Notes under the pieces: generated by a model
Told to the model about the DNA's origin: nothing
Database searches by the model: none
Seen by the model: only the letters and a program-made list of their open reading frames with translations
Translations under genes and position numbers: made by a program
Part shown: positions 1 through 64,000 of the stretch, piece by piece
How the letters are laid out: the number at the start of each line of letters is the position of its first letter
How positions within the stretch are numbered: the first letter of the stretch is position 1
NCBI GenBank assembly: GCA_951406725.2
Contig: OX597815.1
Span: 202,120,001-202,184,000, forward strand
DNA: 64,000 bases
Source: Octopus vulgaris
Lineage: Eukaryota
Direction: 5' to 3'

Positions 1-545
1 TCCTACATACATTCTTATTTTGAATTTTATTGCAATTTTTTTTCTTCTGTCTATCTGTTATATTGGAGAAGGGCTTAAGCTCCAAACGTGTAGACATTCT
101 ATAAAGGCTAAGCTACTAGTATGACTTCGCCTTAACTTTGGATTTTGATCACTAAATTTTTAGCACACATTTGTGTGCGTGTGTATGCTTGTCTCTCTTC
201 AACAATGCTTATGCCTCAAAAAACTTTAGATAATTATTTGCAAGTGAATGTGAGTGAACATGCGTGTGTGGGAATATATCTGATTTTATTGCACATTTTC
301 GTATGGGTGAAGAAGAGATCTGCCAAGATGACGAAAAAAGGAAAAGATACTAAACTAAATATTGAAGAATTTGTAATGAAATTGTTGAAGTTAGTAGAGA
401 CCCCTCAGTGAAACTCACTACTGCCTCCTTGACGACGTTAGATTAGGAACAAAATACTTTCATTTTATCATAAAACAGTACAGAAACTCAGATTGATATG
501 ACATCACTACACAAGGATAAATGAATGATACTTTCGTATGGTATG

Positions 546-751
546 CTCTTTTACTCTTTTACTTGTTTCAGTCATTTGACTGCGGCCATGCTGGAGCACC
601 GCCTTATTCGAGCAAATAGACCCCGGGATTTATTCTTTGTAAGCCCAGTACTTATTCTATCGGTCTCTTTTGCCGAACGGCTAAGTGGCGGGAACGTAAA
701 CACACCAGCGTCGGTTGTCAAGCAATGCTAGGGGACACACACACAGACACA

Positions 752-839
<88 letters not shown>

Positions 840-999
840 TACGACAAGCGTCTTTCAGTTTCCGTCTACCAAATCCACTCACAAGGCATTGGTCGGCCCG
901 GGGCTATAGCAGAAGACACTAGCCCAAGATGCCACGCAGTGGGACTGAACCCGGAACCATGTGGTTGGTAAGCAATCTACTTACCACACAGCCACTCCT
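546..999 (-). mobile_element. tRNA-derived SINE, family A (internal (TA)n(TG)n, (AGAGTAAA)n tail), full length
   Basis: Minus strand starts AGGAGTGGCTGTGTGGTAAG (A box) ... GGGTTCAGTCCC (B box), then an internal microsatellite, and ends ...CAAATGACTGAAACAAGTAAAAGAGTAAAAGAG. The same sequence recurs about 9 times in the window. Confidence 0.9.
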
Positions 1000-1446
1000 A
1001 TGTACTTATTCTATGATAAACTCAATATCTACATTCATATATCGAGCTGATGAATAGAAGGGTTTTGTTAATTTGATTCTACCTATATTTCCTGTCTGAG
1101 ATAAGTAAGCCATTCCCTGAAAGTGTTTTTAGTTTCGATACGTAAATTCTAACACATGTGCACTTGGAACATAAAACAATTATTCCAAGAAACATACAAA
1201 AGTGTTAAATATATTAATACAGTGTTTTTCTCATATTCTTTCGTTTTCTAATTTATTCATGTCCTGGAGCTAAGGTAAGAGTAGCAGCAATTAATGTGTA
1301 ATTTTTCTTATCAGAATTGTATATCGTCTGTAACAGAGAAAACGATTCTCATTTTATTGTATATTTTATGTTAACACAATAAAACATTCTGCAAAAATAG
1401 CAGTCAATTACATTTACAAAATTAATAACAGATACAATAACGATAC

Positions 1447-1630
1447 AGAATTTTGGCAGAAGGCCAGCGTATTTTGCGGAGAAGAGGCTTGTCAATTACT
1501 GGTACTTATTTTACAGACCCCGAAAGAAATGAAAAGCGGAGTCGGCGACGGCGGGTTCTTAAACTCAAAACGTAAAGACAGATGAAATGCCGCTAAGCAT
1601 TTTTTTCTGGCGGCTAAGTGCTCACCGACT
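1447..1630 (-). mobile_element. SINE family B' (CCTTTCATCCTTTCGGGGTCGATAAA core, GGCCTTGTGCCAAAATT tail), diverged
   Basis: Matches the copies at 16968-17181 and 49068-49246 (ACTGGTACTTATTTT..GACCCCGAAAG..ATGAAA..AACTCA.AACGTAAAGAC). Confidence 0.75.
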
Positions 1631-1649
1631 TAAAAACGTTTTTTTTAAA

Positions 1650-1793
1650 TTTGAAACAAGACATGCAAATTCAGGGGACTTCGATCCCTGTGATCAACTA
1701 GAACTTATTTTATCGTTCCCGAAAAGATGGAAGGCAAAGTGGATTCCGAGGGCATTTGCACTCAGAACATAAAGACGGACCATATACCACTAA
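1650..1793 (-). mobile_element. Second, more degraded family B' SINE in tandem
   Basis: TTATTTTATCGTTCCCGAAAAGATGGAAGGCAAAGT...GCACTCAGAACATAAAGACGGAC. Confidence 0.65.
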
Positions 1794-2165
1794 GTATTAA
1801 CAAGAGATAAAATATTACGAGACGATAGTATCTTGTTACTGTTCATTGTTATAATTTCCTTTTTTTCTGAGTTAAGAAAAGTTTCGGAAAACGAAGCGTG
1901 CATCCACCTCAATATGATGAATATATTTCAAAAGCACAGCAGGAAGGAAATAAGGACTTAAAATTGCAAGCAATTACACTTACAAACTGAAACATCGTTT
2001 GCTTATTAGTTCAGCAGTAAATAAAAATGTGCTCACTGTCGGTGGATTTAAACGAGTATACTTTGGCAAAGTATATGGCAAATTATATTATATCAATCAA
2101 ATCTGCAGTTGACAGCATTGATCATAAAACAACTATTTTAGTTGGTGTTGTAGACAAATAAGTAC

Positions 2166-2168
<3 letters not shown>

Positions 2169-2241
<73 letters not shown>
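2169..2241. repeat. (TA)n(GA)n compound microsatellite
   Basis: Seen directly in the sequence. Confidence 0.95.
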
Positions 2242-2244
<3 letters not shown>

Positions 2245-4160
2245 AGCATAAAGACCGCCCTCTGGGAAGTTTTCTGTCAGCCCCTTCACATTTCATTTTC
2301 AATCCTTTTCATATTTTACGTCTAATTATTTCTTTACATAATAGTGCTCATTTGCTCAGTAAATATTGTTTTCATTATTTTATCACTGTTAGAATGTTTC
2401 TCTTTGAAACAAACAACACGGTAGTCCAGCAGAAGGGAGAGAAAAGCAATTTGTCAAGTTTTACATTCCCCTGAAAACAATATAAAGATTACAATTCGGC
2501 AGCCCACCTGTATGTTTTGCAGTATGTGTGTGCGAGAGAGAGAGGTGGGGGAGAGAGAATATTGCAATTAATGAATGAAATAAACATGAAATGAAAAAGT
2601 CGTATAAATAAAAGTGCATTACTACAGATGTATACGCCCCCGATTGTGTTACATCATAACATCCAGAAACATGGATATCTTTTAACAAAAATTTCTACAA
2701 ATACCGCTTAGATGTTGTGGCTTCAGAGTATAGAGGAATTTATGGGACAGGATTTTTCTGAGGGGATTGAGAAAGGAGTTTCAGAAAATTTACACGGTCT
2801 GACTTTTTCCCTCATAACTTTCAGGAAAATGGGTACCTTTTAATGAAATTTTATACAAATCCTCTCTAAATGACATAGATTATTATTTTAAAGAAATTTG
2901 TGTGGGGATATTTTTCAGGGATGTTCCCCACTCTTCTGTCAAAGATGGGGTTGGGGAGCATCTTTCTATGAAAAAGTTTTGAAAACTCTTTGTTTTAACC
3001 CCCACCCCCTCATTATCCAACTCCTATTTTGGCCAGTTTTTATTTTTTGCACCTCAAAACCATGATGAGTCATTGTCGGTAATTTTGTTTTTAAATGTTA
3101 ATATATTCGGAGGGAAAGTGAGTGGTTTAAGGGCGATTTGGCTGCTGCTTCTAGCACATCCAAAGACAATCCTCCTCGTCTCTGTATCACACTCGCATGT
3201 ATTGATGTTTTTCAATATTTCCCCCAAAAAATACATTATATGCTATAAAAAGGAAAAATTTGATAAATTATGGATTTTTTGCAATCCCACGCCCTGCTCC
3301 ACATTGTTTCTGTTTAGAAATTAAAATATTGTAGAGCCTGAAAATGTCATTGCTGGCATTTATCCACAGAGACATTTAACAAATACGGAGATGTACTTAC
3401 ATAGCAAGTGACTTAATCTGAGATTGTGTTCTGAAACCAAGTTTTGTCAGCGAGCATTTCACGGTTTGAAAGCGACGACGGGGGTAAAAATTTAGATTAC
3501 AATTTATTTTGTATTTTTTTCCACCAATGTACTATGCGTGTGTTATTTCGGCATCATTGATCCATAAAATGTGTTTAATGGGAGAAAAATATTGAAAAAA
3601 TCCTCAATACACGTGAAAGTGAAAAGGGAAAACGCAGGTTTGGCTTTTGTTAGTAACAACAGCGAGACCTCCCTGAATTGATTACCATATCTTCTGAAAA
3701 TATTTACAATTTGTTTCTTACGTTTTATCTTTACCGAAATGGCTCCTCCTTTGGTTTTTAAGTTAAAAATGAAAATGGCCACAGGTGGTCTGGATGGTTT
3801 TTATTGTAAGGCTTACAGCGCTCGAAACAGCCATAACAACAAAATCACTTTAATTTTTTTTTTACAAAAATTATACGAGTTTTTTTTTTAATTCATTCAA
3901 TAAATAATCTTTTTACATTACGTATAGATTAATAGAATAAACTGTCGGTTTTCAAAATAGTGAATTATAAATTGGAATGAAAACATTAAAAGAGAAAATG
4001 AGACTCCAATTAAAAATTCCGCAGTGGATGCAATGAATAATCAAATTTGCGAGAAAATGCAATTTAAAAAAATTCAAGAAGCTTGAGAAATCCAAATTAT
4101 AAGAAATTTCTTAGAACATGAATTTATAACAGCATTTCCTGACGGACAACCCTTTAGTAG
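2242..4160. mobile_element. Possible non-autonomous Helitron/Helentron-like or other DNA-element remnant(s)
   Basis: Starts ACTAGCATAAAGACCGCCCTC right after a microsatellite and ends ...CCTGACGGACAACCCTTTAGT. ACTA/TAGT-type ends resemble invertebrate Helentron-associated elements. No coding evidence; boundaries are tentative. Confidence 0.3.
3387..3480 (+). mobile_element. Internally deleted copy of the foldback element at 4237-4526
   Basis: GGAGATGTACTTACATAGCAAGTGACTTAATCTGAGATTGTG approximates the reverse complement of 4480-4525. Confidence 0.7.
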
Positions 4161-4236
4161 TTGCTTTCCTTTAGTACTTTTAGTATTTGTTATATACCTT
4201 ATTAATAAGCAGCTTTCTCCATTATAGTATATATAT

Positions 4237-4522
4237 AATTGAAGCGTGGAAGGTGTTTATAAGCCATTTAAAACATACAAAAACCGTTATATTCACTTCA
4301 ACATTTAAATTTAATTTGCCAAAATATATTCGTTACTTTGAGACCGCGAATAGGTGGCCGTCTCAAAGCGACGAATATATTTTGGCAAATTATATTTAAA
4401 TGTTGAAGTGAATATAACGTTTGTTGTGTGTCTTAAATGGCTTATAATCAGGTTCCGCGCTGCAACTGTTTTCGTTCCAGCACAAGATCTCAGATCAGAT
4501 AACTTGCTATGCAAGTACATCT

Positions 4523-4526
<4 letters not shown>
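4237..4526. mobile_element. Foldback/palindromic non-autonomous element (~110-bp arms)
   Basis: 4237-4344 pairs with ~4360-4467 (e.g. ATATTCACTTCAACATTTAAAT / ATTTAAATGTTGAAGTGAATAT) around a short spacer; flanked by (TA)n. Confidence 0.8.
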
Positions 4527-4601
<75 letters not shown>

Positions 4602-4760
4602 CACAGAGGGAAAAAGAGAAGAAAAAAGAATGATAGATGAATAGAAAAATAGATAGATAGATATATAGATAGATAGATAGATAGGAAGGTAGGTAGGTAG
4701 GTAGGTAGATAGGTAGGCAGGTAGGTAGGTTGGTAGGAAGGCAGGTAGGTAGGTAAATAT
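4527..4760. repeat. (TA)n plus (TAGA)n/(TAGG)n microsatellites
   Basis: Seen directly in the sequence. Confidence 0.9.
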
Positions 4761-5780
4761 AGACAAGAAAGTACATTTCCAAAAGTGAGATGTGAGAATG
4801 TGAGAGTTAATGAAATGGAATATAAGAATTGTAAAGATTGAGGTAATATTCGCATTCCGAACTCGTAAAACCATCACCACCGACTTTTAACCAAACAGAC
4901 CCATGTGTTGGAGGGTGGTTGCTTGAGAAGTAGGGACCCACCAAAAATTGGCAGACGCAGCACATGCTTCTATTTTTCTATTAGTTTAAAATTCAAGTAA
5001 AATCCCCAAAAAATATAAAGTTTAACTCTCATATTTATCGATCTATTTACTAAATTAATTTGTGAACAAATAATACAGGCTGAATATTATAGCTGTTTAT
5101 GTAAAAAAAAATTAAATCAATGAGAGTATCTATAATCCAAATCAACATCAAGAATTATGAAGTTAATTTATAATAAAATCATAATCTATTACGCACTCTG
5201 CCAAATAATGCTCAGACAATATATCTATTGTAATTAATCATATTCTTTAATGTAGTTGAAGGATGGCTACAAAATATATATTGTACATGTGCCAAAAGTA
5301 AGCTTATGACGAAAGTTGATTTCATAGACGGTCAGAAAATATAATAGGTTGAATTCAGTTTTGGCATTTGACTCCTATTAACCTATTCGTATTGTTATCG
5401 ATATTATTTTTAATATGCTGAGCACCTCAAAATATCTTCTCAGAATATCGTTTTCAAAGAGTGCTCGGCACGAAATATAAGTTTTTTTTTTTCATTTTAT
5501 TTTCTGCTGTCGATTTCATAGATGTTCACTTAATTACATATAGTTTAGGCCTGATATAGTTCGCAGTAAATATTCATCCGGTCAAGTCCTTGAATCCAAA
5601 GTCTGAGGTTCTGACTTAATACAACCTATTCAAAGAAAACTTATAATAAAATGAATATGACTGATGGAAGGTACATCAGAAGAACGTTTTCTAAACTAAA
5701 TACCCATATGGTAGATTATCATTAATACATTTTGTGAATACGTACTTATACGTAACAGTATATACACATTCTTTTATACG

Positions 5781-5995
5781 TTTACTTGTTTCAATCACTA
5801 GACTTTGGCCACGCTGCTGCACCGCTTTGAATAGTTATTAGTCGTATGAATCGACCCAGAGTACTTATTCTAAAGCTTTGTACTTATTCTATCGGTCACT
5901 TATGCCGAGCCGCTAAGAGACGGGGACGTAAAGACACCAACAGCGACTATCGAGCTGTGATGTGAGACTAACACAGACGCAAAGACACACACACA
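5781..5995 (-). mobile_element. SINE family A, 3' half, older and diverged
   Basis: TTTACTTGTTTCAATCA...TACTTATTCTATCGGTC...CGGGGACGTAAA. Confidence 0.75.
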
Positions 5996-6123
5996 CGCAC
6001 ACACCCGAAAGTGTATATGTGTGTGTGTGCGCGCGCGTGTTTGCGCCCGTGCTCATAGACACGTGACACCATCCAATGCGATTTACAGATCTAACACAGG
6101 GTTGATTATACGTGTGGCATTTA

Positions 6124-6325
6124 TATCAAATAACAACATAACTGGATTTATAGTTTCAAACAAAGCGGACCGCTGAGAGCTTTCTACCAAACTTTAAACT
6201 CACCCGAAGAGAGCGGATTTTTTTTTAATGATACAGTCGAACTTAACCATCTGTTCCACAATAAAGAAATGCTTCTGCAACAGCTTTTGTGAACTTATAA
6301 AATCCAGTTATGCTCATATTTGATA
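6124..6325. mobile_element. Small MITE-like element (~43-bp imperfect TIRs)
   Basis: TATCAAATAACAACATAACTGGATTTATAGTTTCAAACAAAGC matches the reverse complement of 6283-6325 (TATCAAATATGAGCATAACTGGATTTTATAAGTTCACAAAAGC). Confidence 0.6.
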
Positions 6326-6449
6326 AACACACATACACTCACACTCACACGCACACACATACATGCATGCAGGCATGCACACGCACATACTCACATACAC
6401 ACGCGCACACACACACACACACGCATATACACGCATACACAGACATATA

Positions 6450-7733
6450 TCAGGTCATCCCATAAGATCTGTCCGAATATTGAATAAAGAAAACAAGTGA
6501 TCAAATGTTATATTTAATTGAAATTTAATCATCAATGTACTTTCCCTGATTATCTATGACTTCCTTCCATCTATTTACAAGCATTTTAATCCCATCAATG
6601 TAAAACTCTTTTGGTTTCAAAGCGAAGAACTCTGAAATGTCAGTTTCGATTTCCTCCTGGCTTGCGAAAGTTATGTCCCCAAAAGATTCTGTAAATTACG
6701 AAACAAATCATAGTGTGAAGGAGCAAGGTCGGAGAATAAGGTGGATGAGGAATTTTTTCCCAACCATGCTCTTCGATCTTCTGTGATGTGATCTTTGCAG
6801 TGTGGGGTCACGCATTTTTCTGATGAAACATCACTATTTTCGATTCACTAAAGCGGGGTTTTTTTCTTCAAATCTTGGTTCAAACGCTCTAATTGCTGAC
6901 AGTAGACTTGAGCATTGATTGTTGCATTAGGTGGTAACAATTCAAAGTGAATTACTCCTTTGCAATCCCACCAGATAGAGAGAAGAACCGTTTTTTCGTG
7001 AACTTCACTTCTCGGTTGTGGTTGAGCTTTTTCCCTTTAACCAAGCCACTGTTTACTACGTTTAACAATTCGATAGAAGATCCCTCTTTCGTCACCAGTC
7101 ATAAGTCTGTCCAAAATGGGTGAAAGGAATTCGTGAGAATGGAGAGAAGAGAGATGTCAAATCGGGATTCGAGGTCGCTTTCGGACAATTCTTGAGGCAC
7201 CCATTTTCCATGTTTAGGAATCTTTCCAAGTTACTAAAGATGATGATGATCAGTTGTATGGTTTGAACTAAGCTTTATTGCCAATTCTTCAACTGATAAT
7301 GCAGGATTTTCTTCAAGTAATGCTTCAAGGAGCTTATCATCAAACTCAACTGGACGTCTTGTTCGATTTTCGTCTTCAACGCTGAAATCTCCACTTCTGA
7401 ATTTTACAAACCATCTTCTGCAAGTTCTTTCATTCGAGCATTCTATCCCATAAACTGAGTGTATGTTTCGAGTCGCATCGGCTGAAGAGTTTCCTTTTTT
7501 TGTACTCATAAAGCATTAGGTGTCTCAAATGCTCTTTCGATACTTCCATGTTTGAAAGGGATTTAATCAAAGAAATTTTAATTCTATTATTCTGTAAAAT
7601 GATATTTAATTAGTTTAAATGTACACAAATGCAGAAAACTGATTTTTAATTCCATTAGACATTCCAAAATACTATTAAATTTCACTCAATTTTCAAAAAG
7701 GTAAATTCGGACAGAGCGTATGTGATGACCTGA
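6450..7733 (-). mobile_element. Full-length (~1.28 kb) mariner DNA transposon, decayed
   Basis: TIRs TCAGGTCATCCCATAAGATCTGTCCGAAT / ATTCGGACAGAGCGTATGTGATGACCTGA, flanked by TA; contains a transposase pseudogene. Confidence 0.95.
6525..7549 (-). pseudogene. Mariner (Mos1/Hsmar-like) transposase pseudogene with frameshifts and stops
   Basis: N-terminal HTH MEVSKEHLRHLMLYE.KKGNSSADATRNIHSVYG...CRRWFVKFRSGDFSVEDENR; WVPQEL; MTGDER (first catalytic D); C-terminus DNQGKYIDD*. Confidence 0.92.
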
Positions 7734-7759
7734 TATATATATATATATAATATATATAT

Positions 7760-8324
<565 letters not shown>

Positions 8325-9990
8325 TTCAACAAGTTTAGCTCACTTTACTGGTTAGTGAAATAAATAATTTCTAGGTTGGAGTGATAATTTTGTTAATGAC
8401 AACTAGTGAATTTAATTGGCATTTACTCTTTTGTTAGACATCTGTAAAGCAAAGTCTACTCTCCTAGCAATACAAGTTGTTTCCTTTACTCCCTCTCTCT
8501 ATTTATCTATCTCTATCTCTCGTCACTCTTTTCTCTCTCTGGTTGCGATTCTGTTGTAAATACATTATTTCTATAAATATAAATAGAGAAAATGTTTATA
8601 TAAATAAAAGTAAATATTGCTTATTTCCATACTCATCATAGGAGCACGACCCAAATTCCATATCCATTTATATGAATAAGTTAATCGTTTCAATCTCAGA
8701 AAGGAAGGGTTTTACCAACTTTGTGCATCATCTTTAACGCAGAAATATTTGTATAGCAATAAAATATGTTAGGGGAAATTAGATTCTGTATAATCCAAAA
8801 TTGTATAAATCGCATATTTGTGAAAAAAAATTTAACGTAATATTACAGGAGCATGCTGCAGCGCACGAAATTCTAATTGCTTCTTAATACACGTAACCGA
8901 AGCAATCTACAATGCATCAATTTACAAATATTCAGAAATATATATATTTCTTTCTTTTATGTCATACAATGTTGAAAATTTACATGGGATTTAATACAAT
9001 TTATTCTCCAAGTTGTACAAATGAATAATGTTAAGTAAACTCCATGTTTAACTGATGAATTTTGAGACATTCCCGATTGAAATAAAAACAGCTTAAAATT
9101 TCAAATGATTTTATTTCATCCTATACTTGGTGCTCTGCAAATGAATAATGTTATAGTCTTCCATCCATTTCGCGTGTGTTAAATTGATATTTTTCATTTA
9201 ATATTCAATCACAATGCTCGTGTATTAAATCGCAGACGCTTTTTTTTTAATCTTCCACGACATTTATATCTAAATTTACATCTTCACTATATTTGCAGTC
9301 CATTATATTTTTACGCTCTTCCCTCAATTATATACATTCCTTCGATTATACCCACTAATAAATATTTACATTTCAATGTAATAATTTAGAATCAGATAAC
9401 TACCTTAATAGCAAACAAATACTCCTTTACGATACTTCCACAAAAATGCATTGACCTAAATTTTGCACACAATAATATTTGGCTCATATATGGTTGCATT
9501 ATATCATCTCACTTGAATCAATTAATAATTGGTTTAGTTTTTCCTTTCGAAAAAGAGCGATACGCATTAGCTTCCATTATCTTCTGAATAGCTTCTTCTT
9601 AAACAAACATTTCCTATTTGTAGCACCGGATTAAGTCGATCTCACCGTTAATTGTTATCTTCTAGCTATTCACACCAAGTCACGTGCGAATTTATTTGAA
9701 CGAAAACTAAGTAGAATATGATGATCTTCATGTTTTTTAGAGAATTAAATAATGCTTCTGAATCGATTGTCGATTGAGGAGACTTTGAGGATTGTAGAAG
9801 ATATGGAAGAGACAAATTACTCAGTACATTCTCATTTATCCCTGGGTATTTTACTCAAGACTTATGACCAAGAATATTTGTATCACAATACGCATATTCC
9901 CAGAGGTTCGAGTCTGAAAATACCAGCCGTCTTACATGAGAAATTGCCAGTTAATAGCATATTAAACAATTTCTTCGACATAACAATTTT

Positions 9991-10164
9991 GAGTGTCTGT
10001 GTGGTAAGTAGCTTGGTTACGAACCACATGGTTCCGGGTTCAGTCCCACTGCGTGGCACCTTGGGCAAGTGTCTTCTACTATAGCCTCGTGCCGAACAAA
10101 TCCTTGTGAGAGGATTTGGTTGACGGAAACTGACGGACGCCCGTCGTATATATGTATATGTATT

Positions 10165-10224
<60 letters not shown>

Positions 10225-10418
10225 TGTGTTTGTCCCCCCCAACATCCCTTGACAACCGATGCTGGTGTGTTTACGTCCCCGTAACTTAGCGGTTCGGCAA
10301 AAGAGTCCAATAGAATGAGTACTAGGCTTACAAAGAATAAGTCCTGGGGTCGATTTGCTCAACTAAAGGCGGTGCTCCAGCATAGCCGCAGTCAAATGAC
10401 TGAAACAAGTACAAAGGA
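9991..10418 (+). mobile_element. SINE family A
   Basis: GAGTGTCTGTGTGGTAAG...GGGTTCAGTCCC...(TA)n(TG)n...CAAATGACTGAAACAAGTA. Confidence 0.9.
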
Positions 10419-10445
10419 TATATATAAATATATATATATATATAT

Positions 10446-10487
10446 TGAACTGACGATGAGCAATAGACTGAGAAACATATGTCTTCA
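10446..10487 (+). ncRNA. Minimal type-I hammerhead ribozyme motif
   Basis: TGAA-CTGACGA-TGAGCAATAGACTGA-GAAAC-ATAT-GTC-TTCA: stem I TGAA/TTCA, intact CUGANGA and GAAA core, GUC site, palindromic loop III. Stem II is imperfect. Confidence 0.65.
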
Positions 10488-10654
10488 GGTGCTTAGTTCC
10501 CGCTGGCGGAGGTGATTGCCTCCCTTTTGCAAATATAAGGTACATAGAAAATGTGTCAAAGCCGACAGGAGACGTCGATATTTCCTAGGGCTAAATGGCG
10601 GTGGTGTAATTCTCTCACGGGACTGTCGCATTGAGTTGACAGTATACGACCACC

Positions 10655-10655
<1 letters not shown>
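10446..10655 (+). mobile_element. Single-arm relative of the hammerhead hairpin element at 36749-37249
   Basis: Hammerhead followed by ...ACATAGAAAATGTGTCAAAGCCGACAGGAGACG..TTCCTAGGGCTAAA, which parallels ...ACACAGGATGTGTGTCGTTAGCCAGTTGGAAGAG..TTCCTGGACCTATAAA of the right arm. Confidence 0.55.
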
Positions 10656-10711
<56 letters not shown>

Positions 10712-10864
10712 CATATTATCTCTCGTTTTCCTTTTTTGATTTTGTTTTTTGAAAATGGCCCATTCCAGATCTGGGTTCACTAAGGGAGCAAATTACAAAT
10801 GAGATGTATCGAATGAAAACTTTATTCGCTCAGGAGATTTGTTGGAATAATTAGTAAGTGTTAC

Positions 10865-11075
10865 AAATTTTGTCATAAGCCCAGTATGTTTCGGTGGAGG
10901 ACTTATGTCAATTACATCGATCTCCGTGCTCAACTGTTACAAGGTGGAGGACCTATGTCAATTACATCGATCTCCATGCTCAACTGATACTTATTTTATC
11001 GTCTCTGAAGAATAAAAAGCAACTTTGACCTCGTTAGAATTTAAATTCAGAACATAGCGACTCCGCTTGCCCGCC
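10865..11075 (-). mobile_element. Degraded family B' SINE with an internal 49-bp tandem duplication
   Basis: GGTGGAGGAC(T/C)TATGTCAATTACATCGATCTCC(G/A)TGCTCAACTG occurs twice, followed by TACTTATTTTATCG...TTCAGAAC. Confidence 0.7.
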
Positions 11076-13924
11076 GACTTATTCAAACGAGTAATAATAG
11101 CAATGAAAAAGCAATTCCCTTGGATTTGGACTTGTTGTTGATTGGTCTGTACTATCTAATTAAAATTTGCGCATTTGAAGAATTGTAAATATGTGTGAGT
11201 GTGCATGTGTGTCTGTGCGTGTGTGTGTTTGTGTCTGATTGCGCGCGTGTATGTGTGTACATACGCGTATGTATGTACGCCCCTGTGGGGCACATACATA
11301 CACATGTCTTTCAAAATATTGTTTACTCATTAGCAACTGTGTCTCGGAATTTGTGAAAATCATTCGTCTTATTACCTTCAATCATTAAGTCCGCCATTAA
11401 TGCACTGATGTTCCCAGGGCTTTTGTGGTAAGATCACATGGTACTACGTTTGAAAGTGTTCCCTTTCAAAATCTCTACTTTATGCTGTGTCTCACGATCA
11501 TGCTCAGTTTTTATTCATTTCAGAGATTCTGAATAAGACAAACTCTTTCGACGGGGAGCCTCGTGATTACAATGGAAACTATTGGAATATTATACCACCG
11601 GTGTTAAGCTCTTATTTGTGTGGTAGGATATATATAGTTTACCATCATTTATTACATTATTTTGGTGCAGCCAAACATATTGTTTAAAATATTTAAGGCA
11701 AATTTATTTAAATTAAATATACTTTTATCAGTATATACATTTGGAAGATAGATGCAATGCTAGAAGCACATATAGAACTGTTATTGACCGCCAATAAATA
11801 AAATAGATACTAGCTTGCCCAGATGATATAGTCTGGTGTTAGGTAGCAAAGCCATTTCAACCGAATTACAATAAGATAGTGTAATTCGATTGAAGCTACG
11901 CTGAATTCCCAATTCTTACATATATACTCATAATTATAACAGAATGCGGGAACAAGAACAACTGTAAATACATCAAATATGTATTTAAAACAGGAATCCA
12001 ATATTTTATTCCATACCCCAGTATTAGACGGAGATGTATGCAACAACTGGAAACTATTTCGGATACAAGTATCTCTACTTCTTTTTCGTGTGTGCGTAAC
12101 TGTATATGTGTGCGTTTGTATGTGTGTGTGTCCATGCTTGTATTTCTCGGGATATGTAACTATTTTATAGATGTAAATTTGTTGGCTGCAGTCTTTATAG
12201 AAGCAAATGTACGAGTTATTGACAAGCATAGCTAGGGAAAAGGGAATTGAGAAATTAACAAATATGTGAACAAATATATTCAGGGCGGAGATATATCAAA
12301 TTGATATGTATATAGTTTCTTATCATTTGTATGTTAGGAGGAATTGGAGGAGAAAAAAAAAACAATACGTCCAAGCACAGGATGTAAGATATATTTTACT
12401 GCATATATTATTAACCCATAATAAATGTCCATAATTGCATTACATTGAGAATAAAGTAAGGAAATAAAAATGTGCAGCATGAGGAATCGAAAGATATATC
12501 TGACTTAAAATCTACTGCTTGGTGAGATTCTAGAGCAGCAATAGTCACATGTATCCAACAACTATTTACTGCTATTGTATTTTAGATATATCAAATGTTT
12601 CGCTCATTAAATACGTTTTACTTGTATGCTATAGAAAACTGCCACTTCCTTAGTGATGGCCATTTCCTAGCTCATTCGGAAGAGATCTTTTATGCTTACA
12701 CTATATTAAAGAGTCGTAAGAAGTAAGTAGAAGAATACAGAAGTAGTATTTAGTAAATTATATATTGTATATATGAAATCATGTTTCTACATAAGTTTCA
12801 GTGTATGTGCATATGCTTGCTTGAATATGTGAATCCAATTCTACCTTCAACCGAAAGTAAATGTCAAAAGTTATTAACTATAACAAACGCTGAATTATCT
12901 GCTATTGAACTCAGATCAATTTTATTACTCTTTACCGCAAGAAAAGGTATTAAGAATTGTATTTCGCCATAAAATATCAATACAAGAATTTTATCAATAT
13001 ATTCTAACTTAGATTTATTCTTATTCTTCATGTTATTAATGGTTATAACCGATTCTCACAAGTAACCCGTGATGTCAATATAAAAATTTTGCTTTTAATT
13101 CTTTTGTTCTCTGCAATATATTCAATATAGTACTATTATATATATATTTTTTAAATATATATTAATTAAGATATATATAATTACAACAATATATTCTCGT
13201 CATTAAAAATGCTATTTGACTATTTCTGATGCTACGAATGCTCAAACATGTCACGTTTACTTCTTACATATCTCTATATGTAAAATACATACTGACATGG
13301 GGGCTTCAATGTGGCAATTTTTTTCTGCTAAAATGTATTTGTATAATTAGCCAAAAAATTTCGTATTGCCACGCGGTATGAAGCAAGGGCCTTTTCACTG
13401 ATATAGTCTCTGGTAAACATTGAAATAACAAAAGAACGACGTGAAGGATTCGCGTGAACATCCACTCATAATAGAGATATTTAATCACAGCAGACATACC
13501 GCCGACACAAATAGACTTGAAAATAAATAACCATAACAAAACCAGCTAAATTTCAGGTCATATATTGCTATGAGAATGTATTCTTCTTACTCTAATAATT
13601 AAAGAGTTACCTCCCCTTTTGCTTTGAACGGCTCGACTCGGAGAAACGCTGGCGTTTGAGAAAGAAATACGAACGTCATTTTCGGCATTGAACTTTCAAT
13701 CAAGAACTTATATTTTCAGTTTATACTTCTTGGACTCATGATTCTGGTGACTATTTTGCCTTGACCAATATTTGGAAATTGACTCAAATATTTTGTACTC
13801 TGTACTGCCATTATTGTCAATTTTTACTATATTTCTCAATACATTGTCCAGACCTGTTTGTTTTATTTGCTCGTTTCGAGCGTAGACTGCTTCCTTGCCA
13901 TGCAGTAACTGTAACAATATTATA

Positions 13925-14769
13925 TACGAAGTGGTATGAAAGTCTTCCCGAAATAGTTATGCTTGATGAAAAAATAGCTTATTTACCTAAGTTTTCATCA
14001 TCACCTTCGAAATAAACACCTTGCGCAGCAATACACCGGTCCGACCGTTCCTACCACATTTGGAATCCGGCCTGGAAGTCGTTTTCCGTAAGCGAGTCGA
14101 GGTCCTTCTGCAATTTACTCTAGATCTCAACTTTTGAGCTTCATTTTCATCTTGAGGAAGTCTGAAGGAGCTAAATGCGGAGCATAGTGTGGGTGTGGAA
14201 ATGATATCCAAATTGTTTTTGACGAGAAACTCGCGAGTGAGGAGAGTTCCGTAAAGAATCCAATTCTTCGCTCTCCCCAGATCCCCTGGTTTCGGTGAAT
14301 GTCCTCTCTGAAACGCTTCAAAATATCGCAGTAGAACTCTCGATTGAAGGTCTCGCTCTGGGGTTCAAATTCTCGATGTGCAATACCACATTTCCGGGGA
14401 TGATTTTAGTGGAAAATCATCCAGATTGCTCATCGCCTTCTTCAGGCATTCGTCTACTTTTAAAGTGCCCGTGCCACTCGAGACATTGCCTACGATCCAT
14501 TGCCGTAAGCTTGCCGAAGCCTGCTCAATATTTCTGTAGGAAATTCTCACGTTTTCTTTTTGTACATGTCCATAAAATAATCGAAGATTACAGCAAACAA
14601 GTGACCACAAAAAACATAAATCTCACAACTTGCGTAGTATACACAGCAGTGTCAGTCGGCACACTGCCTCATGAAGATCACTGCTAGCTCTCATTGCACA
14701 AGCACAATCTTCTTCCATCTGTTAGCTCGCTACAGAGCTAGTCTGGGAACGTTTTGATACCACCTCGCA
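13925..14769 (-). mobile_element. Internally deleted mariner element (~845 bp), a second lineage
   Basis: TIRs TACGAAGTGGTATGAAAGTCTTCCCGAAATAG / CTAGTCTGGGAACGTTTTGATACCACCTCGCA. Minus-strand remnants PHPHYAPHLAPSDF (YSPDLAP motif) and DRCIAAQGVYFEGDDENLGK*. Confidence 0.9.
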
Positions 14770-16024
14770 TTGAAGAATTGAGTTTCCCTCCGTTACTGAT
14801 GATTGGGTGTTGCATTGCTCTATTGTAATTATAAACGCAATCAATGATCACAATCAGTGTGGTTTACTTTAGATTATAACAGTAAGAGCTAGGGGAAAAT
14901 GTCACACTGAAACGGGGCATTCATGTCTCTATGTTGCAATGTGTTTAACTGCACACAACAAGCACATTTAGACAAAAACATTTTTTAGCAACTGTCACTA
15001 GGAAACATAATTGATTTCATGTCACCTCTTTGTATTATTCAATGTGAAATTCTTCGTTATTTGAAGAAAATAATTGTATTTCCCTACGTTTTAACATTTC
15101 AAAAATATTGTTTGTTTGGAAAATATTATTCCACATTTTTTCTTTCTTTTTTTCTTTACTTTTTGCAATGTACCTCTGTTGAAATTAATGCGTTGACCTT
15201 ATATAACTGGATTATTTACTGTTACTACATTGAACATTCATATGTTTGCTAACACTTTATTTACTTAGACTGATTTGTCATTGGCAGCATCAATATAAGA
15301 AATTGAATCTTATACAGTTACATTTGAAACAGTTACATTAATAAACCAAGAAGGATGAAAAATAAATGTCGTTTGAGTTTTGAAATTTGTAGAAACCTTT
15401 AAGATATTAATTGTACTTTCTTTCAGCACTTCTCCATTCAAATCCCACCGAGTTTGAAATAACAGTAAGGGGGTTTGTTGTTGTCAAGCACTAGGTTAAA
15501 TAATCGTCTGCAAATATAATAAAATTTATTTTAACATTAACTTTCCAAACGTTTTTTATATACCGTGAAATGCATTCATTTAGCCTTATATTAATTCCTT
15601 TATGACGGGAGGTTATGCGAATTGGAAATAATCACACTTATGCACCACGATGCTACGTAATGCGTATTTGTAATACAAGCTATAAATCTAATGTTGCCCA
15701 ATCCGCTTCCCTAACTTTTGAAAGTGTATTCGGATTTAGAAATGGTAGCAACAAGGTAGAAACTATCAGTCAACTGAGAAGTCTACGATCTTTTCCAAGA
15801 AAGTTGGTTAGTATTCACACAAGCGTTCAACCATCAATACGTCGACAAGTTCAGGCAAGATGACCCTTTCGGAAATACATTTACAGGTTGTCAACGGTTC
15901 CGAGTGCAAGGAGGAAGTTTGTCGGTACTATCGACCCAGTTTTTTTTTTCAAGTACTTTATTTCATCTACTCTGCAGAGATGAAAAAACAAAGTTGATCC
16001 GAGTGGAATGTAAAGATCCGAAAG

Positions 16025-16059
16025 ATTTATACCCTTTCGTTGCAAGAAAGGGTATAAAT
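16025..16059. other. Perfect 14-bp-stem hairpin
   Basis: ATTTATACCCTTTC-GTTGCAA-GAAAGGGTATAAAT followed by an A-rich run. Confidence 0.7.
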
Positions 16060-16967
16060 AAAAAAACGAAAAAATAATCCGTTTTCAAGTTTTTATTTGA
16101 TTTTCTTTACCACTTATCGGGTCTGTTCTTCGTTACTTGTGCTAAGGATTACATTTCACTCTCTTAAACTTCATATTACTCTAATTTTAAAAAAGTCTCT
16201 TTTTTTCATTGTTTCTTTTTTTCTTTTTGTGGGGGGTACTTTAAAACTTCTGCGTCGCTTTTTTTCATCAGCGGGGTTAGTAAAATAAGGAACCCCGTTC
16301 TAAAAAGCATGACATTCTGCCAGTGAAATAACGACATCAGTGAGATAGATGTATTTTGAAGTATGAGTAAAGGTCAGCCACCTGACTATATGTGTGAAAC
16401 AGTTTATGTACATTTCCCTGGTCTTTCATGAGTAAATTTTATATATCAACTTTTCGATAAAATAATGTTACATTTTTAGTGTAGTTTTACTATTTCCTCC
16501 TGGTTCTAAATAATTTTACCAAGTATAAATGTACTGAGCCATGTATCTTTTTAAAATCTACTTCGTATTGAACGTTTGGCGTTTGAATCGATATACTGAT
16601 TTTTCTAATGCTCATGAAACACCCTCTATAAGATTATTTCAATATTACATGTCCTATTTGCGTTGACTAAAAATTGATTTCGTGTCGAGTTCGTATTTTT
16701 GTACTCTCAACTTACCAGTCATTGATATTAAAAAATTCATAAAAAGTTCTGAAAGCCATTTGGGTTTCAGAAATTATATGGCAATCTTGGTTGATATGAA
16801 TTGGTGTATATACGTTAAACGAATTATACAACACACTTTTGATTTTTCTACATTAATTGTAGAAAGTTGCGGTCTAACGTACTCCTGACGTTTCAGATTT
16901 CTCTCAAAACACATGCGCATACCTACACATACTGGTGCAGGCACTTCCATGCGCGCAATTACATATA

Positions 16968-17181
16968 TATTGGTTTCAATTTTTTGCACAAGGACATCAA
17001 TTACGGGTCGGGATAAATCAATTATATCGACTCAAGTGCTCAACTGGTAGTTATTTTATCGATCTCGAAAGGATGAAAGGTAAGGTCAGCTTCGACGGAA
17101 TTTGAACTCAGAACATAAAGACGGGTGAAATTCCGCAAAGCATTTCGCCCGGTGCGATAAAGATTTTCCAACTCACCGCCT
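16968..17181 (-). mobile_element. SINE family B', near full length
   Basis: Minus strand AGGCGGTGAGTTGG...TTCTGAGTTCAAATTCC...CCTTTCATCCTTTCGAGATCGATAAAA...TTGTGCAAAAAATTGAAACCAAT; probable TTACATAT TSD. Confidence 0.85.
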
Positions 17182-17261
17182 ACAGTTACATATTAACTAC
17201 TTATTTGTTTTTGCTATATGATTAAAAAATTATGATTATTGGGTTTCACCGAATTACGTGT

Positions 17262-17570
17262 GGAGGCACAATGGCCCAGTGGTTAGGGCAGCGGACTCGC
17301 AGTCGTAGGATCGCGGTTTCGATTCCCAGACCGGGCGTTGTGTGTGTGTTTATTGAGCGAATTCACCCAAAGCTCCATGGGGCTCCGGCAGGGAGGTGGT
17401 GGCGATCCCTGCTGTACTCTTTCGCCACAACTTTCTCTCACTCTTTCTTCTGTTGGCTTGCTCGCTTAGCCAGCGGGGTGGCGTCATTTGAAGGCTAAAA
17501 CAATGTGAAGCGCATTGGGACCAGCGATGTGTAACAACATCTGATAGCCTGGTCGGTCACGGTGATCACG
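17262..17570 (+). mobile_element. tRNA-derived SINE family C head with tail type 1
   Basis: A box TGGCCCAGTGG, B box GTTTCGATTCC. Head and body shared with 21559-21941, but the 3' end (...GGTCGGTCACGGTGATCACG) is unrelated. Confidence 0.85.
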
Positions 17571-19370
17571 TTTGGTTATATAATTTCCACCAATTTGAAG
17601 TATAAATAATAATTGTCTTGCGTACATTTAAAGTATTCTTACAGACTAATATACAAAAGGAATTTGTTTTAGAGGAGGTAGAGTATATTATTAAGGAATA
17701 CGGATAAGATGTGTCACGTTCCGCATAGGAATTAAATTCGATCCTGACAGAGAAGAGTTAGCTAATAAATATTAACCAGGATCATCATTTGCTCTCGTAA
17801 TGAAGAAATGTGAAAGTATATTTAATTGCAATTAGTTAAATGAAACATATGGCAATGGAGTGAAAAGTAAATGCGATTATGGTACAACAGATATATTCAC
17901 TCCATTCTCTACATCGTTATATACAGATTGCATTTATTAGTTTCCAAATGCGAATTTGCTTCAGGTTATTTGTTTTCAACTAAGTCTTATTTCATACCTA
18001 ACAAATACATGGTAACTTAGAACTGATCACTACGGCAATATAGTAAGAGGAGTAAGAAGAGGCAGGCAACTTCACATGCATGAAGAGAGAAATGAGTACA
18101 AGTTTCCTTTTAACTGATGATGCTTATTAATTAACGTAAGGCTATACATACCTTCGCTCGGATCTGACATTCATTTGTCGGCCATGGGTTTAGAATCGCG
18201 TGAGTTTATTGATAGCGCTTTCGAATTTTTCAATTGTTAATTAAATTTATGATGTTTTCATTCTACTAGTGGGACCCGTGCACATTCCACCGATTGGAAA
18301 ATTTAAGAGGAGATATTTCAAAAGGAACGGATGATTTGCATTTTTATAGCATTCGTAGTTTAGCTTTCTTTAAATATTCTTGAAGTTCATCTACATTCAT
18401 TTCCTCACGTGTCCGTCGGTGTTGTCTTTTCCAATTTTTATTATATTTTCTTGCTGTTCCTCTCTGGTTCGTGCTCTATAGCTGCGCATACTTTCTCGAG
18501 CAGCTTCCGACCCTGTTTCTAGTGAATACAAATTTGATTTAATTAACCCATATAAATAAATATCAATTTTTTAAGCGAGCAGATAGCTGATAAATAATTA
18601 CGCTCTAAGCATGCTTTAACTGATGGTTACTATAAAAAAATAGTTCAATAAAAAACAATACTTTTCACTATCACACACCACCACAACCACCACCAACAAC
18701 AACACCAACATCTGCCTCTTTCTCTCTTTTTCTTTCTTTCTTTCTCTCCCTTAATATAACTGCCTCGCCTGTCCATCTCTACCTATCTTTCCCTTCAGCT
18801 AACATTTTAACTGCGTAATAAGTATCCCGTCCTCACCTCACGCACGTTGTTAACATTTCTCTCCCCCTATTTTTCTCTCGTTTTCCCCTCTACCTTCCGT
18901 TGATCACGTGATCATTTCGCCTAAGTGTATTAAGTGTATTACATTTTCCTCTCTCCTTTCCTCACTCCCTTCTCTCTCCCCTCTTTCTCTCTCTCTATCC
19001 ATCTCTATCTCCCTCTCACACGCTCTATCTTGCACCCTTACTCCACCTCTCTAACTACCTAATGTTTAACAGGTGGATGAACAAACAGATTACCATGTTG
19101 ATATTTGTGGTATATTTCCCTGATATTACAATGATATTTTGTTCTAAAGGCATATCATTATTTTGCATGTTTAATACGATTCGTGTCTGTTCGACTTCAT
19201 TTTCTTAGGTTAATTCATGTCAATACTGCTAAGCAAAATTTCAAATGTGACGCCATTAATGCAAGAGATTCCTATACGCATTGGAATCTGAATTATCCGC
19301 TATATCCACTCATATACAAATATATTGTCTGTCGCATAAGCATTTATTTTCTTTCAACTCCACAAATAAA

Positions 19371-19428
19371 TATATATATATAATATATATTTATGTATAT
19401 ATATATATATATATATATATACATACAT

Positions 19429-19511
<83 letters not shown>

Positions 19512-19514
19512 TAT
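19371..19514. repeat. (TA)n/(CA)n compound microsatellite
   Basis: Seen directly in the sequence. Confidence 0.9.
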
Positions 19515-21558
19515 ACTCTCACTTTTAATACGCTTCTTTGATTTACATTTTCATATTTTGTTTTGGCTATCACCAATATTCAGCTAGAATTACTTTAACT
19601 TTGATGTTTCTTTCTAGTACTGAACATTTCACCCAAGTGCAAGTCTACCCAATGTCATTCCGTTTTAATGTCTCTACTTTAAATGTAGACATTTACTGCC
19701 TACGTTCTACTGACATTTCGATTTTCTCAGCCATATATCTTTATTAATTACTTAGTCATTGTTGCAATGGTATTATTTTAAAACATTTCTCCGAAAATCT
19801 GATAAATCAGTAGATAGTTGATTCGTATAAACATAGACCGATATTTTACTCTCTCAGTATTCGTTAATTCCATCTTTGAACTAAGCATAAAAATCCTGCA
19901 CTTGTTTTCTTAATAATACAACTTATTTTTCTAAGTTGTTATTCTATCTGTCTTTTTCTAAATTTCTTCTAGCTTCCAATTTATTTCATAGCCCGATATT
20001 TCTGTGTGGAGATCAAAATATATGCTAGTTCTCGTTTTATTTTTGACATCTATTTCATCTTGTTGATTTACCCCGAGTTCTCCACAATATTGCTTTTGGA
20101 TCTCTTCTCATTTCAGGTGATATTGTCTTTGTATAGATGATAAAAATACGTTATAATTTTTGTAGTGTGTTATATTGAAAATTCATTTTCTTTCTTTTGT
20201 TTCCATTCTGAAAGGCCATTGTTTCAAAGTTGTATTGATTATGGTTGTCATAAGCGTGATCTTTTCTGTCAGAAAACTACCGAAATGATTCCTTTCATTC
20301 ACATAGTTCATGTCAGAATTTAGTTGCTACTCTCTAACATTTATAGCTCTGTAAAAGTTAAGGGATGTTTGCCACTGAAAATAACTGAAACATTCTATTT
20401 TCTTTACACAGTGTTCCACATGCAGTTTCTACTAACTGCAGTCCGATCTATGTCAAATAATAATACTGAGTATCACGATTGTTTAAGTCCACTGATTTCT
20501 CTGATTATAGGCGAAACCTATAAGGTTATACAAATCTTCATCGAAATTATTACATGTGTACAACTTACACATTTAGGCAGGCGTTGCAACTTACCGAAAA
20601 TATGGTTTTGCTACGTAACCTACACAAGTATTACTGCTAAAACTTTTTTTACATGCACTTGTGCACAATATTTCTTTGTTTCTATAAAAATGATAACACA
20701 TGTATTTCTTTAAATGTATTTTGTATAGTAGTCATATCTCAGCAATATGTATTACGTTGCCTTTATTTTGTGATAAATAAAATGCATTTAATACTCTCAG
20801 GATGGTGAGTGTGCGAGTGTGTAGGCTCAGTGCATATACGTGCGTATGTGATTATATTTTATAGCAAGTACAATTTACCATTAATAAAAGACAATCGGAA
20901 ATAGAGCTAAACTAATACTGTGAGAATGTACATATTGCAAAAAACCCGATAGGAATAAATATACAGCTATGTCCGCCACGGTATCTTGTACTCTTACCAT
21001 GATATCATAATATTGATTATATTTATTGACTTGTGATGAACCCAACACACACGTGCACGACTACACATACACACACATGCACACAGCTTTATTACCCAGT
21101 TTTCTATGTATTGGACTACATTAACGGATTTCTATAATTTGCAAATCCGCTCACAGTCTTCCGATTACGGCTCATTGTCTCACCGATTCCCCCGCTATTT
21201 CTTTTACACAATGCCATTTTTTTGTAATTAGTATAAGTAGAAATCTATTTCTAGTATATTCTCGCTACCATATACTTTCTTAGAACATAATCCCGCATTA
21301 TATTCAATCAAATGTGTTATTAGAACAACAGTGAGGAAAGGATTTTGTGAGGACTACCTGAGGTTACTGATATCTATTCAAGCAATGTACATCGATTAGA
21401 GCAGTTGTTTCATCCTCGCACCTCAAACCAAAGTACATGACTTGCACATAAAAGACAAAGTGAAATATAAATACGTTAAATTCATTGGAATTTTTTCCTT
21501 TTCTCCTACAATCATCCTATAAACTTTAGCTGAAACATACTCCCTATATATCATTCTG

Positions 21559-21941
21559 TGGAGGCGCAATAGCCCAGTGGTTAGGGCAGCGGACTCGCGG
21601 TCGTAGGATCGCGATTTCGATTCCCAGACCGGCCGTTGTGAGTGTTTATTGAGCGAAAACACCTAAAAGCTCCACGAGCCTCCGGCAGGGGATGGTGGTG
21701 ATCCCTGCTGTACTCTTTCACCACAACTTTCTCTCACTCTTTCTTCCTGTTTCTGTTGTACCTGTATTTCAAAAGGCCGGCCTTATCACTCTCTGTGTCA
21801 CGCTGAATATCCCCGAGAACTACGTTAAGGGTACACGTGTCTGTGGCGTGCTCAGCCACTTACACGTTAATTTCACGAGCAGGCTGTTCCGTTGATCGGA
21901 TCAACCGGAACCCTCGTCGTCGGAACCGACGGAGTACTTCC
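21559..21941 (+). mobile_element. tRNA-derived SINE family C head with tail type 2; 13-bp TSD
   Basis: TSD ATATATCATTCTG at 21546-21558 and 21942-21954; A and B boxes present; 3' half shared with 24996-25331. Confidence 0.92.
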
Positions 21942-22130
21942 ATATATCATTCTGCACAAACCCGTAGTCATTCGTTATGTTTTGCTGCAGTACAAGACAA
22001 GGTTTTTATCCTTTATATTACATCTATGAAGGCCGGATTAAGTTGTATATTTATGTTTTATTAACGGATACTCTATATCTGTGTAGGTAGAAAATATTCT
22101 TCTTTCAATATATTTTTCACATACGCTAAT

Positions 22131-22245
22131 CCCCACTGCGTCGCATCTTGGGCAAGTGTCTTCTGCAATAGCCCCGGGCCGACCAATGCCTTGTGAATGG
22201 ATTCGGTAGACGGAAACTGAAAGAAGTCTGTCGTATATATGTATT

Positions 22246-22276
<31 letters not shown>

Positions 22277-22504
22277 ATGTGTGTGTTTGTGTGTCTGTGT
22301 TTGTCCCCCTAGCATTGCTTGACAACCGATGCTGGTGTGTTTACGTCCCCGTCACTTAGCGGTTCGGCAAAAGATACCGATAGAATAAGTACTGGGCTTA
22401 TAAAGAATAAGTCCCGGGGTCGATTTGCTCGACTAAAGGCGGTGCTCCAGCATGGCCACAGTCAAATGACTGAAACATGTAAAAGAGTAAAAGAGTAAAG
22501 AGTA
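22131..22504 (+). mobile_element. SINE family A, 5'-truncated
   Basis: Starts at CCCCACTGCG and ends with the (AAAGAGTA)n tail. Confidence 0.9.
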
Positions 22505-22779
22505 ATCAACGAAATTTTCCCTCCAGGTACTGATGAACAATCATTTATATAACTTGTATCTAATGTTTTCTAAACAACAATTTAAATGTTTCACGTAGTT
22601 GTCGTTGAGTTCAAATACTTCTGTAACTTAAATGTGGGCAACGCTGGTTTTTATTCTCCATTTAAAACAAAGCTTCTGAATCAGAGCCAGAAAATGTTGC
22701 CATCCTCCTGCAGTTATCATCATCACTCACTCGTGTCTCTGATTCGCTATGAAATTTCAAACCACGCCATGACCCACCA

Positions 22780-23800
22780 TGATCCAGAATATTCACGAAG
22801 TAATTTCGCTTCTATAACACAATACAAAGAAATTCTATTTGACCGCGATCCACGAGTGTCTCACGAGCATCAATACAGATGTTGCATATTGCATACGACA
22901 CATCACTAACAACTCACCTCTGAAATACAATTATTTAACATCCATATGATCTTGCATCTCACTGCGTACACATTAAATCTTCGGATACAGGCTGCAATGA
23001 GCATGCAAATATTTCTCTGGGAAATTTACTCACTAACTACACAGAATGGCACTGGGAAGCTAGTAACCCTACTTCAAAGTGATAGGAGGTGCATACTATA
23101 TTTGGCTGACAAAAGAAACTATTTTCATGGATTCTCTTCACCCAGAGACCTAGAAACAGCTAGGCTTTCTGTTCACACTTGCCTGAAAAGAAAGATGCAA
23201 TTTGTTTCTGCGGACTAAATGATAGTTATAAACATTCGAGCAACAATAAATACTTCCCACCTTTACAGTCTGACTTTTCGACACAATGTTTACCATATCT
23301 AATTTTACATACAAGCGCACAAACACGCATGTGAACCTACATATCCTCATATAGCTTTCAGATTTCACGAGCAGTACAAACCCTCCTTCCACTCCCTGCA
23401 TATATATCAACCCTCACACCTCTCGTACCCAAGTCATAACTTCATTTTCCAGGCATATCCTGAAGTCACACCGGTTTTCTTTTTGTGCAACAGGCACAGC
23501 TCTAGCATGTTTTTTTTTTTTTCATTTTGTTATTTTCATAATATCCACTGGAAAACTAGACTGAGTTTCTGATAAACCTGTAGGACAGATGTCACGTACC
23601 AGACGGTTTAACATAGCCCACTAGAGGATAGTTTACATAGATTCTGACAGAGTGATACCACAGATCTCGTCACTTATACACGCAGATAATTCACCTTTAT
23701 AAATTCTGGGGCTTCGGAATTCCTTCCCAGCAAGGATATATCATCCTACGTATTGAAGATGTCATAGTGTTGCATCTGATTTTAGGAGCTCTACGACTAT
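22780..23800 (+). pseudogene. Possible highly decayed LINE ORF2 (APE-endonuclease region, CR1-like)
   Basis: Only weak translated echoes (NISLGNLLTNYTEW resembling IxGDFNxHxxEW; GIPSQ-like segment); many stops. Confidence 0.25.
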
Positions 23801-24995
23801 TCTATTTAGACATGGCGTCTTACCAAAGTTTAGTTGAACTATTGCTAACAGTACTTCCCCAATTTTAAGAATGTTACCCAGATGCGTCAACATGTATTTT
23901 TGTAGCAATAAATTGACAATCTCTATGTAAACCCCGACAGGGTTGAAGAAAGGATCAGAAAAGTTCCGTTTCTATCATTTTAATAAGTTTATTTAGGTTT
24001 TCAAAAAGTGTATGTCTATCTTTCGAATGCACAACAATACGGAAGTTTATTAATCCTTAAATTCTTGTCTAAGTACATAAAAAACCTTGCGATCGATTCG
24101 TTTAAATGTATTTAAACGTGCGATGTGGTTTGTGACAGTCATGTATTGTCAATCTTAATTCTCACCGAAATGTTGTTGTCTCTGACTCTAATTCTTTGCC
24201 TGTTGTTAAATAAAACCTAGTCACTTGATTGTTTTACCACCAGCAGCTGGTAATATTTCGTTGTTATCGTTGTCAAACGAGTCACTGTGTACCTTTCTTT
24301 GATACCCAAACATTGTGACACCCAAAAGTATATAGGTGATTCTTGAACTTCTTTCACGTTCTATCAAAAAATGGCCATCATTTGGCATGTATTATACAAA
24401 ACATTTCAATATATCTGATTCAGAAAAATTAATCAGCGTCAACTTGCTTCTTATTAATCCGAAATTTGAACTTAGCCCTTACTAGTTTATGTTCACTGCA
24501 ATAGTTCGCACTGTATTAAACTAGTAGCGTATCAGACTTTTCAGTGAGGATAAACTCAAGCACATGCTCTTTGAATGTGAATGTATTTATGAATAGCGTC
24601 AAAGAGAATTCCAAATTTCAAGTTGTTTACCAATGTTATCAAGAAAGTGGGTTGGTGTAGAAGGAAAGTTACAATTGATTGATTATTGAAAAGAAAAGTT
24701 TTTATCCTCAATTCGCTGAAAAGTTGGTGCTACACTGAAAGATCAGAGACACAGCGATTATGTGCTTGAGGAGTTTTTAATTCCATTTTTTGATCTTTTA
24801 TGTTATATGGCCGCCTTAAATTTTCTAACACATTAGTAAATTCATTGTCTCCATCTAATACTAACTTTTGCTTTCCTAATCCAGAATATTGTGAACCCCG
24901 AGGAAGTTTCTATCAAATGTTCTTCACCAGAAAACAAGGTTCCCGAAAGCGCGGCTGGGTCTATGTAAAGACATTGCGGTTCTTTAGTAACACAT

Positions 24996-25331
24996 GAAGG
25001 CGCATGGTTTAGTGGTTAGGGACGGACATTCGGCTCATGATCGTAAGGTCGTGAGTTCAATTCCCGGCGGCGCGTTGTGTCCTTGAGCAAGACACTTTAT
25101 TTTCACGTTGCTCCAGTACACTCAGCTGGCAAAAATGAGTAGTACCTGTATTTCAAAGGACCAGCCTTGTCACACACTGTGTCACGCTGAATCTCCCTGA
25201 GAACTACGTTAAGGGTACACGTGTTTGTGGAGTGCCCAGCCACTTACACATTAATTTCACGAGCAAGCTGTTCTGTTGATCGTATCAGCTGGGACCCTCG
25301 TCGTCGCAACCGACGGAGTGCTTCTTCCTTC
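24996..25331 (+). mobile_element. tRNA-derived SINE family D head with tail type 2; 7-bp TSD
   Basis: TGGTTTAGTGG A box, GAGTTCAATTCC B box, GTTGTGTCCTTGAGCAAGACACTT core; TSD AACACAT; 3' half matches 21758-21938. Confidence 0.88.
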
Positions 25332-26176
25332 AACACATTCGGGGTTCTGACGTTCGGGGTTTTTACATTCCAGTATCAGATTTTTCTCCCGTATAGAACG
25401 AAGTTTTGCGTTCAACCTTTGTCCATCCCTGCTTTTGATGAACCACTGTTATTCGCAGTAAAATTACCTGCAAAACGCGAGAGGAAGTTTATGGTAAACC
25501 CTCTTTACAACAATCTCAGACACATAGCGACTAACCAAACAATTGTATCATGTTTTCATAATTATAAAATATATAGTTGATGGCAGTGAACTACATAAAA
25601 TCTTTTTGAAGCCTCACAGAGAAGTTCTCACAGAGTTTGAGTTTCCTGTATATTATTTAAATTCTTATACAATTCCAGATCGAACTTAATCAGCCATACC
25701 TATGGCTTAATATATTTGGTTCATGACCACACAGTTGTACTGAGGTATTATATACCCCAGCTTGTATTGTCGAATCTTCTTCAAAGATTTTATGTCGTGT
25801 TGCACACATACATACGTATGTATTCATACATATATATGTACGTATATATCTGTGTGTGTATGTCTGTGTGCGTGTGTGTGTATGTGTGTATTTCTTTATG
25901 TGTCTGTGTGTATGTACAAGATCGACATTTGTGGTTAGAAAAAATATTTCGTTGCCTCTGATGACAACTCGACAAACTTTTCATTGGTGCTTCATTTACT
26001 GTCGGAGCAATTAGGAAAAGTACATATATATAACACACAAAACAAAAATTTATAAAACATTATACAACAATATTTCGGCACAAAAGAAGAATGTGTCAAT
26101 TTATCAAGTTTCCCCCTTATGAACAGCAACTTTGTCTAATCAAGTTAAGCTTTACAATGCGATATTCTCCCCAAAT

Positions 26177-26229
<53 letters not shown>

Positions 26230-26331
26230 CACATGCATACCAATATTATGTATATCTATATCAGTATTCATCTATCTCTCAATGTAAATTTGATATATAT
26301 ATATATATATGTCTGTCTATCTATGTGCATT

Positions 26332-26375
<44 letters not shown>

Positions 26376-26883
26376 GCACATAGATAGGTAGATAGATAGA
26401 CAGACAGACAGATGTATGTGTTGTATATGTGACGGTGGCTTTTTGAAATATATATTTATATTACAAATGGACATCATTAATCAAACGGAATTCTACTGTT
26501 AATGAAAATAACAACCCCTTTCTATTAGATTACACTCCTCACACTTCTTATATTAATTGACGCCATTGATATATTCACAGTTATTAACGTATCACTTATC
26601 GAAATCCAGTATATTCTAGTTACTAAATAGTATACGCTTTTTCATTTTCGCTATTCTTCTATTAAAAAGTATTCAATTATGTTCAACAACGCATAGAACA
26701 ATTTGTTATATTACAGACATATTTATACTGCCACGGGATAACGAGACTTTTCCAACAGCTAACATATTAACATGAATATCTGTCTCATTATGACTAAACG
26801 CAATTATGGAGTCAATCTTTTGTTGCAGTCAGCCTTTGTGTCTATACCTCAATTCATTCATCCATCTCTTCATCTGTCTCTTC

Positions 26884-27220
<337 letters not shown>

Positions 27221-27384
27221 AATGCGTGTAAGTCTCTTTGTCTGTCTGTCTATTTACCTATCTATTTACGTATTCAGCTACCCCCCTGTCTATCTGTATC
27301 TACCACCTGCATATCTCAATCTCCCTTTTCTCTCTAGTTTTTCTTATGTGCATATATGAACATAATTTGAGTATATAAACATTT

Positions 27385-27780
27385 GTTGTGTAAGCCCCTA
27401 AACAGGCGAAAATGTACAATGTCAACTAGAAACGGAAACAAAACAAATTTGCAGTTTTACCTTGTATTTCTATGTTTTGGGTCTATAACCCTTTCTTCTG
27501 GGTATTTGGAAAACCGACGGATAGAAAAGTTGTCGCTCTGATGTGTTGGAGAGGAAGGATTTGTATTGCTATAGTAACCAGTCTGCTCCATGTAGTTCCT
27601 TCTTATTATTAATGTTTGCTCTTAGTTTGCTGATAAACAGGGCCTCTATGATTCTGAAATTGCCTCTGTTGCGTTGAGTGGCCTTGATGGATAACTTGAA
27701 ATCTTGGGTCTGGCATTTTTTTTTATTGTAGTGTCAGTGTACATATGCTTTTGTGCACTACGTGCAAATTGATTTCATTA
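27385..27780 (-). mobile_element. Penelope-like element 3' remnant (GIY-YIG C-terminus plus 3' region)
   Basis: Minus strand QTQDFKLSIKATQRNRGNFRIIEALFISKLRANINNKKELHGADWLL* (stop 27569) resembles the EALxIxxLxPxxN tail of PLE endonucleases. Downstream is a degenerate hammerhead-like CCAGAAGAAAGGGTTATAGACCCAAAAC. Confidence 0.65.
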
Positions 27781-27992
27781 ACATTCTATACCGAAGAGGA
27801 TACAGATCAGGTACCGTAAAAAAAAGGGTGTGGCACACTAAACTCGCAGAAGGATGGTCAACAACAACAACAACAACATAACGAACAGCGACACTATCAA
27901 CAGCAACGCCAACGACAACATCCCAGCGACAGCAGCATCAACAACCACACGCACACACACATACACACACACACACACACACGTGTATATGT

Positions 27993-28214
27993 CTCTTTAC
28001 TCTCTTTTACTCTTTTACTTGTTTCAGTCATTCGACTGCGGTCATGCTGGAGCACCACCTTTAGTCGAGCAAATCGACCCCGGGACTTATTCTTTGTAAG
28101 CCCAGTACTTATTCTATCGGTCTCTTTTTGCCGAACTGCTAAGTGACGGGGACGTAAACACACCAGCATCGGTTGTCAAGCGATGGTGGGGGCCAAACAC
28201 TGATACATAAACAT

Positions 28215-28263
<49 letters not shown>

Positions 28264-28425
28264 TACGACAGGCTTCTTTCAGTTTCCGTCTACCAAATCC
28301 ACTCACAAGACATTGGTCGGCCCGAGGCTATAGCAGAAGACACTTGCCCAAGCTGCCACGCAGTGAGACTGAACTTGGAACCGTGTGGTTGGTAAGCAAG
28401 CTACTTAACACACAGTCACTCCTGC
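27993..28425 (-). mobile_element. SINE family A, full length
   Basis: Colinear with 546-999. Confidence 0.9.
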
Positions 28426-28982
28426 ACCTGTGTGAAAAAATAATATATATCAGCAAGTAAAATGGATATAAAACCTTTGAAACGCAAGTGTTGCCCATAT
28501 ATTTACTTCAGTTATTAAAGTGATTTTTAAAAATTCGAAAAATTGAATTCTAAATACTAGAAAAAGTTATGAAGGATTATATGGCGTGGTTAAAGTAGAA
28601 TACCACCAACATGTCATTGCAGTTCAACCTAAATACTAGAACTGATTTTTAGACTTGAAATTGTCTAAAAAATATTGCTGCCTGTGGAAATGAGAACACT
28701 TGAGTAACAGTTAAGATATATATGTAGTTCTTCACGGGACACCCGTCCTCAGAATTGTTGTATACATAATATCCTACGTATAAATACAAGCAGTTCTAAA
28801 GTATAAAAGTTTCAAATTAATAGAAAAAAGACATAATGATTACTTAGGTTACTTACAATAAAAGAAATTTTGAGGAAGGGATGTATCATTTCTGTGGATC
28901 ACAGTTCTTGCCCAATAACTAAGTCATCTGAAAGGAATATAGGAATGGGTTTATAGACCAGGGTATTATTGGATTAAGTAAT

Positions 28983-29018
<36 letters not shown>

Positions 29019-30704
29019 GTATATATACATATATAAATGTCACAAAACATATTTTAACTAATCTAAATCGTTCTTATGCCTAAGCACTTCTTGGCGCTAA
29101 TATCTCGGTAATTTCCACAACCCGGCGCGCTACTCGAACAAATCGGTCAATATCATTTACTGCATTTTACTTAAAGCTATAGCTTTAATAAGTTCTGTTC
29201 AGAGCTGACTCTCTTAGATATTCCCCATTAATAACAACTAAGGGACAAGAAACATCGATGTCTGGGAATTCTAATAGATGGCAACACTGAAGAAACATGA
29301 CGTTTTTGCACCTTTTTAGCATAAGGGAAAGTTCTTCCCATTTGGTAACTGCAATGAATTTGGCTTTTAGCAGTTGAAATACGTCACAAACGTATTTTAA
29401 CTAACCGAAACTATATACACAAACACACGCATATGCACACACATGAGTATAACATTGATTATTATTCAGAACCCGGCAACTAACGACTTAAGTCGATACT
29501 GTAATATATTTAAATATAGTGTATCTAGATTAGTCCACCACGTGAAAAGAAACAGTGTATAAAGCACTGCATTCTATTGGCAGCATAGGGTATCTCCAGT
29601 GTTGTCAATTCAGGATCCAATATAAATACGGCCAAAGTAATTTTCATTGAAGAATGTGTACATTTTTTAGAAAATGTACATTTTTGTAGCCACACAGACA
29701 CGATGTATTTATCATGCTGTGACAAGTGAGGCTCTATAACATCATAAAAGGCATTAAGTATCGTGAATGACGATGAGAAGAAGTACAGAGAGTAAATCTT
29801 CACTTCTAATCTATTTTGGTATATATTGTAATTTGCTGCTCATCCACCTTTAATTTTAAGAGAATAACATAATTCCAAGCATAACATAAATTGCTATGTA
29901 ACGTTATGTTATATAATTTCCTCAGTTCGAGAAAATCCTCATCGTTTGATTATCCTTTGATTTGGCGTAACGTTCTGTGATATTTTGTCACGAAAACTTT
30001 ATATTGCAGGGCTGAATAGGTTATTTCTATAACGTCCTGGCAATTTGGTATGAATAGCGAAAATGGCGACGATTGCGTGGGTTACATGTTGGAATACTTT
30101 AAAAGGAAATCTTATTCAGTGATTGACTGTTATTGACATCAGTTTTCTAAGCTGATTGAAGGCCACTAGATTGGGAAATGTTTAAGGGGTTTATTAGTTT
30201 ATAGTCGTTATTAGCTGATCTACGCCTTTGATGCTCTAAACCTTTGTTGCATTGATGTTACATATTAGCTTATTTTTCATATCAGATGAAATATATTTTC
30301 TCTGTATGTCACTTTGGTCTTTTAGAATGTAAAAATACAATGTCGTCGAAAATCAAAATGCAGCTTTTATATATTATCATAAATCTGTTTCTTGTAAACT
30401 TTAAAAGTTATTCTGCAAATGTAATGGAAGTTTTAAAATGTTTTTATGGGCATTCGTTTTGTTCTTGTGTTTTTTTGTGTTGTTACTAGAGACAAAGGTA
30501 AAATTTCTGAATTTTACCTTGCGAATTGATAAATAAATTCGCATAGATTTGTTTCTTAGTGGAATATGACAGATTTTATTACATAAGCCACCTATCCGTG
30601 CATAATATATTGACATACCAAATATTATAGGTAAAATGCCATTTGATATATAGGTAAAATTTTCAAAACAACATGCATGTAGTACTTTAGTCATTCTGGA
30701 GCAA

Positions 30705-30742
<38 letters not shown>

Positions 30743-30930
30743 GCGCGCACGTGCATGTGTGTATTTCGTTGGATTGTATCGGGTGTCACCTAATGGAATC
30801 AATCGGAATTCATGCGGATTCAACGCGCATATTCTTAACAGTAACCTTGTGTAAGCTACCGCCACGTAGATAATGCGCGGGGTGAGATTAAGAAATATAT
30901 TAAATGCATTAAACATGCATTCATATTTGA

Positions 30931-31150
30931 ATACCTATTTCTTTACTACCCACAAGGGGCTAAACACAGAGAGGACAGACACACGGATTAAGTCGATTAT
31001 ATCGACCCCAGTGCGTAACTGGTACTTAATTTATCGACCCCGAAAGGATGAAAGGCAAAGTCGACCTCAGCGCAATTTGAACTCAGAACGTAACAGCAGA
31101 TGAAATACGGCTACGCATTTCGCCCGGCGTGCTAACGTTTCTGCCAGCTC
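30931..31150 (-). mobile_element. SINE family B (TGTCCCCTCTGTGTTTAGCCCCTTGTGGG tail)
   Basis: Reverse complement of the copies at 33866, 40108 and 44251. Confidence 0.9.
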
Positions 31151-31373
31151 AACACGCACAACACACCGACACACATAAGTTCATGTAAGCACCATAACAC
31201 CGAATGTATATTAAATGACTTCAAAAGCAGCGTAATATATACGTGTATGTGTACGATGTATACGTGTGTGTGTTTGTGCCTCTGCGTGTATAAATAAATA
31301 TATATTATGCCATTTATATAAACATATATTTAAAATATGTAGGAGAAAGAGAAAGAAATAGACAGGTAGATTC

Positions 31374-31375
<2 letters not shown>

Positions 31376-31417
<42 letters not shown>

Positions 31418-31418
31418 G

Positions 31419-31480
<62 letters not shown>

Positions 31481-31515
31481 CATAGATAGATAGGTCGATA
31501 GATAGATAGACAGAC

Positions 31516-31571
<56 letters not shown>
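31376..31571. repeat. (TAGA)n microsatellite
   Basis: Seen directly in the sequence. Confidence 0.95.
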
Positions 31572-32594
31572 CCGGAAGCTTAACTGTAAACACCTCATGG
31601 ATCATTCAAGATCCATGTGAAATGAACCGTCTTATTTGTAATTATTCCAGCGTTACTAGATTATTCCTCATTCACGGTGAAACGGTTTATCTCAGAAGAG
31701 ATTGCTTGTTTTTGCACTGTATACGTATAATGAGTTCAGTAATGTTTAAATGAATTTAAAAAGTACACATGCATACATTCAGTTGGAAATGAGTATTAAT
31801 GCATAAATATATATGTATATTCATCCTCAAAACCATATTATTTTGCGCGCGTACACATATACGTTAACATGTGTGCCCGTGTGTTTAAATAAGGTGTGTT
31901 ATACGCAGTGTTATATATTAATAAAATTCATTATTAAAACATCATTCTTGTTTTAGATTTTATTTGAATTATTTAATAGAATTACGTATAATCTTATGGA
32001 GGGGGTAATTCTAATATGAACACGGATTTTGGTTCATATATCCTTAGAATATTTAATAATATTCTACAAATTATTCCCAAAAGCTCATTTTATATCAGGA
32101 TTGCAGAATATAAATCACTTTTTAAATTAGTTTTAAAAAATATAATAATAATTGTCTCCGAATGCAGCAAGTTGTTCATTTATTACTAATTCGGAAAAGA
32201 CTAGAATTTTAATTGGTTTCCAGCATTTCGCATGATTTAATGAAGAAATTTTGTCCCCGTGAGGTTTTTCATTGTGTGATAGTGAAAGATCGGTCGAAAG
32301 TTCTTACACATATGGCACAGGCCAGTTACTGATTTAAAAGTATGAAGAAATTCATAAAAATCGGGAAAAGAATTTGGGTCCTGTCTTAAAAGCCTATCTT
32401 CCTAAATTTTCTCGAATTAATATTTTAAACATTTTCTCATGCATACTTTTAGAATACAGTCATACAAATCAGCAAACACATTTGCTTGAGTCAGTACTGA
32501 TGCATATATATTCAAATTTACATCTCGCAACAAACACATGGACATATGTTTGTGTGATACACATATACGTATTTCGATATATACATACATAAAG

Positions 32595-33200
32595 TGTCAG
32601 AGATGCAGGAAAAGCCGTAAAATGTAACAACCGATGCAGACTTTGTGGAGTTCACACTGAAGATAGATATCACTCACATCATAAGCAGTTGCCTGAAAAT
32701 GTCATCGCAGTATTATATGCCAATGAGACATGACGTTGTAACTAGGACACTCTATAATGAAATCCGTCGTAAGGATAATCCCGAGGACAAAGAAATGAGA
32801 ACCCACAATATGGCTGAAGCTATAGTCACTCATAATAAAAAGGAACGCTGGTGGAATATACCAGTAAAGACCTCAGCAAAATTTAAGCTAAACAGACCTG
32901 ATATTATGATTTGGGATAGAGAAGAGAAACTGTGCAGTTGTTGAAATTAGCTGTCCAGCGGATGTTAACACATATGCCGAATTAATGAGAAATCTGCAGT
33001 TACTCTATCCAGATTACAAGTTCATGTCTATACCTATAATTATTGGAGGTCTGGGATATATAACACACTGACTTAATACCAGTCATGAGAAATTAGGCTT
33101 CTCAAAACCAGAAAGGAGAAAGCTAATTCGATGACTACAGATCCAATCCACCACTGGAACTGTTAAACGTGTAAAACTTTCCAGAATTTTACCATTCAAA
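32595..33200 (+). pseudogene. 3' fragment of a REL-endonuclease non-LTR retrotransposon (R2 group: R4/NeSL-like)
   Basis: CRLCG...DITHIISSCLKMSSQYYMPMRHDVV (CCHC knuckle plus RHD), NRPDIMIWDREEKLC..EISCPAD (PD-(D/E)xK), IPIIIGGLG; followed by a (TACA)n-rich tract. Confidence 0.85.
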
Positions 33201-33865
33201 TATATATGAGCATGTCTAGATATACAACTATATACATGAGAATATATACATAAAGCATACAAAACTGTATATACATACATACATGCTTGCATACATACGT
33301 AGATACATACATAGTGCATACATGCATACATACATACATACAAACCAAAATATTTTTGTTGATGTTGAAATTCCAATGAAGGAGCCTTGGATCTAGGTTA
33401 GAAATCGGTTCTTTCACTATTGGCAGGAAATCTTTTAACACCTATTCTTTGGGCTGCACGGCCCCCACAAATGTTAGTGAAATCTTTAAATTCCACTTTA
33501 GCCAGTTAGGTAAAGCAGCTAAGGCGTGTCTCGGTTAAGAAGAACGGAATTTGGTTTAACTGGTAGCTTGTCCAGCTCTTAGTATATGGAATTCTCCGTT
33601 TTTTATATTATTATTCATTAATAGAGATTCTTTAAGCATTGAACAGGATTGACGTTTCTACAGAATTTTCCACTCCGTTGCTTCAAGGATCGGGAATTTT
33701 TTTTTTGTCTATTTGTTTTGTTCTTGTGTCATACTGGGGGCATGTGTAGCACCGGCGAAGCAGTAGTCGCTGATGTGTCAAAATTACATTGTCTACCTGC
33801 ATCTCTTCCGTTAGATTTAGCATGGGTTTTCTTGGATAGTGGATGCTTGGCATCTAGAGTCACTG

Positions 33866-34088
33866 TGGCAGAATCGTTAGCGTGCCGGGCAAAATGCTTA
33901 GCGGTATTTCGTCTGCCGCTACGTTCTGAGTTCAAATTCCGCCGAGGTCGACATTGCCTTTCATCCTTTCCGGGTCGATTAAATAAGTACCAGTTACGCA
34001 CTGGGGTCGATATAATCGACTTAATCCGTTTGTCTGTCCTTGTTTCTCCTCTCTGTGTTTAGCCCCTTGTGGGTAGTAAATAAATAGA
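33866..34088 (+). mobile_element. SINE family B
   Basis: TGGCAGAATCGTTAGC...GAGTTCAAATTCC...CCTTTCATCCTTTCCGGGTCG...AGCCCCTTGTGGGTAGTAAA. Confidence 0.9.
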
Positions 34089-34518
34089 TATATAATAATT
34101 ACATCTTTTCTTTCTACTAGTTTTTTCGTGACTTGCGTAAATGAAATGGAGCAGCATTGTTTAACATTGGTTGTAGAAGCTCATGTTCAAAGGATAGGGA
34201 CCAGACTTGATGGGATTCTAATTATTGAGTCGGGGTCACATATTGGAGTTATTTTGTTCATACTTTTATATAAGTTTATGTTTGTATGGTGTGTTTGGTA
34301 CTTTGGGGTATGTCTATTGCCTCAGATGTGGGTTGAGGGTAATTTTGTTAAGTATCGTTGGATTGAGTAAGATTTTCCTTGTTAGTAGATTTAGCAGTAG
34401 CAGCACTAGATGATGTTTATTTTGACTGCAACGACGACAATGCTGAAGGATAAATAGGTACGTTAGCCGGTGAAGGGGGAACGGTGACCGAGGAATGAAA
34501 AGAATGCGTCGTGTTAGC

Positions 34519-34716
34519 TATTTCTTTACAACCCACAAGGGGCTAAACACAGAGGGGACAAACAAGGACAGACAAACGGATTATGCCGATTACATCGACG
34601 CCAGTGCGTAACTGGTACAAAGTCGACCTCGGCGTAACTTGAACTCATAACGTAGTGACAGACGAAATACTGCTAAGCATTTCGCCCGGCGCGCTAACGA
34701 TTCTGCCAGCTCGCCG
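34519..34716 (-). mobile_element. SINE family B with internal deletion; 8-bp TSD GTGTTAGC
   Basis: TSD at 34511-34518 and 34717-34724. Confidence 0.9.
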
Positions 34717-35166
34717 GTGTTAGCAGTGATGGGATGGACAACCAAAACTCATAAACACACAAAGCTTAGTAGAGGTAGTTTCTGCTTCTTTTCATCCTGT
34801 TGCTGCTACGGCTGCTGAACTGTATTATACAAATGAATTGGAGTATGGGTTTTTTTCAAAATATATCTAATATGATTGAAGGCTCTTAAAATTTGTTTTA
34901 GTTTTTCAATTGTTCCTGTTGATAGATTGTTGAAAAGTGAGGCAATATTGGCAGAAATGTCATAGAAACATGACAACGTGGTTTTCTTGATTCGGAAAAT
35001 TTGAAACAGGTTTCGATCGGTTTATTAGTTTTAATCTCTGAACGTTAGTCTAATCTATAGATGTAGTATCTTTCATTGCGATATGGATCAGCATTAACAT
35101 TTGTTAAGGCACATAATTATTTACCGATCTATTGTGGTTACTGTTATTTTGTTCTGATTTCAATTC

Positions 35167-35315
35167 TAATTTCTAAGTTCAAATTCCACCGAGGTTGACT
35201 TTGCCTTTCATCATTTTGGGATCGCTAAAATAAGTGTCAATTCAGCACTGAGGTCGATGTAATCGATTCAGCCCCCACCCCCGACATTGCAGGCCTTGGC
35301 CAAAATTTGGAAATT
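35167..35315 (+). mobile_element. SINE family B', 5'-truncated
   Basis: AGTTCAAATTCCACCGAGGTTGACTTTGCCTTTCATC...GGCCTTGGCCAAAATTTGGAAA. Confidence 0.75.
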
Positions 35316-35795
35316 ATTCAAACATATTCTATTCTACCGGTGCTTGAAATAAACACTTTCGGTGACATGTTTGCATTCATGCGTCAAATTAGGCAAATTA
35401 AATACGTTTAAAATTGTTTTCTCTATGCACTTTATTGTAAAATCTAAAACAACAAAAACTAATAATGTATTGAGTCAATATCGAATACGCAGATGTTCAT
35501 ATAACATTGAATTTATTGTTTGAAAGGGTGTGTTCGTGAACATGCGCAAGTCAATAGCACTGCAGAGCTGGAAAAACTCCTTCTACATGCATACGTGCGC
35601 TCGCGTGTATGTGTAAGCCAGCTATAGATACTTGTTTCCGTTACAAAATGTATAATTTTGTGATGAAATTAATACGTCTCTATATAATATTAATCTTTCT
35701 TTTCTTCAATATTCAAAGGATTGTCAATGAGAAAAAAGCAATTTCAAATATTTCAGTGAAATGAATTAAAATATAGAGAATACTTTAGGTATGTG

Positions 35796-35837
<42 letters not shown>

Positions 35838-35849
35838 ATGCATATGTGC

Positions 35850-36025
35850 GCACAACGCTTCCTGATGGCTTCGACACATTTTTCCTGTGTCCTTATATAC
35901 ATTTACGAAGGGGAGACAAACACCCCTAGCAGCCAGGCCTGCATCTAGAGCGGTGGTGTAACCCCCTACTGTCACGTTCACATTAGATTGACAGTATACA
36001 ACCATTCTTTCGCCCCACCACCGTA
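35850..36025. mobile_element. Fragment related to the hammerhead hairpin element family
   Basis: TTCCTGATGGCTTCGACACATTTTTCCTGTGTCC resembles the rod arm (TTCCAACTGGCTAACGACACACATCCTGTGTCC); GCGGTGGTGTAA..CTGTC..TTGACAGTATAC is shared with 10598-10648. Confidence 0.55.
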
Positions 36026-36059
36026 TATATCTGTATGGCAGATTTAGAAATTTAATATT

Positions 36060-36114
<55 letters not shown>

Positions 36115-36129
36115 GCAGAATGAGATAAC

Positions 36130-36540
36130 AAATCCAAGGCTGTGAGGAGTTCTTAGGACATTTATGATATAATTGAAATAGTCTTACAGATGTTTCTGTG
36201 ATATTATGGATATCTCTTCATAAGAGAGGGTGTGGAACATTATTTGAGTTCGAATAATTGTGGAAAAGGAGGAGATAAGAAATATAGAGGGAAATAGGAA
36301 AATGAAAGTAGAAATAAGATATATAATGATATTGTAGTTGCAGTTCCATTACTCGAGAAAAGCGGTGAATAGAAATGGTAAAAAAGTTTCCTGTACATGG
36401 TGTGTAAGTTCCAAAAGCAGTTCATGTTTAGTTATTTCAAAGTATGGAGCTGTGGAATCAGTGTTGTTCGTTCGAAAGGGTTTTGTGGCGTGAATGAAAA
36501 TTTGGGAATGCATTGTTAGCATTTGTGGATAGATGGGGAG
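36130..36540 (-). pseudogene. Possible very decayed Penelope-like RT fragment
   Basis: Minus-strand pieces LLLELTHHV..F, FSSNGTAT (resembling QxxGTAMG) and LMKRYP (resembling WxRYIDD) occur in the correct order across frames. Confidence 0.3.
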
Positions 36541-36890
36541 AGATAATTAGAGGAAGAAAGACACAGAAAAGAAAAAAAGGAAGAGTGAAAAACAAAGACT
36601 GAGAAAACTGAAGCAAGGGTGAAAGAATTAAGAAAGGGAGTGTTAGCTAGTGGTCAAGATAATGTGATGGGAGCATGGAAGAGGTGTGGGAAAGAATGTA
36701 AGGAGCAAAAGAGCGTGAGATATGTGAATAGGGGTGATATGACAGAGCTGTGGCGAGCTACAAAGGACAATGCTACTGACTTTTATAGCCCCAGGAAAAC
36801 ATATCTTCCAGATTGCTAATGACACACATAATGTGCCCGATTAGTATTTATGAGGTGAGGTCATCACTCCTACCTCTAGCCTTACATAAT

Positions 36891-36937
36891 ACACACGGAC
36901 TTAAGTGTCTGGGTGGTTACCCGTCCTCAGCGTGTGT
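36891..36937 (-). ncRNA. Minimal type-I hammerhead ribozyme motif (GAAA changed to GACA)
   Basis: Minus strand ACACACG-CTGAGGA-CGGGT-AACC-ACCCA-GACAC-TTAA-GTC-CGTGTGT: perfect 7-bp stem I, 4-bp stem II, palindromic loop III and GUC site. Confidence 0.75.
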
Positions 36938-37061
36938 TAATCGACAGCTAGTGATGGAAACTCATACGACTCGCAAAATACTATATTCTTTTTCCGGCGA
37001 CACACTGTCGCATATATAATTTTGCGAGTGGAATGATCTTTCATTACTAGCTGGTGTTTAA

Positions 37062-37107
37062 ATCACGCTGAGGACGGGTAAACGCCCAGAAACTGATATC
37101 AGTGTGT
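37062..37107 (+). ncRNA. Minimal type-I hammerhead ribozyme motif, degenerate near the cleavage site
   Basis: ATCACG-CTGAGGA-CGGGT-AAAC-GCCCA-GAAAC-TGAT-ATC-AGTGTGT: intact CUGANGA/GAAA core and stem II; mismatches in stems I and III. Confidence 0.6.
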
Positions 37108-37334
37108 ATCACGTAAGCTAGAGATGGGAACGATGGTCCCCCCCTGGCAATTACTAATCGGACACAGGATGTGTGTCGTTAGCCAGTTGGAAGAGATGTC
37201 TTCCTGGACCTATAAACATCAGTAACACAGTTCTTTATAGGACGCCACACTTGATTGGCAGTTATATGTTAAAATTCCGTATTACTACTGTTTATATCTC
37301 GCTCAAACATTTCATATAGTATATATATATACTA

Positions 37335-37460
37335 TTTTACTCTTTTACTTGACTGCGGCCATGCTGGAGCACCGCCTTTAATCGAGCAACTCGACCCAGG
37401 GACTTATTCTTTTATAATCCCAGTACTTATTCTATTTGTCTCTTTTGCCGAACCGCTAAG

Positions 37461-37462
<2 letters not shown>
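37335..37462 (-). mobile_element. SINE family A 3' fragment
   Basis: TTTTACTCTTTTACTTGACTGCGGCCATGCTGGAGCACCGCC...GCCGAACCGCTAAGT. Confidence 0.85.
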
Positions 37463-37511
<49 letters not shown>

Positions 37512-37514
37512 AAT

Positions 37515-37780
37515 AGGGAGAGTTTACGAAAAATACAAAAGACGAAGACAGGTGGTGTACAAAACAAACAGATGTATTAGTATAATGCTCAGGAATAGAA
37601 AAAGTCTTTTAAGTTTCGAGCCTATGCTCTTCTACAGAAAGGGACACAGAAAGAACATGGGGAGAAAAAATGTGTGTAATGGCTAACTATCTATCATAGC
37701 GTCTGACTCGGACAGAAGTGTCACACACGAGGAGGAAAGTAGGGGAGATAACAAAGTAAAGATGATCCCCCTCACGAAGG
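37515..37780 (-). mobile_element. Probable PLE pseudo-LTR remnant with a degenerate hammerhead-like motif
   Basis: Minus strand 37600-37640 reads CTGTAGA-A-GAGC-ATAG-GCTC-GAAAC, like PLE CTGANGA-A-stem-GAAAC ends; inserted next to (TA)n. Confidence 0.45.
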
Positions 37781-37955
37781 TCCGTGTGTGCATAACAGAG
37801 TATGTATGTGCTTGTGAAAGAGGGCTGGTGGTCTGGACGTGTGCGTGTATGTATATGTAGGTTTTAAAATGTGGGGATGGATGTGTGGGTGGTGTGTTGT
37901 GATATGATAGGCATGGGAAGGATAGGGAAGGTGGAGTAGGAATGTGTAGGGGTAC

Positions 37956-37974
37956 ACACATATATATATATAAA

Positions 37975-38014
<40 letters not shown>

Positions 38015-38081
38015 CATACATATATATATATATATGTATATATATGCATATATATATATTCATATATATATATACATACAT

Positions 38082-38150
<69 letters not shown>

Positions 38151-38175
38151 TGTGTATATGTGTGTGTGTGTGTAT
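37956..38175. repeat. (TA)n-rich microsatellite
   Basis: Seen directly in the sequence. Confidence 0.9.
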
Positions 38176-38799
38176 GACATTTTTAAACAAACCTTGAAGC
38201 TTCGTATAGGTTGAGATTTTAGAAATAAAGGGAATATCGAACGCAGGAGAATAGCTGTGAAAACAGCTTAGAGGAAAGAGCCCGATATATGTGTGTGACA
38301 CGCAACAGCATAAGCACACATGACGTACACGCACGTATATTTAAATATTTAATTATGTATCCTATGAAACTAAACAACTGGTATTTTTAAGACGCATCAA
38401 TGGTAGGTTTGCGTTGCAAGAGCTGTATAAAACATTAGTTGTCAAACTCGTGAAATGTCGGAAATAATTGAAGGTGATAGATTGAAGACTTGAACAGTGT
38501 TGGATGATACCGTCAGATATTTCAGCACATGTTGTATTGTTATTTTTGTGATGAATAATAAAGTGTGTTGCTAACTTTTTGCCAGATTTTTATCACAGAT
38601 ACACACAAAACATACATGTAGAAATGTATATAGCCATGTCTGCTCATAAATATACTTTTAAACATATACAGAATCCCATTTCAGTTGTAATAGCTGCATT
38701 GTTCAAGTCTTCTTAGTCGGCATTTTCCCTTTGTTATAGACTGGGGCCTAATTTATAATGTGGGCTGTATTTAAAGTAATCTCTATGCGTGTACAATCA

Positions 38800-38990
38800 T
38801 CCTCACATTTCCTTAATTGGTGCAGCCAGTTGTCCGACGCCGTACACTTGGCTCAGGCAGACTTCGCCACTTGTCCAGTCATTGATTTTGTCAGATCACA
38901 GCTTTCTCCTCTCCAGTCTCTGATGTTGATCTGTCTGCCTCACGTTCGGCTTCCTTCAATTGTGCCCTGTAAGATTGAATGGTATGCATA
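38800..38990 (-). pseudogene. RTE-clade LINE C-terminal fragment
   Basis: Minus strand SILQGTIEGSRT*GRQINIRDWRG matches the RTE C-terminal motif ILQGxxEGxRxRGRQxxxWxDNIxxWTG. Confidence 0.7.
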
Positions 38991-39030
38991 GGGCAGACTG
39001 TAAAACGCGGAACACGCTTCTATGTGTGGA

Positions 39031-39231
39031 TACTCTTTTACTTGTTTCAGTCATTTGATTGTGGCCATACTGGAGCATCACCTTTTAGTCGAGCAAGTCG
39101 ATCCCGGGACTTATTCTTTGTAAGCCTAGTACTTATTCTATAGGCCTCTTTTTCCGAACCGCTAAGTTACGGGGACGTAAACATACCAACATCGGTTGTC
39201 AAGCGATGTGTGGGGGACAAACATAGACACA

Positions 39232-39323
<92 letters not shown>

Positions 39324-39668
39324 TATATACATATATACGACGGGCTTCTTTCAGTTTCCGTCTACTAAATCTTCTCACAAGGCTTTGGTCGGCCTGAGGC
39401 TATAGTCGAAGACACTTGCCCAAGGTGCCACGCAGTGGGACTGAACCCGGAACCATGTCATTGATAAACAAGCTACTTACCACACAGCCACTCCTATATA
39501 CATAAACATATATACGACAGGCTTCTTTCAGTTTCCGTCTACCAAATCCACTCACAAGGCTTTGGTCGGCCCGAGGTTATAGTAGAAGACACTTGCCCAA
39601 GGTGCCATGCAGTCGGACTGAACCCGTGACCATGTGGTTGGTAAGCAAGCTACTTACCACACACCCAC
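39031..39668 (-). mobile_element. SINE family A with a tandemly duplicated 5' (tRNA-like) half
   Basis: A full copy at 39031-39495 is followed by a second head segment at 39512-39668. Confidence 0.9.
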
Positions 39669-40107
39669 GTTCAATGTTTCAATGACAGCAAAATAATATC
39701 TTTGGAAATTTGTAAAACTGCTGAGAATTGATCATACAGTCGCATGAATACAACCCACATGTTCATTTAAATATTTACAAGAGCGATATTTCTCTAATGC
39801 ATAACTTCCCTATTTCCAAAACTCCCGGAAGGACCATTTTTTAATGTGTGCACTATTTCGGATGATGATAATTTCTTAATTTATATCCAGGCTTTATGAG
39901 TCTCACAATCTCCTTGTTGTCCAATTCTTCGAATCCAAGCATATTTGATTCAATGGCACCATTTCACAAAGTGAAATATTGGGGCGGTGGGTAATATATT
40001 ATATGATGAGTAAATAACGCGAATATTTTCCTCCAAATTTTCAACCAGAGGAAAAGAAAATATAAGCGGAGGAACGACATATAGATGAGTAGAAAAATAG
40101 TGATACC

Positions 40108-40345
40108 AAGGCAGCAAGCTAGCAGAAACTTTAGCACGCCGGGCGAAATATTTAACGGTATTTCGTCTGCCGCTACGTTCTGAGTTCAAATTCCATCGAG
40201 GTCGACTTTGCCTTTCATACTTTCCGGGCCGATTAAATAAGTACCAGTTACGCACTGGGGTCGATATAATCGACTTAATCCGTTTGTCTGTCCTTGTTTG
40301 TCCCCTCTGTGTAGCACCTTCTGGGCAGCAAAGAAATAAGGAAAG
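40108..40345 (+). mobile_element. SINE family B; 9-bp TSD AGTGATACC
   Basis: TSD at 40099-40107 and 40346-40354. Confidence 0.92.
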
Positions 40346-41076
40346 AGTGATACCGAGAAACTATTAGTAGCCCTAATAAAATACTACTGACCTGTACAAA
40401 AAAAAAAGAAGGAAGATGAAGAGTTTGAAGAAATGTTCACGAAATATAAATTCTATAAATCGATTACTAGTTACTGTACGAAAGAAAGTTTTATTTATAA
40501 TTATTATAATATCAAACTGACTGTGAATAATACAAAGGATACGTTGGAGGTATACAATATAATGATAAATATCAAATAATTCATTTGCCAAAAGATATTT
40601 AAATAGACATATCGTGATATAATAGAAAAACATGGTGTCGTTGCGCCAATATTGGATTATCAGTTATATATTTGTATCAATTAAATCTCACTTCACTAGA
40701 CGTATTTAGTGTAGATACCGGATTGTTAGATTATTTGATGAAAAATTTGTGGAATCCTAACAGTTTAACCAGAGAGCTAGCGAATAATTTGAATAAAGGA
40801 TGCTAAATAACGGTCAGCGAATTGGTCAGAAGAAGACAATAGGTCTGCTTAATGAGAACACCCTTGAGTCATATTGGTTGCACACATAGACAGAATAATA
40901 GCTTTAATGTCGGTGAAAGAACAATAAAAGAACGATGAACCATTCTAGTAAAAATGACATAAAATCTAAAGATAATTCTCTTTATTTTCTTAAGGGCAAC
41001 TTTACTGCCATTGAAAATGTGGTGTAATATCGAAAGACAATAATATATAAATGTATTCATACAAACACAAATGCAT

Positions 41077-41077
<1 letters not shown>

Positions 41078-41122
<45 letters not shown>

Positions 41123-41208
41123 ACACACACACACACACAAATATATATATAAATGTGGCAGTGTATGTGGTACATAACTGTATGTGTGTATGCACGTACG
41201 TATGTATA

Positions 41209-41247
<39 letters not shown>

Positions 41248-41335
41248 GTATATGTATATGTATATATATATATACATACACACATATATATATATATCTA
41301 TATATATATGTGTATATATATATATATATACATAT

Positions 41336-41367
<32 letters not shown>

Positions 41368-41385
41368 GTTCTATGTATGTATGTA
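41078..41385. repeat. (CA)n/(TA)n compound microsatellite
   Basis: Seen directly in the sequence. Confidence 0.9.
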
Positions 41386-41919
41386 TGCGCATACACTTAT
41401 ACAAGAACATATATGTGTGTGTGTTCGTGTGAATATACGATGCATTAATGCTTGTAAGTATGTATATATAGAGAGAGAAAGGTGGAGGGAGAGTAGACAG
41501 AGTTGGGAAGAGACAGGATAGAGATTATAAAGTGTTATAGCCACTGGTCATTTTATCAGTATGAGTCGATGTATCGCAGTACATATATACTCTTTACAAC
41601 ATCGGTGGTCAGATATTGTAATTTTGACATACATTTTAGTAATAATTTAGTGCGGCTACATAATTAATCCCACAGTAGTACAAGAGTATTGTGTTCTCTA
41701 CCGAAGAATTGTAAACTAGAAAATCTAAAACGAACTCAATATTTTAATTAGAAAATTAATTGTAAAGATCTGTTGTTTTATTAATGCGGGCATTTTATTA
41801 ACTTTGATGCGGTCAGTCTCTATATGAAATTCATTTTCACTTATATAAGTTCTCTCGGTATATTGTTGATAAATTGTTATTTAAAAGGAATTATTAAAGT
41901 ATTGTACAAGTGTGAAGAG

Positions 41920-41937
41920 ATAATAATAATAATAATG

Positions 41938-41995
<58 letters not shown>

Positions 41996-42047
41996 CAACA
42001 ACAATAACAATAACAATAATAATAATAATATTAATAATAATGATAAT
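41920..42047. repeat. (TAA)n microsatellite
   Basis: Seen directly in the sequence. Confidence 0.95.
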
Positions 42048-42603
42048 TGCCCTGATGCAGTACTAGACAGTGGCTCTCATGGCTTCTGTTCTTAACTGAT
42101 TGGAAGCGTTATCATGTACATTGTTTTGTCATGGTATTAAAGATGGGCTACAGCAAATATTCTGCTCAATAGCACAGATTTGCTTGCCAGTTATTTTACC
42201 TTAACCAGTTGAACATGTCCCTTAGTGGCTGACCCTATGTGCATCTCTCATCATGAGCAGAAGTAGTGAGGGAGCATCATAGCCGTGTGTTGAAAGGAAT
42301 TTTTTGGAGGTTTGGATAATTCACCTTTGGAAACATAGGTGGTTCGTTCAACATCCTCAAAAAATCCTTATTCATTGACCTTTTGAGAGGGATGGGCTAC
42401 TGGACTAGAAGAAAATTCTAACTGGGTCCCACCTGCAAGGTCATGCGCTGTTTATCTTGATATGAGATCCCAATGTCGCGCTCAAATGGTTGTGATGCAT
42501 GTGCCTGGTGTACCCTTATCAGACGGGTAGTCATGATGGGTATACTAGGCTTCGTATATTTTACCCCACTGTCACTTTGATGGCATGCACTTCTCTCTCA
42601 CTC
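42048..42603 (+). mobile_element. ~555-bp non-coding insert between (TAA)n arrays; probable non-autonomous (TAA)n-targeting retroelement or long 3' UTR
   Basis: A higher-complexity, GC-richer block with sharp junctions into (TAA)n on both sides and no recognisable ORF. Confidence 0.5.
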
Positions 42604-42650
<47 letters not shown>

Positions 42651-42697
42651 TAATAATACTAATGATAATAATAGTAATAGAAATAATAATAATAATA

Positions 42698-42733
<36 letters not shown>

Positions 42734-42781
42734 GTAGTATTAATAATAATAATAATAATAATAATGATGATGATGATGATG

Positions 42782-42870
<89 letters not shown>
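42604..42870. repeat. Interrupted (TAA)n array, copy 1
   Basis: Seen directly; its interruptions are shared with 43285-43530. Confidence 0.95.
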
Positions 42871-42873
<3 letters not shown>

Positions 42874-42889
42874 GAAAGAATAAATAAAA

Positions 42890-43284
42890 AGACCATGAAG
42901 AAAAAAATGCTTTCTAATTGATGTATCAGTACCGGCAGATGACAACGTGTCTCTAAAAGAAATGGAGAAACTCTCAAAATACAAAGACCTGGAAATAGAG
43001 GTAACTAGAATGTGGAATCTGAAAACAGAAACAATTCCTATCATAGTAGGTGCATTAGGCATGATAAAAAAATATTCAGACAAATACATAACAAAAACAC
43101 CAGGACTTACAAACACATATAACATACAGAAAATTGCACTACTAGGCACTGCACACATCCTACGCAGAACACTTTCCATACAATAACCATCAGAGCATCA
43201 CAACAAATCACAGCACATACCCAAGGCACACAGAGCTGCGCTCGGTAGTGAAGTGAAAGCACGCTATAAAAATAAAACTACTGA
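42890..43284 (+). mobile_element. R4/Dong-type non-LTR retrotransposon, 5'-truncated (REL C-terminus, 3' UTR, (TAA)n tail)
   Basis: KKCFLIDVSVPADDNVSLKEMEKLSKYKDLEIEVTRMWNLKTETIPIIVGALG...IQKIALLGTAHILRRTLSIQ* (stop 43186), open over this stretch. Dong elements are known to target TAA repeats. Confidence 0.9.
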
Positions 43285-43440
43285 ATAATAATAATAATAA
43301 TAATTATTATTATTATTATTATTATTATAATAATAATGATAATAATACTAATGATAATAATAGTAATAGAAATAATAATAATAATAATAGTAGTAATAGT
43401 ATTAATAATAATAATAATAATAATAATAATGATGATGATG

Positions 43441-43530
<90 letters not shown>
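43285..43530. repeat. Interrupted (TAA)n array, copy 2
   Basis: Seen directly in the sequence. Confidence 0.95.
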
Positions 43531-45070
43531 TGCACAGCGACATGAAGGAAAATACAAAAAAAAAGAGAGTAGCTGCGGCGAGTGAGATAAATACTGGCTT
43601 TAAAGCAGAATGCCAGAAACATAATTTCCGTAAAATAAATCTCGCGCGCATTCGCAGTAATTCGGTATGGCGTTGGAATCCTGAAGTGGACAGAGGAGGA
43701 GCTAAAGGAGATGGACAGGAAGCAGGAAGTCAAGAAAGCTCCTAACGATACATGGAACCCATCATTCACCTGCAGACACTGATCGCATATACATGAAGAG
43801 AGTAAGTGCAGGAAGGAGACTGATAAATGTGGAATACTGCGTACGTATGGAACTCGAGAGCTTAATGAGATAGCTTTCCCAAATCAAGGAAGTCTTGGTA
43901 GTGTCAGTGAGGAACGATGTATTGGAAGCAGAGGAAAAGAAGAAAAACAAAGGAAGGAGTACGAATAGAGCATGAAAAAGTATTACGCAATAAGGGACTA
44001 CACAATCAATTCCATGTAGCCACAACAGAATTTGCTGGAAAAAATAGGTGACATTGGCTGATGAAAGGAACTCTAAAAGTATTGAGTGAGCGCACTGTAC
44101 TCGTGGCGCAGAACCAAGCTTCAGTCACAAACTACAGGGTCAACTTGAGAAATGCGCAAGTGTCTGTGCTGCGCCGCATCTGCAATAGAATGAATGAAAC
44201 CATTGCCAATATCACAACCGAATGCCCTAGAATTGCCCAAAACCACTACAAAGGCGGCGAGCTGGCAGAAACGTTAGCACGCCGGGCGAATTGCGTAGCC
44301 GTATTTCGTCTGTCGTTACGTTCCGAGTTCAATTTCAACCGAGGTCGACTTTGCCTTTCATCCTTTCGGGGTCGATAAATTAAGTACCAGTTACGCACTG
44401 GGGTCGATGTAATTGACTTAATCCATTTGTCTGTCCTTGTTTGTCCCCTCTGTGTTTAGCTCCTTGTGGGCAGTAAAGAAATATATAAATTGTGACGACA
44501 CGATTAGGGAGCAAAAGTGCTACATTGGAAACTGGGAAAGTGACGGCTAGAGAGAGGCAAGACGTGGTATGGCACAAAGCGCAGAGAGTAACGGAATCGA
44601 AAACTAGCAGAATCCACTGGGATTTCCCATTTCAAACAGATCAGTTCCTAGAGCATAACAAACCGGAACTAGTGATGGTCAATAAGGTGCACAACATGTG
44701 TTATATAGTTGACGTTGCATGTCTCTCCGACCCACGTAAATTCAAGAAGGAAGGCGAAAAGATAGATAGATACAAACCTCTTAAGTACAACATAGTCTAG
44801 CTATGAAAAGGTGATAAAGCTGAAGATTGTGCCAGTTATTAGTGGGTTCTTTGAAATAGTGTAAGAAGGCATCAAAAGGATATCAAGGAAACTGGAATGG
44901 AGTGCCCAGTAGAATTGTTAGAAAAATTTTGCCTCTTGGCCTCGGCCAGAGAGATCAGAAAAGTATCAGATAGCTTAAAATAACGGATACTATGGTACCG
45001 TAGGTAGCAAGTAGCAAGCCCGCAACGCCTGCAAAACTCTAGGGGCTGCAACAAAACCCGTGATAAAAGA
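43531..45070 (+). mobile_element. Older, decayed R4/Dong-type element (post-RT region, CCHC, REL) with a nested SINE
   Basis: HSPADTDRIYMKRVSAGRRL (resembling HPKADxDRLYxxRxxGGRGL), AQNQA, ICNRMNETIANITTECPRIAQNHYK|SINE|RHD, IHWDFPFQTDQFLEHNKPELVMVNK..CYIVDVAC; ends in (TAA)n. Confidence 0.85.
44251..44485 (+). mobile_element. SINE family B nested in the Dong-like element
   Basis: Full AGGCGGCGAGCTGGCAGAAAC...CCTTGTGGGCAGTAAAGAAATA, splitting the YK/RHD motif. Confidence 0.92.

Positions 45071-45158
<88 letters not shown>
45071..45158. repeat. (TAA)n array
   Basis: Seen directly in the sequence. Confidence 0.95.
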
Positions 45159-45163
<5 letters not shown>

Positions 45164-45299
45164 TGAACGAACTATTGAGTTTGGTTTAATGGCCTACCAA
45201 TGTATACTATGAGTTTCTTTGCCCTAGGAGTCGGGAAGACACTCGGCAAGAAATGGAAGCAAATTTGAAAGAAGAAGAAAAAAAATAATAATAATAAAA

Positions 45300-45557
45300 A
45301 TATGCATGGGAACTGCTCATATCCTACGCAAAATACTTTCTATGTAATCTCAGGGTTTAAAAGAAACATAATTTTCGTTTTTTTTTCGACATTCACTAGT
45401 ACAATACCAAAAGAAACCCCGAATATATGGCACACTAGGCACAACAACAACATGAACTTGCAACCTGTTGTCTCTTGAGGTCTCTGGGTGAGACTTGGAG
45501 CCAACTTGTACAAATGTAAAGCAAAAGTCAAACATAGAATAATAATAATAATAATAA
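45300..45557 (+). mobile_element. Third Dong-type 3' end
   Basis: MGTAHILRKILSM* (compare GTAHILRRTLSIQ* at 43145-43186), then a different 3' UTR and (TAA)n. Confidence 0.8.
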
Positions 45558-46140
45558 TCTCCCTCTATTCTACTTCTTTCTACCACTAATGCCTACGTAA
45601 GCCTCATCGATTCTATTCTAATTTCCCTTTTAAGAGCAAACCAACAGTTGTTGTTGAGGATTGCACCCGTCAACGCCCGTTTAACTAATTCACTAATCCG
45701 GTCTCTGTCACCTTGACATGCCGGTAACGAAGTGTTCAGCTTTCAGTAACCAGGACCCTGTCTATGAAACCTATCTAATTTGACCGTACAGTCCGTAAAT
45801 TTGTTGTGTGAATAACCGACCTTGTGATACTGCTATTATACTCAGGTTTCAGTTTTGATACTGCTATTATACTCAGAATTAAATGGAAAACAGGTAGCAG
45901 GGCCTTACTATTGTCAGACTAAAAAAAATGAACATTCTACACCTAATTTATATCACCAGGAGAAGCGAATATCAAAGAACAATTTTTACCAGTCTAAGAG
46001 GTGTATGTTGTTCATATTTTTGCATATCTCTTTAAAGTATTTCAGGACATTCTCGTCAAATCTATAATAGAAAATTAGAAATGGGATTGTGCTGTTGGGG
46101 CTTATTTCCAGAGCTCAGACAGTTCCGAGATCAATCCCAT

Positions 46141-46210
<70 letters not shown>

Positions 46211-46570
46211 ATATATATATATATGTATATGTGTTTGGTAGTGGCTGATGGATCGCTTCCGCTCTAAGTGAATTTTTACCAAGGAATCGAAATATATTCA
46301 TTTAGCTAATAGTTATACGCCACTCATTCATACGAGTACGACTTATTCTCTTGAATTTAGTATACAGCTTCTGTTCAGTTATGGTAGGAAACTAGGATGC
46401 GACTTGACATTACATCAAATAAATAGTAGTAAAACATATTTATATCAATATAATTACCAAAATTTATGTCAAGATAATTTAATACCTGAAACAAAACATT
46501 TGCAGAACATACTATTACAAAATAATAGTACTTCTTTCTTCTTTAGTTCTCAGAGGGGAATGAATATGCT

Positions 46571-46596
46571 TAGATAGATAGATAGACAGACAGACT

Positions 46597-46683
<87 letters not shown>

Positions 46684-46700
46684 GGTAGACAGATAGATAC
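46571..46700. repeat. (TAGA)n microsatellite
   Basis: Seen directly in the sequence. Confidence 0.95.
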
Positions 46701-49067
46701 ATACATACATATGTGTGTGTGTTTACACATATTAGTGTCTTTGGTTAGTGTGTGTACAAGTGAGCGTATGTGTTCGAACAAGGTTTTGTGTATGTAATTG
46801 TTCCTTTACCATAGTTTAAAATAAGTCCCTAGTTGCTAGTGAAATAATGTTTCATTCACTTATTTTTCTTTAATTATTTATCATTAAAGAACGATCGATT
46901 CTACCCTGTATAGTAGATCGCTAGATCTCGGCAACTGCGACACTACACTTTACGGAGTATGTTACCCGAAAATATCAGAGAAATTATTCTTGCACGCTCA
47001 TCACAACAAACCGTTTGAACCGAAACAAAAACTTGAAGTAGTCGGATTCACCTACACGACAAGAAAAAAAAAATCATAAATTCGTGCACATTGAAACCGC
47101 CTCAAATATATGGCCTTTAATTATAAAGGCTATCATATTGTAAATGTGTTCTCTTCACGTGTAATCAATATATTATTGGTGTTGTTGCTTAACCCAGTAT
47201 TTCTACGAGGCTAGCACGTCAGAACTTTTAAATTAATAGAGATTGTCATGTTTAATAAAATTATATATGGTTAAATGTCTTTAATCTTGTCGAACACTTT
47301 GACGAAAAACGAAGATATAGAAAAGTATACATATTTTTTTATTCCTAAAGATGAGAGAGGACATACATTCATAGAACATCATTTTTTGCAACTCTGTTTT
47401 ATCAAATATTCAGATAGTTTTTCATCGCTTATAATATTGAATATGTCCTTGCCCTTTAGAACGACATGGGGAAACTTCAAATGATATTTGGCTGTTATTT
47501 CGAGTAAACAGAGAGGCTGTTAATGCGTTAAGCCCGTAACGATGAGAAAAAAAAAATAGTTTATGGAAAAAATATCCGTTATACGATCGGTCGGGAAAGA
47601 TATCTGCATTCAATATTTCTCAAACGCCTCATTAAATAACAATTTAGAATATAGTCCTATTTTCCATCCATTTTCTATATACACTATGCGCAGCTTATTT
47701 CAAAAGACATACCCTTCGGATACACATCAATGTTAATGGTTATTTATGTATGAAATAATATTTCTGCGTTTATTTTGTGGGTTTAGAGAACAATCTAAGC
47801 TAGATTTATGAGTCCACCATTATGCTAGCACTCTCCCCTCTTTTCATAGTTTGACCAATTGCTGCTTTTAATATCAGAACTGACAAACCAATGTAAACCA
47901 TCTTTAGCTGCATTGTCTTTGTCCACATGTCCTCTGCGTAAATGAGAGAGTTCAGTAGTCTTGTCAGCTCATGTTTGTTTTTATAAGGTCCAGCTCTTCT
48001 AATGGCCAGGCGGGATATCTCTGTTCGTATTGCATTAAGTTTCTCTGTTTTCTAATATTTTATATTTCTACACACTTTGACTCGGTACAGTTATCTTCCT
48101 TCCATTTACTCTTTGATAATTATTCATTTCATTGAAATAGCTATCCATGAAAATGTGTGTAGTAGAATGGATGTTATGCTCATATATGATGTTCCGATGA
48201 GTATTTTATATAATAATATTATTATTATTTTGCATAGCCAACAGCACAGTCAACAGCAAATACCACTTTAATATAAGAGTGTATTCGGTATTGTTAGGAA
48301 TATTAAAAGAAGGCAGCATAATAGTATAGCGCTAACGCAAATGTATTGCGGGGCTTATTAATGTCATTTTATATTCCCTGATCAGAACTTGCCGAAGATG
48401 TTTTCATGTTTGTCTCTCAAGAACAACGAAAAATGTTTTTTAAATCTACCGATAATGCATTAATCACCCTTCTAAATTGTAGCTTTGTGTCGATGTAAGA
48501 AAACAGATTCTTTTGAGTAACGCTGTTTGTAGCAGGTTCAAACCTATGCCAACAAAAGTATTATATATACGATACAATATGTTTTCTGTGAAATAACGCG
48601 TTGCTCTGAAGTATTTAATCCTTGGGGATTAAATACTAGAGAAAGGCATTTATTTTAACCTGCAAAGTATCTATAAATACGACTAGTTTAAATAGTATAG
48701 TACACACACAAACACACGCACACACCACATATTCTCAATGCTAACCATGTATTCGGTGTTATAAACGGAGACAATTCATATAATACAGCTGACACACCAC
48801 AAGCACTCAAGAGGTGAATTACTATGTTTAAAAGTAAGCATCCCATACAAAATTCTCCTACTCGACAGTTTCCTCTCCATAAATTTTTGAAGTTAATTAT
48901 GAATGAATAAAACATGGCAGTAGTATATGCTTGGCTTAAATATTTATTGTAATGTGTCTACGAATTTCAGAGATCTTTCTTTGAGTATTGTTGGATATGA
49001 GTAAAGTAAAGGCGAATCCAAACTTGTCCTCAAAGGCTTAACAACAACAATAATTAGAGGATCATAG

Positions 49068-49246
49068 AAGGCGGTGAGCTGACAGAATCGTTAGCACACA
49101 GAACAAAATGCTTCGCAACATTTCGTCTGTCTTTAACATTCTGAGTTCAAATTCAGCCGAAAGTGTTGAACAACGGGATCGACGTAATCGATTTAGCCTT
49201 TCCATCGAACTTGCTGGTCTTGTGCCAAATTTTGAAATCAATATTG
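49068..49246 (+). mobile_element. SINE family B' with the core deleted; 12-bp TSD AGAGGATCATAG
   Basis: TSD at 49056-49067 and 49247-49258. Confidence 0.88.
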
Positions 49247-49819
49247 AGAGGATCATAGCAATGTATTTTCCGTGAATGGAATTCCAGTAAAGGAGAATTA
49301 GTAGGTAGTGTTAAAGGATGCTTAGTAGGAGGATGGCTTCCAAACAACTAAAGCTACCATTTCAATCGTATCCCAACAGAATAAATATGTTTGTATGGAC
49401 GAGACAGGCACACACAAAGATAAGCACACATGCCCCACCACCACCACCACATATATATGTATGATTACACAATCGTCGACTTCGATCAAGCTTCACCACA
49501 TTTCTGCACGCATATGCACAGGTCATTGCAATGTGGAAGGCTATCACTTGAAGAAGCATGCATGAATCCATTCCTCACGCAACCAATGCGTTAGCAGCCG
49601 TTGCCAAAGCACAAACAATCCGAACAGATACTGCAAGTTTCTCTTTTCAACATTCTGATGCCTAAAATAATTTATCAGCTCTGACTGATATCGGCCCACA
49701 AAGTTTGAAAGATAAAGTATATTTGGTGAAGTTTGAATTTAGAGACCAGGGGTCTGAAAATATACTTTTAGACAATCCCTCAGCAAACTCTAACGATATA
49801 TCACCGACATATATATCTT

Positions 49820-50012
49820 ATGCATGAATGTAAGCATGCATGCATGTTCGTATGTATAAATGCATTAATGCATGTATGTATGCATGCATTAATGTATGTA
49901 TGTATACATATATGTATGTAGACATGTATTAATGCATGTGTGTATGCATGCATTAATGTATGTATGCTTACATGTTTGTATGCAGTCATGTATTAATGCA
50001 TGCATTCATGTA
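49820..50012. repeat. Degenerate minisatellite built from (TGCA/TGTA)n with recurring palindromic TGCATTAATGCA
   Basis: Seen directly in the sequence. Confidence 0.7.
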
Positions 50013-50380
50013 TGCTCAAGAGTATGTATATTATACAGTTTTATCTTTAGATTCTTTACCAATGTAGAAAGAGTCAGCTTCTATCAGTGATCCAAGACTC
50101 CGTCTAAGTATTAAAAAATAGCAATGTAAGTTTTGCATATTTGTGCAATATTTGGAGTTAATACATCTTTGTATGCTTTGTTTAATATATTATCTCATGC
50201 ATATAGTAACATGTCTAGATATGGACACAAGTTTTATATATTTTGTTCTACACATTTTACATATTTTGACAGTTTCCATTATGGGTTATAACTATATTCA
50301 AATTATTATATTTCTGCTTTCTCGTTTCGAAAGGCCTAATATCTCAAAATTGGTACTGATCAGTCCTTTCATATACTAGT

Positions 50381-50547
50381 AGGGGTGGCTGTGTGGTAAG
50401 TAGCTTGCTTACCAACCACATGGTTCCGGGTTTAGTCCCATTACGTGGCACCTTAGGCAAGTGTCTTCTACTATAGCGTCGGGTCGACCAAAGCCTTGTG
50501 AGTGAATTTGGTCGACAGAAACTGAAAGAAGCCCGTTATATATATGC

Positions 50548-50605
<58 letters not shown>

Positions 50606-50824
50606 ATATATATGTTTGTGTGTCTGTGTTTGTCCCCGCAACATCGCTTGACAACCTATGATGGTGAGTTTACGTCCCCGTAACATAGCGGTTCGGCAAG
50701 AGACCGATAGAATAACTACTAGGCTTACAAAGAATAAGTCTTGGGGTTGATTTCCTTCACTAATGGCGGTGCTCCAGCATGGCCACAGTCAAATGACTGA
50801 AACAAGTAAAAGAGTAAAAGAGTA
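50381..50824 (+). mobile_element. SINE family A, full length
   Basis: AGGGGTGGCTGTGTGGTAAG...CAAGTAAAAGAGTAAAAGAGTA. Confidence 0.9.
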
Positions 50825-50864
50825 GTAACCCTAATAATTATGGACATAAATCTGAACTTTTAAT

Positions 50865-51290
50865 CAAGGTAGAGCAATTCTGAATTTCTCACCAATTCAT
50901 CGTACGCCTTTCTTTTTCGCTGATTTTTAGCTTTCTTTTGATATCGACTTAGCACTTGATTTCCTCTACTGTACATTGTTTCTCTTCCCTGTCATATGTT
51001 TGGTCTATAATGTTTCTATTTAGTAGAGGTCTTGATTCAGTAGATTACATCACGATGACATTTTCGGACAACTCGTAATGATCTGGATGGCATTTTTCAG
51101 TGTTATCTTCAGAAAGTTACCATCGCTTATATTACAATGATTTACCCGCACCCTTCCTTATCCGTGCATCGATAATTTGGTCGCTATTTCTTGTTTATTG
51201 ATTGCAAACGCATATCACTCAAAGTGACCGTTAGTGGCTTTTGGTATATGAGACACTGTTTTGATTATCCTTGAGCTTTCTAATAATATA
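50865..51290 (-). pseudogene. Decayed copy of the REL retroelement family seen at 32595-33200
   Basis: Minus strand FAINKQEIATK, IITSCPKMSS (compare IISSCLKMSS) and YDELVRNSELLYL (compare YAELMRNLQLLYP). Confidence 0.55.
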
Positions 51291-53201
51291 TCTGTTCATG
51301 GCGGTTTAATAACGTTGCTGAATAGATATGATACAAACATGTATGAATGTGTGTATGTGTGAGTGTGTATGTATGTATATATGTATGTATATATGTATGT
51401 GCGTGATCATGCATTTATGCATATTTATATATTTGTGTGTATATAAATCCACACAAATATATATGTACCTATAGTATATTAACAAGCGCTTCAAGCTTCT
51501 GTGCATTTAGGTGTGTATGTGTGTGTGAATCTACATTCAAGACTTTTATACTCCATTTACATTCAAATATATTTCTATTGTGTATGAATGCATTATGTGT
51601 TTGCCTTAATTATATTAGCAAATACCTGCACTAAAGGTTAAAAATTTAAAGATTTGCACTAAAAGTTAAACATTTGTCTATTTGTAAGTATTAGGTTTCT
51701 CAAAATTTTTGTCATTTGATATTTGTGAGGTATTGTAACAAGTGTAATAAGATTGATAATAAAGTGCTTATGTAAGCTTGAATCACATTTTATGTAACTT
51801 TATATAACAATCACGTGTAATAAAATTTAGCTGAAAATAATACTATAGAACAATAATTCTTTTCATATAATTTATTAGACAGCATACATCATAAATATCG
51901 TTACGACACATTGCAGAAATCTATTTCTAAAAATCCGAGATCTACAACTAATAACGTTGTCACTTAGCTTTATTTCGTTACATTCAATATTGCCCAACAG
52001 AAATGTTGAGACTAAAGCCGATAAAACTGTTAATGTTGTTCTAATAGTTATTCATTTTAAGTGAAAAGGTATATTTAATATAACTCCATTGTGAAAAGAA
52101 ATACCTCTTTAATCATACAGAAAGAAATCATTAATATTATGTAAAAATATGTTTACAAGGAAATACATCGATCTAATACTGTGGAAATATATTATTACCA
52201 GTATAAATGTGCGTCAGAATGTTTTTATTTGGTTTTCTTTTATTAAAACCTGCTGTATCTGTAATATCGCAAATACAAGATCAAAAACTTCCAGATTAAA
52301 ATGCATTTCACTAGGAACATTTTCCCTATTACTTCTGCTATCCTACAATCCAATTAGAGCTTGATGCATATGAGATTTGGAAGTTTCCCAAAAGCCTAAA
52401 AGGAATAGCTTGTTAGCCAAATCAGATATCAAAGAAACCATTCCATATCCGAGGTAAAATCTTGATAAAAGAAACTGTATTCTAGTTCTGGAAGTTTACT
52501 TAATCAAATTATAAACTTAGATTAGGTTTTCTAATATTTCTCCCTTGATACTTTACTCAATATTATTTGCTTGAATTCCTTAGTAATTTTATTGCTGTCT
52601 GTCTTGATTTTTCCCATTCGATTCTACGATGCTATATATTTTGTCTTTCATTAATATCCAGAAATGTGTTCGATAGGAATATACATATATGCTATATACA
52701 TATGTCACATATGTTCTACGTATTTTATCGTCATAAAAATAAGATCAAAATATATTTTATGCTCAAGAAATCTATATTTGATTAATATTATTCGTAAAAC
52801 TATTACTGAAACCAAGTAGACACAGAGCTATGACTAGTTTGAAGCAATCTATAAATATTCAGACATAGAGTATTTTAACTTAACACCAAAACATACTTGT
52901 CTATATAGTTCACATTTGCTAAGTTACCTATGTATATCTACTTTTACAAAATAATTAAATTGAAATTATTTCTAGCGTATCAATTTATTCTTTGCGTGTA
53001 TTCAGTTTCTTAGAATAAATAATGAGGCAAGGAAATAACAGCTGTATTTCTTGGGAATTGAAAGCATAATTCCGTTTCCTTGGATTACAAGATAAATTGA
53101 GTACTTTTGTTTGTCTTATATATAGATTTATCATCTCGTATACAGAGTGTAAACGAATTTCATTAAGCTTATTGCAAATTCGTTGAAACTGAATTCCTAA
53201 G

Positions 53202-53206
53202 ATATA

Positions 53207-53286
<80 letters not shown>

Positions 53287-53307
53287 TGTATGTATGTATG
53301 TATGTAT
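53202..53307. repeat. (TA)n(TATG)n microsatellite
   Basis: Seen directly in the sequence. Confidence 0.95.
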
Positions 53308-55227
53308 GACTTTTCAGCACTGAATCTTTATTTTATTTCCTGCTGTGTACCATTGTGCCTACGAAAGAAATTATTTCTTGTTGCAGTTCTCTTGTAGAAA
53401 TATGTCATCTACTGTTTTCTGTCCACTACTGTTTTTCAGTCTCATGACAAACATGTATATCACCGTTCATTGATGGAGATAGCAGCATCTTAAAAAATAT
53501 TGCAAGCTCTACAAAGCAAGCATCAATAGGCATTGCCATTTTTTTCTTTTTCAATCGATAATGTTCAGCAAATTTGCATATGCTTCTCTTTGACCCTATT
53601 TACATATACATTTTTTTTCTGTAATAAAATAAAATTATGATTTGAAAATTTGATAATATAAACTATGAAGATTACAAAATATATTCTGATATATCTGAAT
53701 ACAATTGAAACTCATATGTCCTAAACATACCACTCAAAATCGAATAGGTTCATGAACCACTAACATACATGTGAGGCACCATTGTTTTATATCTGTTCAC
53801 TATCATGAGTCTTATGTCTTACTTGTAAAAGATACTGGAAAATTAAATATTCCAATTTTTATGTTTTTGTCAATTTCAAGTAACAATTGAAAGACGAAAA
53901 CATACAATAGTATTTTGATTAATTTTGCATAAGATATACGTTGTTTTGCATTATATTCTTCTTGAACATTTTCCAGTAGGAAACAATTATATTTTCTAAT
54001 ATTAAATAATGCATCGGAGTAATCATACAAATAATCTTTTCGCTGAAATAAAATTTTTATTCACGTTTTCAAGAAACTCTACGATTACAAAACATGTACA
54101 ATGCTCGAGGGAATTATGAAGTGGTATTTAAAAGGAGAATACAATTTTCCGCTCATTTATTTTAATAGCTATAACTTAATGTTGCTTTTGTATTCGTTTT
54201 TTTATTTATATTCTGTAAATGAGAAAATATAAATATCAGCATAAAATACAAAATATAAATAATAAGCAATGCAATGAGGAAAAAAAATTCATTCAAATTT
54301 TCAATTAATACTTTTTCATCCTATTTTTCTATCTCATTGAAAATCTTTTTGTTTATTTCAGAACACGGAAGTCAACTTAATGGGGCCTAAGACAGAAATG
54401 AAGATATCTAAAAACTTTAGGCAGTTTCTTTTCAATGACATTCATTTGATCTCCATTGTTGTTTGATGTATCTGCAACGCTGCTGATGACTAACAATATA
54501 TAATCAGCGTATTCTTTATTCTTCTCTTTCACTAGTTACAACATAATCACAATACGTTATTAATGATAATATTCATAATTATAATGATAATAGAGAAAAA
54601 AAATCCAAAACCCAAAAAAAACTGGCAAAATATAATTTCGTAGTAGCTAAAAAGGCAAAATTGTTGGTGGTGGCATGATGACTGATATAATCATCTTAGC
54701 AACAACATAAGTACGAGTGCTTCTGCGTTAAAAAAGAGAAAATGACTATCTACGACAACACAGCGAGACATTTCTTTACGCAGTGAGAGGTCTACTACCA
54801 ATAATAGTTAAATCTCCCAATAATAAAAGAGGCTTTAAGGAGGGAATGATTTTGATTATGCGTCTCCAATGTCAGGACATAAATGTGGTTAAAGAAAAAA
54901 GAAGCCCCTGCTTGTATACCTAGGGTACTATTTCAAGTTTTTGACCCTGATTCGTGTCACAATATGGCTTTCACTTAGTTTCATTATACATGGTATGGAG
55001 ACCTAGTAAATACGCTATTTTTTTGTTTTTACTAATGTGGCTTGTTTGAAAAATCAGGAAATCTAAAAGCATAGCACTTTTGCTCGGTATATTCGCCTAG
55101 CGTGCATTTTTAATATATAGATTTAATAACTATATTATACAGAAAGTATAACAATTTCTACAGTGATACAGTTGAATGATATTTGAAAAAAAAATTATAA
55201 ATATAGTAATATTAGCATATACGTGAG

Positions 55228-55350
55228 TTCACATACTATTGAGATCGACTTTGCATTTTATCCTTTCGGGATCTATAAAATAAGAACCAGTTGGGGTCGA
55301 TATATCCGACGCCGAAACTGAGGGCCTTGTGCCAAAATTTGAAGCCAATA
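55228..55350 (+). mobile_element. SINE family B' fragment
   Basis: TCGACTTTGCATTTTATCCTTTCGGGATCTATAAAATAAG...GGCCTTGTGCCAAAATTTGAAGCCAATAT. Confidence 0.75.
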
Positions 55351-55523
55351 TTAACATATACTCAAAGTATTTTAACAAGTTTGATCCCAGCACGCATATT
55401 CTTGCTTCTTTAAAAGAATTCAAATGATTATCACCATCAGACAGAATAATTGAATTATAAGTTCTGAGTGGGTCTTCTTTAATATTTAAGAGAAATGCTC
55501 TGCATTGGAAGATTCTTAGTTTA

Positions 55524-55838
55524 CAGAATTAGCATTCGTATAGAATTTCTTTATTTAAAAGGGAAGCCAAAACAGTTTTTTTTTCTTTATTAATTTGGAT
55601 GCCAAATATATATATAAAAGAAAAAAAGAAAAGACACAGCACTCCATTCATTGCTTCGAAGAACTAGAAACATTTCAACAAATATAAACAAATATAAACA
55701 TATTCAACAAATATAAACGCAGTTTTATGAGACGTTTTCTTCTTTTCCTTTTTGTCTGAAATTCGTCACCTCTGAATGCAAATTATTGGAATAACCAAAT
55801 TTGCCATACAATTATTGTATCCCCATTGCGTAATGGGA

Positions 55839-55896
<58 letters not shown>

Positions 55897-56201
55897 ACTA
55901 TACTATACTATCTTATTTAAACTAGTCGTATTTATAGATACTTTGCAGTTTATAGTATATGCCTTTCTCTTTAAATGTTAGTAACATTTGAACATGCTTA
56001 ATGCTGTTTATATTTCATTGAAATCAAACTTCATTTTTGCACACGAGATTTTCATATCTAGACATGAAATATATAATTGCCATGTGAGTAATCACAGGCG
56101 TTCTGAGATTGATAACAATTTGGCATCCAAATTAATAAAGAAAAAAAAATTGTTTTGGCTTCCCTTTTAAATAAAGAAATTCTATACGAATGCTAATTCT
56201 G
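55524..56201. mobile_element. MITE with ~84-bp near-perfect TIRs, TA-flanked (Tc1/mariner-type ends)
   Basis: TA|CAGAATTAGCATTCGTATAGAATTTC...GGATGCCAAAT (to 55607) and ATTTGGCATCC...GAATGCTAATTCTG|TA (from 56118). Confidence 0.85.
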
Positions 56202-56352
56202 TAAATATATATATATATATATATATGAATGCACACATTAGGAACAGAAAGAACGACCAATCTCCAAATTTTGGTCAAAATTTTTCAGAGAGACAGTATC
56301 ACAAAGAACCTATATTATTGCTGAAGTAATGCTATCTGGAAATAGCTATAAG

Positions 56353-56437
<85 letters not shown>

Positions 56438-56488
56438 CATCTATCTATCTATCTACCTATCTATCTATCTATCTATCTATCTATTCAT

Positions 56489-56550
<62 letters not shown>
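56353..56550. repeat. (CTAT)n(TA)n microsatellite
   Basis: Seen directly in the sequence. Confidence 0.95.
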
Positions 56551-56554
<4 letters not shown>

Positions 56555-56599
56555 TTCATTTTACTAATGGCTTACTTCGGAAGCAACTTTCTGATATAG

Positions 56600-57606
56600 A
56601 GAACCATATAATCTTTTAGATAAAACTAGTTTAATGCATAATTTAGTGTATATGCTTATTTGACCCTTAGAGTCGACAATATTTTCGATGTAAATCTTCA
56701 TATATAATCTTGACAGTAATGGATCCATGTCTACTGAGAAAGTCACATAAGTATATTTAACGAATATTTCCTGCAAATACCGATGCACATTTGAGATTTA
56801 AATAGTTTCTTATCACAAATATTAACTTCGCTGCCCTGTTTCATTTACATGTAGCCATGATTAATCGTCATGAAAAACAATATTAAATTGAATGGGCATG
56901 AGATTGAATTTTAATGTAAGTTACTTTTAATTACATGTAAATAAAACGAGTTCTATCATTGGTTAAGATTGCGCATTTGTAACAGAAATCATGGTAATAA
57001 GGGTAAATAATTGAAAGGTCGTGAAAATGGGAGGCTAACAGCGGGGGCTATAAGCAGACATTTCTTTCATTTTCCTAATTAATTCTTTCCTAAGCCTGTC
57101 TAGAGTGTGCCAGTTGGATCCTCTAGAGATGGTCAGGGCGTCAACTTTGTAGATACCAAAAGGACAAGTGGAATTTCTTTTTAAGGGTATCGAGGATATA
57201 CAGCCCGATGATGTCGCATATATCAGCGCTGGCATTGGCTACAATCGCTACGCCCAAACAACACACGGGATCGGATTGACACAGGTCATACTTGACCCAG
57301 GTCGAACAGCACTGTTTTCCTGGCATGCACAATAACATATATGTCCCTGTCGTTAATGTTAGGGAAGCACCTAGTAAAGGAAAGTGCCTTGACCATTAAC
57401 CCTTTCGATATAGAAGCGTACAAATCGGCAATCTTTAATTGGGAGAACCTTGCTATGCCTCTCCCCTTGTTGGTATTAAGCCATACATTAACCTCGTTGT
57501 TGATGCCCTCGGTATATGTTTGAGTTTCAGACTGATCTTGTATTTGACCGGGTTGATCAGGCGGCATTTGGGATTCGAGGCAAAGTTCGGTTTATGGTCA
57601 TTTATG
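56600..57606 (-). pseudogene. Penelope-like element RT with a probable C-terminal GIY-YIG remnant
   Basis: DHKPNFASNPKCRLINP; LKIADLYASISKGL (resembling FDIxDFYPSIS); IVHARKTVLF; ASADICDIIGLYIL (resembling GAEVCELVGLYIL); GIYKVDAL (resembling GLYRDDGL); downstream IYIENIVDSKGQISIYTKLC..KRLYG. Confidence 0.8.
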
Positions 57607-57607
57607 A

Positions 57608-57833
57608 TATATTTCTTTGCTGCCCACAAGGGGCTAAACATAGAGGGGACAAACAAGGAGAGACAAAGGGATTAATTCGATTACATCGACCCCGGTGCAA
57701 AACTGGTACTTTATTTATCTACCCCGAAAGGATGAAAGGTAAAGTTGACACCAGCGGAATTTGAACTCAGAACGTAACGACAGACGAATTACCGCTAAGC
57801 ATTTCGCCTGGCGCGCTAACGTGTCTGCCAGCT
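57608..57833 (-). mobile_element. SINE family B inserted at the 5' side of the PLE RT remnant
   Basis: TATTTCTTTGCTGCCCACAAGGGGCTAAAC...GTCTGCCAGCTC. Confidence 0.9.
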
Positions 57834-57907
57834 CCAGTGTCTAGTTTGATTTTACAGTTGATGTTGTTGTATGTGTGGGTCCGCTATGATATTATGAGTG
57901 TGGTTCC

Positions 57908-58670
57908 AAAAAGCATTGAATAAGGCAAGTCTCCATCTTTGAAGTTCTCAGCAATAAGATCTTAGATGTAAGCTTTTCTCTACCCTAATGACAGAGGCTC
58001 GTCTTATCCAATATTAACTGCGTCCATACGGCCTATAGCTCTGTGTAGTATTATTTTCTAACAACATTCTCATAAGTGTGAGTTTCCATCCTATATAGAT
58101 ATCAAGTGCGGACGTGTCTGCACAGAATCTGATGTTCTCGTGTAATTGTTTGGGTGTGCAAATTAGATCGGGTGCGGCAGAATGATAAAATGATCTGACA
58201 CGTATGTTTAATAAAAGTAAAATAGAGTAAAGAACGAAAATGCGTTTTTCTTTTCGAAATGTACATACAATGCCATTTTGCTTCAATTGGTGCCATTTGT
58301 GACGCTTGATTTCAATTCCTTTTCAGTTACCAACAGGGATTGGACGGGAAAGCATTGGTGACATCGGTTGGCCCGCTCTATTTTGAACCCGTACGATTTT
58401 TTTCTGTAGGTATACCTGACATCAAAGTTATACATTAATCGCCCTCGATGTATTGAACAACTAAATGATGCCATTCGTCAAAGAAATGCTACTATCCAAC
58501 ATGAAATTACTTTCGTGAACGCCTACGAGAGTTTGACTGATATTTAATTTTTAAACCTAAACGAAAAAATCCTATTATATGTACATTTCGAATATAAAAA
58601 TACATCTTCCATTTTTTGACTCCATTCTTCATTTATTAACAAATATGTCAGATCATTTTGCCGCACACTG

Positions 58671-58740
<70 letters not shown>

Positions 58741-59228
58741 CATGTTTGTATATAGGGGGAGAGAGATAGAGAGGGAGAAAGAGGTAATTAGGCGGATAAG
58801 CAACTTAGATACATCAGATATATTAAATATATCACATATATAATGTATATCAATTTGGATACGAAATACCATATAGAGAGAAATACCATGCAAAACGAGA
58901 GAAAGCAAAAGGTGGAGACTTTCGGATGATGAGTTTTTAAGTATAAGAATATAGATGTTTATGTTAATAGGTCCAACTTACACAGAGCACAAACGACAGA
59001 GAAAATTAAAGGGGTGGAAGGAAGGTGCTATAAGTCCAATTGCTGTTTCTGGGTGCTCGATGATCTATAATAATGTTGATAGATTTAGTTTATAACAATA
59101 TGCAGCCGTATGGACGCAGTTAATATTGGATAAGACGAGGTTCTGTCATTAAGGTAGAGAAGAGCTTACATCTAAGATCTTAATACAGAGAACTTCAAAG
59201 GTGGAGACTTGTTATATTCAATGTATTT
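57908..59228. repeat. ~125-bp inverted repeat pair (57908-58032 / 59105-59228) about 1.07 kb apart
   Basis: ...TAAGATCTTAGATGTAAGC...CTCGTCTTATCCAATATTAACTGCGTCCATACGGC and its reverse complement. Confidence 0.85.
58169..58670 (+). mobile_element. Internally deleted Tc1/mariner-superfamily element with ~95-bp TIRs
   Basis: TIRs CGGGTGCGGCAG..AAATGATCTGACA...TTCGAAATGTACATA / TATGTACATTTCGAA...TGTCAGATCATTTTGCCGCACACTG|TA; internal GDIGWPA..LNPYDFFL*VYLTSKLYINRPRCIEQLNDAIRQ (WPxxSPDLNPxDFFLWGYLK motif). Confidence 0.85.
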
Positions 59229-59369
59229 TGTAAGGTGGTATGATTTTTATTGTCGAAAATTATTTTTAACCATCTTATAAAGAAAAATTTAAATAATTAA
59301 CTATTAAACGCGAATTCAGTTCTGTTTTTAACATGCTGATATATACATATATTTATGCATGCATACAAA

Positions 59370-59880
59370 CATGGTAGATATCACCATTATCATAAACCGT
59401 CCAAACAAGTCGGTAATATGTTACCTTCCAAGGAGACAAGGCTTTTTTCTTCAAGCAGTCAACAACACTACACAAAGAAAGATCTGTCCTGGTGGCCGTA
59501 TCAGATGCAAAACAGAAAAAAAGTAGATTTATGCAGCTTTAAGATCTAAAGAATAATTGTGGAGCATTTGAATTAAAGAAACTAGCCACTGTAAAGTCTA
59601 TAAGTAATATATTCTTCTATGTGATAGGAAAAAGAACATATAGCGTTGAAGAGCTCAGCTACACGGCAGATGTGAATGTCACGTGAGAAATTTTACATCC
59701 AAATACATAGATTTTCACCTGTACCAATTATCATAGTTTTGTAGCTACACCTTGTTAAGTAACATCAGCGTTGAATAAAAGTATAGAAATGCTAGAGGCT
59801 ACGAAGAAAAAAACTAGCAAACTGATTTACATTCTCCGAGTACAATCGGATAAACCCGTAAAACATTCCCGAGATCCTTT
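59370..59880 (+). pseudogene. Third, heavily decayed copy of the REL retroelement family
   Basis: DITIIINRPNKSVICYLPRRQ (compare DITHIISSCLKMSSQYYMPMRH), PVPIII, KLIYILRVQS (compare KLIRxLQIQS). Confidence 0.5.
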
Positions 59881-59950
59881 ATTTCGGGTCCGGGGACTAA
59901 ACACATGAATCCAGTGACATGAACCTATGGCATACACGCACTGAGACTCA

Positions 59951-60035
59951 TAGTCTAATGAATATAAAGACTAATGAAGATTGTCTAATACATATGAACA
60001 CTAATGAAGATAGTCTAATACATATAAACACTAAT
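59951..60035. repeat. ~30-bp tandem repeat, about 3 copies
   Basis: T(A/T)GTCTAAT..ATAT.AA.ACTAATGAAGA repeated. Confidence 0.8.
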
Positions 60036-62714
60036 ATAGCACATGCACTCATGTGCTAAACTGACTCGGACTACTGCTACATTAATGCAGTTTTTTACAA
60101 ATAGAGTTATGTAAATAGTCTCAAACAGAAAAACAAACCTCAAAAGGTTTCATGACAAAGAGAGTTTTTCGGGGTTTCTTTTACGTTAATTAGTAAATAT
60201 TTGCATGTTTGTACATGTGTGGTAAAGGGCATTTTACTAAGAAAATATTATTTATACAAAAGGACCAAGAGCACTCCCAATTTGTAAGTGACTTGGTTGA
60301 ATTCTGCAAAGGAGAAAAGAGAAACATATCCCTGAGATAAAATCACAAACACAGCAACATAACACTTACATGTATAGACACACACACACACATATCAGTG
60401 AAGTTGTCACTCTTAGTGTTGTGTGAGACAAGGAAATAATACATAATCAGTCAACACATTTATTATATTTTCAGAATTTTACATTTTATATCCCATTATT
60501 GACATCAATCAATATGATAGACATCTTTAAATTCGAACCAAATTTGAAATGAGATTTTCACAAGTGACATAGAAGAGAATCATTTGTTTATTGTTATTCA
60601 AAACTGACTTTAATTCTTAATAAGATACTTCGCCTTGTCAATATTCGTTTGTTAAACATTTTCTGGCAACTAATTCTTTAGTTCCTTATTTTAGTTGGAA
60701 CTGACGAAAATATAATCAATAAGCCATTAATACTATCAACTCACTTCACCCTACAATGTTTGCAAAATGCCGACAGGACATAACAAATTTAATCATTATA
60801 GATAATAGAAAAATCGATATTTGAGCATAGCAGTTTAACAATTATCAAAAACTCTGGCCAACGTTAGTGATATAATATATACAGCAGTAATATCTAGTAC
60901 TGCAACTTTTACAAACTAAGTGGCTATTTATACGAATAATAATACTTGTAAGCATAGAACATATTTAGTTGTTGTAAATCAAGCATATTTGAAAATGTTT
61001 CTGTAAATATATCAGTTAAACTTTTCCAGGTACGGAGTTCATGGTATACGTTTTTGTAAGTAAATTTTAGTTCAATCTTCTAACTAGCATTATACGCGTT
61101 TTGAATTTTCTAAAAACTTAATATACGCAATATATTAAATCCTATTAACGTCTACAACACACAATGCTAGAAACACATTTTAATATCCCAAAAACCTTAT
61201 TGCATTTATGCGCGACGAAAATTTACATAGGTTTCTAAGTTCACATTATTTCACTGAAGCAGACTTTGCGGTAAAAATTTCATTCTATTCACTATAAATT
61301 TTGATAGTTACGTACTCTGGGAATCTCATGATAAATAAGCAATATAACTGCAGGAAATAGCCATTGCATCTAATTGGTTTATGTATTGTACTAAACTTTA
61401 AATCTCATTACACATATTATACTGAATCGCATGCCATTGTACATTGAACTGACACCATTTTACTTGAAACCCCCGGAATAATGGAAAGAAATCAATATAA
61501 GAAACATTTGATAACTATACGTCATTTTATTTAACCTAATACTGAAATGAACTTCATCTGTCCACTAATATCTGTCTCATATACTAATCATGATGAATTT
61601 AAATATATTTTTATATACAGCCTTTTAAATTCTATTAACGAAACGAAACATTCATCTTTATCCATATTATACCTTATAGTATGGCATGTATGTTTTATGT
61701 TTCATACTATTTCTTACCATAGTTTTACGTTTCTGTCCTACAATATGCGGACGTTTACCATCGTCAAACATTCGAAATACTACAGAAGGTAAAATAATTA
61801 TAATGTAATCTAATTATTATTAATTTAATTTTGAACATAAGATTTACCTCATATATCCTCTACTTTTCATTTTTGCAGCATTTTTTATTTAGATTATCAT
61901 TCAACTAAGGTAGTAGTTGAATAATATTCTTAAGGTCACAGTAATAATCACAGGCAGCATCTTTCAGAGCTTGTCACTAATTCAGTTCTTAACCATATTG
62001 AAAATACTGTTAACATTTTTGAAGAGGACTACATTTTGCTACATTTTGGCATAAAACAAATTGAGATTTGGTCCAGTAGAAAAAAAGTTTACATGAACAT
62101 TTGTAGCAACGTTATAAGAGTGTAAGTAACGCCTCCAATGGCGATTAGATCTAAATAAAAAACTTTTAAAAAGAAAAGTATATTTAACTTAGCTTTAATG
62201 ATACAAGAAATCATGAAGAATTTCATAGTTTCGGTCCCATGTAACAAACCTTTGTATCAAAAAGTGGTGAGGTAAAATATTATGAAAAAATATAAGGCAA
62301 AAAAATTGGTTTTAGTATCAATAACTTCCTCATTTCAAAAACAAACTATATTTTAATTAAGCTTAAATGATAGAACTCAATTCAAGGTATTTCATGGTAT
62401 CAGTCTCATGCAATGAAGCTTTAAAAGAAAAGAAATTATGAGTATTTGTTTCTCAAATTTGAGGATGAGAATATAGTTGTATACTGTTTTATGAGTATTG
62501 TTCTATAAGGGGACTTATGTCAACGGCATCATTCCGGTAAGAAAAAATTAACAATGACACCGATAATGACACATTCGACGCATTATTAATTAGCATTATA
62601 TGTTAGCCTGGAAAAAAGACCCCTACTATACTGTGTAATCAATAAAATCAAAAACAAACAATGCCATGAGTGAAATTATAAGTATAAAATGGCGACAACT
62701 TACACGTCGCATAC

Positions 62715-62722
62715 TGTGTGTG

Positions 62723-62770
<48 letters not shown>

Positions 62771-62846
62771 TATATGTGTGTGTGTTTGTGTATGTATAAT
62801 ATATATATACATACATACATACACTCACACACACTCACACACATAC
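62715..62846. repeat. (TA)n/(TG)n/(CA)n compound microsatellite
   Basis: Seen directly in the sequence. Confidence 0.9.
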
Positions 62847-64000
62847 AATAGTATTGAATGTTCTACAGATCGAGGTGCAGTAGATTTCCATTTTTTATAT
62901 TACTATTCGTGTGCCTGATCACGTGGCCAAGTTGATGAAAGAAGATGTTTTTAGATTTTCCCTTGATTCATGTTCTAAGGAAAGAAAATGCGTTTTTGCG
63001 AACTTCACAAAAAGTTAGTAATATCAGTAGATTAGTCATATCAGTAGGCGCAATAAAAGCTCGTGATAAAATGTTTTACTTTAAATTTTGTTTGATTGAT
63101 TTTATGCGCGGAACGTTTGCTTTTAATAAGCATTGGTATCTTAAGGTTCTTTTTATCCTTATAGTGATTGCTGAAATGCTCCTATTAGATTATTTGAATA
63201 CACAAGATTAATAGTTTAATCCAGGAATCCAAATAAGTGTTAAGTATTAAATGTTAGCGCATGAATACAATAACACGGAATAAGCGTGTTATAAGAGTTA
63301 CGCACATCACAGCGATTCAATTTTATCGAGCATCAATATCACATAACATGAACGGATTACTGAATTCATAACACACAGCATAATCGGATGTCTCAAAAAC
63401 GAACTGTCTCTGTAAAGGATATACATCTTTAGTTGCTTTCTTTCTTTTTAAGAACATGACAGCAATTGCAAAGAAGAGCCATTTGCAAGCAGACTGATAA
63501 AATATCATCCTCTTAGCTATAAATTATCTTAAAAGACAGCTCTAATGATTACCTGAATATTTACTATTATCAAGTCTTCTATTTTGATTAGAAAGGATTA
63601 TTTTTCATATTCTTGGAGTTCCATTTCGTCACATGATTTTATCATAGCCAAAAGCTGCTCGACGGTTTTACAAATTATGAATGGAATCTTTTTCATTGTT
63701 ATTGCTCTGAAAGTATTTCTTTTTATTATTTCGTCGTACATTCTAAAACGTGCTTTGTAAGACAGAACATATTTTGTATTGGTATTTTGCTGTGGATCAG
63801 TCATTCCCAAACAAACATGACCCAGTAAACCTATGTTGAAGACCCTTCTAGCTGTAACCATCTATTTCTCAATTGTTGATTATGTAGCCTACGCTCAGAG
63901 CTACATGTAGAGTCTCTTGTCATTACAAATGTTATACACAATTGTATGACAAAGTTGTACACAATTTACGGACTGATGAATCTTATTTAACAAATATTAC

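What the first reader, a model, noticed from the sequence alone, without database searches (positions are those of the whole stretch)
36749..37249. ~500-nt rod-folding non-coding element with hammerhead ribozyme motifs in both polarities (viroid-like/retrozyme-like architecture)
Seen: the two halves are reverse complements over ~240 nt each and are closed by an apical GCGACA/TGTCGC hairpin. A minus-strand hammerhead (36891-36937) and a plus-strand hammerhead (37062-37107) lie opposite each other in the rod. By hand count the first ~100 aligned positions carry ~21 mismatches and no gaps, including six adjacent-pair mismatches and many transversions. Known: ambisense hammerheads paired against each other in a stem occur in Avsunviroidae-type viroids (e.g. 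PLMVd) and many viroid-like circular RNAs; minimal type-I hammerheads with a palindromic loop III are typical of Penelope-like elements and retrozymes. Inference: gap-free, evenly spread mismatches fit a rod maintained as an imperfect duplex better than neutral decay. This may be a genome-integrated, self-cleaving RNA element of cephalopods, possibly circularising and mobilised by a PLE RT. This copy has lesions in both ribozymes.
Basis: partly seen in the sequence, partly recalled or inferred. Interest (0 to 1): 0.85.

Follow-up and report, generated by a model that had tools for sequence, protein, structure and literature searches.

The report
Decayed inverted retrozyme insertion, not viroid
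The 500-base rod is two old, independently mutated copies of a 357-base ribozyme-bearing repeat joined head to head, a shape that young relatives in the same genome show as near-perfect palindromes and that is likely left by Penelope-type retrotransposon enzymes rather than kept as a viroid-like RNA.

Summary
The rod (MFE z about -25) and both hammerhead relics are real, but the rod is not a maintained viroid-like RNA. It is a head-to-head inversion of two decayed copies of a dispersed ~357-nt circularly permuted monomer with one type-I hammerhead (>2,000 first-look candidates). Across 45 loci there are 27 head-to-head and 0 tail-to-tail junctions, at scattered positions. The arm differences are private to each arm (27/27/2 of 56), and their spacing and duplex energy match neutral decay.

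A hammerhead pattern uncovered young sister subfamilies (353-nt tandems, 439 exact motif copies, Rfam Hammerhead_1 E 4e-6). Their inversions have arms mostly 98-100% identical and ends in (TA)n. In 19 of 23, one end stops at monomer position ~174 and the other at ~217-221; none uses one site twice. This is the Penelope-like 'tail at one end' footprint.

Verdict: an old copy of a non-LTR retrozyme lineage, likely mobilised by a (TA)n-targeting Penelope-like element. No partner was identified; cleavage and circles are untested. The scan's index held no look-alike sequence; one note describes similar insertion marks on a ribozyme-free unit in another genome.

The parts
36749..37011 (-). Left copy of the ~357-nt monomer (monomer positions 244 through the cleavage site to 149). 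Its expected 3' end (site 1, ~167-175) and flanking (TA)n are missing; it is joined directly to the neighbouring PLE fragment.
   Evidence: 12.8% divergent from the column majority of the other copies
36891..36937 (-). Type-I hammerhead relic: 7-bp stem I intact, CUGAGGA core at 36930, 4-bp stem II. The GAAA core motif carries one substitution; loop III is changed but still palindromic.
   Evidence: not detected by Rfam
36997..37011 (.). Small hairpin of the monomer (positions ~244-258) that happens to lie at the inversion point. The two arms share a 2-nt overlap at 37010-37011.
37010..37319 (+). Right copy of the monomer (positions 268 through the cleavage site to 219). Its 3' end is at site 2 (~217-221).
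   Evidence: 12.9% divergent from the column majority
37061..37107 (+). Type-I hammerhead relic: CUGAGGA core at 37068 and GAAA intact, but stems I and III and the palindromic loop III are disrupted.
37320..37331 (.). (TA)n tract abutting the right copy's 3' end (insertion target signature)
36113..36748 (-). 3'-terminal fragment of a separate Penelope-like element family (Hydra-clade-like), with its own hammerhead relic (core at ~36223). It ends at (TA)n 36064-36111 and joins the left arm with a 2-nt CA microhomology.

Best explanation
The rod is a head-to-head pair of two decayed copies of a ~357-nt hammerhead-bearing repeat (a non-LTR retrozyme), likely made in one insertion event by a Penelope-like element's enzymes and then mutated neutrally. 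Shown: a circularly permuted monomer with one type-I hammerhead; head-to-tail tandems; head-to-head inversions at variable points; 3' ends in (TA)n at two fixed monomer positions about 45 nt apart; near-identical arms in young inversions; private, randomly spaced differences in this old one. Inferred mechanism: (1) tandem loci are transcribed and the hammerheads, pairing as dimers through the palindromic loop III, cut out unit-length RNA that is probably circularised; (2) a GIY-YIG endonuclease nicks both strands of a (TA)n tract; (3) the reverse transcriptase primes one cDNA at site 1 (~174) and a second, from the opposite strand, at site 2 (~217-221); (4) each cDNA runs a variable distance, often through the cleavage site and round more than once; (5) the two cDNAs are joined head to head, often with short microhomology. 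The product is a perfect DNA palindrome at birth. This copy has since drifted about 13% per arm, and both its ribozymes are probably dead.
For: Family size: 2,172 and 2,414 first-look candidates, 40 scored each. Tandem period 357-358 in old copies and 353 in young ones. Junctions: 27 head-to-head and 0 tail-to-tail in 45 old-family loci, at scattered positions (the first query favoured inverted loci). All 38 young loci among the first 100 listed pattern matches: 23 head-to-head, 0 tail-to-tail. 19 of the 23 are site 1 + site 2, 0 use one site twice, and 4 have one irregular end; 20 of 23 have (TA)n at both ends; 13 of 15 non-inverted loci end at site 1. Young arm identity 327/327, 411/412, 293/294 and 391/394; 97-100% in 21 of 23, with two exceptions at 92.8% and 94.9%. 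Window arms: 56 differences in 241 columns, of which 27 are private to one arm, 27 to the other and 2 differ in both; 2 further columns are shared-derived; the minor allele reaches 0.2 frequency at only 1 of 56. Rod duplex -265/-275 kcal/mol against -288 +/- 10 predicted from 44 unrelated copy pairs at that divergence. The young hammerhead matches RF00163 at E 4.1e-6, 32.2 bits, under the gathering score of 34. Young monomers differ by 0-2 nt within a locus (6 pairs) against a mean of 4.0 between loci (130 pairs). Literature: inverted 5'-truncated copies, a 30-40 bp tail at one end and (TA)n bias in PLEs (PMC8557442, passages and section 11); two RT start sites explain the tail (PMC11167929, passages); retrozyme definition (PMC7229834, passages and Discussion).
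Against: No autonomous partner sharing sequence with the monomer was found. There was no blastn hit at E<=1 in 34 GIY-YIG loci (33 distinct) and none in the 12 Hydra-like endonuclease loci; there was only a 23-nt AT-rich match to the Hydra-like 3' UTR, which may be chance. The window's left arm ends at position 149 against a PLE fragment rather than at site 1 + (TA)n, so this copy departs from the clean pattern. The old and mid subfamilies have a C.A apposition at hammerhead positions 10.1/11.1, so their cleavage is uncertain. Cleavage, circularity and transcription were not shown. In the one PLE tested in vitro, hammerhead cleavage was not needed for insertion and start sites did not differ between strands (PMC11167929). 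The window arms are rich in transversions (0.54 against 0.45 +/- 0.07 for similarly divergent pairs), a mild unexplained excess.
Confidence: 0.88

Rival explanations
1. The copies are 5'-truncated pseudo-LTRs of an autonomous Penelope-like element, not an independent non-autonomous monomer. Inversion and decay are as in the best explanation.
For: Same end signature and hammerhead type as PLEs. Retrozymes are homologous to pLTRs in Xenopus (10.64898/2026.07.22.740005, parts 1-3 of 5 read).
Against: Sequence upstream of the hammerhead is the monomer's own 3' part in tandem loci, up to 5 units. No shared longer flank appears in 20 old loci apart from short patches of other repeats, nor in 38 young loci, whose ends mostly lie in (TA)n. 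No monomer similarity in the PLE loci.
Confidence: 0.07
2. One reading: a rod-shaped RNA with ambisense hammerheads, kept as an imperfect duplex by selection (viroid-like circle).
For: Very stable rod on both strands. Nearly gap-free arms and hammerhead motifs in both polarities.
Against: Gap-free alignment is normal between unrelated copies (median 0 gap columns). Mismatch clustering is random (P 0.26) and the duplex is weaker than the unrelated-pair expectation. Differences are private, junctions are locus-specific, and young inversions are near-perfect. Both ribozymes are damaged, and the antisense monomer has no core.
Confidence: 0.02
3. The palindrome arose after insertion by a fold-back DNA rearrangement of a single copy, not during integration.
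For: The window's left end is irregular and fused to another element, so some later rearrangement probably happened here.
Against: Inversions are always head-to-head (27/27 old, 23/23 young). Both outer ends sit in (TA)n at two different fixed sites, which a fold-back of one copy would not give.
Confidence: 0.03

Closest known systems
Animal non-LTR retrozymes (Cervera & de la Pena 2020, PMC7229834; Li, Clavereau & Pollet 2026, 10.64898/2026.07.22.740005)
   Same: ~350-nt non-coding monomer, 41-44% GC, one canonical type-I hammerhead per unit with a 2-bp stem III and palindromic loop, found as monomers, dimers and short multimers, with PLEs in the same genome.
   Different: Frequent head-to-head inversions and a fixed two-site end rule in (TA)n. 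'inverted' occurs 0 times in the 2020 main text, and no such rule appears in parts 1-3 of the preprint. Expression, cleavage and circles are not shown here. No pLTR homologue was found.
EN+ Penelope-like elements (Neptune/Nematis/Hydra/Naiad; Craig et al. 2021, PMC8557442; Frangieh et al. 2024, PMC11167929)
   Same: Partial tandems, an inverted 5'-truncated copy, a tail at one end, two internal start sites, a (TA)n target, and a type-I hammerhead.
   Different: No ORF, and unit-length tandem without an intervening RT. The site spacing is ~43-47 nt against the 30-40 bp described.
Avsunviroidae and viroid-like ambisense hammerhead circles (recalled; not examined by a call)
   Same: Superficially a rod with hammerheads in both polarities at this locus.
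   Different: The ambisense arrangement is a DNA inversion accident. The monomer has one hammerhead, folds as a branched structure (circular MFE z -6.0 and -4.6 for young copies), and is a genomic repeat.

Membership tests
Non-LTR retrozyme | Short (150-450 nt) non-coding monomer in head-to-tail tandem | tested here: met
   period 357-358 (old) and 353 (young), up to 5 units
Non-LTR retrozyme | One canonical type-I hammerhead per unit, short stem III with palindromic loop | tested here: met
   RF00163 E 4.1e-6 on a young copy, below the gathering score; relics only in the window copy
Non-LTR retrozyme | GC below 45%, no LTR | tested here: met
   GC 0.41-0.44; no terminal repeats other than the permuted unit
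Non-LTR retrozyme | Self-cleavage in vitro (as monomer or dimer) | not testable with these tools
   needs bench assay
Non-LTR retrozyme | Expressed as unit-length linear and circular RNA | tested here: inconclusive
   The young monomer is in contigs of three runs only guessed to be RNA, with an end-to-start joint that a DNA-type run also shows; contigs cannot tell a circle from a tandem
Non-LTR retrozyme | Co-occurrence with autonomous EN+ PLEs | tested here: met
   intact 781-aa RT + GIY-YIG ORFs ending in (TA)n
Autonomous Penelope-like element | RT + GIY-YIG ORF between pLTRs | tested here: not met
   tandem units join directly with no ORF between them; no tblastn hit of the 781-aa PLE protein in the window
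Autonomous Penelope-like element | Inverted 5' copy, tail at one end, microsatellite target | tested here: met
Viroid-like ambisense hammerhead RNA | Hammerheads in both polarities as a constant feature of the unit | tested here: not met
   no antisense core in 4 of 4 monomers; junctions vary
Viroid-like ambisense hammerhead RNA | Rod maintained by shared or covarying arm differences | tested here: not met
Viroid-like ambisense hammerhead RNA | RNA-to-RNA replication, both polarities present as RNA | not testable with these tools
   only contig-level runs were available

The most novel reading that the evidence does not exclude
The young subfamilies are a currently or recently mobile retrozyme whose insertions record the mechanism directly. 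A Penelope-like RT primes twice on one circular ribozyme RNA, once at each of two fixed sites and from opposite strands of a cut (TA)n tract, rolls round the circle, and joins the two cDNAs head to head. That would be sequence-footprint evidence that animal retrozymes are copied by PLE enzymes from circles, and it would explain why the PLE 'tail' sits at only one end. The window's junction to a Hydra-like PLE 3' end could be a fossil template switch that names the old partner.
Probability: 0.45. Interest if true: 0.55.

Novelty: new member of a known kind. Interest (0 to 1): 0.3.

Why it matters
The locus itself is ordinary: a dead repeat insertion. It is a useful caution that retroelement 5' inversions plus neutral decay mimic viroid-like rods with ambisense ribozymes, so such rods in genomes or assembled transcripts need a copy-family check. 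The family around it is more useful. It spans at least four subfamilies of different age, with hundreds of near-identical young copies and a strict site 1 / site 2 end rule. That makes the open question of how animal retrozymes are mobilised testable with natural sequences; the 2026 preprint rests on co-occurrence and pLTR homology and says the mechanism remains to be elucidated. My searches of the held library found no paper describing such a family in a cephalopod, but repeat libraries and some supplements could not be checked.

Tried and rejected
Rfam on the window copy: no hammerhead hit; only simple-repeat miRNA noise and two chance snoRNA scores. Maintained-rod statistics: mismatch clustering, longest perfect run, gap count and duplex energy are all within or worse than neutral expectation. 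Subfamily explanation for the arm differences: rejected. Partner search: the intact 781-aa PLE family ends in (TA)n but shows no DNA similarity to the monomer, and my scans found no hammerhead inside it. The Hydra-like family next to the window copy looks dead (longest open frame among 150 listed hits 364 aa and 584 aa). Seven other hammerheads sharing loop III show no monomer similarity and no hit to either PLE protein query. I first labelled the left flank 'Neptune' from recall; the CxCX5C linker fits the Hydra clade, and no tree was built. Sequencing runs: no RNA holder on record was listed; 20 of 24 listed runs hold 0.67-0.87 of the young family's words. Laying 4 runs gave contigs only, so no start or end signal at the cleavage site could be read. 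Covariation in the monomer: 3 of 42 predicted pairs show double changes across 15 copies; each is probably a single subfamily event, so this is weak support only. Earlier-findings search by sequence: nothing. Literature searches: retrozyme/hammerhead/octopus; Penelope/inverted/pLTR/hammerhead; octopus/Penelope/hammerhead ribozyme; Penelope-like/twin priming/inversion (listing only); retrozyme/cephalopod. The supplement of PMC7229834 was unreadable, one of the PMC4209133 files was not searched, and bioRxiv supplements are closed; any of these, or Repbase/Dfam, may already list this family.

Full report
OBSERVATION. The inverted repeat is real. The arms are 77% identical over 239 nt, and the 501-nt stretch folds as a rod on either strand (z -25.2 and -21.5). 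The first 100 aligned positions hold 21 mismatches, no gaps and five adjacent-pair runs. Hammerhead-shaped motifs lie at 36891-36937 (-) and 37061-37107 (+). Both are damaged, and Rfam finds neither. No second copy lies in the window.

WHAT IT IS. A search of the window's own 2.8-Gb genome gave 2,172 first-look candidates, 40 of them scored. Many loci match both halves with a single stretch. Aligning 33 copies from 20 loci shows a circularly permuted monomer whose downstream end reconnects to its upstream end with a period of 357-358 nt. Intact copies carry a type-I hammerhead: 7-bp stem I, CUGAGGA, 4-bp stem II, GAAA, 2-bp stem III with a palindromic UCGA loop, and a GUC site. This is the 'canonical metazoan' form that works as a dimer (PMC4209133, passages). 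On the monomer, the window reads: left copy, positions 244 to 149 on the minus strand; right copy, 268 to 219 on the plus strand and then (TA)n. The two copies are head to head. The 'apical hairpin' is the monomer's own small hairpin at 244-258.

THE ROD IS NOT MAINTAINED. In 45 old-family loci (60 fetched, 15 set aside as duplicate or overlapping) there are 27 head-to-head junctions and no tail-to-tail ones, at scattered monomer positions (the first query enriched for inverted loci). The window arms are 12.9% and 12.8% from the column majority of the other 31 copies. Of 56 differences, 27 are private to one arm, 27 to the other and 2 differ in both; 2 further columns are shared-derived; only 1 minor allele reaches 20% in the family. 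Mismatch clustering (P 0.26) and the longest perfect run (P 0.73) are random. Unrelated copies are just as gap-free. The duplex (-265/-275 kcal/mol) is weaker than the -288 +/- 10 expected from 44 unrelated pairs at that divergence. The one oddity is a mild excess of transversions (0.54 against 0.45 +/- 0.07). None of 4 monomers scanned has an antisense hammerhead core.

YOUNG RELATIVES SETTLE IT. Only 5 exact copies of the old 47-nt hammerhead exist, so that subfamily is old. A looser pattern found 912 matches, with 0 for the reversed control. These include two young subfamilies and an intermediate one, homologous along the monomer (about 69% identity old against young). One young motif has 439 exact copies and matches Rfam Hammerhead_1 (E 4.1e-6, 32.2 bits, gathering score 34). 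I examined all 38 young loci among the first 100 listed matches: 23 are head-to-head inversions, none is tail-to-tail, and 15 are single or tandem. Arms are 97-100% identical in 21 of 23, for example 327/327 and 411/412. Twenty of 23 have (TA)n at both ends. In 19 of 23, one end stops at position ~174 and the other at ~217-221; no locus uses one site twice, and 4 have one irregular end. Thirteen of 15 non-inverted loci end at ~174. Old-family 3' ends cluster at the same two places. Such palindromes are therefore born perfect and decay, and the window holds an old one.

MECHANISM. Shown: the anatomy, the end rule and the decay pattern. From the literature: PLE insertions are partial tandems, often with an inverted 5'-truncated copy, a 30-40 bp tail at one end and a (TA)n bias (PMC8557442, passages and section 11); a purified PLE starts reverse transcription at two internal sites that define the tail, and cuts both strands of AT-rich DNA (PMC11167929, passages); animal retrozymes are ~300-nt hammerhead tandems expressed as circles and proposed to use PLE enzymes (PMC7229834, passages and Discussion; 2026 preprint, parts 1-3 of 5). 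Inferred: dimeric hammerhead cleavage releases unit RNA, which probably circularises; a PLE nicks both strands of (TA)n, primes one cDNA at site 1 and one at site 2, and the two join head to head. Units within a locus differ by 0-2 nt against a mean of 4.0 between loci. That fits rolling-circle copying of one molecule, but also copying of a homogeneous tandem transcript. The young monomer is predicted to be structured and branched (circular MFE z -6.0 and -4.6), with three compensatory pairs across subfamilies (weak).

PARTNER AND EXPRESSION. The genome holds many intact 781-aa RT + GIY-YIG ORFs that end in (TA)n. They are candidates only, since they share no DNA similarity with the monomer. 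The window's left flank (36113-36748, minus strand) is the 3' end of another abundant family (2,369 candidates). Its relatives carry a hammerhead and an upstream CxCX5C linker and endonuclease C-terminus, which match the Hydra clade description (no tree built). It replaces the expected site-1 end of the left arm, by template switch or by later deletion; I cannot tell which. Public runs: none on record as RNA. Three guessed-RNA contig sets from three studies hold the young monomer with an end-to-start joint, as does a DNA-type run; this is inconclusive.

COMPARISON AND VERDICT. It meets the sequence-level definition of a non-LTR retrozyme, with cleavage and circles untested. It works like a non-autonomous PLE passenger, and it fails the tests for a viroid-like ambisense rod. 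Searches of the held library found no description of this family, but key supplements and repeat databases were not available. New member of a known kind; interest 0.3, mostly for the young subfamilies and their end rule rather than for this locus.

Noticed in passing
G000 genome-wide; e.g. L128:2004-3106, L137:1274-3076, L138:1531-2235: Young sister retrozyme subfamilies (353-nt unit, 439 exact copies of one hammerhead motif, tandems up to 5 units, near-perfect head-to-head inversions in (TA)n with a strict site 1 / site 2 end rule). They are better test material than the window copy.
   Followed up: yes
window 36113-36748 (-): 3' end of a Hydra-clade-like Penelope-like element with a third hammerhead relic, fused to the left arm by 2-nt microhomology. 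Its family looks old and broken.
   Followed up: partly
L126:1245-3590, L127, L139, L140: Abundant intact 781-aa RT + GIY-YIG PLE family with a CX4CxxC linker, a 3' region of repeated CCAAT/TGACGT-like motifs and (TA)n at its 3' end. My scans found no hammerhead within it.
   Followed up: partly
L173-L179: Seven further short hammerhead-bearing sequences share the same palindromic loop III but not the monomer; several are followed closely by microsatellite. They may be other PLE or retrozyme ends.
   Followed up: partly
L101 and L106; L115, L188, L194: Different loci share identical inversion or 5' break points (149/119; 146), suggesting secondary copying of particular insertions or segmental duplication.
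   Followed up: no
window ~37330-37460: A separate abundant repeat right of the element, matched in many loci; it resembles a cephalopod SINE by recall only.
   Followed up: no
old and mid subfamily hammerheads (e.g. L061, L181): Positions 10.1/11.1 are C.A in the old and mid subfamilies, U.U in one young subfamily and canonical G-C in the other; this may tune cleavage.
   Followed up: no
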